From NCBI GenBank assembly GCA_964601305.1, contig CAZRMW010000007.1:1-44535 (forward strand): a stretch of DNA of 44,535 nt, read 5' to 3'. Below, piece after piece: positions 1 through 44,535 of this stretch (the first letter of the stretch is position 1; the number at the start of each line of letters is the position of its first letter). A program made the translations under genes and the position numbers. Below the pieces are notes generated by a model, which saw only the letters and a list, made by a program, of their open reading frames with translations, ran no database searches and was not told where the DNA came from. This DNA comes from an uncultured Candidatus Saccharibacteria bacterium (GTDB lineage: Bacteria > Patescibacteriota > Minisyncoccia > JAHISW01 > Tagabacteraceae).

Positions 1-55
1 CGAACTCCCGTCATCTGCTTGGAAGGCAGAGATTTTACCACTAAACTATACCCGC
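1..55 (-). tRNA. tRNA-Gly(TCC), 3' end cut off by window edge
   Basis: Reverse complement GCGGGTATAGTTTAGTGGTAAAATCTCTGCCTTCCAAGCAGATGACGGGAGTTCG; D arm, anticodon stem TCTGC/GCAGA with loop CT-TCC-AA, start of T loop GTTCG. Confidence 0.93.
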
Positions 56-176
56 GTGTGGATAAATGTGGATAGAATGTGTATAAAAATATACCTCTCT
101 ACCCTAACTTACCCAAATACCTTTATTTTTCAACGTTGTCTGATACTTTTGTCCTATAAAAAGTTATTCACACGTG

Positions 177-250
177 TCGGGATGGCCGGACTCGAACCGG
201 CAACCGCTCGGTCCCAAACCGAGTGCCCTAGCCAATTGGGCCACATCCCG
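177..250 (-). tRNA. tRNA-Pro(TGG)
   Basis: Reverse complement CGGGATGTGGCCCAATTGGCTAGGGCACTCGGTTTGGGACCGAGCGGTTGCCGGTTCGAGTCCGGCCATCCCGA folds as a cloverleaf; anticodon TGG; CCA not encoded. Confidence 0.95.
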
Positions 251-252
251 TG

Positions 253-621
253 TCATAAAATTACATCTTCTAGTACTCTCATTTTACTCTTTTTTGTAAA
301 AGGGTCAAAGAAAACGGCAATTACATCAACCTGAAAGTCTGGAACAGTTTCATATGAAACAAGATAAGTCTCTATTATTCGCGCTAATTTTTTTCTTTTT
401 GAAAAAGTTACGTTCTCTTCAGGTAAATAATCATCAAAATGAGTTTCATATGAAACAGATTTTACTTCAACAAAGTGTAAAATCCCATCTTTTTCTGCAA
501 TTATATCAATTTCTCCCCATTTTTCTCTGTAGTTTTTCTCTAAAATACGAAACTTTTGTTTCACAAGATGTTTCACAGCAATATCTTCACCAATTTTTCC
601 AATTTCGTTGTGTCTAGCCAT
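253..621 (-). CDS. yraN: YraN family (UPF0102) PD-(D/E)xK nuclease-like protein
   Basis: GKIGEDIA...NYREKWGEIDIIA...LHFVEVK motifs; 122 aa. Confidence 0.92.
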   Translation of the reverse strand: MARHNEIGKIGEDIAVKHLVKQKFRILEKNYREKWGEIDIIAEKDGILHFVEVKSVSYETHFDDYLPEENVTFSKRKKLARIIETYLVSYETVPDFQVDVIAVFFDPFTKKSKMRVLEDVIL

Positions 622-631
622 ATATTTAGGT

Positions 632-1825
632 CTATTCTTTCGATTCTATGCCAGTTCCTGTTACTTTGCCTTCCTCAGTAGCTTTTGCAACAGATTCACC
701 AGACCTAGATCGAATATCTAGCTTCCAGCCAGTTAGTTTAGCTGCAAGACGAACATTTTGCCCTCTTTTTCCAATAGCTAGCGAAACCTGATCTTCATCA
801 ACAGTTACAAGAGCTTCTTTGCCCTTCTCTTTTATTTCCACTTCTATTACTTTGGCAGGGGATAGAGCGTTGGTTATAAATACCTCTGGATCTTCAGACC
901 ATTCAACGATATCTATTTTTTCACCTCCTAATTCAGAGATAATTGTACTAACACGCACTCCTTTCTGACCAACACAAGATCCAACAGGGTCTATCTCGTC
1001 TTTTGTTGAAAATACGGCTATTTTAGATCTAGAACCAGCTTCTCTGGCTACATTTTTTATCTCTACAACACCGGTACTTATTTCTGGCACCTCTATCTCG
1101 AAGAGTTTTGTGAGAAATCTAGGGTGGGATCTTGATAAATATATGTTTATTCCTCTTGGATTTTGCTCAATTAAGAAAATAATTGCTTTAATCCTATCTC
1201 CCATGCGATATCTTTCACCCCAGACTTGTTCTTCTCTTGGTAAAACAGCTGTTGCGCGCCCCAAATCCAAGAAAATATTACCTCTTTCCATCCTTTGAAT
1301 GAGCCCACTCACTACTTCACCTTCTTTGTCTTTAAATTCACCATAAATTGACTCTCTTTCTGCTTCTCTAATTCTTTGGATTATTACTTGTTTTCCTGTT
1401 TGTGCAGCAATTCGGCCGTAATCTCCTTTGGATTCAAGAGGAAAAACCAACTCTTCTTCTGGTTTTACGTCTTTTTTGATCTTTTTTGCCTCATCTAGTA
1501 TTATGTGTCTTTCTGGATTAAATCTTATTTTTTTGTCTTCCTCTAATATTTCAGTATCGGACATTTCTTCTTTGTCTGATATCTCGTCTTCGTTAATTTC
1601 AGGCTTTATCATTGTTTCATCTACCACTATTTTTACTTGAGAAAATTTTACTTTTCCTGTTTTCATGTCGAAATTAGCCTTTATTATTTGGCCTCTTTTC
1701 CCATAATCTTTTTTGTAGGCAGCAGCTATGGCGTCTTCAATTGTTTCTATAATTCTTTCTTTAGAAATACCTCGCTCTGCTTCTAGTTGTTCTAATGTAG
1801 ATTCTAATACTTTTAAATCCATCAT
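632..1825 (-). CDS. nusA: Transcription termination/antitermination factor NusA
   Basis: YGRIAAQTGKQVIIQRIREAERE, S1 domain, KH motifs REAGSRSKIAV and AIGKRGQNVRLAAKLTGWKLDI; start trimmed to MMDLK. Confidence 0.97.
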   Translation of the reverse strand: MMDLKVLESTLEQLEAERGISKERIIETIEDAIAAAYKKDYGKRGQIIKANFDMKTGKVKFSQVKIVVDETMIKPEINEDEISDKEEMSDTEILEEDKKIRFNPERHIILDEAKKIKKDVKPEEELVFPLESKGDYGRIAAQTGKQVIIQRIREAERESIYGEFKDKEGEVVSGLIQRMERGNIFLDLGRATAVLPREEQVWGERYRMGDRIKAIIFLIEQNPRGINIYLSRSHPRFLTKLFEIEVPEISTGVVEIKNVAREAGSRSKIAVFSTKDEIDPVGSCVGQKGVRVSTIISELGGEKIDIVEWSEDPEVFITNALSPAKVIEVEIKEKGKEALVTVDEDQVSLAIGKRGQNVRLAAKLTGWKLDIRSRSGESVAKATEEGKVTGTGIESKE

Positions 1826-1951
1826 AATTCTCATATAACATGAAACCTTAAACATGTAACAAAAAACACGAAAAAGACTTCAATATTAATTTTAATTAAC
1901 TTCAATTTAATAATAAAGTCCGCTTGGGAGCGGACCGAAATTTCTACTTTT

Positions 1952-1979
1952 AGTATAAACTATCTAAAAAACTTGTCAA
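1952..1979 (-). promoter_or_regulatory. sigma70-type promoter upstream of nusA
   Basis: Minus strand TTGACA-16 nt-TATACT, followed by hairpin GTCCGCT-CCCA-AGCGGAC in the leader. Confidence 0.6.
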
Positions 1980-2097
1980 ATTTTTATTCTTATTCATTTG
2001 CGTCGACACCCGATGTCGATGTTTTTTAAAAACTTGTCAAATAGTGTGTTTTGTTGTAGCTTGTGATTAGAAAACAAAGAAAAGAAAGGAGTTTTAC

Positions 2098-2517
2098 ATG
2101 GAAAAAGAAAAAGGCTTTATTGTAGGTTTTAATGTTGATTGTCCGAGTTGTAAATCTTCTGGTGTCGAGCTTGAAGAAGTTTCTAAAAAAGAGGGGTGTT
2201 TGGTTTTGCGTTGCCTAGATTGTAGTAAAATTTGGAAAACAAAATTAATATTAGTAATGGGAGATAAAGAAAAAACAAAGAGGGTAGCGAAGATAAAAGG
2301 TCTCATCGAAGAAGTAAGAAGATTTCATCATTCAGACATCAAAGCGCTTTTGGAGAAACCTTTATTAGATCTTTTGCCAAAAGAAGAAACAGTTGTCGGC
2401 AACACAACGATTTCTGGGATGGCTTCACTTATTTCTGATTTTATTTTTTGGAGAGGGTTAGGTATTGATTTGAAAAAAATTACTCCAAATAAATTTTATG
2501 AAATCACCTGTTTGTAG
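2098..2517 (+). CDS. Hypothetical protein with N-terminal zinc-ribbon-like CxxC...CxxC
   Basis: CPSC and CLDC pairs; SD AAGGAG upstream; own terminator downstream. Confidence 0.7.
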   Translation: MEKEKGFIVGFNVDCPSCKSSGVELEEVSKKEGCLVLRCLDCSKIWKTKLILVMGDKEKTKRVAKIKGLIEEVRRFHHSDIKALLEKPLLDLLPKEETVVGNTTISGMASLISDFIFWRGLGIDLKKITPNKFYEITCL

Positions 2518-2534
2518 AAGAGAAAGTAAGATGC

Positions 2535-2559
2535 AAAAACGACGCATAGCGTCGTTTTT
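2535..2559 (+). terminator. Intrinsic terminator
   Basis: AAAAACGACGC-ATA-GCGTCGTTTTT perfect stem with T tail. Confidence 0.75.
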
Positions 2560-2597
2560 CCTTTTGTATTGTTTTTTATTTTGATATAATAAAAGCA

Positions 2598-3548
2598 ATG
2601 AGCAATGTTTCAAACTTTTTTGAATCTTTTAATTTCAAAAAATATTGCAAAGACAATAAGATAAAATTGTGGGAATGTCCGCCATTCATTTTTTTAATGA
2701 TGGGTATTGTTATTGTTTTGTTTATTTTGGCTGCTTATTTTGTTGGAAGAATATATGTAGAGCCACTGTTTGTAGTTCTTATTATTTTTATAGCTACTGT
2801 TATTCTTTTTATTCTTAGTTATATAATTGTCCGGTCTTTTGAAAGAATGGCTTTTGTTTCTAGAGAAAAATCAGAGTTTATAAGTATTATGTCTCATCAG
2901 CTTAGAACACCTCTTTCTGCAATAAAATGGCAATTGGATTTGCTTTTAAGAAGTTCAGCGAGTTTAACAAGCGAAAAAGCAAGGGAGGCTATCCTTGCCG
3001 CTGAAGAACAAAACAACAGAATGATAAAGCTCGCAAACGATATGCTGGAAGTAAATAGACTAGAAAACAACGAGTGTGTATTTGAAAAAGAAACAGTTTC
3101 TTTAAACAGTTTAGTAAAAGAGGCTGTAGATAAAAACAAAAAACAGGCTTCTCTTTTGGGTTCTAAAATAGTTTTTTCAGAGTCTGAAAAAGATATAAAA
3201 GTAAGGGCAGACAAAAACAGACTTGAAACGGTGGTCTCGCACTTATTAGATAATTCTATAAAGTATGGAGATGGGGGAAGAATAAACATATTTCTTGAAG
3301 CTATTGGTAACAAAGCAAGATTTTCTATAAGCGACGAGGGCGTAGGTATACCAAAAGAAGATTTTAATAATATTTTTAAAAAATTTTTTAGAGGAAGTAT
3401 TTCTCGAAAATACAAAAGCGATGGTTTGGGGATAGGTCTTTATATTGCAAAATCGATAATAGATTCTTTTGGTGGGGAAATAAGTTTTTCTAGTATAGAA
3501 GGAAAAGGGACAACTTTTTGGTTCACAATTCCTATTAGTAAAAAATGA
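2598..3548 (+). CDS. Membrane sensor histidine kinase (2 TM, HisKA, HATPase_c)
   Basis: H box SHQLRTPL, N box LLDNSIKY, G1 DEGVGI, G2 GLGIGLYI. Confidence 0.93.
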   Translation: MSNVSNFFESFNFKKYCKDNKIKLWECPPFIFLMMGIVIVLFILAAYFVGRIYVEPLFVVLIIFIATVILFILSYIIVRSFERMAFVSREKSEFISIMSHQLRTPLSAIKWQLDLLLRSSASLTSEKAREAILAAEEQNNRMIKLANDMLEVNRLENNECVFEKETVSLNSLVKEAVDKNKKQASLLGSKIVFSESEKDIKVRADKNRLETVVSHLLDNSIKYGDGGRINIFLEAIGNKARFSISDEGVGIPKEDFNNIFKKFFRGSISRKYKSDGLGIGLYIAKSIIDSFGGEISFSSIEGKGTTFWFTIPISKK

Positions 3549-3934
3549 TGAGTGAAAAAAAACACATTTTATTTATTGAAGACGAAAAAAGACTCCAAGA
3601 GTCGATGGTTTCGGCTTTAAACGAAGAAGGTTTTGACGCTGTTGGTGCCGACGATGGAGAGATGGGAATAAAAATTCTTGACAAAAAAAAAATAGATCTT
3701 GTTCTTTTGGACTTAATACTCCCTCAAAAAGATGGATTTCAGGTTTTAGAGTATATGAAATCTAAAAAGGAGCTGGAAAATATTCCGGTAGTAGTTTTAT
3801 CTAATTTGGAAGAAAAATTTGATATAGATAAAGCTTTGTCGTTTGGAGTGCACTCATATCTTGTAAAAGCTAATTATAGTCTTGGCGAAATTATCAAAAA
3901 AATAAAAGAAATTTTAAATGAAGGTACGGCCTGA
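3545..3934 (+). CDS. Single-domain response regulator (receiver only)
   Basis: ILFIEDE, LLDLILP (phospho-Asp), VVLSN, YLVK; no output domain. Confidence 0.92.
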   Translation: MMSEKKHILFIEDEKRLQESMVSALNEEGFDAVGADDGEMGIKILDKKKIDLVLLDLILPQKDGFQVLEYMKSKKELENIPVVVLSNLEEKFDIDKALSFGVHSYLVKANYSLGEIIKKIKEILNEGTA

Positions 3935-5666
3935 ACAACTGAAAGAATTTTTATTGGATTCTGGCTTGGTCTCTGAAGATATTATTGAAAAGTTTGAAAA
4001 AAGAGCAGTAGAAGAAAAGGTAGAGCTTAGCGACTTGCTTGTAAAGGAAGGAAAACTTTCCGAAGATGATTTAGGGCGTTTACAGGCCTATGTTTTAGGT
4101 ATTCCTTTTGTAAATTTAGAAAAAGAAAAAATAGATTTTAAGGTTTTATCTTATATTCCAGAACCTATAGCAAGATCTTATAATGTTGTCGCTTTTGGTA
4201 AGTCTGGCGATCAGCTTGAAGTAGCAATGTTGGATCCACAAAACCTGGAGGCTATAGATTTTGTAAAAAAGAAGTCTAATTTAAAAATTTTACCTAGGCT
4301 TACAAACAAAGAGTCTATAACGGCAGTTTTAAAACAATACCACAAAAGCCTTGAAGTGGAGTTTGGTGACATTATAAAAAAAGAATCAGCCGAAATAAAA
4401 GTTTTAAGTGAAAAAGATGAAAAGGGCAAGCCTGGCAATCTTAAAAAAATAGCCGAAGAATTGCCGGTTGTGAGGATTGTAGACACTTTGCTCAGGCATG
4501 CCATTATTCAAAGAGCAAGTGATATACACATAGAACCTGTTGAGAAGCAATTGATAGTTCGTTATAGAATAGATGGAATTTTGCACGATGCTATGAATTT
4601 GCCTATAGATATTGCAGATGCGGTGGTAGCTAGGGTAAAAATTCTTTCAAAATTAAAATTAGACGAAAAAAGATTACCACAAGATGGTAGATTTAAAACA
4701 GAAACAGATGGTGAAAAAGTTTCTTTTCGTGTTTCTGTTTTGCCAGTTTATGGTGGAGAAAAAATTGTAATGAGGCTTCTTCGAGAAAATTCCAAGGGGT
4801 TTTCTTTGGAGACGCTTGGTTTTCATGGGGAACAGCTCGAAGCAGTGCACAAAGCTATAAAGCGACCACATGGCATGATATTGGCCACAGGGCCAACTGG
4901 TTGTGGTAAAACAACGACTCTTTACACTGTTTTAGATATTTTAAATACACCAGGGGTAAATATTTCTACTATCGAAGACCCTGTGGAGTATCAAATTCCG
5001 AGAATAAATCAAACACAAGTAAAGCCAGACATCGGGTTTACTTTTGCCAGCGGACTTCGATCGTTGGTGAGGCAAGATCCGGATATAATAATGGTAGGGG
5101 AGATACGAGACAGTGAGACTGCGAGCTTGGCGGTAAACGCAGCGCTTACAGGGCATTTAGTACTTTCTACTCTTCATACTAATTCTGCGGCAGGGGCGCT
5201 TCCAAGGCTTTTGGATATGGGTGTTGAGCCTTTTCTTTTGGCTTCTACACTAAACACTGTTATTGCGCAGAGATTGGTTAGGCAGCTTTATACAAACAAA
5301 GAAGCTTACAAGCTTAGCAAAGAAGATTTGGCAAAACTTGCCGAAGAAATAGACCTAGAGAGACTTTTAGATATTTTGAAAAAACTAAAAGCAGTGAAGA
5401 CTGATGCTACATGGGAAAACATAAATTTTTACAAGCCAGTACCAAGTAATGAAAATCCAGATGGATATAAGAGTAGGGTAGGTATTCATGAGGTGCTAAC
5501 TATTTCAGAAACTATAAAAGAATTAATTGTAAAAAATGCTACTGCTGATGTTGTAGAAGAGCAGGCTAAAAAAGAAGGGATGCTTACAATGTTTGAAGAT
5601 GGCATATTAAAATGCATTCAAGGGCTTACAAGCCTCGAAGAAATCTTTAGAGTAACCAGGGAGTAA
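3918..5666 (+). CDS. pilB: Type IV pilus assembly ATPase PilB / GspE family
   Basis: ASDIHIEP, RLPQDGRF, Walker A GPTGCGKTTT, IEDPVEY, RQDPDIIMVGEIRD, LSTLHTN. Confidence 0.95.
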   Translation: MKVRPEQLKEFLLDSGLVSEDIIEKFEKRAVEEKVELSDLLVKEGKLSEDDLGRLQAYVLGIPFVNLEKEKIDFKVLSYIPEPIARSYNVVAFGKSGDQLEVAMLDPQNLEAIDFVKKKSNLKILPRLTNKESITAVLKQYHKSLEVEFGDIIKKESAEIKVLSEKDEKGKPGNLKKIAEELPVVRIVDTLLRHAIIQRASDIHIEPVEKQLIVRYRIDGILHDAMNLPIDIADAVVARVKILSKLKLDEKRLPQDGRFKTETDGEKVSFRVSVLPVYGGEKIVMRLLRENSKGFSLETLGFHGEQLEAVHKAIKRPHGMILATGPTGCGKTTTLYTVLDILNTPGVNISTIEDPVEYQIPRINQTQVKPDIGFTFASGLRSLVRQDPDIIMVGEIRDSETASLAVNAALTGHLVLSTLHTNSAAGALPRLLDMGVEPFLLASTLNTVIAQRLVRQLYTNKEAYKLSKEDLAKLAEEIDLERLLDILKKLKAVKTDATWENINFYKPVPSNENPDGYKSRVGIHEVLTISETIKELIVKNATADVVEEQAKKEGMLTMFEDGILKCIQGLTSLEEIFRVTRE

Positions 5667-5716
5667 ACTTTATAAAGTTATAAATAATTGACAAACTTTA
5701 TAAAGTTTTGTAAACT
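5666..5716 (+). promoter_or_regulatory. Fic promoter with two palindromic operators
   Basis: TTGACA(5688)-17-TAAACT(5711); palindrome AACTTTATAAAGTT at 5666-5679 and AAACTTTATAAAGTTT at 5693-5708. Confidence 0.75.
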
Positions 5717-5722
5717 TGAGAT

Positions 5723-6640
5723 ATGAATATATCAGAAAAACTTCGATTAATACAAAAAATATCTGGGTTGTCTCAAGAAAAACTAGCGCGAAAACTAGAG
5801 GTTTCTTTTAATACCCTAAATAGCTGGATAAATGAAAAATCGATTCCTCGCAAAAATAAAAATGAAAAAATTGACCAATTATACAAAGAACATACCGGAT
5901 TAAAAATTATATCTAAGGATAAATTAGAAGCGAAGAAAGAAATTATTAAAAATAAGCAAAAAAAATATAAGAATGTTTTGAAAAAAATTCTATCTAATCC
6001 TGATATATACGATCAATTCAGTCTTTCCCTAACATATAATAGCAACAGTATTGAGGGCAGTACTCTAACTAAAAACGAGACGGCCGCAGTGTTGTTTCAA
6101 GATACTTCTTTGCCAAACAAAAGTTTAATAGAGCACTTGGAAACCAAAAATCATCAAACAGCCTTAGAGTATTTATTTCAACACCTTGCCGACAAGAAAA
6201 AAATTAATGAAGATTTAATTTTAAAATTACATGGTATTTTAATGAATAGCATAAGAAGCGATGCTGGCGGGTACCGTAGTCATGCTGTGCGTATTGTTGG
6301 TGCAAATATTGCTACAGCTAATTTTTTAAAAGTTCCAGATTTAATTAAAAATTTAGTAAAAAAAATAAGTTTTTCAAAAGATACCATAAAGAATATTGCT
6401 GAAATTCACAGTAAGTTTGAGCAGATCCACCCATTTTCAGATGGTAATGGTAGGATAGGAAGGCTTTTGATTGTGGCTATGCTTTTAGAAAATAATATTG
6501 CGCCAGCGATTATAAAACAAGAAAAAAGACAGGCCTACATATCTTTTTTGGGAAAATCTCAGCGAACTGGAGATGTTAGTCTTTTGGAGGATTTTGTTTG
6601 CGATGCAATTTTGGAAGGTTATAAATTAATTGAGCGCTAA
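5723..6640 (+). CDS. XRE-type HTH fused to Fic domain (AMPylase)
   Basis: N-terminal HTH LSQEKLARKLEVSFNTLNSW; inhibitory motif SNSIEG; catalytic HPFSDGNGRIGR. Confidence 0.93.
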   Translation: MNISEKLRLIQKISGLSQEKLARKLEVSFNTLNSWINEKSIPRKNKNEKIDQLYKEHTGLKIISKDKLEAKKEIIKNKQKKYKNVLKKILSNPDIYDQFSLSLTYNSNSIEGSTLTKNETAAVLFQDTSLPNKSLIEHLETKNHQTALEYLFQHLADKKKINEDLILKLHGILMNSIRSDAGGYRSHAVRIVGANIATANFLKVPDLIKNLVKKISFSKDTIKNIAEIHSKFEQIHPFSDGNGRIGRLLIVAMLLENNIAPAIIKQEKRQAYISFLGKSQRTGDVSLLEDFVCDAILEGYKLIER

Positions 6641-6671
6641 GGAGAACTTTAGAGTAAAGAGGGAGTAAAAC

Positions 6672-6709
6672 TACCATAGAGTTATAGCTATCGCCTCAAT
6701 TCTATGGTG
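6672..6709 (+). repeat. 38-bp hairpin repeat, copy 1 (copy 2 at 27298-27335)
   Basis: TACCATAGAGTTATAGCTATCGCCTCAATTCTATGGTG; 35/38 identical to copy 2; followed by T run. Confidence 0.85.
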
Positions 6710-6827
6710 GTTTTTTTAACGGCTCATTTGAGTGAGCCGTTAGATTTGTTTGACAAGGTGGCAAAACAATGGTATCTTGTTTTTAGTTTGAAAATTTTAA
6801 TATATAGGCAAACAGGAAGGAGGAAAA

Positions 6828-7976
6828 ATGAATGGCGGACTAGAAAAGACGAAAAACAGGCTAAAGGCGACTATTGTTATTAACAAAGCTGAGATTAGTG
6901 CGAGGGGGCCAGGAGCTTCAGAGAAAAATTGTATGGCCCTGTTAGCTTCTTTATGGGAAGCTGCAGGTATTTTAGGAAAAGAGAATACCGTTTTAGAGAG
7001 AAGTATTTTTGATAAGCATTGGTATGGTAATTCGCCGTTTGTGCGATGCGCTAAAGTAATGGAGGCTTCAGGTATTATTGAAATTGTTAAAATCAATGAT
7101 CGAGGCAATCCGGTTTCTGAAATTCGGCTTCTCAAAAAAGAAATCCCTTTTTCTGAAGGGATGAAAGCTAAAAAATACAAGCCAAAACCAAAAGTTGCCA
7201 AAGAAAAGATTGTCAAAGGAAAAAGGATCGTTGATTTTGCACCAAAAAAGGAGGTAGAAAAAAAGGCCCGGTTGGAAGCAGCTAAAACTCGAGTTTTTGC
7301 AACAGAAAAGATGCCTAAGGAGCACATTTTTACTTTTGTAGATTTGCCAAATTTGTGGGCATCACACATTAGAAACTCAGAGGGTCGTCCGATTGTTGAC
7401 TTGAATCTAATTGAATGGGAGTGGTTTTTTGATTTTATTAGGGAAAGATGTCATTTTGGCAACCATGAATTTCTTAGAAATTTTCTCTGGATGGGCGTTT
7501 ACCATCTTTGCACTGGAGACAAGCTGAAAAGGTTTGGCTCTGTGGAGCAGATACCTCTATACAGAGAGATTAAAAAGGCTGGCTTTGACAATATCTACTT
7601 TCGGAAAAACAAAAGAGACATCGATGCTCCCCTGGCCTCTGATATGTCTTTTGAGATTATGAAAGGTTTTTCTGAAGGAAAAATTAAAAAAGACAATATT
7701 GTTACAGTTGTTTTAGTCTCTGGAGATGGTGGATATAGCACAGGCATCAAAAAACTTAAAAGTTTTTTGCTTGAACAAGGTATTTTAATGCAGGCGATAC
7801 TTTTAAGTTGGAATCATGAACGAATGGGTACCGCAGCGGAGATCAAGAAAGTTGCGGATAAATGGATTAAAGTGGAAGATATTTTAGAAAGGCTTTGTCC
7901 TTCTGCGTACCTAGCTTTTAGGGATTTAGTCGAACCGAAAACAACAATTTCAAAAAAGGAGGTGGTTTATATATAA
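6828..7976 (+). CDS. NYN/LabA (PIN-like) domain protein with N-terminal extension
   Basis: FVDLPN, KRDIDAPL, VLVSGDGGY, ADKWI resemble NYN motifs; SD AGGAGG. Confidence 0.65.
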   Translation: MNGGLEKTKNRLKATIVINKAEISARGPGASEKNCMALLASLWEAAGILGKENTVLERSIFDKHWYGNSPFVRCAKVMEASGIIEIVKINDRGNPVSEIRLLKKEIPFSEGMKAKKYKPKPKVAKEKIVKGKRIVDFAPKKEVEKKARLEAAKTRVFATEKMPKEHIFTFVDLPNLWASHIRNSEGRPIVDLNLIEWEWFFDFIRERCHFGNHEFLRNFLWMGVYHLCTGDKLKRFGSVEQIPLYREIKKAGFDNIYFRKNKRDIDAPLASDMSFEIMKGFSEGKIKKDNIVTVVLVSGDGGYSTGIKKLKSFLLEQGILMQAILLSWNHERMGTAAEIKKVADKWIKVEDILERLCPSAYLAFRDLVEPKTTISKKEVVYI

Positions 7977-8002
7977 AATTTAGCACACCATACTATACAT
8001 GA

Positions 8003-8026
8003 AGCCCCCGACGTATGTCGGGGGCT
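8003..8026. terminator. Hairpin between convergent genes
   Basis: AGCCCCCGAC-GTAT-GTCGGGGGCT perfect 10-bp stem. Confidence 0.65.
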
Positions 8027-8040
8027 GGATTTTTGTCTTT

Positions 8041-8325
8041 TTAAATATTTTTCAGAAGTTTTTCCGCTTCATTTATTATGCAAGTAGCATCTAGTCTGTG
8101 TACTGGGGGTATAGATGTCCTAAAGAAAAGATTTTTAAAAGTTTTTTGGGGAAAATAAGAGCTATTAACATAAAAATGTTTTTTCCGATTTTTTACTTTC
8201 CAAGAAATTATATATTTCTTTTTGTTTTTATCAATCCACAAAAACAAAACAATTTTGTTGTTTATCATAAAAACCCATTTATTATTTTTACGATGAACTA
8301 TATCTATTTGTGTTGTTTTTATCAC
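8041..8325 (-). CDS. Small basic hypothetical protein
   Basis: GTG start with SD AAGGAG; 94 aa; ends just before the 8003-8026 hairpin. Confidence 0.5.
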   Translation of the reverse strand: MIKTTQIDIVHRKNNKWVFMINNKIVLFLWIDKNKKKYIISWKVKNRKKHFYVNSSYFPQKTFKNLFFRTSIPPVHRLDATCIINEAEKLLKNI

Positions 8326-8433
8326 GGCAGACTCCTTTTTGTTTTTTCAATCTTGTCTGCCTCTGGCAGATTCTGTGGACAGATTAACATTTTTAAAGCT
8401 GAAACTCAACTTTATTTAAGGTATAATTAACAT

Positions 8434-9645
8434 ATGCCAACTTATAAATTTACTGCAAAAAAAGTAAGTGGAGAAAAATTAGAAAATACTCGCGAAGCAG
8501 AAAATCAATTTACTTTAGCCAAAGACCTGAGAAAAGAAGGTTATATACTCGTTGATTTTAAACAGGAGGGGAAAAAGAAAAGGATAGACTTAAACAATCT
8601 TTCCTTTGGTGGAGTTCCACTCTCTGAAAAAGTTATTTTTGCTCACAATCTTGCGGTTATGGTCGGCGCTGGCTTGCCTTTGGCAAGAGCGCTTAAAATT
8701 TTAATAGATCAAACTAAAAATGTAAAACTTAAAAATACTCTTACAGCTGTTTCGATAAGTATTACAAAAGGGAAAAGTCTTAGTGAAAGCTTGGCGGAGC
8801 ATGGCAAAATTTTTTCGAAACTCTTTGTTTCTATGGTTAAATCTGGAGAAAAGGGCGGAAAACTAAAAGAATCTCTAAATTTAATTGCCGACCAAATGGA
8901 AAAAGAGGCAAAGCTCAAGAAAAAAGTTTTAGGTGCTATGATTTATCCCTCAATAGTTCTTATGGCTATGGTAGGCATCTCCATATTAATGCTTGTTTAT
9001 GTGGTTCCTGCATTAACTTCTACTTTTGAGGAGCTTGGTGTAGATTTACCACTTAGTACACAGATAATAGTTTGGCTTAGCGAGTCACTAGTGAAAAATG
9101 CTTTAATAGTTTTATTACTGGTAGTGATGCTGGGTGTTGGAGGTTTTTTTCTTTTTAAAAAACCTATAGTAAAAAAGGGATTTAGTTTTATTTTATTAAG
9201 AACTCCTATTATTTCGAAGCTCATCCAGAAAATAAATTCAGCAAGAACCGCGCGAACACTTTCTTCGCTTATTGATTCAGGGGTAGAAATATTGGAAGCA
9301 ATAGATATGACATCTGATGTCGTTCAAAATATTTATTACAAAAATGTACTTAAAGACGCTAAGGCTTTTATTCAAAAAGGTGACTCTATTTCTTCTTCAT
9401 TTAAAAAAGCAAAAAATATTTATCCACCACTTTTTGGAGAAATGGTTGCAGTGGGTGAAGAAACAGGGAAACTTTCTGAAATGCTTTTACAGATAGCAGA
9501 CTTTTATGAAGAAGAGGTGGACGAAGCTACGAAAAATTTGACGACTGTGGTGGAGCCTTTTCTCATGCTTTTTATAGGAGTTTTTGTTGGTTTTTTTGCT
9601 GTTTCAATGATGAAGCCAATGTATAGTATGATGGGAGGACTATAA
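8434..9645 (+). CDS. pilC: Type IV pilus platform protein PilC / GspF
   Basis: GLPLARAL, SGEKGGKL, AMIYP, VGEETGKL, VEP motifs; three TM segments. Confidence 0.95.
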   Translation: MPTYKFTAKKVSGEKLENTREAENQFTLAKDLRKEGYILVDFKQEGKKKRIDLNNLSFGGVPLSEKVIFAHNLAVMVGAGLPLARALKILIDQTKNVKLKNTLTAVSISITKGKSLSESLAEHGKIFSKLFVSMVKSGEKGGKLKESLNLIADQMEKEAKLKKKVLGAMIYPSIVLMAMVGISILMLVYVVPALTSTFEELGVDLPLSTQIIVWLSESLVKNALIVLLLVVMLGVGGFFLFKKPIVKKGFSFILLRTPIISKLIQKINSARTARTLSSLIDSGVEILEAIDMTSDVVQNIYYKNVLKDAKAFIQKGDSISSSFKKAKNIYPPLFGEMVAVGEETGKLSEMLLQIADFYEEEVDEATKNLTTVVEPFLMLFIGVFVGFFAVSMMKPMYSMMGGL

Positions 9646-9660
9646 AAATTAAAAATTTTT

Positions 9661-11442
9661 ATGAATTTTCAATTTTCAATTTTCAATTTTCAAAAAAACC
9701 GAGGACTGTCTCTTGTGGAATTGCTTGTTGGGATAGCGATTATGCTTATTTTTTTTGTTTCTCTGGTTAGTTTTTTAAATGTAAGTTTGAAGGTAGTAGG
9801 TACCTCTAGTGCAAAGGTTGGGGCAGTAGCACTTGCCAATGAACAAATGGAGATCGTAAGAAATTTGCCTTACGATAGTGTTGGTACAGAGGGTGGTATT
9901 CCTCCTGGAAATATATTACAGCAATCTACATCTACCATAAATAATATTGAATACACGACAAGAACCCTTATCCAGTATGTAGATGATCCAGCAGATGGAG
10001 AAGGAGCAAATGATGAAAATGGCATTACAGCTGATTATAAAAAAGTAAAAGTTGAAGTATCTTGGGTTGGTGAAAGTTTTACATCTCCTGTTGTTTTAAT
10101 AACGGATATTGTTCCTAAGGGCATAGAAACTATAGAAGGAGGGGGTACTTTAAAAATAAATGTTTTCGATGCAAGTGTTTCTCCTGTTGTTTCGGCTAAT
10201 GTACATATAGAAAACACAGATACTGTTCCATCTGTTTTTATCGATGTTTTTTCAAATTCTGACGGGAAAGTGGTTTTTCCTGGCGCGCCTTCTTCTGGTA
10301 GTTACGAAATTACAGTTTCTAAAAGTGGATACAGTACAACAAAAACTTACAGTGTTTCTGCAGAAAATTCAGATCCTCAACCCCCGCATATGACAATTTT
10401 GGAGGGAGAAACTACTCAGACCAGTTTTGCTATAGATGTTTTATCTACAAAAACAGTGAATACTTACGAGCCAGAGGGAGAACATAGTTTTCAAGATTTA
10501 TTTAACAACGAAGAAAATATTTCTGCTACTAGTAGTGTTTTTGTAAACGGTGGAGAAGTAAAACTAGAGGAAGATCCGACAGAGGGCTACAACTTGTCTG
10601 GATATATTATTTCTTCAACTACTACTCCAGAGTATCTGAAGAGCTGGAATGAATTTTCTTGGAATGACAGTGAGCCTGTGGATACAGAAATAAAATATTA
10701 TTTGCTTTATGCGAGCAGTACTGGGCAGGCAGAGCTTATTCCAGATACAGACTTAACAGGAAATTCTACAGGTTTCGGTGTTTCTCCGGTTGATTTATCT
10801 TCCCTAAACATAGCTACCTATCCAGAGGTTATTTTAAAGGCAAATCTTACCACCACAAGTACAACAAGTACTCCTGTTTTGTACGATTGGGAGGTTTCCT
10901 GGCAAGCAAATCGTATTCCCTTGCCACAAATTCCATTTTCTATGAGAGGGGAAAAGATAATTGGATATGATTATGGTGTGCCAGCCAATCCAATTTATAA
11001 ATACAACGAGAGTTTAACAACAGATAATAGTGGGCACTTAACGATAAGCAATTTAGAATGGGATAATTATTTAATAACTGTCGACGGCTCTAGTAGCGGA
11101 TACAATATTTCTGAAGTGTGTTCTTTTCAGCCTGCAAGCATTTCTCCCGATACAAATGTACAAACAGATATTCTTTTAGTACCCCATCAAACAAACACTC
11201 TTTTAGTATATGTAGAAAACACAGGGGGGCAATTTATTCCAGATGCTTCTGTAAGGCTTTATAAAACAGGTTACGATGAAACAATAAGTTCATCCACTAC
11301 TTGTGGGCAGTCGTTTTTTTCACCTCTTTCGGCTTCTAACGGCTATACTTTAGAGGTATCTAGGGATGGTTATGGAAATTTCAGTCAGCCTAATTTAGAT
11401 GTCGATGGACAAACATCAATAAAAGTAATTTTATCGCCATAG
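9661..11442 (+). CDS. Large prepilin-type protein with Ser/Thr-rich beta-sandwich (carboxypeptidase-regulatory-like) domains
   Basis: Class III signal RG|LSLVELLVGI; ALANEQMEIVRNLPY; GSYEITVSKSGY and YTLEVSRDGY repeats. Confidence 0.85.
   Translation: MNFQFSIFNFQKNRGLSLVELLVGIAIMLIFFVSLVSFLNVSLKVVGTSSAKVGAVALANEQMEIVRNLPYDSVGTEGGIPPGNILQQSTSTINNIEYTTRTLIQYVDDPADGEGANDENGITADYKKVKVEVSWVGESFTSPVVLITDIVPKGIETIEGGGTLKINVFDASVSPVVSANVHIENTDTVPSVFIDVFSNSDGKVVFPGAPSSGSYEITVSKSGYSTTKTYSVSAENSDPQPPHMTILEGETTQTSFAIDVLSTKTVNTYEPEGEHSFQDLFNNEENISATSSVFVNGGEVKLEEDPTEGYNLSGYIISSTTTPEYLKSWNEFSWNDSEPVDTEIKYYLLYASSTGQAELIPDTDLTGNSTGFGVSPVDLSSLNIATYPEVILKANLTTTSTTSTPVLYDWEVSWQANRIPLPQIPFSMRGEKIIGYDYGVPANPIYKYNESLTTDNSGHLTISNLEWDNYLITVDGSSSGYNISEVCSFQPASISPDTNVQTDILLVPHQTNTLLVYVENTGGQFIPDASVRLYKTGYDETISSSTTCGQSFFSPLSASNGYTLEVSRDGYGNFSQPNLDVDGQTSIKVILSP
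9664..9693 (+). repeat. AATTTTC x4 tandem repeat encoding NFQFSIFNFQ
   Basis: AATTTTCAATTTTCAATTTTCAATTTTCAA directly after the ATG. Confidence 0.85.
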
Positions 11443-11443
11443 T

Positions 11444-12040
11444 ATGATAAGAAACAATAAACAAAAAGGCTTTACTCTAGTAGAAATGCTTGTTTATATA
11501 GCAATTTTTACTATTTTAATTGGTGCAGTTTCTGGTTTTGTAATTTATTTTTACAGAAGTAATGCTTATGTTATCCAGCAAGCTTATGCAGTAAATAGCG
11601 CAAGAAAAGGAGTAGAACTACTAACAAGAGAAATAAAAGAAGCTACTTATTCTGATACAGGCGCATACCCAATTATAGATGCGCAAAGCCAAAGCTTTAG
11701 TTTTTATAGCGACATAGACAGGGATTTAAATATAGAAAAAGTGAAATACTATTTGGAGGGGATAAATTTAAAAAAATCAGAGATGGAAGCGGTAGGTGAT
11801 CCTCCAAGCTATTCTGGTGGAAACGAAAAGATATCTATTGTTTCAGATAATGTAAGAAACGGAGAGCAAATTATTTTTACTTACTACAATGCATCTAGTA
11901 CAGAAGTTGCAGATTTAGACCAAATAGCAGATATAAAATTAGTAAAAATTAATTTGATAGTTAATGTTAATCCAAACAGAGCCCCTGGTGAATTTACTTT
12001 AAGGTCAAACGCCCAAATAAGAAATTTATTCGATGAATAA
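11444..12040 (+). CDS. Minor pilin (PilW/GspJ-like)
   Basis: KG|FTLVEMLVYIAIF N-methylation site; C-terminal IRN. Confidence 0.88.
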   Translation: MIRNNKQKGFTLVEMLVYIAIFTILIGAVSGFVIYFYRSNAYVIQQAYAVNSARKGVELLTREIKEATYSDTGAYPIIDAQSQSFSFYSDIDRDLNIEKVKYYLEGINLKKSEMEAVGDPPSYSGGNEKISIVSDNVRNGEQIIFTYYNASSTEVADLDQIADIKLVKINLIVNVNPNRAPGEFTLRSNAQIRNLFDE

Positions 12041-13457
12041 TTTTAATAAAAATAAAAGACCTGTCTCGCCCAAAGGCGGATACTTGGTTCTTCTAGTACT
12101 TGTTTTTGGATCTGTACTAACCATTTTAGTTGGAGGCACTTTTGGTTTTGTTTTTACACAACATGGTTTTCAGGGGGTAAAAAAAGAAAGAGAAGTTGCT
12201 GTACAAATTGCAGAAGCGGGGGCGAATTATTATAGGTGGTTTTTGTCTCATTATCCCGATGATTTAACAGATGGCACAGGTGGAGAGGGTCCTTACGAGC
12301 ATGAGTACTTTGATCCAGAGGGGGGTGCTATAGGAAAATTTAGCTTAGAAATTAGTGGCGTAGAACATTGTGGTGTTTATAGTGCTATAGATATTATTTC
12401 AACAGGCTGGACCTATAGAGAACCAGATTTTAAAAGAGAAATAAAAGTTAGATACGCAAGACCATCAGTAGCAGAGTATGCATATATAATAAACGACAAT
12501 GTGTGGGCAGGAGGGGATAGAGAAATAAAAGGAAAATATCATTCAAATGGTGGTATACGAATGGATGGAGAAAACGATTCTTTGGTAACAAGCGCAAAAG
12601 ATACTTGGCAGTGCACCCCATCTTTTGGGTGCAGTAGCCCGTATGAAGAAAAAGCCGGGGTTTTTGGAGACGGTGAAGGGGGCGAGTCTGGTTTGTGGAA
12701 ATATCCGTCAGAGCAAGTTGATTTTGCAGGGCTATCTCTAGATTTGTCTCAAATGAAAACCTTAGCGGAGAGTGATGGGCTTTATTTTGCGCCGAGTAGT
12801 AGAGGATACCACATAATTTTTAACAACGATAGCTCTTTTGATTTGTATCAAGTAAATTCTGTGGGCGCTGTTTATGGTTATAGCCAAGAAGAAGGGTATC
12901 ATTGGGATTATCATGTTATAAATAGTGAATCTTTTTTAGGAAACTACAATGTGCCTAGTAGTTGTGGCTTAGTATTTATAGAAGACGATCTTTGGGTAGA
13001 AGGAGAAATCAATGGGAAAATAACAGTTGTGGCAGCAGATCTTATAAATCCAAATGCAGACCCAGATGTAATTTTAGAAGGAAATATTACCTATTCAACA
13101 CAGGATGGATCTGATGGACTTTTGGTTGTAGCCGAAAATGATATGTTGATACCGCTATATTCTCCGGATGAAATGGAGCTTAGAGGAATTTTTATAGCAC
13201 AAAAAGGGCACTTTGGCAGAAACTACTATTCTTCTTGGTGGTATGGCTCTTGGGCAAAGAGAGAAAAGCTAGAAATGAATGGATCTGTTGTAAGTAGCGG
13301 GCGTGTTGGTACAAAATGGACTTCTGGAGGGACTTTTGTTTCTGGATATGAAAATAGAGAAAATACTTACGATAGAAAATTAATGACAGATCCGCCACCC
13401 CTAACACCTTATTCAGACGATGAATTTAAGTTTATAAAATGGGAAGAAATCCAATAG
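12033..13457 (+). CDS. PilX/GspK-like minor pilin
   Basis: KGG|YLVLLVLVF without Glu5, AVQIAEAGANY motif, position after two prepilins. Confidence 0.8.
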   Translation: MNNFNKNKRPVSPKGGYLVLLVLVFGSVLTILVGGTFGFVFTQHGFQGVKKEREVAVQIAEAGANYYRWFLSHYPDDLTDGTGGEGPYEHEYFDPEGGAIGKFSLEISGVEHCGVYSAIDIISTGWTYREPDFKREIKVRYARPSVAEYAYIINDNVWAGGDREIKGKYHSNGGIRMDGENDSLVTSAKDTWQCTPSFGCSSPYEEKAGVFGDGEGGESGLWKYPSEQVDFAGLSLDLSQMKTLAESDGLYFAPSSRGYHIIFNNDSSFDLYQVNSVGAVYGYSQEEGYHWDYHVINSESFLGNYNVPSSCGLVFIEDDLWVEGEINGKITVVAADLINPNADPDVILEGNITYSTQDGSDGLLVVAENDMLIPLYSPDEMELRGIFIAQKGHFGRNYYSSWWYGSWAKREKLEMNGSVVSSGRVGTKWTSGGTFVSGYENRENTYDRKLMTDPPPLTPYSDDEFKFIKWEEIQ

Positions 13458-13621
13458 TTTGGATTTCTTCCCGATCCTGCTCGGAGGCAGGAATCGCCGT
13501 TGTTGAGCGAAGCGAAACAGGCGATAGGTGGGCAGGAAACCGGAACTCCTTGATGTTATTGTTGTCCTAGAACAAAAGAATGGAAAACGGACAAACAGAA
13601 ATCCAATAGTTTGGATTTCTT
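13445..13621. mobile_element. Possible MITE-like insertion bounded by 25-bp direct repeats
   Basis: AGAAATCCAATAGTTTGGATTTCTT at 13445-13469 and 13597-13621; interior is partly GC-rich with hairpins. Confidence 0.5.
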
Positions 13622-14312
13622 ACAATAATCTCAAAATACTTTTTATTTGTATTTCCGCCATTCTAAAAATTCCCATAGAATTTAGTTTGTTTTTAAAATC
13701 TCCTTTTCTTATTGCCTCAAAAATTGCTTGGGGTGTTTTTTCTTTTGCTTCAATTAACACATATCCTCGATCGACATCTTTTAGTTGATGAACATCTGAA
13801 GTTGCTATAAATGGTTTATTATATTTTTCAGCAATCACCCCTGCTTTTTTGTTAAAATTAAAGATTTTGTTTGAAAAAATAGTTTTTTCTATTGCATCGA
13901 ATGATTCAATATTTTTTATTAATTTTTTGCTTAAACTTACTCTTGGTACATAAGGTACAAATGGGTGAGGGGCGATTATAAAAATTTCTGGATTTTCTTT
14001 TTTGTATTTTGCCAGGTCTTCAAAGTTTTTTATTTGTTCTACTTCTTTGCAACCTGCCCGACTGTAAGGCGGGTTTAAAATCAATATATCTTTTTTTTCT
14101 ATAGATGCCTCTATGCCAGGGATTAGTAAAATATCTTTCTTTTTTGCGTAATCTTCGTATTCTTTTTTGTATACAAATTTTCTGTGGCAGGTTAAAGCTA
14201 GACAACCATAATTTTTTTCTTTTGCTTTGTCTATTGCATCAAAAATAGAATAAGAAATTTTATCTCTTGGATCGTCAGAAGTGTGCAAATGAAAATTAGT
14301 TTTTATTAGCAT
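13620..14312 (-). CDS. PHP-domain phosphoesterase
   Basis: NFHLHTSDD, LTCH, PGIE, APHP, ATSDVH motifs; start trimmed to MLIKT. Confidence 0.88.
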   Translation of the reverse strand: MLIKTNFHLHTSDDPRDKISYSIFDAIDKAKEKNYGCLALTCHRKFVYKKEYEDYAKKKDILLIPGIEASIEKKDILILNPPYSRAGCKEVEQIKNFEDLAKYKKENPEIFIIAPHPFVPYVPRVSLSKKLIKNIESFDAIEKTIFSNKIFNFNKKAGVIAEKYNKPFIATSDVHQLKDVDRGYVLIEAKEKTPQAIFEAIRKGDFKNKLNSMGIFRMAEIQIKSILRLL

Positions 14313-14319
14313 AATTAGT

Positions 14320-14355
14320 ATTTTAATTGACATATTACTAATGTCAATGTACTTT
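14320..14355. promoter_or_regulatory. Overlapping divergent sigma70 promoters (PHP and fliA)
   Basis: + strand TTGACA(14327)-17-TACTTT(14350); - strand TTGACA(14347)-16-TAAAAT(14325). Confidence 0.6.
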
Positions 14356-14404
14356 GTAATGAGACCTTAAAAAATATGAGATATACAGAGAAAGGAGCAA
14401 GACT

Positions 14405-15205
14405 ATGATTACGGAAAAAGCGGACAGAGAAAGAGAAAAGGCTTTTATAAAACACCTTCCTCGTGTGAAGAGGATTGTTGAGCGTATCGTTATTTATCTG
14501 CCCCCGAATGTTGATAAGGATGATTTGATGCAAGCAGGCGCTGTTGGCTTGATTGAGGCTATAGATCGTTTCGATCCTGACAGAGGTAATAAGTTTATGA
14601 CTTATGCTAGTTATCGTATCAAGGGAGCTGTACTCACCGAGTTGCGTTCTAGGGATTTTTTATCTAGAAGGGTCAGAGAACAGGGGAAAAGAATAGAAAA
14701 AATATACAATAAACTTAACGGTATTTGGGGGGATATAGCAACAGATGAGGATGTTGCCAATGAAATGGGCATCAGTCTTGAAAAATTCTATAAAATCAGG
14801 GCTATGGCCCACATCTACTTTGTTAAGTTTGATAAAATAGAATTATTCTCGCAAATATCTAAGTTACCTACCTTATTTAAAACAAGTTTTTCTGGGGCTT
14901 TTGGTAAGAGCCGGATTAAATGTGGGTCTAGGGACGTTTTGAGTTTGATAGATTTTATAGAAAATGAGGGCACCAATATAAGTTTTGGAATAATACAAAA
15001 AGAAATTTTTTCTGCACTTTCAACTGCTATTGATCAGTTGCCAGAAAATGAAAAGCTGGTCATATCTCTTTACTATCAAGATGGGCTTACTATGAAAGAG
15101 GTTGGTAAAGCGATGGAAGTTACTGAATCAAGGGTATCGCAAATTCATTCAAAAGCCATTCTGCGTTTGCGGAAAAAATTAAGAATGAAAAATCTCATAG
15201 ATTAA
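14405..15205 (+). CDS. fliA: FliA/WhiG family RNA polymerase sigma factor (sigma28)
   Basis: DDLMQAGAVGLIEAIDRFDP, FMTYASYRIKGAVLTELR, LTMKEVGKAMEVTESRVSQIHSKA. Confidence 0.9.
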   Translation: MITEKADREREKAFIKHLPRVKRIVERIVIYLPPNVDKDDLMQAGAVGLIEAIDRFDPDRGNKFMTYASYRIKGAVLTELRSRDFLSRRVREQGKRIEKIYNKLNGIWGDIATDEDVANEMGISLEKFYKIRAMAHIYFVKFDKIELFSQISKLPTLFKTSFSGAFGKSRIKCGSRDVLSLIDFIENEGTNISFGIIQKEIFSALSTAIDQLPENEKLVISLYYQDGLTMKEVGKAMEVTESRVSQIHSKAILRLRKKLRMKNLID

Positions 15206-15208
15206 AGA

Positions 15209-15238
15209 AAAAGCGCCTTGCTATTAGAGGGCGCTTTT
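15209..15238 (+). terminator. Intrinsic terminator after fliA
   Basis: AAAAGCGCCTT...AGGGCGCTTTT. Confidence 0.65.
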
Positions 15239-15257
15239 ATGATATAATATGTTTAAT

Positions 15258-15470
15258 ATGTGCCTAGCTATACCACTAAAAATTTTAGAAAAAAGGGGAG
15301 ACAAGGTAATTGTTGGCGACGAAAACCATAATCACAAAGCAAATTTGTCTTTAGTTAAAGACGTAAAAGTTGGAGACTATGTTTTGGTGCATGGTGATAT
15401 GGTTTTAAATAAGGTTGAAAAATCTGAGGCACTTCGTATAATAAAAATGGTTGAAAATTTAAATGGATAG
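15258..15470 (+). CDS. hypC: Hydrogenase assembly chaperone HypC/HupF
   Basis: MCLAIP N-terminus; VKVGDYVLVHG. Confidence 0.93.
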   Translation: MCLAIPLKILEKRGDKVIVGDENHNHKANLSLVKDVKVGDYVLVHGDMVLNKVEKSEALRIIKMVENLNG

Positions 15471-15489
15471 TATTTTGAAAGGGGAAAAT

Positions 15490-15936
15490 ATGAAAGGATT
15501 AGAGCTCTTGCTTCTTTTTGCGTATGGTGGAATGAAAAACGGTGTATGTGCAGATACTAATTTTATGGAAAGAGTAAACTTGTTTTTGACAGGATATGTG
15601 GATTTATATAGTCAATTAGCAGAAGAAACCCAGAGTCAGCTTAAAAGTGCTTGGCCTAATTTGGTTATAATAGGAGAGGGGAAAGGTTTACAGCCACTGT
15701 CTCTAGAGGTTGTAGAGGAATATGTTTTTAAGACTCACAACAAATTTGTTATAGATACTTGCAAAGTAAAGAATGGGATTGTTGTTGAAGTAGATAAAGA
15801 AAAAGGTGTTTGTGTGGTAGAAAATAAAGAATACGGGAAAGCTAAAGTAAGTTTTTTACCTCCTTTTGTTGGAAAAATAAAAAAAAGAAACAAAATATAC
15901 TATCATCACAGCTGGTTTGTAAAAAGAGAGAAATAA
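15490..15936 (+). CDS. Hydrogenase-linked protein, DUF6390-like N-terminus with HypC-like OB-fold tail
   Basis: AWPNLVIIG...PLSLEVVEEY recalls DUF6390; IDTCKV...YYHHSW tail; adjacent to hypC. Confidence 0.5.
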   Translation: MKGLELLLLFAYGGMKNGVCADTNFMERVNLFLTGYVDLYSQLAEETQSQLKSAWPNLVIIGEGKGLQPLSLEVVEEYVFKTHNKFVIDTCKVKNGIVVEVDKEKGVCVVENKEYGKAKVSFLPPFVGKIKKRNKIYYHHSWFVKREK

Positions 15937-16014
15937 TACTACACTAGTATTAGGTATTAGATTTTTGATAATTTTTGATCCAAGCCAACCCAAAACAAGC
16001 TTAAGGAGACAAAA

Positions 16015-16512
16015 ATGAAAACTTTTTTAACCCTCGTACTTTTTGTTATGGCGCTGATTTTTTTTACCACTTCCGCTGTTGCTAATACGGCAACGATCCC
16101 CGGCGTGGTTCTGGCTAACACCATTAACTGGTCCGTGTTGGGCGATAACGATTCGACCCTGATTAACAAATTCAGTACTAATACCTACATTCCTGTTTCT
16201 GTCGGTACAATAAAGGCGTTGGATCGAAAACATCGCTGGAAGAGTGCCCAGGAAGTCGTTCGAGCTTTACGCAAGGATACACCCAACATCGCTGCTTTCG
16301 TGGTGACAGCAGGAGGTGATCGTGCCGGCGGGTTTAATCGTTATCGTAACGACCACGAGATTGTGGTATTTGTGACAGGCGAAAATCCTCGGGGGGGATG
16401 GATATTGGCTTACTTTGATCCGGCCAATCAGTTTTTTAGTTTTCAGTCTTTTTTTGAACGCGTACTGGAAATGGCACAACTGGTCGGCCCTGGAGCCAAA
16501 TTCGTAATGTGA
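16015..16512 (+). CDS. Secreted hypothetical protein
   Basis: Signal peptide MKTFLTLVLFVMALIFFTTSAVA; SD AAGGAG; visibly GC-richer than neighbours. Confidence 0.7.
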   Translation: MKTFLTLVLFVMALIFFTTSAVANTATIPGVVLANTINWSVLGDNDSTLINKFSTNTYIPVSVGTIKALDRKHRWKSAQEVVRALRKDTPNIAAFVVTAGGDRAGGFNRYRNDHEIVVFVTGENPRGGWILAYFDPANQFFSFQSFFERVLEMAQLVGPGAKFVM

Positions 16513-16543
16513 TCTTTTCGACATGGGTTACACAAAAAACAAA

Positions 16544-16570
16544 ACAGCCACTACATTATGTAGTGGCTGT
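16544..16570. terminator. Bidirectional hairpin between convergent genes
   Basis: ACAGCCACTACAT-T-ATGTAGTGGCTGT perfect 13-bp arms. Confidence 0.7.
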
Positions 16571-16582
16571 AAAACTTTTTGG

Positions 16583-17812
16583 TTAATGTACAGAGCAGGT
16601 AATACACGGGTCATAAGCTCTAACGAGCATCTCTAGGAGGTGCTTTTTTTGTTTTTTAGGCACTTTTTTGTGTTGTTTTAGTAGTGCTTCAGCACTTTTT
16701 TCTATAGATGTAAGGTTTTGCACTGTTGGAGTAATAATATTTGCGTGTTTTATAATCCCATTTTTGTCAAAATGAATCTCGTGGTAAAGTCCGCCACGCG
16801 GAGCTTCTATGGTACCGATGCCCTTTTTGTTGCCACTAAAACCGACATACGATGTCGGTGATTCACCGACATCGTATGTCGGTTTTTTTAATAGTTGAAC
16901 CAAAATATTTTCAGCTTCTTGGTGGTAATGCAAAAGCTCTATAGCTTGAGCAAGGTTATTATGAAATGGGTTTTTAAAATCTAAAAGCTCCCTCTCTTTA
17001 AATACTTTAAAATAGAGTCGGGCTAAGGCGCCAACAAGCATTTCACGCTTTTTGCCTGTGGCGGGTGAATATTTACCAAACTTAGCTGTTGAGTATCTTC
17101 TGACTTCTTCAGTAATTACTTTTTTGTAATTTTTTACGCTAGTTTTTCCATTACTGCTTGAAACTATTTCTTCGTCTATTTGTGCCACCAGCTCTAAATC
17201 TACTTCTAATTCTGGAAAGATTATGTTTTTGGTGAGATTTAACGCTTTTTGTGCAGAGTTTCTCGTTTTTTTAACATTTTCTAGAAGTTTTTCCAGGTCT
17301 TCTTTTTTTGGTATTTTATGAAAACCTCCAATAGTAGTTGTAGTTGGGTGTACATTTCTTCCTGCTACAACTGTAGCGATTTCGTCGGAAACTTTTTTTA
17401 TATCGAGAGCTGCTTTAAAACTTTTTGGGTCTTTTTTGAAAAGCTCTGTGCCTCTGTCTATACCCAAGTAATCAGGCAAGGATAAAAAGAAAAGGTGCAG
17501 CATGTGGCTCTGCATCATTTGTGCGCAGACCATAAGTTCTCGAAGAAGGCGAGAAGTTTTGTCTATTTTTATGCCAAGTCCGTCTTCGCACGCATTTAGC
17601 GAGGCAAGATTGTGGGCAATAGGGCAGACCCCACAAATTCTAGGAGTAATCCAATGAGATTCTTCTATGGTTCTGCCTACAAGCATGCCTTCAAAGAGTC
17701 TTTCTCCTTCGTGAATGTGGAGTTTTACCTTTCTTGCCCCGCTCGGCGGGGTCCAGTCAACTTCTAGGCTTCCATGCCCCTCAATTTTTGTAATATATTT
17801 GTCGGTTATCAT
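16583..17812 (-). CDS. hydA: Group 3b [NiFe] hydrogenase large (alpha) subunit
   Basis: KIEGHG, L1 RICGVC, EAPRG, L2 DPCITCSVH at the C-terminus; start trimmed to MITDKY. Confidence 0.93.
   Translation of the reverse strand: MITDKYITKIEGHGSLEVDWTPPSGARKVKLHIHEGERLFEGMLVGRTIEESHWITPRICGVCPIAHNLASLNACEDGLGIKIDKTSRLLRELMVCAQMMQSHMLHLFFLSLPDYLGIDRGTELFKKDPKSFKAALDIKKVSDEIATVVAGRNVHPTTTTIGGFHKIPKKEDLEKLLENVKKTRNSAQKALNLTKNIIFPELEVDLELVAQIDEEIVSSSNGKTSVKNYKKVITEEVRRYSTAKFGKYSPATGKKREMLVGALARLYFKVFKERELLDFKNPFHNNLAQAIELLHYHQEAENILVQLLKKPTYDVGESPTSYVGFSGNKKGIGTIEAPRGGLYHEIHFDKNGIIKHANIITPTVQNLTSIEKSAEALLKQHKKVPKKQKKHLLEMLVRAYDPCITCSVH
16838..16886. repeat. Perfect 23-bp inverted repeat inside hydA
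   Basis: AAAACCGACATACGATGTCGGTG-ATT-CACCGACATCGTATGTCGGTTTT. Confidence 0.9.
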
Positions 17813-17938
17813 GTTTTGTTTATATTTTATCAGCTTTTTTATAAAAAATTCTAGAGCTCTTCCGTTTTTTAAGCGTTTGTGGTACAACTTGATTAATCAA
17901 ATGTTTTTTAACAACTCAAAAAACGGGGGGATAATAAT

Positions 17939-18154
17939 ATGAAAGTCGATACCTTTCTTTTTGGATTGTTTTTATTCGGTTTGTTGTTGACTGTCTCTTG
18001 TGTAGTTGCAGGAGGGATGAATCCGGGTCTGGTTGTATTTGGAGTTGGTGTTTATAATATTTCTCTCTCTTTTCTTTTTGTGTCTATTGTTGTCTTTCTT
18101 GTTCTTGTACTAAGGGTGTCTGATTTTTTGTCTTCGGTGCAAAGTGGTTGCTGA
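17939..18154 (+). CDS. Small two-TM membrane protein
   Basis: 71 aa hydrophobic ORF with G-rich SD and terminator at 18179-18205. Confidence 0.55.
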   Translation: MKVDTFLFGLFLFGLLLTVSCVVAGGMNPGLVVFGVGVYNISLSFLFVSIVVFLVLVLRVSDFLSSVQSGC

Positions 18155-18178
18155 AAGTTGCCAGTATTGACAACTTCG

Positions 18179-18205
18179 AACCGTCGCTTTTGTGTGGCGG
18201 TTTTT
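18179..18205 (+). terminator. Intrinsic terminator
   Basis: AACCGTCGC...GTGGCGGTT followed by T run. Confidence 0.55.
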
Positions 18206-18937
18206 TTATTTTATTTTGTTTAAAAACATTGAAAAATATCTCTGGACAGTTTTTTTATCTGAAATTTTTTCTAAAATTTTTATTAAACCTTCTTTGTTAG
18301 CATCTTCACGCAAACCAAAACACCCATAGCATGGCGAGCCTCCAGAAATACACACAGCACCACATCCTCCTTGTGTAATTGGCCCAAGGCATGGTTGTTT
18401 ATTTATAATCCTACATTCATTTCCAGCTTGCTTACACTCAAAGCAAACGGAATATGGTCTGTAGCTTGGCGTTTTTCCAGATAAAAGCTCTTCTAAAATT
18501 CTTACAAGCTCGTTTTGGTCTATTGGGCACCCATGAATAGAAAAATCTACTTTTTGGTAAGATGCTAAAGGCAGGGAGTCGATTCCTTTTGGCTTATACT
18601 TTTCTCCATAAATCTTTTTGTAAAATCTTTTTCTATCTTTTTTGTTTACAATTCCAGGAATGCCAGCAATGGAAGCACATGCCCCAAGAGCAATAATATA
18701 AGTAGAATTTTCGCGTAAATATTTTAATGTATCTATTTCAGCTTGGGTTATTGGAGTACCTTCTATAATAGTTGCTAGAAATGGACCAGGTTCTTTTCTT
18801 TCTTGCCCAAGTCTCCAGTCGACTATGTCTACTCTTTTTTCCAAATCCAAAATTTTCTCACGAAGTGATACTATTTGCACTTCGCATCCTTCGCAGTCTG
18901 TAAAATCGTATATTGCTATTTTAGGTAATTTATTCAT
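18206..18937 (-). CDS. hydD: Group 3b [NiFe] hydrogenase small (delta) subunit
   Basis: CEGC, GACA, GCP, VCFEC, CLGP, GCGAVC, PCYGCFG. Confidence 0.92.
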   Translation of the reverse strand: MNKLPKIAIYDFTDCEGCEVQIVSLREKILDLEKRVDIVDWRLGQERKEPGPFLATIIEGTPITQAEIDTLKYLRENSTYIIALGACASIAGIPGIVNKKDRKRFYKKIYGEKYKPKGIDSLPLASYQKVDFSIHGCPIDQNELVRILEELLSGKTPSYRPYSVCFECKQAGNECRIINKQPCLGPITQGGCGAVCISGGSPCYGCFGLREDANKEGLIKILEKISDKKTVQRYFSMFLNKIK

Positions 18938-18938
18938 A

Positions 18939-19736
18939 TTAATCCCAGTTTTTATCTATTTCATCAAAATTAAATATTGGTCCATCTTTACAAATATATT
19001 TGTCTCCAGTGGTGCAATGTTGGCATTTCCCAACTCCACATTGCATTTTTCTTTCAGCGCTAACAAAAATTCTTTTATCTGAAATTCCGAGAGGTCGTAA
19101 AACTTTTTCGAGGGCATCCATCATTGGGCCGGGGCCACACATTGTAGCTACTGTGTTTTCTGGGTTTATGTCTACATCGTCTGCTAGTTCGGTTACAAAG
19201 CCTACACACCCTTTCCATCCGGGTGCAGGCTTGTCTATCGTGAGCACAACTTCAATTTTGTCTTTCCATTTTTTTATTTTATCTTTCATTAAAATATCTG
19301 TTGGGGTTTTTGCTCCATAAAGCAAGTAAACTTTTCCAAATTTTTTCCTATTTTTTATAATGTGCTCTATTAAAGAGGCGATAGGGGGTATGCCACATCC
19401 ACCGGTAGCCATAACAATGTCTTTGTCTTTAAAAAACTCTAAAGGAAACCCGTTTCCAAAAGGTCCACGCAAAGTTAGTTGATCACCCTTTTTTAAATTG
19501 TGTAATGCTTGAGTTGTAAGGCCACCAGTATTTCTTACGACTATTTCTATATAAGATTTTTTGTAAGGGGATGAGGCAACCCCAAAAGGCGCTTCTCCAT
19601 ACCCCCAAACACCAGCTAAAACAAACTGCCCTGGAATAAAGCGCATAAACTTTTTAAGACGAAAGAGCTTTACATCGGATGAAAGTTTTCTAACATCTAA
19701 AATTTTTATTTGTTGTGGTAGATAAATATTTTCCAT
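18939..19736 (-). CDS. hydG: Group 3b hydrogenase FAD/NAD(P)-binding (gamma) subunit
   Basis: PGQF, GEAPF, RGPFGNGF, GGCGIPP, CGPGPM, MQCGVGKCQHC...CKDGP. Confidence 0.92.
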   Translation of the reverse strand: MENIYLPQQIKILDVRKLSSDVKLFRLKKFMRFIPGQFVLAGVWGYGEAPFGVASSPYKKSYIEIVVRNTGGLTTQALHNLKKGDQLTLRGPFGNGFPLEFFKDKDIVMATGGCGIPPIASLIEHIIKNRKKFGKVYLLYGAKTPTDILMKDKIKKWKDKIEVVLTIDKPAPGWKGCVGFVTELADDVDINPENTVATMCGPGPMMDALEKVLRPLGISDKRIFVSAERKMQCGVGKCQHCTTGDKYICKDGPIFNFDEIDKNWD

Positions 19737-19738
19737 AA

Positions 19739-20668
19739 TTACTTATTACTCTTTTTGAAATTCTTTATAATTTCAAGAAGGACATTTTCTATATCTATAC
19801 TTGCTGGGCAGTGTTTTTTGCAACCTCCGCACGCCACACATTGAGATCTTCCAAACTCTTCGTACGCGCGTACAAATTTATGATAAAACCAGTTGTAGTA
19901 GCGTTCTTTAATGGATTGGTGAAATTTGTGGCCACCTGTGATTTTAGAAAATTCAGGGAGTGTACACGCCGTCCATTTTCTTGTCTTAGTGCATGTTCGG
20001 CCATCTAGTTTGCAAGCATCTTCTACAGAAAAACAGTGGCAAATAGGGCAGACATAGGTACAAATTCCACATCCTAGACACTCTTTGCCAAGTTTTTCCC
20101 ATATTTTTTTATGGTTCCTCCATGACCACTTTACAGCATCTTTTAAAAATTCAGGATCTTTTAGTAGTTTTCTTAATTTTGGCATAGTGTCTGATTTTTT
20201 ATTACTAGCTCTTTTGCTTGTGGTATCGCTTTTAAAAAATTTGTTTCTAGAAATTAGGCTCCCTTTGCTTGTTAGCGAATGAGCTTTGTATTTTTTGGCG
20301 CCAATTTTTTCTAAAATTAAATCTATCCCTGTATGTGGTATGTGTCCCTTCTCTTCTATTATAGAAATTATTGTGGAAACATTTCTTTTTTGGAAATAAT
20401 AGTAATCGGGCTTAGGCGTATTCATTATTTCGTCTAATTGAATTAGCGATTCTGTTTTTCTTAAATTTAGCCCAAAAAGAATAAAGGGTTTTGGTTTTTG
20501 TGGGGTAGAAATTTTGCCAGTTTTTTTGTTAAAAACAAAAGTCGTTTCTTCTGGAGGGAAGAAATATTTTTTAGGAGGCAAAACATCTTTGCGCACATCT
20601 ATTGTTATGTACTTTTTCTTTAAATTTTCTAGAAATTTTTCTATGTCTTTTTCTTCTATGACTAACAT
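19739..20668 (-). CDS. hydB: Group 3b hydrogenase 4Fe-4S (beta) subunit
   Basis: CLGCGICTYVCPICHCF and CVACGGCKKHCP. Confidence 0.9.
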   Translation of the reverse strand: MLVIEEKDIEKFLENLKKKYITIDVRKDVLPPKKYFFPPEETTFVFNKKTGKISTPQKPKPFILFGLNLRKTESLIQLDEIMNTPKPDYYYFQKRNVSTIISIIEEKGHIPHTGIDLILEKIGAKKYKAHSLTSKGSLISRNKFFKSDTTSKRASNKKSDTMPKLRKLLKDPEFLKDAVKWSWRNHKKIWEKLGKECLGCGICTYVCPICHCFSVEDACKLDGRTCTKTRKWTACTLPEFSKITGGHKFHQSIKERYYNWFYHKFVRAYEEFGRSQCVACGGCKKHCPASIDIENVLLEIIKNFKKSNK

Positions 20669-20766
20669 TATATATATTATATCTCTTTCGCATTTAAAAA
20701 TAAAATGCTATAAGCAAGTAAGATACAAATTTCTTTGACACTAAACTTTTAAAGTCGTGTGAAGAG

Positions 20767-21186
20767 GTGAAAATAATGTTGTGGCTAAAAACTTTTGTTG
20801 TTGCTTCTGGATTTTCTTTTGCAGGTGTATTTTTTACTTTAATAATGTTTTGGTTTTTAGATAATAAGACATCAAAAGTAATTAGTTTATTTGGTTATTC
20901 TTGGCAGTTTTCTTCTTTATCTTCTTTTGCTGTTGGAATGACTCTTGTGTGCTCGCCAGGGATTTTATTATGCAATTACTTTGTTTTTATTTTGTATACA
21001 AATGGCTACGAATGGCTAGGGGATGGTGCAAAAGTTTGGCCTGTCCAACTAGTTATGCGTGCCGCAGCTGTTTTTACATTTTTCATAACCACATGGTTGT
21101 ATAGAGGAGAGTTACCTCAAAATGGATCTTGGGTAGGTCTTGCGTTGGCTGTCTTGATAATCATAGCTTCTGTCACTTGGAAATAA
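20767..21186 (+). CDS. Hypothetical multi-TM membrane protein
   Basis: About four hydrophobic segments; GTG start. Confidence 0.6.
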   Translation: MKIMLWLKTFVVASGFSFAGVFFTLIMFWFLDNKTSKVISLFGYSWQFSSLSSFAVGMTLVCSPGILLCNYFVFILYTNGYEWLGDGAKVWPVQLVMRAAAVFTFFITTWLYRGELPQNGSWVGLALAVLIIIASVTWK

Positions 21187-21215
21187 AAACAAAAATTAAA
21201 ATAGGAGACAAGCTT

Positions 21216-21431
21216 ATGTCAGACACAAATGATTTACACACTGCCAGATGTCAGGCTATTTTTACTAAAGCAGAGGTCGCCAAGATTATGAGAGAAAAGT
21301 TTTCTAATCTTTTTGATCATGGGGGACATTGTTTCAAAATTTTAGAAAAACTTGCTTCCGGAGAAGAAGATATCGAATACGTTGTCACTGAAATACAAAA
21401 TAAAATACAAAAAATAGGATTTGAACAATAA
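21216..21431 (+). CDS. Small hypothetical protein
   Basis: SD AGGAG before ATG 21216; terminator-like hairpin 21443-21474 follows. Confidence 0.55.
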   Translation: MSDTNDLHTARCQAIFTKAEVAKIMREKFSNLFDHGGHCFKILEKLASGEEDIEYVVTEIQNKIQKIGFEQ

Positions 21432-21522
21432 AAAAAGTTAAAGCGTTGTGTTTCAAACGACACGGCGTTTTTTTGTTTTCATCCCTCTTTTTATGTATGT
21501 TATATCGTTATATTTATGTAAT

Positions 21523-21556
21523 TATCCAATTCTACGCGACCGCTTTATTTTGGATA
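21523..21556 (+). repeat. 34-bp site, left copy
   Basis: TATCCA-ATTCTA-CGCGACCGC-TTTATTT-TGGATA. Confidence 0.85.
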
Positions 21557-21588
21557 GTTTTTGTGGTACGGTAAAAGTACAATTAGAA

Positions 21589-22149
21589 ATGAAAAAAGAC
21601 ACAAAAATACTTGTTGGTAAAATTATATTGGCGACTATTGCAACTGCTGGTGTTTTGACTGTGGCAGTAGCAGCTCCAAATGCTGTTCAGTGCATAAAAA
21701 TGTTTTATCCAGATCAAAAAAGAAAATATAAAGTAAACCACCAAGTAAACAGAACGATAAAGAGATTAAAACAACAAGGATTGATAAAATTCGAAAAAAG
21801 AAACGATCAGAGCTTTGTAAGACTTACAGAAAAAGGAAAAGAGAGATTGTTAAAATATCAAATGCAAGAACTAGAAATAAAGAAACCGAAGAAGTGGGAC
21901 AAAAAATGGAGAGTAGTAATATTTGATATCAAAGAAAAAAGAAAACATATCAGAGAAGGATTAAGAAAGGAGTTAATAAGACTAAACTTTGTAAAACTAC
22001 AAAATAGTGTTTGGGTACACCCCTACAAATGCGATGAAATCATAGCAATGTTCAAAGCGCACTTCAAAATCGGCAAAGATGTCCTCTATATGACGGTTGA
22101 TACCATAGAGAATGATAAGTGGTTAAAAGAGGAGTTTAGATTGAGATAA
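21589..22149 (+). CDS. PaaX-like protein: wHTH plus Cas2-like ferredoxin-fold domain
   Basis: RLKQQGLI...VRLTEKGK (wHTH), WDKKWRVVIFDI, LQNSVW; start trimmed to MKKDTK. Confidence 0.85.
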   Translation: MKKDTKILVGKIILATIATAGVLTVAVAAPNAVQCIKMFYPDQKRKYKVNHQVNRTIKRLKQQGLIKFEKRNDQSFVRLTEKGKERLLKYQMQELEIKKPKKWDKKWRVVIFDIKEKRKHIREGLRKELIRLNFVKLQNSVWVHPYKCDEIIAMFKAHFKIGKDVLYMTVDTIENDKWLKEEFRLR

Positions 22150-22200
22150 TTTACCTAGTATTTAGTTTAGGAAAGTGTAGTAGTTGAGGTATTTTCTCAC

Positions 22201-22234
22201 TATCCATTTTTGTGCGGTCGCGGTTTTCTGGATA
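22201..22234 (-). repeat. 34-bp site, right copy (inverted)
   Basis: Reverse complement TATCCA-GAAAAC-CGCGACCGC-ACAAAAA-TGGATA. Confidence 0.85.
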
Positions 22235-22335
22235 GTATTTTATCTAATTTAATCTTAAATTGATTAAATTGAATTGATTTGAAGTTGTTCAAAATTACTG
22301 GTGTAAGTGTGAGTTTGGCCAAAATTTGAATACTA

Positions 22336-23526
22336 CTAATTAAACATCAACCACTCTGGTTTGAAGAGAAGGAGGAGACCAACAATAGTTATAAGTACTC
22401 CACCAACAAGAGCAGAGAATTGTGAATATTTTTTAGTAAACGCAAGAGTCCGCAAGGTAAACATGGCTACAAAAAATACTATTAAGTCGTCTAGCATAAA
22501 GATAAGTATATAAAGCAGTAGGTATGAGTAGTGTTGCAAACCAGAAAGATCGCTCAAACTAAGTACATTTGTATAAACAGCTGGAAGTCCAGCAGAGCAG
22601 ATGAGCTCTACAAGGTTTACTGCAAAAGCTAAGAGAATTATTCCCCCTAAGGCTAACCAAAACTGTTTTTGCTGAGAAATATCTTTTAATTTGTCAAAAA
22701 TTTTCTTCTGTCTTGGACTTTCAGATACTTCGCATACATCAGCTTTGTCTGTGAAATATTTTTTTAAGTAAAGTGTCCCGCTAAAAATGGCAACAAGACC
22801 AATAACAACTCGCACCCAAAATACAAAACCTAAAAATAAAAATAGGTTTAGCCATGCGGATAAAAACAAAAAGTATACAAATGCAGAGGCTACAATGAAG
22901 GCAGTTCCCAAAATCCACATTCTTTTTTTATCTTTCATCCCCAAAAGTAGGCTAATAAGAAATATTAGTACCCACATAGCGCAGGGATTAAAGCCATCTA
23001 TTCCAGCTATAACAACTGTAAGAAGAGGAAGGGAAATATTTTTGGTGTCTATTTCTCCAATAAAAGGAAGCGTCATTTTTTCAGGTATGTTTTGAGAAAT
23101 TTTGTTTGGATCTTCCTGGGGAATTTCTTTTACAATAAGTGGTGCTATAGGATCTGTATAGCTGGTTTTAGAAAAATGGTCTACAAGCTCTCGTATTCTT
23201 TGGCCGGTTGTTTCATCGGAGTGATAGCCAATAAAATATTCATTGCCGATCATAGTAAAAGGGATTCCAGAAATATTTATTCCTAGTGTTTGGGCAATTT
23301 GCTTGATGAGCTTTATGTTTTCGGGATTTTTAGAAATTTCAAACTCTTTTATCTCTATTTGGCTGCCCATTTCTTGCTTTAATTTTTCTAGGAAAACTTT
23401 TTCTTTAGCACAATGTGGACAAGTTTCAGATTCAAAAATATAAATTACCACTGGCTCGTTTGCCAAGGCAAGAGTGGGAATAAAAAACAAGGAAAATAAA
23501 ATTGTAGATAAAAACACTTTTTTCAT
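22336..23526 (-). CDS. Exported thioredoxin/glutaredoxin domain fused to CcdA/DsbD-like membrane domain
   Basis: Signal peptide, CPHC, DGFNPCAMWVL, ELICSAGLP, about six TM segments. Confidence 0.85.
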   Translation of the reverse strand: MKKVFLSTILFSLFFIPTLALANEPVVIYIFESETCPHCAKEKVFLEKLKQEMGSQIEIKEFEISKNPENIKLIKQIAQTLGINISGIPFTMIGNEYFIGYHSDETTGQRIRELVDHFSKTSYTDPIAPLIVKEIPQEDPNKISQNIPEKMTLPFIGEIDTKNISLPLLTVVIAGIDGFNPCAMWVLIFLISLLLGMKDKKRMWILGTAFIVASAFVYFLFLSAWLNLFLFLGFVFWVRVVIGLVAIFSGTLYLKKYFTDKADVCEVSESPRQKKIFDKLKDISQQKQFWLALGGIILLAFAVNLVELICSAGLPAVYTNVLSLSDLSGLQHYSYLLLYILIFMLDDLIVFFVAMFTLRTLAFTKKYSQFSALVGGVLITIVGLLLLFKPEWLMFN

Positions 23527-23596
23527 ATTGGTTGACTATTTATATAAAATTATATTAGTATAATAAGTATATTAATATATTAAGATAAAAACAACT

Positions 23597-24013
23597 ATGG
23601 AAATGTTTAAAGATGGTTTTGAATCTGGTCCAGAAGAGGAAAATATGGATAAAATTAAATCTCCAGAGAGGGTTGTTTTGATGAGTGAGGAGATTTTAGA
23701 GAAAGAAGAGGCGGAAATAGAAAAAAATAAAAAATTAAAAAATATTCTGGAAAAGGTTGGTTTTGCAGGAGCTAGTTTGGGGTCTCTTGTTATGGTTGTT
23801 TCTGTTTTAAAAATATTAGAATTTCCTGGTTTACCAGAAGTGGCTGGTAACATTGAATTTATGGCATCAGGGATGGGCATTGCTATGATGGGTAGATGGG
23901 CTATACAAGAAGGAGATAGTTTAAGAAAAAAAATAGAAGAAAAGTTAAAAAATTTAACGAGAGGTGATTCTCATAAAGCAACAGATAAAGCAACAGAAGC
24001 AGATTTATTGTAA
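23597..24013 (+). CDS. Hypothetical membrane protein
   Basis: Acidic N-terminus, two hydrophobic segments. Confidence 0.6.
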   Translation: MEMFKDGFESGPEEENMDKIKSPERVVLMSEEILEKEEAEIEKNKKLKNILEKVGFAGASLGSLVMVVSVLKILEFPGLPEVAGNIEFMASGMGIAMMGRWAIQEGDSLRKKIEEKLKNLTRGDSHKATDKATEADLL

Positions 24014-24034
24014 AATAATTTATAATACAAAAAC

Positions 24035-24334
24035 ATGAATAAAGAAATAAACTTAAAAGAAGATTTAGATAAAATTCTTTCTGAAATTGGTCTTTCTGAA
24101 GACCAAAAAAGGAAAACATTTAAATCTCTAGAAAAAGCAATAGTTTTAAATTGGATAAATTCGTTAACTAGTCAGTTATCAGAAGAAAATACGAAAGATT
24201 TCGAAGAAAAAGAAATAGAAACAATTGAAGAGGCAATGAAAATATTGACAGAATACTTTCCAAAGGAAAAAGTCGTAGAAGAACTAGGCAATTCTACAGA
24301 GAAAATAATAGGAAAATTTGTAGATAAAATATAA
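24035..24334 (+). CDS. Small acidic helical hypothetical protein
   Basis: 99 aa ORF; TATAAT 8 nt before ATG. Confidence 0.65.
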   Translation: MNKEINLKEDLDKILSEIGLSEDQKRKTFKSLEKAIVLNWINSLTSQLSEENTKDFEEKEIETIEEAMKILTEYFPKEKVVEELGNSTEKIIGKFVDKI

Positions 24335-24492
24335 TAACTATTCTAACTCAAAAGTTTTGTTATTGAAACACTTTATTATATAAGAATCCATATGGGTTTT
24401 TATATAATAATAAGTCAAACTCTTGCAAAATATAGATTTTTATGGCATTGTTGAGGATAGAAAATAAACAATTAAATTTAGGGAGGTCTAAA

Positions 24493-24954
24493 ATGGCTGA
24501 TAAATTGAAAAACGAAGCAGAGGTGGAAAGATTTAACAAAAAGAAGTTTGATGGTTTGGAAGGTTTTAAAAAAATTGGTTATTTGATGAGGATTTTGAAA
24601 ATTGATGTTATTGATGTTGCTAAAATTTTGTTGGTTGATGGAATTATTGTTAAAAAGGTGTGCGAAAGCGGAAATGTTTTTAGTGGTTTAAATCTACAAG
24701 ACCACAGAGCGGTTTTTACCAGATTTTGTGCTTTTCTAAGTCTTTTGGAGTATCTTTTGAAAATTTCCCGGTATCATCACTTTGTTTTTTTGGGCCTGTT
24801 TTTGGAAGGTGTTATGACGGATAGATTTTTTGAACAGGTGAGTATAAAACCGCCTTGGTTTGGTCAAAGTGTCTTTAATTTTTTGACGGAAAAACAAACC
24901 GAAGGTCTTGAGATGTGTATAGACTGGATAAAGCAAAATCAGGAAAACAGTTAA
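24493..24954 (+). CDS. Hypothetical protein
   Basis: SD GGGAGG before ATG 24493; terminator 24974-25002. Confidence 0.65.
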   Translation: MADKLKNEAEVERFNKKKFDGLEGFKKIGYLMRILKIDVIDVAKILLVDGIIVKKVCESGNVFSGLNLQDHRAVFTRFCAFLSLLEYLLKISRYHHFVFLGLFLEGVMTDRFFEQVSIKPPWFGQSVFNFLTEKQTEGLEMCIDWIKQNQENS

Positions 24955-24973
24955 AACAAGAGCAATCCAAATG

Positions 24974-25002
24974 AAACCCTGGCTGAAAAAAGCCGGGGTT
25001 TT
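24974..25002 (+). terminator. Intrinsic terminator
   Basis: AAACCCTGGCT...AGCCGGGGTTTT. Confidence 0.7.
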
Positions 25003-25042
25003 CTTTTGTCAAAAAAATATTTAATGTATAATTAGTAGTATT

Positions 25043-25681
25043 ATGAACAATCAAAACAATATTACATTAGTACTGGTTGTGGTACTTATTTTCACAGCTA
25101 TCATTATTGGCGGTTATTTATTTTATAAAAACATGCAAGAACCAGAAAAAATAGATGAAGAAAATTTAAACTTAGGACAAGACTCTGAATCGGATAAACA
25201 AGTTTATGCAATTATGAAAACTAATTTGGGCGATATTAAATTAGAATTATTTAAAGAAGATGCACCAAATACGGTAGAAAATTTTGTCAGTCTTGCGAAA
25301 GCAGATTTTTACAATGGTGTGAAATTTCACAGAGTTATTAAAAGTTTTATGATTCAGGGAGGAGATCCACTTTCTAAAGACGATTCTATGATAAACAGAT
25401 GGGGTACAGGTGGTCCAGGCTACACTTTTGCTGACGAAATTCATTCAAACAATAAAAATGATAAAGGTACAATTTCTATGGCAAACGCAGGTCCAAACAC
25501 AAATGGCAGTCAGTTTTTTATAAATACAAACAATAACAATTTTTTGGACACTAAGCATACTGTTTTTGGTAACGTTGTGGAGGGAATGGATGTGGTTTCA
25601 AAAATTGAAAATGTAGAAACAAGTACAGCGGACAGGCCAGTAGAGAGTGTCGTTATAAACAGTATAGAAATAATTAAATAA
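25043..25681 (+). CDS. Membrane-anchored cyclophilin-type peptidyl-prolyl isomerase
   Basis: FHRVIKSFMIQGGDP, SMANAGPNTNGSQFFI, LDTKHTVFG. Confidence 0.95.
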   Translation: MNNQNNITLVLVVVLIFTAIIIGGYLFYKNMQEPEKIDEENLNLGQDSESDKQVYAIMKTNLGDIKLELFKEDAPNTVENFVSLAKADFYNGVKFHRVIKSFMIQGGDPLSKDDSMINRWGTGGPGYTFADEIHSNNKNDKGTISMANAGPNTNGSQFFINTNNNNFLDTKHTVFGNVVEGMDVVSKIENVETSTADRPVESVVINSIEIIK

Positions 25682-25685
25682 ATTT

Positions 25686-27245
25686 ATGCAAAAAATAAAA
25701 GAATATTTAAAAAAGCATTACATAGTTTCTAGCGTAATTGGACTAGCAGTGTTCTTTTTCTTGATTTATCTAATTTTTGGAGGAAAAGAAGAATTTCCGT
25801 ACGACACAGTGGTAGTAGAAAAAGGAGATGTAGTGCAAGAAGTTAGTGTTACAGGGAGTATAAAGCCGGCTCAGGACGTAAATTTGGCTTTCGAAAAAGG
25901 AGGAAAAATTTCTCGAGTTTATGTTGAGGTTAGTGATAGGGTTTATTCAGGAAAAACCTTGGTTCAGTTAGACAATGGAGATATATGGGCTCAACTTCAG
26001 GGTGCGAAAGCAGATTTAAAATCTCAACAAGCTAAGTTAGACGAACTTAAAAGGGGAACTCGTGAAGAAGAAATAGGAATACAAGAAACAAAAGTTGTTA
26101 GCGCAGAAGTGGCAGTAGAAGATGCAAAACAAAATCTTTTAGATAAATTAAACGATGCTTATACAAAATCTGATGATGCAATAAGAAACAAGACAGATCA
26201 ATTTTTTAGTAATCCTCGTGGGGCTTCGCCTTCTTTAATTTTTTCAAATTCACCTTCTGGTATAGATTATCAAGTTGAAAGCGACAGAATTTTGGTAGAG
26301 GAAATTTTAACAAATTGGCAAACAGATGATTTTATATTGTCTTTGGAAAGTGATTTGTTAAGTTTCACATCTGAAGCAAAAACTAATCTAGATACAACTA
26401 AAGCTTTTCTAGAAAAAACAGCTCTTGTTATAAACAGTTTAACTTCTAGCTCTGCTCTTTCTCAAACTACAATAGATGGGTGGAAATCAGCAGTTTCTAC
26501 AGCAAGAACAAATGTTAACACAGCGATAGTTAATTTGTCCGCAGCTGAAGAAGAATTAAAAACAGACAATTCTGCTTTAGTTTTGGCAGAGCAAGAACTA
26601 GAACTTAAAAAAGCAGGCACTGTGGCAGAGCAGGTTTTGGCGCAAGAAGCCAAAGTTGAGTCTGCACAAGCTGCTGTAAGAAACTACGAAGCACAGTTGT
26701 CTAAAACAATTATTCGTTCTCCGATAAAAGGTATCGTTACCAAACAAGAAGCCAAGGTGGGAGAAATTGTGCCAGCCAATCAACTTATGGTGGCTGTAAT
26801 TTCTGATGCTAATTTTGAAATAGAAGCAGATATTCCAGAGGTAGATGTGGCCAAGTTAGAATTAGAAGATGTTGCAAGGGTTACTTTAGATGCCTATGGA
26901 GATGATATTGTTTTTGAGGTTGTGGTGGTTGCAATAGATCCAGCAGAAACTCTTATAGAAGGGGTGCCAAGCTACAAAACAACTTTTCAATTTAAAGAAA
27001 AGGATGAAAGAATTCGTTCTGGAATGACGGCTAATTTAGACATATTGACTGACAAAAAAGAAGGAGTAATTGCTGTTCCGCAAAGGGCTGTAATTACGAA
27101 GGGTGGTATAAAATTTGTCCGCATAGTTAAAGGGGGAAATATAGAAGAGGTAGAGGTAAAAACTGGACTTAAGGGTAGTTTTGGGGAGATAGAAATTCTT
27201 GAAGGAATAAATGAAGGCGACGAAGTGGTTACCTTTATGAGATAA
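25686..27245 (+). CDS. MacA-like efflux membrane-fusion (adaptor) protein
   Basis: N-terminal TM, lipoyl halves, long coiled coil, IRSPIKG, RSGMTA. Confidence 0.9.
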   Translation: MQKIKEYLKKHYIVSSVIGLAVFFFLIYLIFGGKEEFPYDTVVVEKGDVVQEVSVTGSIKPAQDVNLAFEKGGKISRVYVEVSDRVYSGKTLVQLDNGDIWAQLQGAKADLKSQQAKLDELKRGTREEEIGIQETKVVSAEVAVEDAKQNLLDKLNDAYTKSDDAIRNKTDQFFSNPRGASPSLIFSNSPSGIDYQVESDRILVEEILTNWQTDDFILSLESDLLSFTSEAKTNLDTTKAFLEKTALVINSLTSSSALSQTTIDGWKSAVSTARTNVNTAIVNLSAAEEELKTDNSALVLAEQELELKKAGTVAEQVLAQEAKVESAQAAVRNYEAQLSKTIIRSPIKGIVTKQEAKVGEIVPANQLMVAVISDANFEIEADIPEVDVAKLELEDVARVTLDAYGDDIVFEVVVVAIDPAETLIEGVPSYKTTFQFKEKDERIRSGMTANLDILTDKKEGVIAVPQRAVITKGGIKFVRIVKGGNIEEVEVKTGLKGSFGEIEILEGINEGDEVVTFMR

Positions 27246-27297
27246 ATTTTTTGTTTGGCTAGTTTTTTGAGGTCGTTCCTCCAAAACTACCAAAAAG

Positions 27298-27335
27298 TAC
27301 CATAGAGTTATAGCTATCGCTTCAACTGTATGGTG
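27298..27335 (+). repeat. 38-bp hairpin repeat, copy 2
   Basis: TACCATAGAGTTATAGCTATCGCTTCAACTGTATGGTG. Confidence 0.85.
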
Positions 27336-27365
27336 TTTTTATTTTTTTGTTTTATGCGCCCTGGT

Positions 27366-27403
27366 TTGACTTTTTGAATAATAGGTGTACACTTAAGGTA
27401 CAC
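27366..27403 (+). promoter_or_regulatory. Phd/YefM-type TA promoter-operator
   Basis: TTGACT-16-TACACT overlapped by GTGTACAC-TTAA-GGTACAC. Confidence 0.7.
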
Positions 27404-27429
27404 AAGATTATTTTTTAATATATAAAATT

Positions 27430-27678
27430 ATGAATACTAAATTTGTTGGAGTAAAAGAATTGCGTCAAAATATGGCGAAAATTACCCAAAATGCTCAAAA
27501 GAAGAAAGAAAGAGTGATTGTTTTGCGTAAAAACCAACCGATTTTTGAATTAAAGCCTCTTTCTGGAGAAGAAGCTCTTGTAGAAAGTTTTTGGAGAGAC
27601 ATCGAAGAAGCCAGAGAAGATGTTAGAAAGGGCAGAGTTTATAGTCAAGAGTATATTGAAAAAATGGTTGGCTTATGA
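27430..27678 (+). CDS. Phd/YefM family antitoxin
   Basis: VGVKELRQNM...VIVLRKNQPIFEL; overlaps toxin start. Confidence 0.85.
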   Translation: MNTKFVGVKELRQNMAKITQNAQKKKERVIVLRKNQPIFELKPLSGEEALVESFWRDIEEAREDVRKGRVYSQEYIEKMVGL

Positions 27679-27944
27679 AAACAGAGATAGTTTACACAGA
27701 TAGAGTTAAAAAACAACTAAATAAGTTTGATAATTCCCTGTCTCAAAAAATAGTTAAAAAAATTAAGTTTTATTCAAAAGCCAGCAATCTATTTACTTAT
27801 GCCAAAAAACTTAAGCCATTAAATAAAAATTTATATAGATTTAGAATTGGAGATTATCGTATAATTTTTGAAGTAGACAAAAAGGGGAATTTAATTATTT
27901 TAATAATACTCACAATCAAACACCGTAAAGATGTTTATAGTTAA
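27675..27944 (+). CDS. RelE/ParE family toxin
   Basis: YRFRIGDYRIIF...HRKDVY. Confidence 0.9.
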   Translation: MKTEIVYTDRVKKQLNKFDNSLSQKIVKKIKFYSKASNLFTYAKKLKPLNKNLYRFRIGDYRIIFEVDKKGNLIILIILTIKHRKDVYS

Positions 27945-27966
27945 ATAATTTTGCTATAATTTATTT

Positions 27967-28674
27967 ATGTCATTAATAAAAGTAGAAAATTTAGAAAAAG
28001 TTTATGGAGAAGGAGATGCGATTACTCGCGCTCTTGGGGGTGTTTCTTTTTCCATAGAAAAAGGAGAATTTGTTACTATTATGGGGCCGTCTGGTTCCGG
28101 GAAATCCACTTTAATGCATATTTTGGGCTTACTTGATAGGCCCACTGGTGGTGAGTACCTTTTTGATGGCACAAACATAGAAAAGTTAGACGATAAAGAG
28201 CTTGCAGAAATGAGAAGTAATAAAATAGGTTTTGTATTTCAGGCTTTTAATTTGCTTCCGCGAACTACAGTACTAGAAAATGTGAAGCTTCCATTAGTTT
28301 ATAGCAAAAAAAAGATAAATCATGAGAAAAGGGGAAAAGACGTGTTAACCAGCGTGGGGCTTGGACATAGACTATATCATTTTACTAATCAAATTTCTGG
28401 TGGAGAAAAACAAAGAGTGGCTATTTCGAGAGCCTTGGTAAACAAGCCCTCTATAATATTGGCCGATGAGCCAACTGGTAATCTAGACACAAAAAGCGGT
28501 GATCAAATAATGGGGCTTTTGAGAGATTTAAATAAAGAAGGAAATACAATCATCGTAGTTACTCACGAATCTGAAGTAGCAGAATTTGCCAAAAGAATAA
28601 TTTATCTAAGAGACGGAGAGATGGTAAGCGACAGAGAAGTAAAAAACAGGAGGACAAAATTAATGAACAAATAA
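27967..28674 (+). CDS. ABC transporter ATP-binding protein (MacB/LolD-like)
   Basis: GPSGSGKST, GFVFQAFNL, ISGGEKQR, ADEPTGNLD. Confidence 0.95.
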   Translation: MSLIKVENLEKVYGEGDAITRALGGVSFSIEKGEFVTIMGPSGSGKSTLMHILGLLDRPTGGEYLFDGTNIEKLDDKELAEMRSNKIGFVFQAFNLLPRTTVLENVKLPLVYSKKKINHEKRGKDVLTSVGLGHRLYHFTNQISGGEKQRVAISRALVNKPSIILADEPTGNLDTKSGDQIMGLLRDLNKEGNTIIVVTHESEVAEFAKRIIYLRDGEMVSDREVKNRRTKLMNK

Positions 28675-28677
28675 ACT

Positions 28678-29928
28678 GTGCTAGAAATTTTAACTCAACA
28701 TATTAGAAATGCTGTTAAGGCTCTTCTGTCCAACAAGGGCAGAAGTTTTTTAACAATGCTAGGGATTGTTATCGGTGTTTCTGCGGTGATAATTATTGTT
28801 TCTGTTGGAGCTGGTGCACAAAGCTTAATTTTAAATGAAGTAAAAACTTTAGGTACAAACTTGATTGCCGTAATACCGGGGCATACAGAAGAGGGTAGCG
28901 GTTTTGGAGCAATGCTTGGCTATACAGTTACCACTCTAAAATACGAAGACGCACTCGCACTTAGAGACAAAAAAAATGTTCCAAATATTGTAGATGTGGT
29001 GGCATATAGCAAGGGTGCTGGAGTAGTAGTCTACGGAGCGAATTCTTACGATACACAAATAAGTGGAGCCACGGCGGGGTACTTGCTCGTAGAAGGTGGA
29101 GTAGTTGCGAAAGGAAGATTTTTTTCACAAGAGGAGGAGAAAAATTTATCTAGAATAGTAGTTTTGGGCCACACTGTAAAAAAAGAATTGTTTGGAGAGT
29201 CCGATGCTGTGGGTAGAAAAATTAGGATAAAAAAACAAAGTTTTGAGGTGATAGGTATAATGGAAGAAAAAGGAATGGTAGCCATGCAAGATTACGATGA
29301 TCAAGTTCTTATGCCTATAAAAACTGCTCAAAAACTTCATGGAGTAAATCATATAGGGTTAATTAGGGCAAAAATAGACGAAGAAGAAAATATTCCTTGG
29401 GCGATAAGCGATGTAAAACTAACAATGAGAGAAAGGCATGATATAGAAGATACAAGTGGAAGAAACGACGACTTTACTGTAAGGAGTGCAGCTCAGGCTC
29501 TGGAAGTTATCACATCTATTACAGATGCTCTTAGATATTTTTTGGCAGCTATGGCAGCACTTTCGCTCGTGGTGGGTGGCATAGGTATTATGAATATTAT
29601 GCTTATATCAGTAACAGAAAGAACTAGAGAAATTGGCTTAAGAAAAGCGGTTGGCGCAAACAACACAAACATTTTAGGCCAGTTTTTGGTAGAATCTGTA
29701 ACAATTACTTTAATTGGTGGTATTGTTGGAATTGTTTTGGGGTTTATAGCCTCTTATCTTATTGCAATTACTATACAATTTCTTGGATATGATTGGGATT
29801 TTGTAGTTTCCTTTTTCTCTATATTTTTAGCTGTGTTAGTTTCGTCTGTAATAGGCTTAATTTTTGGCATTTATCCAGCTAAAAAGGCGAGCGAGCTAAA
29901 ACCAATAGAATCTTTAAGATATGAATAG
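28678..29928 (+). CDS. MacB/FtsX-type ABC permease
   Basis: RSFLTMLGIVIG, GGIGIMNIM, ERTREIGLRKAVGA, PIESLRYE; GTG start. Confidence 0.93.
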   Translation: MLEILTQHIRNAVKALLSNKGRSFLTMLGIVIGVSAVIIIVSVGAGAQSLILNEVKTLGTNLIAVIPGHTEEGSGFGAMLGYTVTTLKYEDALALRDKKNVPNIVDVVAYSKGAGVVVYGANSYDTQISGATAGYLLVEGGVVAKGRFFSQEEEKNLSRIVVLGHTVKKELFGESDAVGRKIRIKKQSFEVIGIMEEKGMVAMQDYDDQVLMPIKTAQKLHGVNHIGLIRAKIDEEENIPWAISDVKLTMRERHDIEDTSGRNDDFTVRSAAQALEVITSITDALRYFLAAMAALSLVVGGIGIMNIMLISVTERTREIGLRKAVGANNTNILGQFLVESVTITLIGGIVGIVLGFIASYLIAITIQFLGYDWDFVVSFFSIFLAVLVSSVIGLIFGIYPAKKASELKPIESLRYE

Positions 29929-29930
29929 TG

Positions 29931-29962
29931 TGTATTGACAGTGTAATTACAGATATTATAAT
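29931..29962 (+). promoter_or_regulatory. RelB/DinJ-type TA promoter-operator
   Basis: TTGACA-16-TATAAT overlapped by TGTATTGACA-G-TGTAATTACA. Confidence 0.75.
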
Positions 29963-29997
29963 GAAAATATTAAAAGAAAACATAAAATTTATATACT

Positions 29998-30267
29998 ATG
30001 AATACAACACTGCAAATAAGAATAGATAAATCTACTAAAAATAAAGCACAAAAGATTTTTAAAAAAATGGGCGTTGATATGACTTCTGGTGTGAAGCTTT
30101 TTTTAAATCAAGTTGTAAACACTGAATCCATTCCTTTTTCTCCAAGAACCAAAAATGGTTTTACTCCAGAATACGAAGATAAGCTTTTAAAAGAAGTTGA
30201 ATGGACGGAAAAATACGGAAAATCTTACAACACCATAGAAGAAGCCCATGCAGATATATTGAAGTAG
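29998..30267 (+). CDS. dinJ: RelB/DinJ family antitoxin
   Basis: RHH TTLQIRID...GVDMTSGVKLFL...IPF. Confidence 0.85.
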   Translation: MNTTLQIRIDKSTKNKAQKIFKKMGVDMTSGVKLFLNQVVNTESIPFSPRTKNGFTPEYEDKLLKEVEWTEKYGKSYNTIEEAHADILK

Positions 30268-30271
30268 TTTT

Positions 30272-30556
30272 ATGTACAAGATATTTTTATCTAATAGTTA
30301 CAACAAGTCTTTAAAAAAGATAAAAAAATCTGAAAAATATTTTGATATAGTCAAAAAAATAGAGCATGTAATCGGAATGATTGCTTCTGGAGAAGGATTG
30401 CCAAAAAAATATAAAGATCATAAGTTGCATGGAAAGTTTTCAGATTTTCGAGAGTGTCATATTAAGTCAGACTTGCTTTTGATTTATAAAAAAGATAAGG
30501 AAAAATTAATTTTAGTTGTCGTAAATATTGGCAATCACGGCGACCTATTTAAATAA
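30272..30556 (+). CDS. yafQ: YafQ family mRNA interferase toxin
   Basis: DHKLHG...RECHIKSDLLLIY...GNHGDLF. Confidence 0.9.
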   Translation: MYKIFLSNSYNKSLKKIKKSEKYFDIVKKIEHVIGMIASGEGLPKKYKDHKLHGKFSDFRECHIKSDLLLIYKKDKEKLILVVVNIGNHGDLFK

Positions 30557-30564
30557 TAATTAAA

Positions 30565-31848
30565 TTGTTATCAAAATCATTAAAAATTGCGTTTAAAGCA
30601 TTAAATGCGCACAAAGTAAGAACTGCTTTGGCCTTGTTGGGTATTACAATAGGTATTGCTACTGTGATAATTGTTTTTTCTGCAGGAGAAGGAATAAAGA
30701 GTTTGGTTTTAGGGCAAATAGAATCTTACGGAGCGGATTCTATACAAACAGAAATAAAAGTACCGAGCAGTAAAAAGGGGCAAGCGAGCGAGAGGCAAAG
30801 CGCCACAAGTATAATGATGGGAGTACAGGTAACGACAATGACCCTGGAAGATATGGAAGATATAAGCAAGTTGGAAAATATAAAAACTGGGTACGGTGCA
30901 ATAATGATGCAAGAACCAGTAAAAAGCGAAGACGATATGAGGCGCACCTTGGTGTTTGGAGTGAGTTCTTCTTTTATAGATATAGATAAAAGCGAGGTGG
31001 AATACGGTAGATTTTTTACAGACGCAGAAGACAGGGGTCTTGCACAAGTGGCTGTTTTGGGCTTGAAGATGAAAGAAAAGCTTTTTGGAGAGAGCGATGT
31101 TTTGGGAAGATCTATAAAAATAAGAAATGCTAGGTTTAAAGTAATTGGTGTAATGAAAGAAGCTGGCGCAGTGATGGGGTTAGATTTTGATGATTTTATA
31201 TATATACCAGTTCGTTCAATGCAAAAAAGAGTGGCAGGAATAAATTATATTCATTATATGCTCCACCAAACTCATGATGTAACCCAAGCAGACAAAACTG
31301 CCGAGCAAATAAGAGTACTTCTTAGAGAAAATCATGAGATAGCACCACCTCAAGAAGCTAGAGAAGGGTGGGCAGACACAGGTAAAGATGACTTTCGAGT
31401 AGTAACAATGGAAGAAATGATGGATACACTCGGTACTGTAACAGACGCTCTTACATATTTGCTTTTAGCCATTGTAGCCATCTCTCTTATTGTTGGTGGG
31501 GTAGGAGTAATAAATGTTATGTACGTAATAGTAAATGAACGAACATCAGAAATTGGTTTACGAAAAGCTGTTGGAGCTACCTATAAAAACATTATGCTTC
31601 AATTTTTAATGGAGTCTGTTTTGATTACGCTTCTCGGAGGGGTGATAGGTATTGTTATAGGCATAGCAATGTCTTATCTAATTTTCTTTGGGGCAGCACA
31701 CGCCGGATTTGAATGGAATTTTGTTTTGCCTATTCGAGGCTTTGTGGTGGCTCTCTTGTTTTCCCTAATTTCTGGGGTTTTGTTTGGAGTTTTTCCAGCA
31801 AGAAAAGCCGCCCGCATGGATCCAATAGATGCCCTCAGGCATGAGTAA
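30565..31848 (+). CDS. Second MacB/FtsX-type ABC permease
   Basis: RTALALLGITIG, GGVGVINVM, ERTSEIGLRKAVGA, DPIDALRHE; TTG start. Confidence 0.92.
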   Translation: MLSKSLKIAFKALNAHKVRTALALLGITIGIATVIIVFSAGEGIKSLVLGQIESYGADSIQTEIKVPSSKKGQASERQSATSIMMGVQVTTMTLEDMEDISKLENIKTGYGAIMMQEPVKSEDDMRRTLVFGVSSSFIDIDKSEVEYGRFFTDAEDRGLAQVAVLGLKMKEKLFGESDVLGRSIKIRNARFKVIGVMKEAGAVMGLDFDDFIYIPVRSMQKRVAGINYIHYMLHQTHDVTQADKTAEQIRVLLRENHEIAPPQEAREGWADTGKDDFRVVTMEEMMDTLGTVTDALTYLLLAIVAISLIVGGVGVINVMYVIVNERTSEIGLRKAVGATYKNIMLQFLMESVLITLLGGVIGIVIGIAMSYLIFFGAAHAGFEWNFVLPIRGFVVALLFSLISGVLFGVFPARKAARMDPIDALRHE

Positions 31849-31898
31849 AAGGTCAAAAAAAGGGGTATTGTAGTCAAATCAGTAGTTGATTTTCTTTA

Positions 31899-32147
31899 TT
31901 ACTGATAGTGATTATTAATATCAATAATTTCTATAGCTGATTTTCTGCAATAAACAAAAATTGCTCTGTATTTTTTGGTAACACGAAAACTATAGATTTT
32001 TAGGTGTTTTGGTTCAAGAGTTTTTGTATGAAGACTTGGGTGAAAAGGATCAATCTCAAGAAATGTTTTTTGTTTCTTAAAAGCTTTTTCTATATTGTGT
32101 TCTCTAACATAAGCAGTTAATCTTTTGGGCAGGGAAAAAACTTTCAT
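31899..32147 (-). CDS. RelE-superfamily toxin
   Basis: PFHPSLHT...YSFRVTKKYRAIF; basic, 82 aa. Confidence 0.8.
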   Translation of the reverse strand: MKVFSLPKRLTAYVREHNIEKAFKKQKTFLEIDPFHPSLHTKTLEPKHLKIYSFRVTKKYRAIFVYCRKSAIEIIDINNHYQ

Positions 32148-32152
32148 AAGAA

Positions 32153-32386
32153 CTAACTAGATTTAGAAAAATATCGAGACTCTTTCAATCCTTTTTCTAA
32201 GCTTTTGATAAAATCTTCGTTGTAAAGGTTTGTTTTACGAAATTCGCGAAGTACTTTTGCAGAACTTTTTGTACTGGGTTCTTCCATGGTTTGTAATTCA
32301 AAAAACTTACGCAAAAGATCGTAACGCTTCTTTATTTGTTTTAGATACTTATACTCTATTTGTGGCAAAGTTATTGTTTGTTTCAT
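32153..32386 (-). CDS. Putative antitoxin
   Basis: 77 aa, 5 nt upstream of the RelE-like gene on the same strand. Confidence 0.65.
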   Translation of the reverse strand: MKQTITLPQIEYKYLKQIKKRYDLLRKFFELQTMEEPSTKSSAKVLREFRKTNLYNEDFIKSLEKGLKESRYFSKSS

Positions 32387-32426
32387 ACTTCTATCCTATC
32401 AAACAACATCAAAAAATCAACATAAA

Positions 32427-32453
32427 ACCCAGCGAAGCCTAGCTTCGCTGGGT
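32427..32453 (-). terminator. Intrinsic terminator
   Basis: ACCCAGCGAAGC-CTA-GCTTCGCTGGGT; short T tail on minus strand. Confidence 0.7.
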
Positions 32454-32457
32454 GTTG

Positions 32458-34029
32458 TTAGTTTTTTATAACACCGAAATTTTCTTTTGGTATTTCGTAT
32501 TTTTTGATGATTTCTTCGTTTGTGGTGTTTCTCTTTAGAAATATTATGGAGTAGCTGTCTGCAAAAACAGGTGCCCAGTTTTCATCTTGAATTTTTTCAA
32601 CTAAAAACTGTTGTCCCCACGGGGTGGCATCTCGGTGTGAGAAAAAGATAGTATTGAATCCATATTCTTTGTTCTTTTCTTTCCAAATTTCAGTATTTTG
32701 CTGCATAGGTATGTACTCTTCTGTAAAAAATTCTTCTGGATATGCTTCTGGTCTATTGTCTACATAAACCCTTTCTTTATCAAAAAGATGAAAAATTAGA
32801 AACCCTCCAATATCATAATTATTAAAAATTGGGCCGCTAATTTTTTCTTGTTTAAAAAATTCTATAGATTTATTTACTTCTGGCATTAGCCCCACCCCTA
32901 GTCTTGGGCCAGCGTTTTTAATTTTTTGGTATGTTTGAAAAATTCCAGAAACAGAAACTATAAGAATAAGCAAAGCAAAAAAAATATCAAAAAAGGTAGA
33001 AAAAGCCTTCGTTTTTTTGGGCGTGAAGTTCCTTATGTTGTAGGAAATGGTGGGTAGTGCAAAAAAGGCAAAGATAGAAAAATTTCTAATAGCTAGCCAA
33101 GCCATTATGCTAAAAATTACAGAAAGGCTAAAAAGAGTTATAGAAAATTTTTTCTTGTTAAAAACAAAAGATATTACAAAACTTAAAATAAGAAGAATAA
33201 AAGAAATTTTAAATAAATTGAAGTTCAAGTTGCTGGTGGTGCCAAGATTTTCTAAAAACCACACAGACTGGTTTTCTATAATTTTGTATCCATAGTTTTT
33301 GAAAATATTTAAAGGGTAGAGAATTATATTAAAACCAATAGGGTTAAACATAAAGGCTGTAATAGTAAAAATGGATGTAGCTATTAGCTCTTTTATCTTT
33401 TCAAATTTATCTTCTCTGGCGCTAAAAAATTGTTTGAAAAGAAAAAGGAAAACAATAAAAGGAGCAAAGAAAAAATAAATATGAACATTTACCCAAATGA
33501 GACCAACAAAAGGTAGTGCAATAAGCCATTTTGATGACGCGGTGTCTTCCTTGTGGTTCCAAAGTATCCATAAAAAGATTGCTAAAAAGAAATATGAGAA
33601 AACTTCTGGGCGGACTTCGCCACGATTTGCCATAAGAGGAATTAAGAGCAGAGAAACAAGAGTGGCTGTTGTGGTATTGCTAGCTTTTTGTGCAACATCG
33701 AAAAATATAAAAAATGTTAAAGCGCTTAGAAGTATATAAAAAAAAGAAAGTCCGCCAAATCCAGCAAGTTGAAATATAAGATAAAAAACAACTCCACTAC
33801 CCCAATGGTGGTTTATAAATGGATAATCTGCATGGGTGTAAGAGTAATAATTAGTTTTTAATATTTCGGTGCTAAAATTTTCCAAGATTATTTCTCCATT
33901 TTTTATGTGCCTACCTAAATCCGCGGTGGTGAGATTTATTTTTTCCATCAAGAAAAAACTAAACCATAGTACCAACAAGGCAATAACGGTGATTTTTATA
34001 ATTTTTGGTATCTTTTTATTGAAGTCCAT
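32458..34029 (-). CDS. Polytopic membrane protein, GT-C glycosyltransferase-like
   Basis: DLGRHIKNG, NHHW, RPE, WVNVH, FNNYDIGG, YVDNRPEAY; many TM segments; start trimmed to MDFNKK. Confidence 0.7.
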   Translation of the reverse strand: MDFNKKIPKIIKITVIALLVLWFSFFLMEKINLTTADLGRHIKNGEIILENFSTEILKTNYYSYTHADYPFINHHWGSGVVFYLIFQLAGFGGLSFFYILLSALTFFIFFDVAQKASNTTTATLVSLLLIPLMANRGEVRPEVFSYFFLAIFLWILWNHKEDTASSKWLIALPFVGLIWVNVHIYFFFAPFIVFLFLFKQFFSAREDKFEKIKELIATSIFTITAFMFNPIGFNIILYPLNIFKNYGYKIIENQSVWFLENLGTTSNLNFNLFKISFILLILSFVISFVFNKKKFSITLFSLSVIFSIMAWLAIRNFSIFAFFALPTISYNIRNFTPKKTKAFSTFFDIFFALLILIVSVSGIFQTYQKIKNAGPRLGVGLMPEVNKSIEFFKQEKISGPIFNNYDIGGFLIFHLFDKERVYVDNRPEAYPEEFFTEEYIPMQQNTEIWKEKNKEYGFNTIFFSHRDATPWGQQFLVEKIQDENWAPVFADSYSIIFLKRNTTNEEIIKKYEIPKENFGVIKN

Positions 34030-34076
34030 CGACTTAATTATACCAAATTTCCTGGTTTTTGATAAAATAAAGTTGT

Positions 34077-35054
34077 ATGGGAAAAATAAAAGTAGGAATT
34101 TTAAGGGGTGGCCCTTCAAGTGAGTACGATGTTTCTCTAAAAACTGGAGGAGAAGTTTTAAAGCACTTGCCCAAATCCTTTCATGGGGTGGACGTGCTTT
34201 TAGATAAAAATGAAAGATGGTTTTTGAACGGATATCCAGCAAGCCCTTCAGATGTTTTTAAAGAGTCAGACCTGGTTTTTAATGCTCTTCATGGAGAGTT
34301 TGGCGAGGATGGTGGCGCGCAACAAATTTTTGAATCTTTCAATTCTCGGTACACAGGGTCGCAGATAGTACCATCACTAATGGCAATGAAAAAAAACTTG
34401 GCCAGAAATATTTTTTCTAACTTTGGATTAAAAATTCCCAAAGCTTTATTTTTTAAGCAAGATCGTTTGTTTGAATCTGATTTTGAAGATTGGGCTGGAC
34501 AGGTATTTAATTTTATGGCTCCGCCCTGGGTGGTAAAACCTGTTTCTCTTGGTTCATCGGTTGGGATAAGTGTGTGTAGGAGCTACCCAGAACTTGTTTC
34601 TGGTTTAGAAAATGCCTTGAAATTTAAGCAAGATGTTTTGGTGGAAGAATTTATAAAGGGCAAAGAAGCTACTTGCGGGGTTATAGAGGATTTTAGGGGC
34701 GAGGGATACTACCCACTTCCTGTTGTAGAGATACTACCCCCAGAAGGAAAGTTTTTTGATTATGATGTTAAGTACAATGGATCAACAAAAGAAATTTGTC
34801 CGGCCGTTGGATTTGATAATTCTACAAAAATTATGATAGAAGAGATGGCAAAAATGGCGCATAGAGCTTTGGGGTGTAGACACTACTCTAGAGCGGATTT
34901 TATTGTCTCAGATAAGGGAGTTTATCTACTAGAAGTAAATACTTTGCCAGGGCTTACAAGCCAGTCGCTTTACCCTAAGGCTGCAGTTGCTGCGGGGTTG
35001 GAATTTCCGCGCCTACTTGACCATTTAATAAAATTGGCGTTGACAAAAGGTTAA
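34077..35054 (+). CDS. ddl: D-alanine--D-alanine ligase
   Basis: GGPSSEYDVSL, LHGEFGEDG, GSSVG, LEVNTLPG. Confidence 0.95.
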   Translation: MGKIKVGILRGGPSSEYDVSLKTGGEVLKHLPKSFHGVDVLLDKNERWFLNGYPASPSDVFKESDLVFNALHGEFGEDGGAQQIFESFNSRYTGSQIVPSLMAMKKNLARNIFSNFGLKIPKALFFKQDRLFESDFEDWAGQVFNFMAPPWVVKPVSLGSSVGISVCRSYPELVSGLENALKFKQDVLVEEFIKGKEATCGVIEDFRGEGYYPLPVVEILPPEGKFFDYDVKYNGSTKEICPAVGFDNSTKIMIEEMAKMAHRALGCRHYSRADFIVSDKGVYLLEVNTLPGLTSQSLYPKAAVAAGLEFPRLLDHLIKLALTKG

Positions 35055-35075
35055 CTTTTGTTAAACTTTTAATAT

Positions 35076-35324
35076 ATGGAGAAATTAGTTGGTTTAAAAG
35101 AACTGCGTCAGAATATGGCGAGCTATGCCCAAAAAGTACAAAAGGGTCAATCTTTTGTGGTGCTTAAACAGTCTAAGCCACTTTTTAGAATTGTTCCTGT
35201 AGATATGTGGGGAGATGAAGGCGAATGGGAAACTCTTATTGATTTTACAGAAATTAGAAAAGGTGGAATACCAGCAGAAGAACTGCTTAAAATAATGAAT
35301 GATTTTAAAAAAAAGAAAAAATAG
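35076..35324 (+). CDS. Phd/YefM family antitoxin
   Basis: VGLKELRQNM...FVVLKQSKPLFRI; paralogue of 27430..27678. Confidence 0.82.
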   Translation: MEKLVGLKELRQNMASYAQKVQKGQSFVVLKQSKPLFRIVPVDMWGDEGEWETLIDFTEIRKGGIPAEELLKIMNDFKKKKK

Positions 35325-35333
35325 AATTTTTGC

Positions 35334-35579
35334 ATGGACAAAATAAGTAAATTTTTAAAAAGTCTTTCATCGAGCAAAGAAAAAAAGATAAACAGATTAG
35401 TTGATGACATTATAAAAAACAACCTAGATAATCTTGATTGCAAAAAATTGAGAGGTATGATAAATATTTATAGAGTTCGCAGTGGAAATATTAGAGTACT
35501 ATTTCAAAAAACAAAAAGTGAAGAAAACGTAATTATTTCTATTGAAAATAAAAAAGAAAGTACATATAAAAATTTATAA
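35334..35579 (+). CDS. RelE/ParE family toxin
   Basis: KKLRG...YRVRSGNIRVLF. Confidence 0.8.
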   Translation: MDKISKFLKSLSSSKEKKINRLVDDIIKNNLDNLDCKKLRGMINIYRVRSGNIRVLFQKTKSEENVIISIENKKESTYKNL

Positions 35580-35655
35580 GGGCCCGTAGCTCATCTGGTA
35601 GAGCACCGCATTTGCAATGCGAAGGTGGCAGGTTCAAGTCCTGTCGGGTCCACCA
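35580..35655 (+). tRNA. tRNA-Ala(TGC)
   Basis: GGGCCCGTAGCTCATCTGGTAGAGCACCGCATTTGCAATGCGAAGGTGGCAGGTTCAAGTCCTGTCGGGTCCACCA; G3:U70 pair; encoded CCA. Confidence 0.96.
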
Positions 35656-35673
35656 AAAAAAAGGAGGAGAAAA

Positions 35674-35895
35674 ATGTTCTTTGAAGACGAAATAGTTGTT
35701 TTTTCTGACGAGGAAATAGTTGAAGGCGAAGAAGACGATCTTCTGCTTGATTTTGGAGGAGGGTTTGTAATAAGTATTAAAAAGACAGATTATGAGAGAA
35801 CAGAAGAAGGTATAAAAGTTCCCCGAAAAAAAGTTGAAAATACAATACCAATAAAATGGTTTTTACCAAACTGTGAAATTTACGGAGAATCATAA
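35674..35895 (+). CDS. Small acidic hypothetical protein
   Basis: SD AAGGAGG directly after tRNA-Ala; ATG 35674. Confidence 0.6.
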   Translation: MFFEDEIVVFSDEEIVEGEEDDLLLDFGGGFVISIKKTDYERTEEGIKVPRKKVENTIPIKWFLPNCEIYGES

Positions 35896-35926
35896 AAACC
35901 CCGAGCGCAAATGCGTCGGGGGTTTT
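35895..35926. terminator. Bidirectional terminator, homologous to 36764-36793
   Basis: AAAACCCCGAGCGC-AAAT-GCGTCGGGGGTTTT. Confidence 0.7.
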
Positions 35927-35930
35927 GTTT

Positions 35931-36710
35931 TTATTTCTTGTGCCTGGACAGAAAAAGATCATAATCGTCTTTACCTGGATCTTCGTAGGTAAATTTAAAG
36001 AGCGGTTTTTTAATATCCAAGACTGTAATTTTACCAATAGGCCAAACTATAATTTTACTTCCCTTTTTTGTGGCTCCATGTTTTTTACAAATTTTTACGA
36101 GAGCTTCTACGATTGCTCTATGTATTTTAGGAGAATCTTTTTGTTTACAACTCGTACAATTAATTATTTCTTGAAGGATACTTTCTTTTGGTATTTCTTT
36201 ACATGAAAGATCTTTTGTTTCGAACTCAAAAACTCCGTTTTTTTCTATGGCTATCTCAAGATATAAATTAACTATACCGCCCAAGATTTCTTTTACGGCT
36301 TCTATAATTGGATCTATTATTTCTTGGTTTGGTCGGGGGTGGAAAAAACAGGGAACTTCTTCAAAATCTCTCCACTCTGAGTTTACATGCTCTTTTGTGA
36401 TAATTTTTTGGTTTTTTCTTGGATCATGCCAGTTTAAAAAAAATATTTTTTCTTCCCCTTTAAAATTTTTTCCAATTTCAAAAATAGTTTTAGTAAATCT
36501 ATCTATGTCTATTTCAATTTTTTTATTATTTTTTCCGAGCTGACGCCAGCAAAGTAAAAAAATAATTAAAGAAATTAAAATAAATACAACAACCAATTCA
36601 GAAGTTATTTTCATTTGAGTGGACACTATGGGAAGCCAATTGACCAAAGAATAAAGAAGTACAGGAATTAAACTTGCAAAAAATCTTTTCCACTTATTTT
36701 TAATGTACAT
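35931..36710 (-). CDS. Hypothetical membrane-anchored protein
   Basis: Two N-terminal TM segments, CTSC; SD GGAGGT. Confidence 0.7.
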   Translation of the reverse strand: MYIKNKWKRFFASLIPVLLYSLVNWLPIVSTQMKITSELVVVFILISLIIFLLCWRQLGKNNKKIEIDIDRFTKTIFEIGKNFKGEEKIFFLNWHDPRKNQKIITKEHVNSEWRDFEEVPCFFHPRPNQEIIDPIIEAVKEILGGIVNLYLEIAIEKNGVFEFETKDLSCKEIPKESILQEIINCTSCKQKDSPKIHRAIVEALVKICKKHGATKKGSKIIVWPIGKITVLDIKKPLFKFTYEDPGKDDYDLFLSRHKK

Positions 36711-36763
36711 TACCCACCTCCGTTTTTATTTACCCAAATCTTGCCATAAAAACCTAAAAATGT

Positions 36764-36793
36764 AAACCCCCGAGCGTGAATGCGCCCGGGGTT
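36764..36793 (-). terminator. Terminator-like hairpin after aminopeptidase
   Basis: AAACCCCCGAGCGTGAATGCGCCCGGGGTT. Confidence 0.6.
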
Positions 36794-36802
36794 GTATATT
36801 TT

Positions 36803-38026
36803 TTAATAGTCAAATTCTCCACTGTCGTTGTAGATTATTCTCGAACTTCTATTTTTTTTGTGTGCAACAACTGTTTTGGGTTCTGTGTTTATTAAATCCC
36901 AATGTTGTGCAGAGTCGTTAAAACCGAGTTCAGCTTTTTGTTTTTTGGTTAATCTGTCCTGATCTCCGTCGTATGAATCCAAATAGGCAGATCCAACAGC
37001 AATATGACAGTTTCCAAACTCTCCACCGACATTTTCATCAAATAATGTGCTTGCCATGAATTTTGTGATAGGAGAGAAACGTTTGTCTGTAAGAGAAAAC
37101 TCACCAACTTGTTTTGCTCCTTTATCCATACCAATTTGTTTTAAAAGGCATTTTTCTCCTTTTTTTGCGCTGGCTTCTACTACACTCCCTTTTTTAAATA
37201 CAAGGCGAACTCCTTGTACAACGTTTCCTGATTTTAAAGACATTTCATTGGCATAGAATGTTCCTTCCACAGTTCTCCAGTCGGGAGATATAAAAAGTTC
37301 AAAACTTGGGATATTATGTCCGGAAACTCCGAGCCATCGTCGTTTTTTCCCTGGTCCAACTTTTAAATCAATATTTTTAGATCGAATATGAAAGTATTCA
37401 GTTTCCGACGTAATTTTGTCAAGAAAATTTTTATAATCTTCGGCACGTTTTGCAAGGTCTTCCCAAACTTCTCTGGCATTGTGTTCGTTTAACCAACAAG
37501 CTTTTGCGACTTCTTTAGCGTATTCTTTTAAAGACATTTTTGCTTGTTTTGCCAGGGCAGACGTTGGGTAGTATCCGAGAGTCCAACCTAAAAGACCTTT
37601 TGCTTCTCTTCCAAAAAGAATATCTTTAAAAGGCTTGAGAGACTTCTGTCTCAGAGCTATTCTGTTTTGGTCACAATTTCTTAAATGAGTTAAGCTTGTG
37701 GGTGCATGGATTCCTATAGATCCATTCATATTGTTCAAGAATAATTTTCGCCACTCGGGGAAAAGTTCTATTTGGTTGTTGTCAGCAAAGTTAAAAAAAG
37801 TTTTTTCCATTTTGGGCGTCATTCCCCAATCGATATTTACATGAAAACCTTTTATGATAAGTTCTTCGTAAAGTATTTCAAGTAAGTCTGTGGCGCCTGA
37901 ATCAAAAGCAATTCGTATTACATCCCCTTTTGAAAATTCTCCTCCAGATCCTCTGCGGGCTTGCTCTAAGCCCCAAATCAAAGCTCTTGCATAGTTGGTC
38001 AACTGTTTTTCGGTAAAAACTTGCAT
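36803..38026 (-). CDS. Aminopeptidase, family M29 (AmpT/PepS-like)
   Basis: NIPSFELF, VGEFSL, LFDEN, NCHIAVG, NDSAQHWD; SD GGGAGG before MQVF. Confidence 0.9.
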   Translation of the reverse strand: MQVFTEKQLTNYARALIWGLEQARRGSGGEFSKGDVIRIAFDSGATDLLEILYEELIIKGFHVNIDWGMTPKMEKTFFNFADNNQIELFPEWRKLFLNNMNGSIGIHAPTSLTHLRNCDQNRIALRQKSLKPFKDILFGREAKGLLGWTLGYYPTSALAKQAKMSLKEYAKEVAKACWLNEHNAREVWEDLAKRAEDYKNFLDKITSETEYFHIRSKNIDLKVGPGKKRRWLGVSGHNIPSFELFISPDWRTVEGTFYANEMSLKSGNVVQGVRLVFKKGSVVEASAKKGEKCLLKQIGMDKGAKQVGEFSLTDKRFSPITKFMASTLFDENVGGEFGNCHIAVGSAYLDSYDGDQDRLTKKQKAELGFNDSAQHWDLINTEPKTVVAHKKNRSSRIIYNDSGEFDY

Positions 38027-38135
38027 AGTGTTTCCTCCCTGGGTTATTTGTTTTTCAATGAGCTTTCGGTTTTCATCTACCCCAAAGCTTGCCATAAAGA
38101 GGAAAATATGTAAATACTATAGTATAATATATGGT

Positions 38136-38705
38136 ATGTTAGATTATACAGACTTAAAACCAGGCACTAAGTTTTTGTTAGATGGCGACCCCTTCGTTGT
38201 TTTAGAATACACTTTTAAGAAAAAACAGAGACAAAAGCCAACAGTTCAAACTAAAATAAAAAACATCATCACAGGAAGTGTTGTTGAAAAAGCATTTACA
38301 CAAAACGATTCTATAAAAGAAGCAGAGGTGGAAATAGAAGAAGTGAAATTTTTGTATGAGAACCGCGGGGAATTTTGGTTTTGTAAGCCAAACAATCCCG
38401 GAGATAGATTTAAATTAGAAAGCGACCTTATAGGAACTGGTGCAAAATTTTTAAAACAAAATTCAATAGTAAAAGCTCAAAAATTTAATGATGAAATAAT
38501 TGGCATAGATTTGCCAATCAAACTAGAATTGAAAGTAGTAGAGGCGCCGCCTGCTGTGAGGGGAAATACTGCTCAAGGAGCTAATAAACAAGTAGTACTA
38601 GAAACCGGCGCTACAATCAATACACCTATATTTATAAGCGAAGGAGACATAATTAGAGTAAACACCGAAAAAGAGGAGTATGTAGAAAGGGTTACCAAGG
38701 CATAA
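38136..38705 (+). CDS. efp: Translation elongation factor P
   Basis: DLKPG, RGNTAQGANK, LETG, PIFISEGD, VNT...YVER; start trimmed to MLDY. Confidence 0.93.
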   Translation: MLDYTDLKPGTKFLLDGDPFVVLEYTFKKKQRQKPTVQTKIKNIITGSVVEKAFTQNDSIKEAEVEIEEVKFLYENRGEFWFCKPNNPGDRFKLESDLIGTGAKFLKQNSIVKAQKFNDEIIGIDLPIKLELKVVEAPPAVRGNTAQGANKQVVLETGATINTPIFISEGDIIRVNTEKEEYVERVTKA

Positions 38706-38739
38706 ATATATTTGTTATATATAAAAGTAGTTAAGCAAA

Positions 38740-39339
38740 ATGAAAAATAAGTTATATCTACAATTAGAAGACGAAATAATTAACGAGGAAAATATGGATT
38801 TTGAAGACGAAGAGCTTGTCTTAAAATCTTTAAACAATCCTCGGCTATTTGAGTTGTTTGTAGAAAAATATCAAGATACTTTTTTTAGAACAGCAAATAG
38901 GATTTTAAAAGATAAAGAAGAAACAGAGGATGTTGTACAAGATGCTTTTGTAAAAATTTATTACAATGTAAAAAAATTTCAAAAAAGACCTGGAATAAAA
39001 TTCAAGAGTTGGGCTTTTAAGATTCTTATAAACTGTGTTTTTACAAGATATAAGAAGGCAAAAAAAAGAAAAGGGCAAGCAGAATTTTTAGACGAAGTTT
39101 TATATTTTGAAGGTGGAAATTTTGATAGTGGCTTTGAAATGAAAGAAAAAAGAGACGAGATAGAAAGTATACTTGCTAGAATGCCAGAAGATTTTGGTGA
39201 GCTAATAAAGAAACATTATTTAGAAGACAGACCATATGCAGAGATTGCTTCGGAAAGAGGAATGAGTATTCCTGCTTTAAAAATGAAACTTTTTAGGGCT
39301 AGAAAGAAGTTTAAAGGAGTAAGAGAAGATATTAATTAA
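38740..39339 (+). CDS. ECF (sigma24-like) RNA polymerase sigma factor
   Basis: EDVVQDAFVKIY, FKSWAFKILIN, YAEIA...KMKLFRAR. Confidence 0.9.
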   Translation: MKNKLYLQLEDEIINEENMDFEDEELVLKSLNNPRLFELFVEKYQDTFFRTANRILKDKEETEDVVQDAFVKIYYNVKKFQKRPGIKFKSWAFKILINCVFTRYKKAKKRKGQAEFLDEVLYFEGGNFDSGFEMKEKRDEIESILARMPEDFGELIKKHYLEDRPYAEIASERGMSIPALKMKLFRARKKFKGVREDIN

Positions 39340-39348
39340 AATTATAAT

Positions 39349-39693
39349 ATGGGCGCAGACAATAATTTAAAAAAGAGAATAATGAAAAGGGTGTATGCAA
39401 TTTGGTTTGTGAAAAAAATTGCACCAGCCATTTTTATATATACTCCATTTTTGGGCTTCATTGCTCTTAGAGAAACAGCCAACGAATTTTTTATAACTAA
39501 AATTGTAGAAAATTTTGTTCTGGCACTAAACAGTGGTTTTGCGGCAACTATGAGCTACATGGCTTCTGCTGTTGCAAATATTCCGGCAATGCCAAGTTTA
39601 ATAATTCTGCTTTCAACAGGAGCACTGGTGTTTGTACTGAAAGGGCTTTTTATCAGCCTAAAAAGAATGAGTTTAGTAAAAACAGCGGCATAA
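39349..39693 (+). CDS. Small membrane protein, possible anti-sigma factor
   Basis: 9 nt downstream of the ECF sigma; hydrophobic segments. Confidence 0.6.
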   Translation: MGADNNLKKRIMKRVYAIWFVKKIAPAIFIYTPFLGFIALRETANEFFITKIVENFVLALNSGFAATMSYMASAVANIPAMPSLIILLSTGALVFVLKGLFISLKRMSLVKTAA

Positions 39694-39714
39694 TCCTAAT
39701 AATTTCGACATTTT

Positions 39715-39742
39715 TAAACGCCTCAGTCGACTGAGGCGTTTA
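39715..39742 (+). terminator. Perfect 28-bp palindrome / terminator
   Basis: TAAACGCCTCAGTCGACTGAGGCGTTTA followed by T run. Confidence 0.7.
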
Positions 39743-39795
39743 GTTTTTTAAGGTGTTTTTCAAAATTAAGAATTTATGCTTATAATGAATATATT

Positions 39796-42333
39796 ATGAA
39801 CCAATATAATTTCAAAAAAGTAGAAAAAAAATGGGCGGAGAAGTGGGTGGAGGATAAGACTTTTACTCCAGATTTGGATAAGGCAAAAAATCCGTATTAT
39901 GCCCTCTTTATGTTTCCGTACCCAAGTGCGGAAGGTCTTCATATTGGAAATTTTTATGCTTTTACTTGCACAGATGTAATGGCCAAGTATAAAAAATTGC
40001 GCGGATTTGATGTATTTGAGCCGATTGGTTTTGATGCTTTTGGAATTCATAGTGAAAACTATGCTCTAAAGATTGGAGAAACGCCTCAAAAAATGCTTGA
40101 TAGGACGAAAAAAAATTTTAGAAGGCAATTAAGTGCCGCCGGATTGGGGTGCGACTGGACTAGAGAAGTAGATACCACTACTCCAGAGTACTACAAATGG
40201 ACGCAATGGATTTTTACTAAACTTTTTGAGCGTGGACTTGCAGTGCAAAAAGAAGCTCTTCTTCATTGGTGTCCGAGTTGCAAAACTGTGCTTGCAGATG
40301 AGCAAATAGAGGGTGGTGAGTGTGAGAGGTGTGGCGCAGTGCCAGAAAAGAAAAAACTTAGGCAGTGGTTTTTCAAAATTACAGATTTTTCTGAAAGACT
40401 TCTTGGTGGTCTTGAAGATATGGATTGGAGCGAGATTACAAAAGCTGCGCAAAAAAACTGGATCGGCAAAAGCGAAGGCGCTAAGATTTTCTTTAAAATT
40501 GAAGTAGAGAAATCTTCGCAGAAAGACGCAGAACAGACGCAGAACAACGCAGAAATTCCGCGACTCTCTGCGTTAAGTCAGCGCGATTCCGCGACCTCGG
40601 TAGAGGTATTTACAACTCGTCCCGATACTCTTTTTGGTGCTACTTACTTTGTGCTGTCTCCGGAGCATCCACTAGTAAAAAAAATTACCACAGAAGAGCA
40701 AAAAAGCAGTGTTGAAAAATACATAAAAGAGGCTGTAGCGAAATCTGATTTAGACAGAACAGAAGCAAAAGAAAAAACAGGAGTATTTACCGGGGCTTAT
40801 GCCACAAATCCGGTCAATGGAGAAAAGATTCCAGTTTGGGTAGCAGATTATGTGCTTATGGGATATGGCACAGGGGCTATTATGGCTGTGCCTGCACACG
40901 ATGAGAGAGATTGGGATTTTGCTAAAAAATATGACCTGCCGATTGTAGGGGTTCTTAAGGGTGACGACATAGAAAAAGAAGCTTTTGTTGGCGATGGGTC
41001 TTATGTAAATTCAGGATTTTTGGATGGTTTAAAAACAAAAGAAGAGGGTGTCAAAAAAATGATAGAGTGGCTTGAAGAAAAAGATTTGGGAGAAAAGACC
41101 ACAAATTACAAACTTAGAGATTGGTGTATAAGTAGGCAAAGATATTGGGGTCCACCTATTCCAATAATTTATTGTGATAAATGTGGCGAGGTGCCCGTAC
41201 CAGAAAAAGATTTGCCTGTGTTGCTTCCAAACCTTAAAGAAGACTGGGAGCCCGGCTCGGCTTCAGACGGCCCTACAGGGGATGGCAAAGGCCCACTGGC
41301 TGGTGTAGAAGAATTTGTAAATACAAAATGTCCAAAATGTGAAGGCGAAGCGGAAAGGGAAACAGATGTAATGGATAATTTTTTGGACTCTGCTTGGTAT
41401 TACTGCAGATATATAAGTCCAGAAAACAAAGAAAGAATTTTTGATGCAGATTTAGGGGAGAAATGGTTGCCCGTAGATTTTTATGTGGGAGGAAATGAGC
41501 ATGCGGTGCTTCATCTTATGTATACTCGATTTATCACTATGGCGCTTCATGATTTGGGGCTTGTAGATTTTGACAACCCTTTCAAAAAATTTAGAGCAAA
41601 CGGAATGATACTTAAAGACGGAGCAAAGATGAGCAAGTCTAAAGACAATGTAGTAATTCCGGAAGAATATGGAGAAAAGATTGGTTACGATGCGCTAAAA
41701 ACATATTTGCTTTTTTTGGGTCCACTTAGTGAAGACAGGTCTTTTTCGGACGAGGGAGTAATGGGTGCAAAAAGGTGGGTGGAAAAAATTGCCAGACTAG
41801 AAGAGAGAGTGAGCGAGGGTGTTCAAGATGAAAAAAGTGCGATTAAAAAATTGCATCAAACAATAAAACAGGTAGAAGAAGATTTTAATGATGAAAAATA
41901 TAACACGGCTATTTCTAAGCTGATGGAACTCACAAATATTTTGCATAGCCAAGAAAAAATATCCAAAGGTGTTTGGCAAAAATTTTTGGCAATTATTGCT
42001 CCCTTTACTCCAGCTCTTGCAGAGGAAATGTGGTCTAAACTTGGAAATGACAAATCAATCTTTGTCGAAGAAAACTGGCCCAAATATGATCCTAAAAAAA
42101 TAGAAGAAGACGCTTTTGAACTCATTGTACAAATAAATGGGAAATTTCGAGGTGGAATTTCTGTTCAAAAAGATATAGACCAGAAGGAGGCAGAAGAGCT
42201 GATTTTAAAAAACGATAAGTTTAAAAAATATCTCCAGCTAGGGGCGGATGGGAAAGATGTTAAACCTAAAAAAATAATTTTTGTAAAAAACAAATTAATA
42301 AACTTTGTTTTTCCTCCCGCTCAGCAGGGTTGA
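39796..42333 (+). CDS. leuS: Leucine--tRNA ligase
   Basis: MFPYPS..LHIGN, TTRPDT, GTGAIMAVPAHD, DWCISRQRYWG, KMSKS. Confidence 0.97.
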   Translation: MNQYNFKKVEKKWAEKWVEDKTFTPDLDKAKNPYYALFMFPYPSAEGLHIGNFYAFTCTDVMAKYKKLRGFDVFEPIGFDAFGIHSENYALKIGETPQKMLDRTKKNFRRQLSAAGLGCDWTREVDTTTPEYYKWTQWIFTKLFERGLAVQKEALLHWCPSCKTVLADEQIEGGECERCGAVPEKKKLRQWFFKITDFSERLLGGLEDMDWSEITKAAQKNWIGKSEGAKIFFKIEVEKSSQKDAEQTQNNAEIPRLSALSQRDSATSVEVFTTRPDTLFGATYFVLSPEHPLVKKITTEEQKSSVEKYIKEAVAKSDLDRTEAKEKTGVFTGAYATNPVNGEKIPVWVADYVLMGYGTGAIMAVPAHDERDWDFAKKYDLPIVGVLKGDDIEKEAFVGDGSYVNSGFLDGLKTKEEGVKKMIEWLEEKDLGEKTTNYKLRDWCISRQRYWGPPIPIIYCDKCGEVPVPEKDLPVLLPNLKEDWEPGSASDGPTGDGKGPLAGVEEFVNTKCPKCEGEAERETDVMDNFLDSAWYYCRYISPENKERIFDADLGEKWLPVDFYVGGNEHAVLHLMYTRFITMALHDLGLVDFDNPFKKFRANGMILKDGAKMSKSKDNVVIPEEYGEKIGYDALKTYLLFLGPLSEDRSFSDEGVMGAKRWVEKIARLEERVSEGVQDEKSAIKKLHQTIKQVEEDFNDEKYNTAISKLMELTNILHSQEKISKGVWQKFLAIIAPFTPALAEEMWSKLGNDKSIFVEENWPKYDPKKIEEDAFELIVQINGKFRGGISVQKDIDQKEAEELILKNDKFKKYLQLGADGKDVKPKKIIFVKNKLINFVFPPAQQG
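40516..40594. repeat. In-frame composite inverted repeat inside leuS
   Basis: Four CGCAGAA units followed by four degenerate reverse-complement units (TTCCGCG, CTCTGCG, GTCAGCG, TTCCGCG). Confidence 0.8.
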
Positions 42334-42413
42334 CTTCATTTTAGCTATATGTTATCTTGCCATTATAAGACATAGACACATTAAATTACTAAAATTTAAT
42401 TGTTTATAAAAAA

Positions 42414-43442
42414 ATGGAAAAGATGACATTTAATCCAATATCTATTACAAAAAAATTGTTAAATTCTTTGGAAGAAAGACCAAGAGTTGTTTTAGTTGAA
42501 AGGTTTGGTTTGGGTAATTCAAATCCTAGAACCCTAGAATCTATTGGTAAGGAGTACGGTATTACAAGAGAAAGGGTTAGGCAGATAGAAGCATTTGCTT
42601 TAAATAAAGTCAGAAAGTCAGATGATTTTTCAAAACTTGATCAAGTTTTTGAAGAGTTAAAAAACATAATGAATGCTCATGGTGGAATAGTACACGAAGA
42701 CGAATTTCTTTCTTCAAAAGCAAAAGATGGCGGACAAAAGAGACACCTTTTGTTTCTTTTAGTTGTTGGGGAGCCATTTGGTAAATTAAAAGAAAATAAA
42801 CATTTTGCTCACTCTTGGTCTACTAATTTTGAAAGAGCAGAGAAAGTTAGAAATGCTATAAAAAATCTACATGGCGAAATGAACAGAGAAACAGTTTTTT
42901 CAGAAGACGAAATTTTAGAAAACTTTAGAAGTCATTTAGAGAGCGAGCTTGAAGAAAAATTAGCAGAAGAAAAAATATTGCGTTCTTTGCTTAATATTTC
43001 AAAACTTGTGGCTCCAAACGCGTTGGGCGAGTGGGGTCTTGTTTCTTCTCCATACATAAAGCCAAGAGGAATGAGAGATTATGCATTTTTGGTAATGAGA
43101 AGACACGGTTCTCCTATGCACTTTACAGAAGCAGCAAAGGCTATTACAGATCTTTTTGGCAGACCTGCTCATATACAAACTGTTCACAATGAAATGATAA
43201 AAGACGACAAATTTGTACTAGTGGGTCGCGGACTTTATGCACTTAAAGACTGGGGGTACAAAGAAGGTGTGGTAAGAAATGTTATTGAAAAAATATTGTC
43301 AGATACTGGTGCGCTTACAAAAGACGAAATTATAAAAAGTGTACTGAAAGAAAGATATATTAAAGAAAATACTATTTTGGTAAATCTTCAAAACAAGAAT
43401 CATTTCAGAAAAGATAGTAGAGGAAGGTATAGCTTAGTCTAA
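42414..43442 (+). CDS. Sigma70 region-4 HTH protein with C-terminal HARE-HTH/wHTH domains
   Basis: [21 protein letters not shown]; PMHF; [14 protein letters not shown]. Confidence 0.8.
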
Positions 43443-43468
43443 TAATAAAAAATTTCTAAACAGAGTTT

Positions 43469-43499
43469 CATCCGGGGGGAACTTTCACCCGGATGTTTT
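43469..43499 (+). terminator. Intrinsic terminator
   Basis: CATCCGGG...CCCGGATG followed by T run. Confidence 0.7.
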
Positions 43500-43536
43500 G
43501 TTTTTTGTAAGAATTAAAATATAATTAATATATAGT

Positions 43537-44535
43537 ATGAATCTAGATTTATTTTTAAATATTTTAAAACACCCCATTATTGAAACAATTTTTCATTGGA
43601 TTGGTTATTTTTGGTTTTTGTGGATACCAGCAGTTCTTCTGATTATTTTTTACGATGTATGGGTAAAACAAAAAAGGCTTAATTTTTTAGCCAACATAGA
43701 GTGGATCCTTTTAGAAATAAAAGTGCCGAGAGATATTTTCAAAAGCCCAAAAGCTATGGAGACTATATTAACATCACTTTACAGTGCTTCATCTGAAGGT
43801 TCTTGGTGGAAAAATTTAAAGAAAGGCACTTTGTCTAGCTGGTATAGTTTAGAAATAACCAGCAGGAATGGGAACATACATTTTTATACAAGAATACCTA
43901 AGGGGCAAAGAAACTTTGTTGAGTCTCAGTTTTATGCTCAATATCCAGGAGCTGAGATAAAAGATGTCGATGATTATACTTATGCAGCTAATTTTGAAGA
44001 TTTAGACAATTGGAATATTTGGGGGGAAGAATTAGCTTTAGTAAAAGAAGATGTGTACCCTCTGAAAACATACGTAGACTTCGATCTTCATATGGCAGCT
44101 ACAAAAGAGGAGCACAAGATAAATCCGTTGGTGTCTTTTATAGAATTTCTAGGTTCTTTAGGTGACGGGGAGCAGATTTGGTTTCAGGTAATGATAAAAG
44201 GCGTTAGTAAAGATAAAATAAAAGAAGTGGCGAAGACTGCGAAAAAAGAAATAGACAAACTTTTAGGTAGAGATAAAAAGCCTGAAGAAAAAAAAGAAAT
44301 TTCAAAAGGAGAAAAGGATGCAGTAAGTGCAATAGAAAAAAGTATTGCTAAAAACAGCTTCGATACAGGCATAAGGGTAATGTATTTGGCGAGGAAGGAT
44401 ATTTTTAATAAAGTAAACTCAGCATCGCTTTTAGGATTGATGAATCAATATGGTACTCAAAATTTGAATGGCTTTAAGCCGGCAGGTATTTTGAAAATTA
44501 AGCCGTTCAAATTTTTATTTAAAAATAAAAGAGAG
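43537..44535 (+). CDS. Membrane-anchored hypothetical protein, runs off window end (absent from ORF track)
   Basis: Open frame from ATG 43537: MNLDLFLNILKHP...LLEIKVPRDIFKSPKAME...SLEI...FYAQYPGAEI; TATAAT 11 nt upstream. Confidence 0.8.
   Translation, partial: MNLDLFLNILKHPIIETIFHWIGYFWFLWIPAVLLIIFYDVWVKQKRLNFLANIEWILLEIKVPRDIFKSPKAMETILTSLYSASSEGSWWKNLKKGTLSSWYSLEITSRNGNIHFYTRIPKGQRNFVESQFYAQYPGAEIKDVDDYTYAANFEDLDNWNIWGEELALVKEDVYPLKTYVDFDLHMAATKEEHKINPLVSFIEFLGSLGDGEQIWFQVMIKGVSKDKIKEVAKTAKKEIDKLLGRDKKPEEKKEISKGEKDAVSAIEKSIAKNSFDTGIRVMYLARKDIFNKVNSASLLGLMNQYGTQNLNGFKPAGILKIKPFKFLFKNKRE

Follow-up and report, generated by a model that had tools for sequence, protein, structure and literature searches.

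A winged-helix and Cas2-like protein gene of an ultra-small bacterium lies between two matching dyads that are probably its own binding sites

The window analysed here, a whole stretch of 44,535 nucleotides from an uncultured member of the Patescibacteria, contains a gene for a 186-aa protein at 21589..22149 on the plus strand, for which a Pfam PaaX_M match, an AlphaFold2 model and a structural match point to a winged helix followed by a Cas2-like domain, with no C-terminal PaaX ligand domain. The match to PaaX_M (PF20803, 'Cas2-like') covers residues 101-174 with 73.6 bits (cut-off 24, E-value 1.4e-20), and PaaX_M also scored above the cut-off in all six paralogues of the genome. The Pfam winged-helix matches were sub-threshold, the model for the N-terminal PaaX winged helix (PF07848) reaching 13.5 bits with a cut-off of 24.8, as was Pfam Cas2 (PF09827; 18.9 bits, cut-off 23.8). 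The AlphaFold2 model (pLDDT 84.8) has the topology of a canonical winged helix, with predicted helices at residues 4-20, 30-39 and 46-62, a wing at 66-79, and the Cas2-like domain at approximately 103-185. The sequence-only reading had described a single wHTH plus Cas2-like gene, and this agrees with the PaaX_M match and, for the winged helix, with the model. The hydrophobic N-terminus was considered as a membrane anchor and set aside, as residues 4-20 would form the first helix of the modelled winged helix. The top structural match was E. coli PaaX (8a39, E 3.2e-05), with Cas2 chains next (5zyf, 8ia4, 6jhz and 5xvn among the Foldseek matches; Cas2 fold matches at E 0.012-0.08), and a profile search of PDB sequences also gave 8a39 (E 0.0028), the alignment covering both the winged helix and the Cas2-like domain. 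Structure prediction of the homodimer gave scores of 0.20 and 0.21, where the mark is 0.42, and these count neither for nor against a dimer. All Cas2 signature residues, among them the Asp of the FDI motif, were invariant in 60/60 sequences; this signature was absent from E. coli PaaX in the alignment, and its invariance leaves room for an enzymatic role.

The surroundings of the gene are neither those of a CRISPR system nor those of a phenylacetate pathway. No match to Cas1 or to PaaX_C (PF08223) was found in the whole assembly (96.5% complete), there is no CRISPR-like array in the window, and no paa enzymes were found among the ten neighbouring ORFs, the neighbours being Fe-S/oxidoreductase subunits, a glutaredoxin-like membrane protein and a cyclophilin. 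The earlier statement that cas1, CRISPR arrays and paa genes are missing nearby is thus upheld within these bounds, and its inference that the protein is not a phenylacetate regulator is supported. The same findings support that it is not a CRISPR Cas2.

Two 34-bp dyads, neither with an assigned strand, bracket the gene. The upstream dyad, TATCCA-N7-GCGACCGC-N7-TGGATA (21523..21556), is the proposed operator and reads TATCCA ATTCTA CGCGACCGC TTTATTT TGGATA; the downstream dyad (22201..22234) has the same arms and core, the latter being GCGGTCGC on the plus strand, and its reverse complement reads TATCCA GAAAAC CGCGACCGC ACAAAAA TGGATA, which places the two cores in inverted orientation. The left site is separated by 32 bp from the ATG (21589) and the right site by 51 bp from the stop codon (22147-22149), exactly as had been reported. 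On its other side the downstream dyad faces the glutaredoxin-like gene (22336-23526), which is on the minus strand, so that the dyad lies where the ends of the two genes converge. Both sites are real and not due to chance: when the full pattern was searched with up to three mismatches, the only two matches in the window were the flanking sites, compared to 0.00 in 100 dinucleotide-preserving shuffles. With regard to their architecture, the identical 6-bp ends were described correctly for both sites, but the unequal N6/N7 spacers and 9-bp core of the sequence-only reading are better replaced by equal spacers of 7 bp and an 8-bp core. The ninth 'core' base, a C, is lost in both other genomic copies of the motif, which leaves an 8-bp near-palindrome (21536..21543 in the upstream dyad) that is asymmetric only at its central AC/GT step, and hence a near-perfect dyad of the form TATCCA-N7-GCG AC CGC-N7-TGGATA; each site, when read on the opposite strand, still fits the pattern with only three mismatches. 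The two additional copies, at C5:17979-18012 and C1:76516-76549 (one mismatch), also show that the site is not private to the flanks of this gene, and the spacers are not conserved among the four copies.

We expanded the search to the six paralogues in this 795-kb genome and to homologues elsewhere. Each of the six paralogues has its own pair of flanking dyads (6/6), in which the arms are private and the 8-bp core is shared; the core family RCKAYMGY is common to all six and to 54 homologous loci. Pairing was scored as the best 30-mer shared by the upstream and downstream flanks, with at least 24/30 identical positions, for the 78 usable loci out of 80 fetched. Paired dyads were detected at 67/78 of these and in 0/78 controls with mismatched upstream and downstream flanks, and 54/78 also passed a stricter test for core-type dyads on both sides. 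The centre of the upstream dyad is a median of 41 bp ahead of the start codon (53 homologous loci), and that of the downstream dyad a median of 37.5 bp past the stop codon (54 homologous loci). The complementarity of the two halves is 0.84-0.94 at positions 11-17 from the centre, high in the core, and 0.66-0.74 at positions 5-10, and these peaks at arms and core form the contact pattern expected of a protein dimer. None of the 80 homologous loci is accompanied by a conserved neighbouring gene, recombinase or other, and the module is therefore self-contained. The family consists of 6,481 clusters at 50% identity (E up to 0.001) and was present in 75/301 sampled genomes of the phylum, with 1-11 matches per genome; it is a large and apparently undescribed family of ultra-small bacteria, and no paper on the family or its layout was found among open-access papers and preprints. 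Two genomes with the family contained 34 and 11 dyads (controls 2 and 1), whereas samples of two genomes of the same class in which no family member was found contained 2 and 3 (controls 1 and 1).

The codon at 21943..21945 (plus strand) specifies Lys119, which belongs to the motif FDIKEKRK in helix 1 of the Cas2-like domain. This residue, column 128 of the alignment, co-varies with the outermost base of the core: Lys is paired with G in 22 of 23 cases and Arg with A in 28 of 37, giving z = 23.6 compared to shuffles. The tree requires a minimum of 15 changes for the residue and 14 for the base, and of six independent contrasts about 4.7 go in the same direction and 0 in the opposite one (p ~0.06). 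A natural swap is provided by paralogue P2, which has Arg and the core ACGACCGT, and its syntenic orthologue (G005:C14), which has Lys and the core GCGGTCGC, while the two proteins are 85% identical, have a nearly identical recognition helix and share the arms TGTATA/TATACA. No residue pattern common to the recognition helices of loci with TATCC arms was obvious. With paired sites recovered from the flanks of 6/6 paralogues and 67/78 homologous loci, and with residue and base co-varying, the earlier suggestion that the protein binds these ends is most likely correct.

We also compared the position of the upstream dyad with that of potential promoters. The hexamer TACAAT (21578..21583, plus strand), ending 5 nt before the ATG, is a putative -10 box of a leaderless-type promoter; a consensus promoter scan listed no site upstream of the gene. 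Of the 53 homologous loci used for this comparison and for the start-codon distances (L081 was left out), 34 have a TAnnnT hexamer whose first base is 16-10 nt ahead of the start codon, most commonly at -12. Enrichment of -10-like hexamers is restricted to the side of the upstream dyad that faces the gene (73 vs 41, 45 and 45 in the other three directions). No peak of antisense promoters was seen at a fixed offset from the downstream dyad. Relative to this putative leaderless promoter, the proximal arm of the upstream dyad would occupy positions of about -38 to -33, and since the dyad abuts or overlaps what is likely the gene's own promoter, protein bound there would repress the gene.

From this arrangement we consider the protein to be probably a truncated regulator of the PaaX type, acting as an autorepressor. 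It would bind its own 34-bp dyad as a dimer, with the two winged helices reading the outer TATCCA arms, the centres of which are 28 bp apart, and a central Cas2-like dimer reading the 8-bp core GCGACCGC, and the outcome at the apparently leaderless promoter would be repression rather than activation. The two other copies of the site, one preceding a small zinc-ribbon gene and one preceding rnhB, are probably also targets of this protein. The downstream dyad is part of the module, and might strengthen repression through looping, stop transcription from running into or out of the gene, or do both. Looping between the dyads may occur; the distance between them (60 loci, median 664.5 bp) gave no signal of helical phasing (maximum R 0.20, null 95% 0.30), a result that makes looping neither more nor less likely. 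In 21 of the 50 loci with a called next ORF (54 examined) the downstream dyad faces a convergent gene, and thus cannot be the operator of the next gene there. A plain autorepressor has no need of a site past its coding region, and nevertheless almost every locus has the downstream dyad.

Dyads of this design are not confined to the flanks of the six genes, as the genome contains 59 in total, of which approximately 50 are non-cognate, and only 13 of these could be assigned by their arms to a resident paralogue. Ten of the 59 are located between convergent genes and five between divergent genes, the reverse of what is expected for promoter-bound operators. Many are near-perfect palindromes of 40 bp with A/T tracts alongside, both tracts being present at 14/50 non-cognate dyads and at 17/500 random positions; such A/T-flanked palindromes are more than a regulator model requires. 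Some dyads precede genes for DNA polymerase I, clamp-loader subunits, RNase HII, two tRNA synthetases and several peptidases. There are also recurrent classes of four to six similar copies each without a cognate gene in the genome, and several orphan classes are found at fixed distances from housekeeping genes, namely 64-66 bp before the genes for ArgRS, an esterase and PolA, and 163-164 bp before two peptidase genes. Orphan class H was linked by eye to paralogue P3, an assignment which failed when scored in a fixed register. The orphan site that precedes the zinc-ribbon gene was not matched by a comparable dyad at four of five orthologous loci of the same family, including the syntenic G007 locus, although this comparison has low power at approximately 50% protein identity, and the G006 locus contains a weak dyad centred on ACGATCGT.

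Alternatively, the dyads might function mainly as RNA hairpins or as transcription boundaries, either as bidirectional terminators or as protein-bound roadblocks, with the protein as a boundary or termination factor and not a promoter-level repressor. We consider this improbable. The distance of the downstream dyad from the stop codon, the ten dyads between convergent genes and the paired A- and T-tracts of the non-cognate dyads are as this model would have them, T-runs are more common at downstream than at upstream cognate dyads (17 vs 5, of 54 each), no other terminator-like hairpin follows the 186-aa gene, and the RNA stem-loop-binding winged helix of the Roquin ROQ domain is among the weaker fold matches. 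However, the dyads of this gene make poor hairpins (-7.1 and -11.6 kcal/mol), with 6-bp arms and non-complementary spacers, and 37/54 downstream dyads do not have a T-run. The complementarity likewise peaks at positions 11-17 instead of forming a continuous stem, and there is no sense-strand G-U bias (34 vs 50 upstream, 49 vs 38 downstream), albeit that this test is weak should folding be required of both strands. Dyad symmetry extends to the A/T tracts too, and these could just as well belong to the half-site read by the protein. A search of Rfam at gathering thresholds found no RNA family, either in the module or at the two loci with orphan sites.

RAYT genes lie between REP elements of their own, and the dispersed copies bring to mind a comparable palindrome-associated system, selfish or domesticated, in which the protein recognises dispersed palindromes and aids their persistence or spread, possibly as a Cas2-like nuclease. 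This is an unlikely reading, but one with several points of resemblance: each gene is flanked by cognate palindromes of a class of its own, with dispersed intergenic copies (59 dyads for six genes), there are recurrent classes without a cognate gene, many of the copies form near-perfect hairpins and bear A/T tracts at gene ends, the positions of the genes shift between genera, the family is patchy and multi-copy, and the Asp of Cas2 catalytic type is invariant together with its neighbours. Against it, the protein is unrelated to RAYT (TnpA_REP), and Pfam found in it no HUH-Y1 (IS200/IS605-like) or other known transposase or recombinase domain. Copy numbers are far lower, and small within each class, and several orphan classes stand at fixed distances before housekeeping genes. 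What is conserved, at least in class A, is arms and core while the spacers drift, which fits duplex binding by a dimer, and selection for binding, better than copying. Finally, there is no G-U strand bias, the empty loci examined lack a solo dyad, and the P2 orthologue is stable at its syntenic locus. An equally doubtful extension is that the proteins are not simple repressors but partners of the REP/RAYT kind built on the Cas2 fold, with the conserved acidic site cutting or processing the core, and such activity would account for a site on either side of the gene, for the orphan classes and for the frequent changes of position; in a milder version, the Cas2-like dimer would be a sequence-reading DNA 'ruler', and the proteins would be among the main transcription factors of many Patescibacteria.

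The sequence-only reading had also proposed a mobile or invertible element, i.e. a minimal cassette that is inverted or excised at two recombination sites with a directional core, in the manner of dif-like sites or invertible promoters. A single gene bracketed by two matching sites, with its cores inverted, is what such a cassette would look like, and the locus stands empty in three genomes of the same family. The two cores of the 54 loci, however, have no consistent relative orientation: they are direct at 26 loci, inverted at 15, both palindromic at 10 and mixed at 3. The symmetry of each site is broken by one base-pair step only, and this step alone could give a direction. No recombinase domain is present in the protein, and no recombinase is conserved nearby. 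In addition, contigs from four other sequencing runs, in which rare variants would be missed, did not contain an inversion or deletion joint at the sites (searched over 20800-23200); those of X2 and X4 span the sites in the arrangement of the window, while those of X7 and X8 cover short pieces only. We thus regard recombination at a directional core as highly improbable. The wider notion of mobility fared better in part, as most related copies are at non-orthologous places and modules change locus between genera, but the indel at this locus includes other DNA (20669-21522) and is not bounded by the dyads, and the empty loci examined (G005:C21, G003:C1, G000:C20 and G000:C11) contain no solo dyad. 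The G000:C8 and G004:C26 loci did not make a clean empty-site pair, with rearranged flanking genes.

Among known systems, the PaaX regulators of E. coli and Pseudomonas (8a39, with 3l09 and 3kfw as related structures) are the best match in both sequence and fold, having a winged helix followed by a Cas2-like middle domain. A review gives TGATTC-N27-GAATCA as the sequence bound by E. coli PaaX, which is a repressor of its own promoter (PMC9493321). The dyads described here, as putative operators, have a similar geometry, with widely spaced inverted 6-bp arms (N22, compared to N27 for E. coli, PMC9493321) beside a putative own promoter. Our protein differs in that it is shorter (186 aa vs 316), lacks the PaaX_C ligand domain and has no paa genes among its neighbours, while it retains the Cas2 signature FDI..E..R...LQ.SV. 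Furthermore, its sites have a conserved central core, and co-variation links this core to a residue in the Cas2-like domain. There is a site on each side of the gene, and several paralogues per small genome testify to an expansion of the family. The protein resembles CRISPR Cas2 in the signature residues and modelled fold of its C-terminal half, but the Pfam score is sub-threshold, the domain is fused to a winged helix, and neither a Cas1 (genome) nor an array (window) accompanies it. We know of no sequence-specific reading of duplex DNA by Cas2 proteins, and this is the activity of the Cas2-like domain to which the co-variation of residue and base points. Modules flanked by dif-like sites (pdif) and invertible switches resemble the locus in having a single gene between two similar short, dyad-armed sites, but in our case there are no 11-6-11 Xer-type half-sites, no fixed orientation, no conserved recombinase neighbour and no rearranged contig.

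Patescibacteria have tiny genomes, and to our knowledge little is known about gene regulation in these bacteria. If the autorepressor model is correct, part of the regulatory network of uncultured organisms would be readable from their sequence, because each protein adjoins its own site, and it would come with a simple recognition rule in which Lys or Arg at one position is paired with G or A at one base of the core. It would also provide an example of a Cas2-type domain which reads the sequence of duplex DNA, with a bearing on the relationships between Cas2, VapD-like proteins and PaaX, while the downstream site and the orphan palindrome classes leave room for a less ordinary mechanism. The layout itself, a gene between two copies of what is likely its own site, recurs throughout a large family of ultra-small bacteria.

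The sites around P1, the window gene (forward strand, 21589-22149; 186 codons, ATG at 21589, stop codon at 22147-22149), lie exactly where the sequence-only reading had placed them, as paired sites of one architecture on either side of a single gene. The left site, TATCCA-ATTCTA-CGCGACCGC-TTTATTT-TGGATA, spans 21523-21556 and ends 32 bp before the ATG, and the right site (22201-22234) has the same architecture in reverse complement and lies 51 bp after the stop codon. Allowing up to 3 mismatches, the pattern matched the window at these two places only, and gave no match in 100 dinucleotide-preserving shuffles of the window. On the opposite strand, too, the pattern fits either site with only 3 mismatches, and each is thus a near-perfect dyad (a two-fold-symmetric site), TATCCA-N7-GCG AC CGC-N7-TGGATA, so that the asymmetric 9-bp core described earlier reduces to an 8-bp near-palindrome in which the central AC/GT step is the sole real asymmetry. 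The whole assembly (794,649 bp in 42 contigs, 96.5% complete) contains the symmetric form in four places, the two flanking sites, C5:17979-18012 and C1:76516-76549 (one mismatch), while a control pattern was not matched in the same search. Short direct repeats with ATTGA follow one another directly after the downstream dyad (~22258-22290), and a 17-bp tandem repeat of 2.9 copies is found where the glutaredoxin-like gene starts (23537-23584).

In Pfam the window protein matched PaaX_M, the 'central Cas2-like domain', with 73.6 bits (cut-off 24), while the winged-helix families and Cas2 scored under the cut-off. In an AlphaFold2 model (pLDDT 84.8) made from 60 homologues, residues 4-79 show a canonical winged-helix topology and are joined through a linker helix to a ferredoxin-like domain (107-182). 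The top structural match of the model is Escherichia coli PaaX (8a39, E 3.2e-05), and next come the PaaX-like 3l09 and 3kfw, then several chains of Cas2; 8a39 also ranked first in a profile search of PDB sequences (E 0.0028), with an alignment covering both domains. Unlike PaaX, the window protein is without the C-terminal PaaX domain, and there was no match to PaaX_C in the assembly. The statement that no cas1, CRISPR array or paa genes are nearby held up: no Cas1 was found in the assembly and no array in the window, and the adjoining genes are unrelated housekeeping genes. Public gene calls give 186-, 218- and 233-aa versions of the protein, of which the longer two start upstream and cross the left dyad because the frame is also open ahead of the ATG (21448-21588); the alignment of the family speaks for the 186-aa start.

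The genome encodes six members of this winged-helix and Cas2-like family (P1-P6; identity to P1 100, 73, 42, 40, 36 and 36%), and all six have their own 34-44-bp dyad on both the upstream and the downstream side. The outer arms vary by paralogue (e.g. TATCCA, TGTATA, GGTAAC, TGGAACA and CCATCTCGTTAA), and one 8-bp core type, seen as GCGACCGC, ACGACCGT, GCGATAGC, GCTATAGC or GCTATCGC, is common to all. A scan of one genome per species gave 561 confirmed relatives, of which the best 80 loci were retained; by record title nearly all of these belong to Patescibacteria groups, with two labelled Gammaproteobacteria and two without a phylum. Paired dyads recur in these homologues: the best 30-mer common to both flanks had at least 24 matches in 67 of the 78 loci with enough flank, compared with 0/78 mismatched upstream/downstream pairs (maximum 23), and 54/78 loci passed the stricter test of core-type dyads on both sides. 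Median distances of the dyad centres are 37.5 bp past the stop codon on the downstream side (54 loci) and 41 bp ahead of the assigned start codon on the upstream side (53 loci, one skipped). The family is large, with 6,481 clusters found when E is at most 0.001, and is present in 75/301 sampled genomes of the phylum. Our searches of the literature on PaaX in Patescibacteria and on Cas2 with winged helices in the candidate phyla radiation returned no description of it, and those on Patescibacteria transcription factors with palindromic binding sites returned only other subjects, judged by titles and abstracts.

Of the 54 loci, 26 had direct and 15 inverted central dinucleotides at the two ends; in 10 both ends were palindromic, and 3 were mixed. 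The core is not directional, and the inverted arrangement in the window is therefore one of several rather than a property of the family. Among ACG..CGT cores the AC/GT step is far commoner than AT or GC (46 vs 8), as if one base-pair step were favoured for itself and not as a signal of polarity.

The modules do move. In G005 and G003, two genomes of the same family, the Fe-S and glutaredoxin-like genes that lie 1.67 kb apart in the window are separated by 116 and 72 bp with no dyad between them, and in G007, a third such genome, ~40 bp separate the glutaredoxin-like gene from an adjoining homologue (36% identity, E 1e-23) of the membrane ORF at 20767-21186, so that the module and 21187-21522 are present in the window and absent there. 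(This 139-aa membrane ORF overlaps a 100-aa ORF without Pfam match, 21129-21431, which ends at the strong terminator at 21440-21471.) Among seven P1/P2-like copies examined in three same-family genomes, a single one is syntenic with P2, another adjoins the orthologue of P5's neighbour gene, and five lie among orthologues of genes without a nearby family member in this genome. Given these non-orthologous copies and empty loci, the modules turn over and change place on a genus time scale together with both dyads; there is no conserved neighbour gene family, the largest recurring in 6/80 loci. There is no sign that the dyads themselves recombine: the empty loci checked contained no solo dyad, and contigs from four other sequencing runs showed neither inversion nor a rearrangement joint at the sites, with a 1,257-nt contig of the X2 run spanning both dyads unchanged and X4 contigs bridging each site. 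The mobility proposed earlier is thus partly supported, as a change of place between genera, but invertibility is not supported, and a recombination cassette is very improbable in view of the intact sites and the mixed core orientation.

Dyads of this design are dispersed through the genome. At least 6/7 arm positions match around 59 of its 321 core-type 8-mers, and 7/7 around 32, compared with 5 and 2 of 286 in a reversed-genome control and 1.8% and 0.15% of random centres. Simple ORF calls place 27 of the 59 between tandem genes, 10 between convergent and 5 between divergent ones; 2 are at contig edges, and 15 fall within called ORFs, some of them spurious. No gene family other than this one is recurrent next to the dyads. 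By their arms, 13 of the 50 non-cognate dyads (those not flanking a family gene) were assigned to a resident paralogue at the 99% null threshold, including two of class A, the P1 arm type: one precedes the near-consensus promoter (TTGACT-16-TATAAT) of a 91-aa zinc-ribbon gene by ~8 bp, the other lies 20 bp ahead of the rnhB start codon. The remaining 37 include recurrent classes of 4-6 copies without a cognate gene in the assembly, among them one with GTACAAA arms, the same as those of a family member's own site in another genome, G004. Some classes keep a fixed distance to the housekeeping genes that follow them, 64-66 bp to those for ArgRS, an esterase and DNA polymerase I, and 163-164 bp to two peptidase genes. 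That dyads and proteins together form a REP/RAYT-like, palindrome-associated system is an unlikely reading of this dispersal.

Several further dyads were recorded. Two in the window (6668-6713 and 27294-27339) share arms ACCATAGAGTT, core GCTATCGC, a preceding A-tract and a following 7-T run, and are followed by a 382-aa ORF without Pfam match (137 bp away) and by a Phd/YefM-like antitoxin gene (113 bp away); this class has two more copies, on contigs C6 and C9, and no family gene with matching arms in the assembly. Ahead of rnhB two unlike dyads stand side by side (C1:76516-76549 and 76562-76609; locus L004 ~1501-1595), the class-A copy, whose core is TCGACCGC, and one that is centred on GCGATAGC and has the arms AAACATCATACAT, followed by a bidirectional terminator-like hairpin. 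A 172-aa and a 287-aa ORF without Pfam matches (C13:7100-7950 and C4:58193-59426) have dyads of different arm classes on their two sides. A family member on G004:C16 (locus L187 ~3953-5142; core CCGGTCGG), adjoining the orthologue of P5's neighbour gene, has arms AAAAAGTACAAA, which are those of an orphan class with 5 copies in the window's genome. A short GTCGA-containing motif ~35-60 nt before the zinc-ribbon (CxxC) gene start (loci L101-L106), present in this genome and most of five same-family genomes compared (clear in four), may be a conserved 5' element.

Dyad-symmetric A/T tracts border many of the non-cognate dyads and could reflect terminator-like hairpins or a longer half-site read by the protein. 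A T-run accompanies 21 of the 50 non-cognate dyads and both tracts 14, compared with 98 and 17 of 500 random positions, 17 and 9 of 54 downstream cognate dyads, and 5 and 0 of 54 upstream ones. The next ORF past the downstream dyad is often convergent (21 of 50 loci with a called ORF; 29 co-directional), and this dyad thus belongs to the module and not to the neighbour gene. With one filter applied to four genomes, G028 and G139, of the same class and without family genes found, had 2 dyads in 340 kb and 3 in 390 kb scanned (control 1 each), whereas G092, with seven family genes, had 11 in 400 kb (control 1) and this genome, with six, had 34 in the whole assembly (control 2). Small as it is (two genomes vs two), this comparison argues against generic protein-independent terminators, and a terminator or boundary role for the dyads is unlikely, slightly more so than the REP/RAYT-like system.

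Half-to-half complementarity of the dyads peaks 11-17 positions from the centre (0.84-0.94), where TATCCA falls, is lower at 5-10 (0.66-0.74) and decays past 18, with no excess of G-U-compatible mismatches on the sense strand (34 vs 50 upstream; 49 vs 38 downstream). When mutual information was computed for each protein column against each half-site position, one pair was far above the rest (z = 23.6): column 128 (Lys119, in the motif FDIKEKRK of the first helix of the Cas2-like domain) and the outermost core base. With Lys this base is G in 22/23 rows, and with Arg (37 rows) it is A in 28, C in 4, G in 3 and unassigned in 2. On a tree built with column 128 removed, the residue shows a minimum of 15 changes and the base a minimum of 14; in six well-supported independent contrasts the base followed the residue in ~4.7 and never did the opposite (p ~0.06). 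P1 (Lys, GCGACCGC) and P2 (Arg, ACGACCGT), 73% identical, both obey this rule, with P6 (Arg, GCTATAGC) an exception. The syntenic P2 orthologue of G005 (85% identical, outside the co-variation data set) has Lys with core GCGGTCGC, while its TGTATA/TATACA arms are kept and its recognition helix is almost identical. This co-variation is the strongest evidence that the protein contacts the dyad centre through its Cas2-like domain.

The gene upstream of the module ends in a clear hairpin terminator (21440-21471), and the module therefore needs its own promoter, roughly within 21480-21588. The hexamer TACAAT (21578-21583), a putative -10 element, has its end 5 nt ahead of the ATG. Of 53 homologous loci, 34 have a TAnnnT hexamer that begins 16-10 nt ahead of the start codon, most commonly at -12, where it would be expected for leaderless transcripts, and counts at offsets 18-37 show an excess of these hexamers on the gene side of the upstream dyad alone (73 vs 41, 45 and 45 in the other three directions). 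A transcript starting at the ATG would place the proximal TGGATA arm at ~-38 to -33, and the distance from dyad to promoter, which varies (17-52 bp for most loci), fits occlusion better than it does activation. According to the review PMC9493321, E. coli PaaX binds TGATTC-N27-GAATCA and represses its own promoter. We consider it fairly probable that the window gene encodes a truncated PaaX-type dimeric regulator, whose winged helices would read the outer arms and whose Cas2-like dimer would read the core, and which on binding the upstream dyad would repress its own leaderless promoter and also act at further dyads in the genome.
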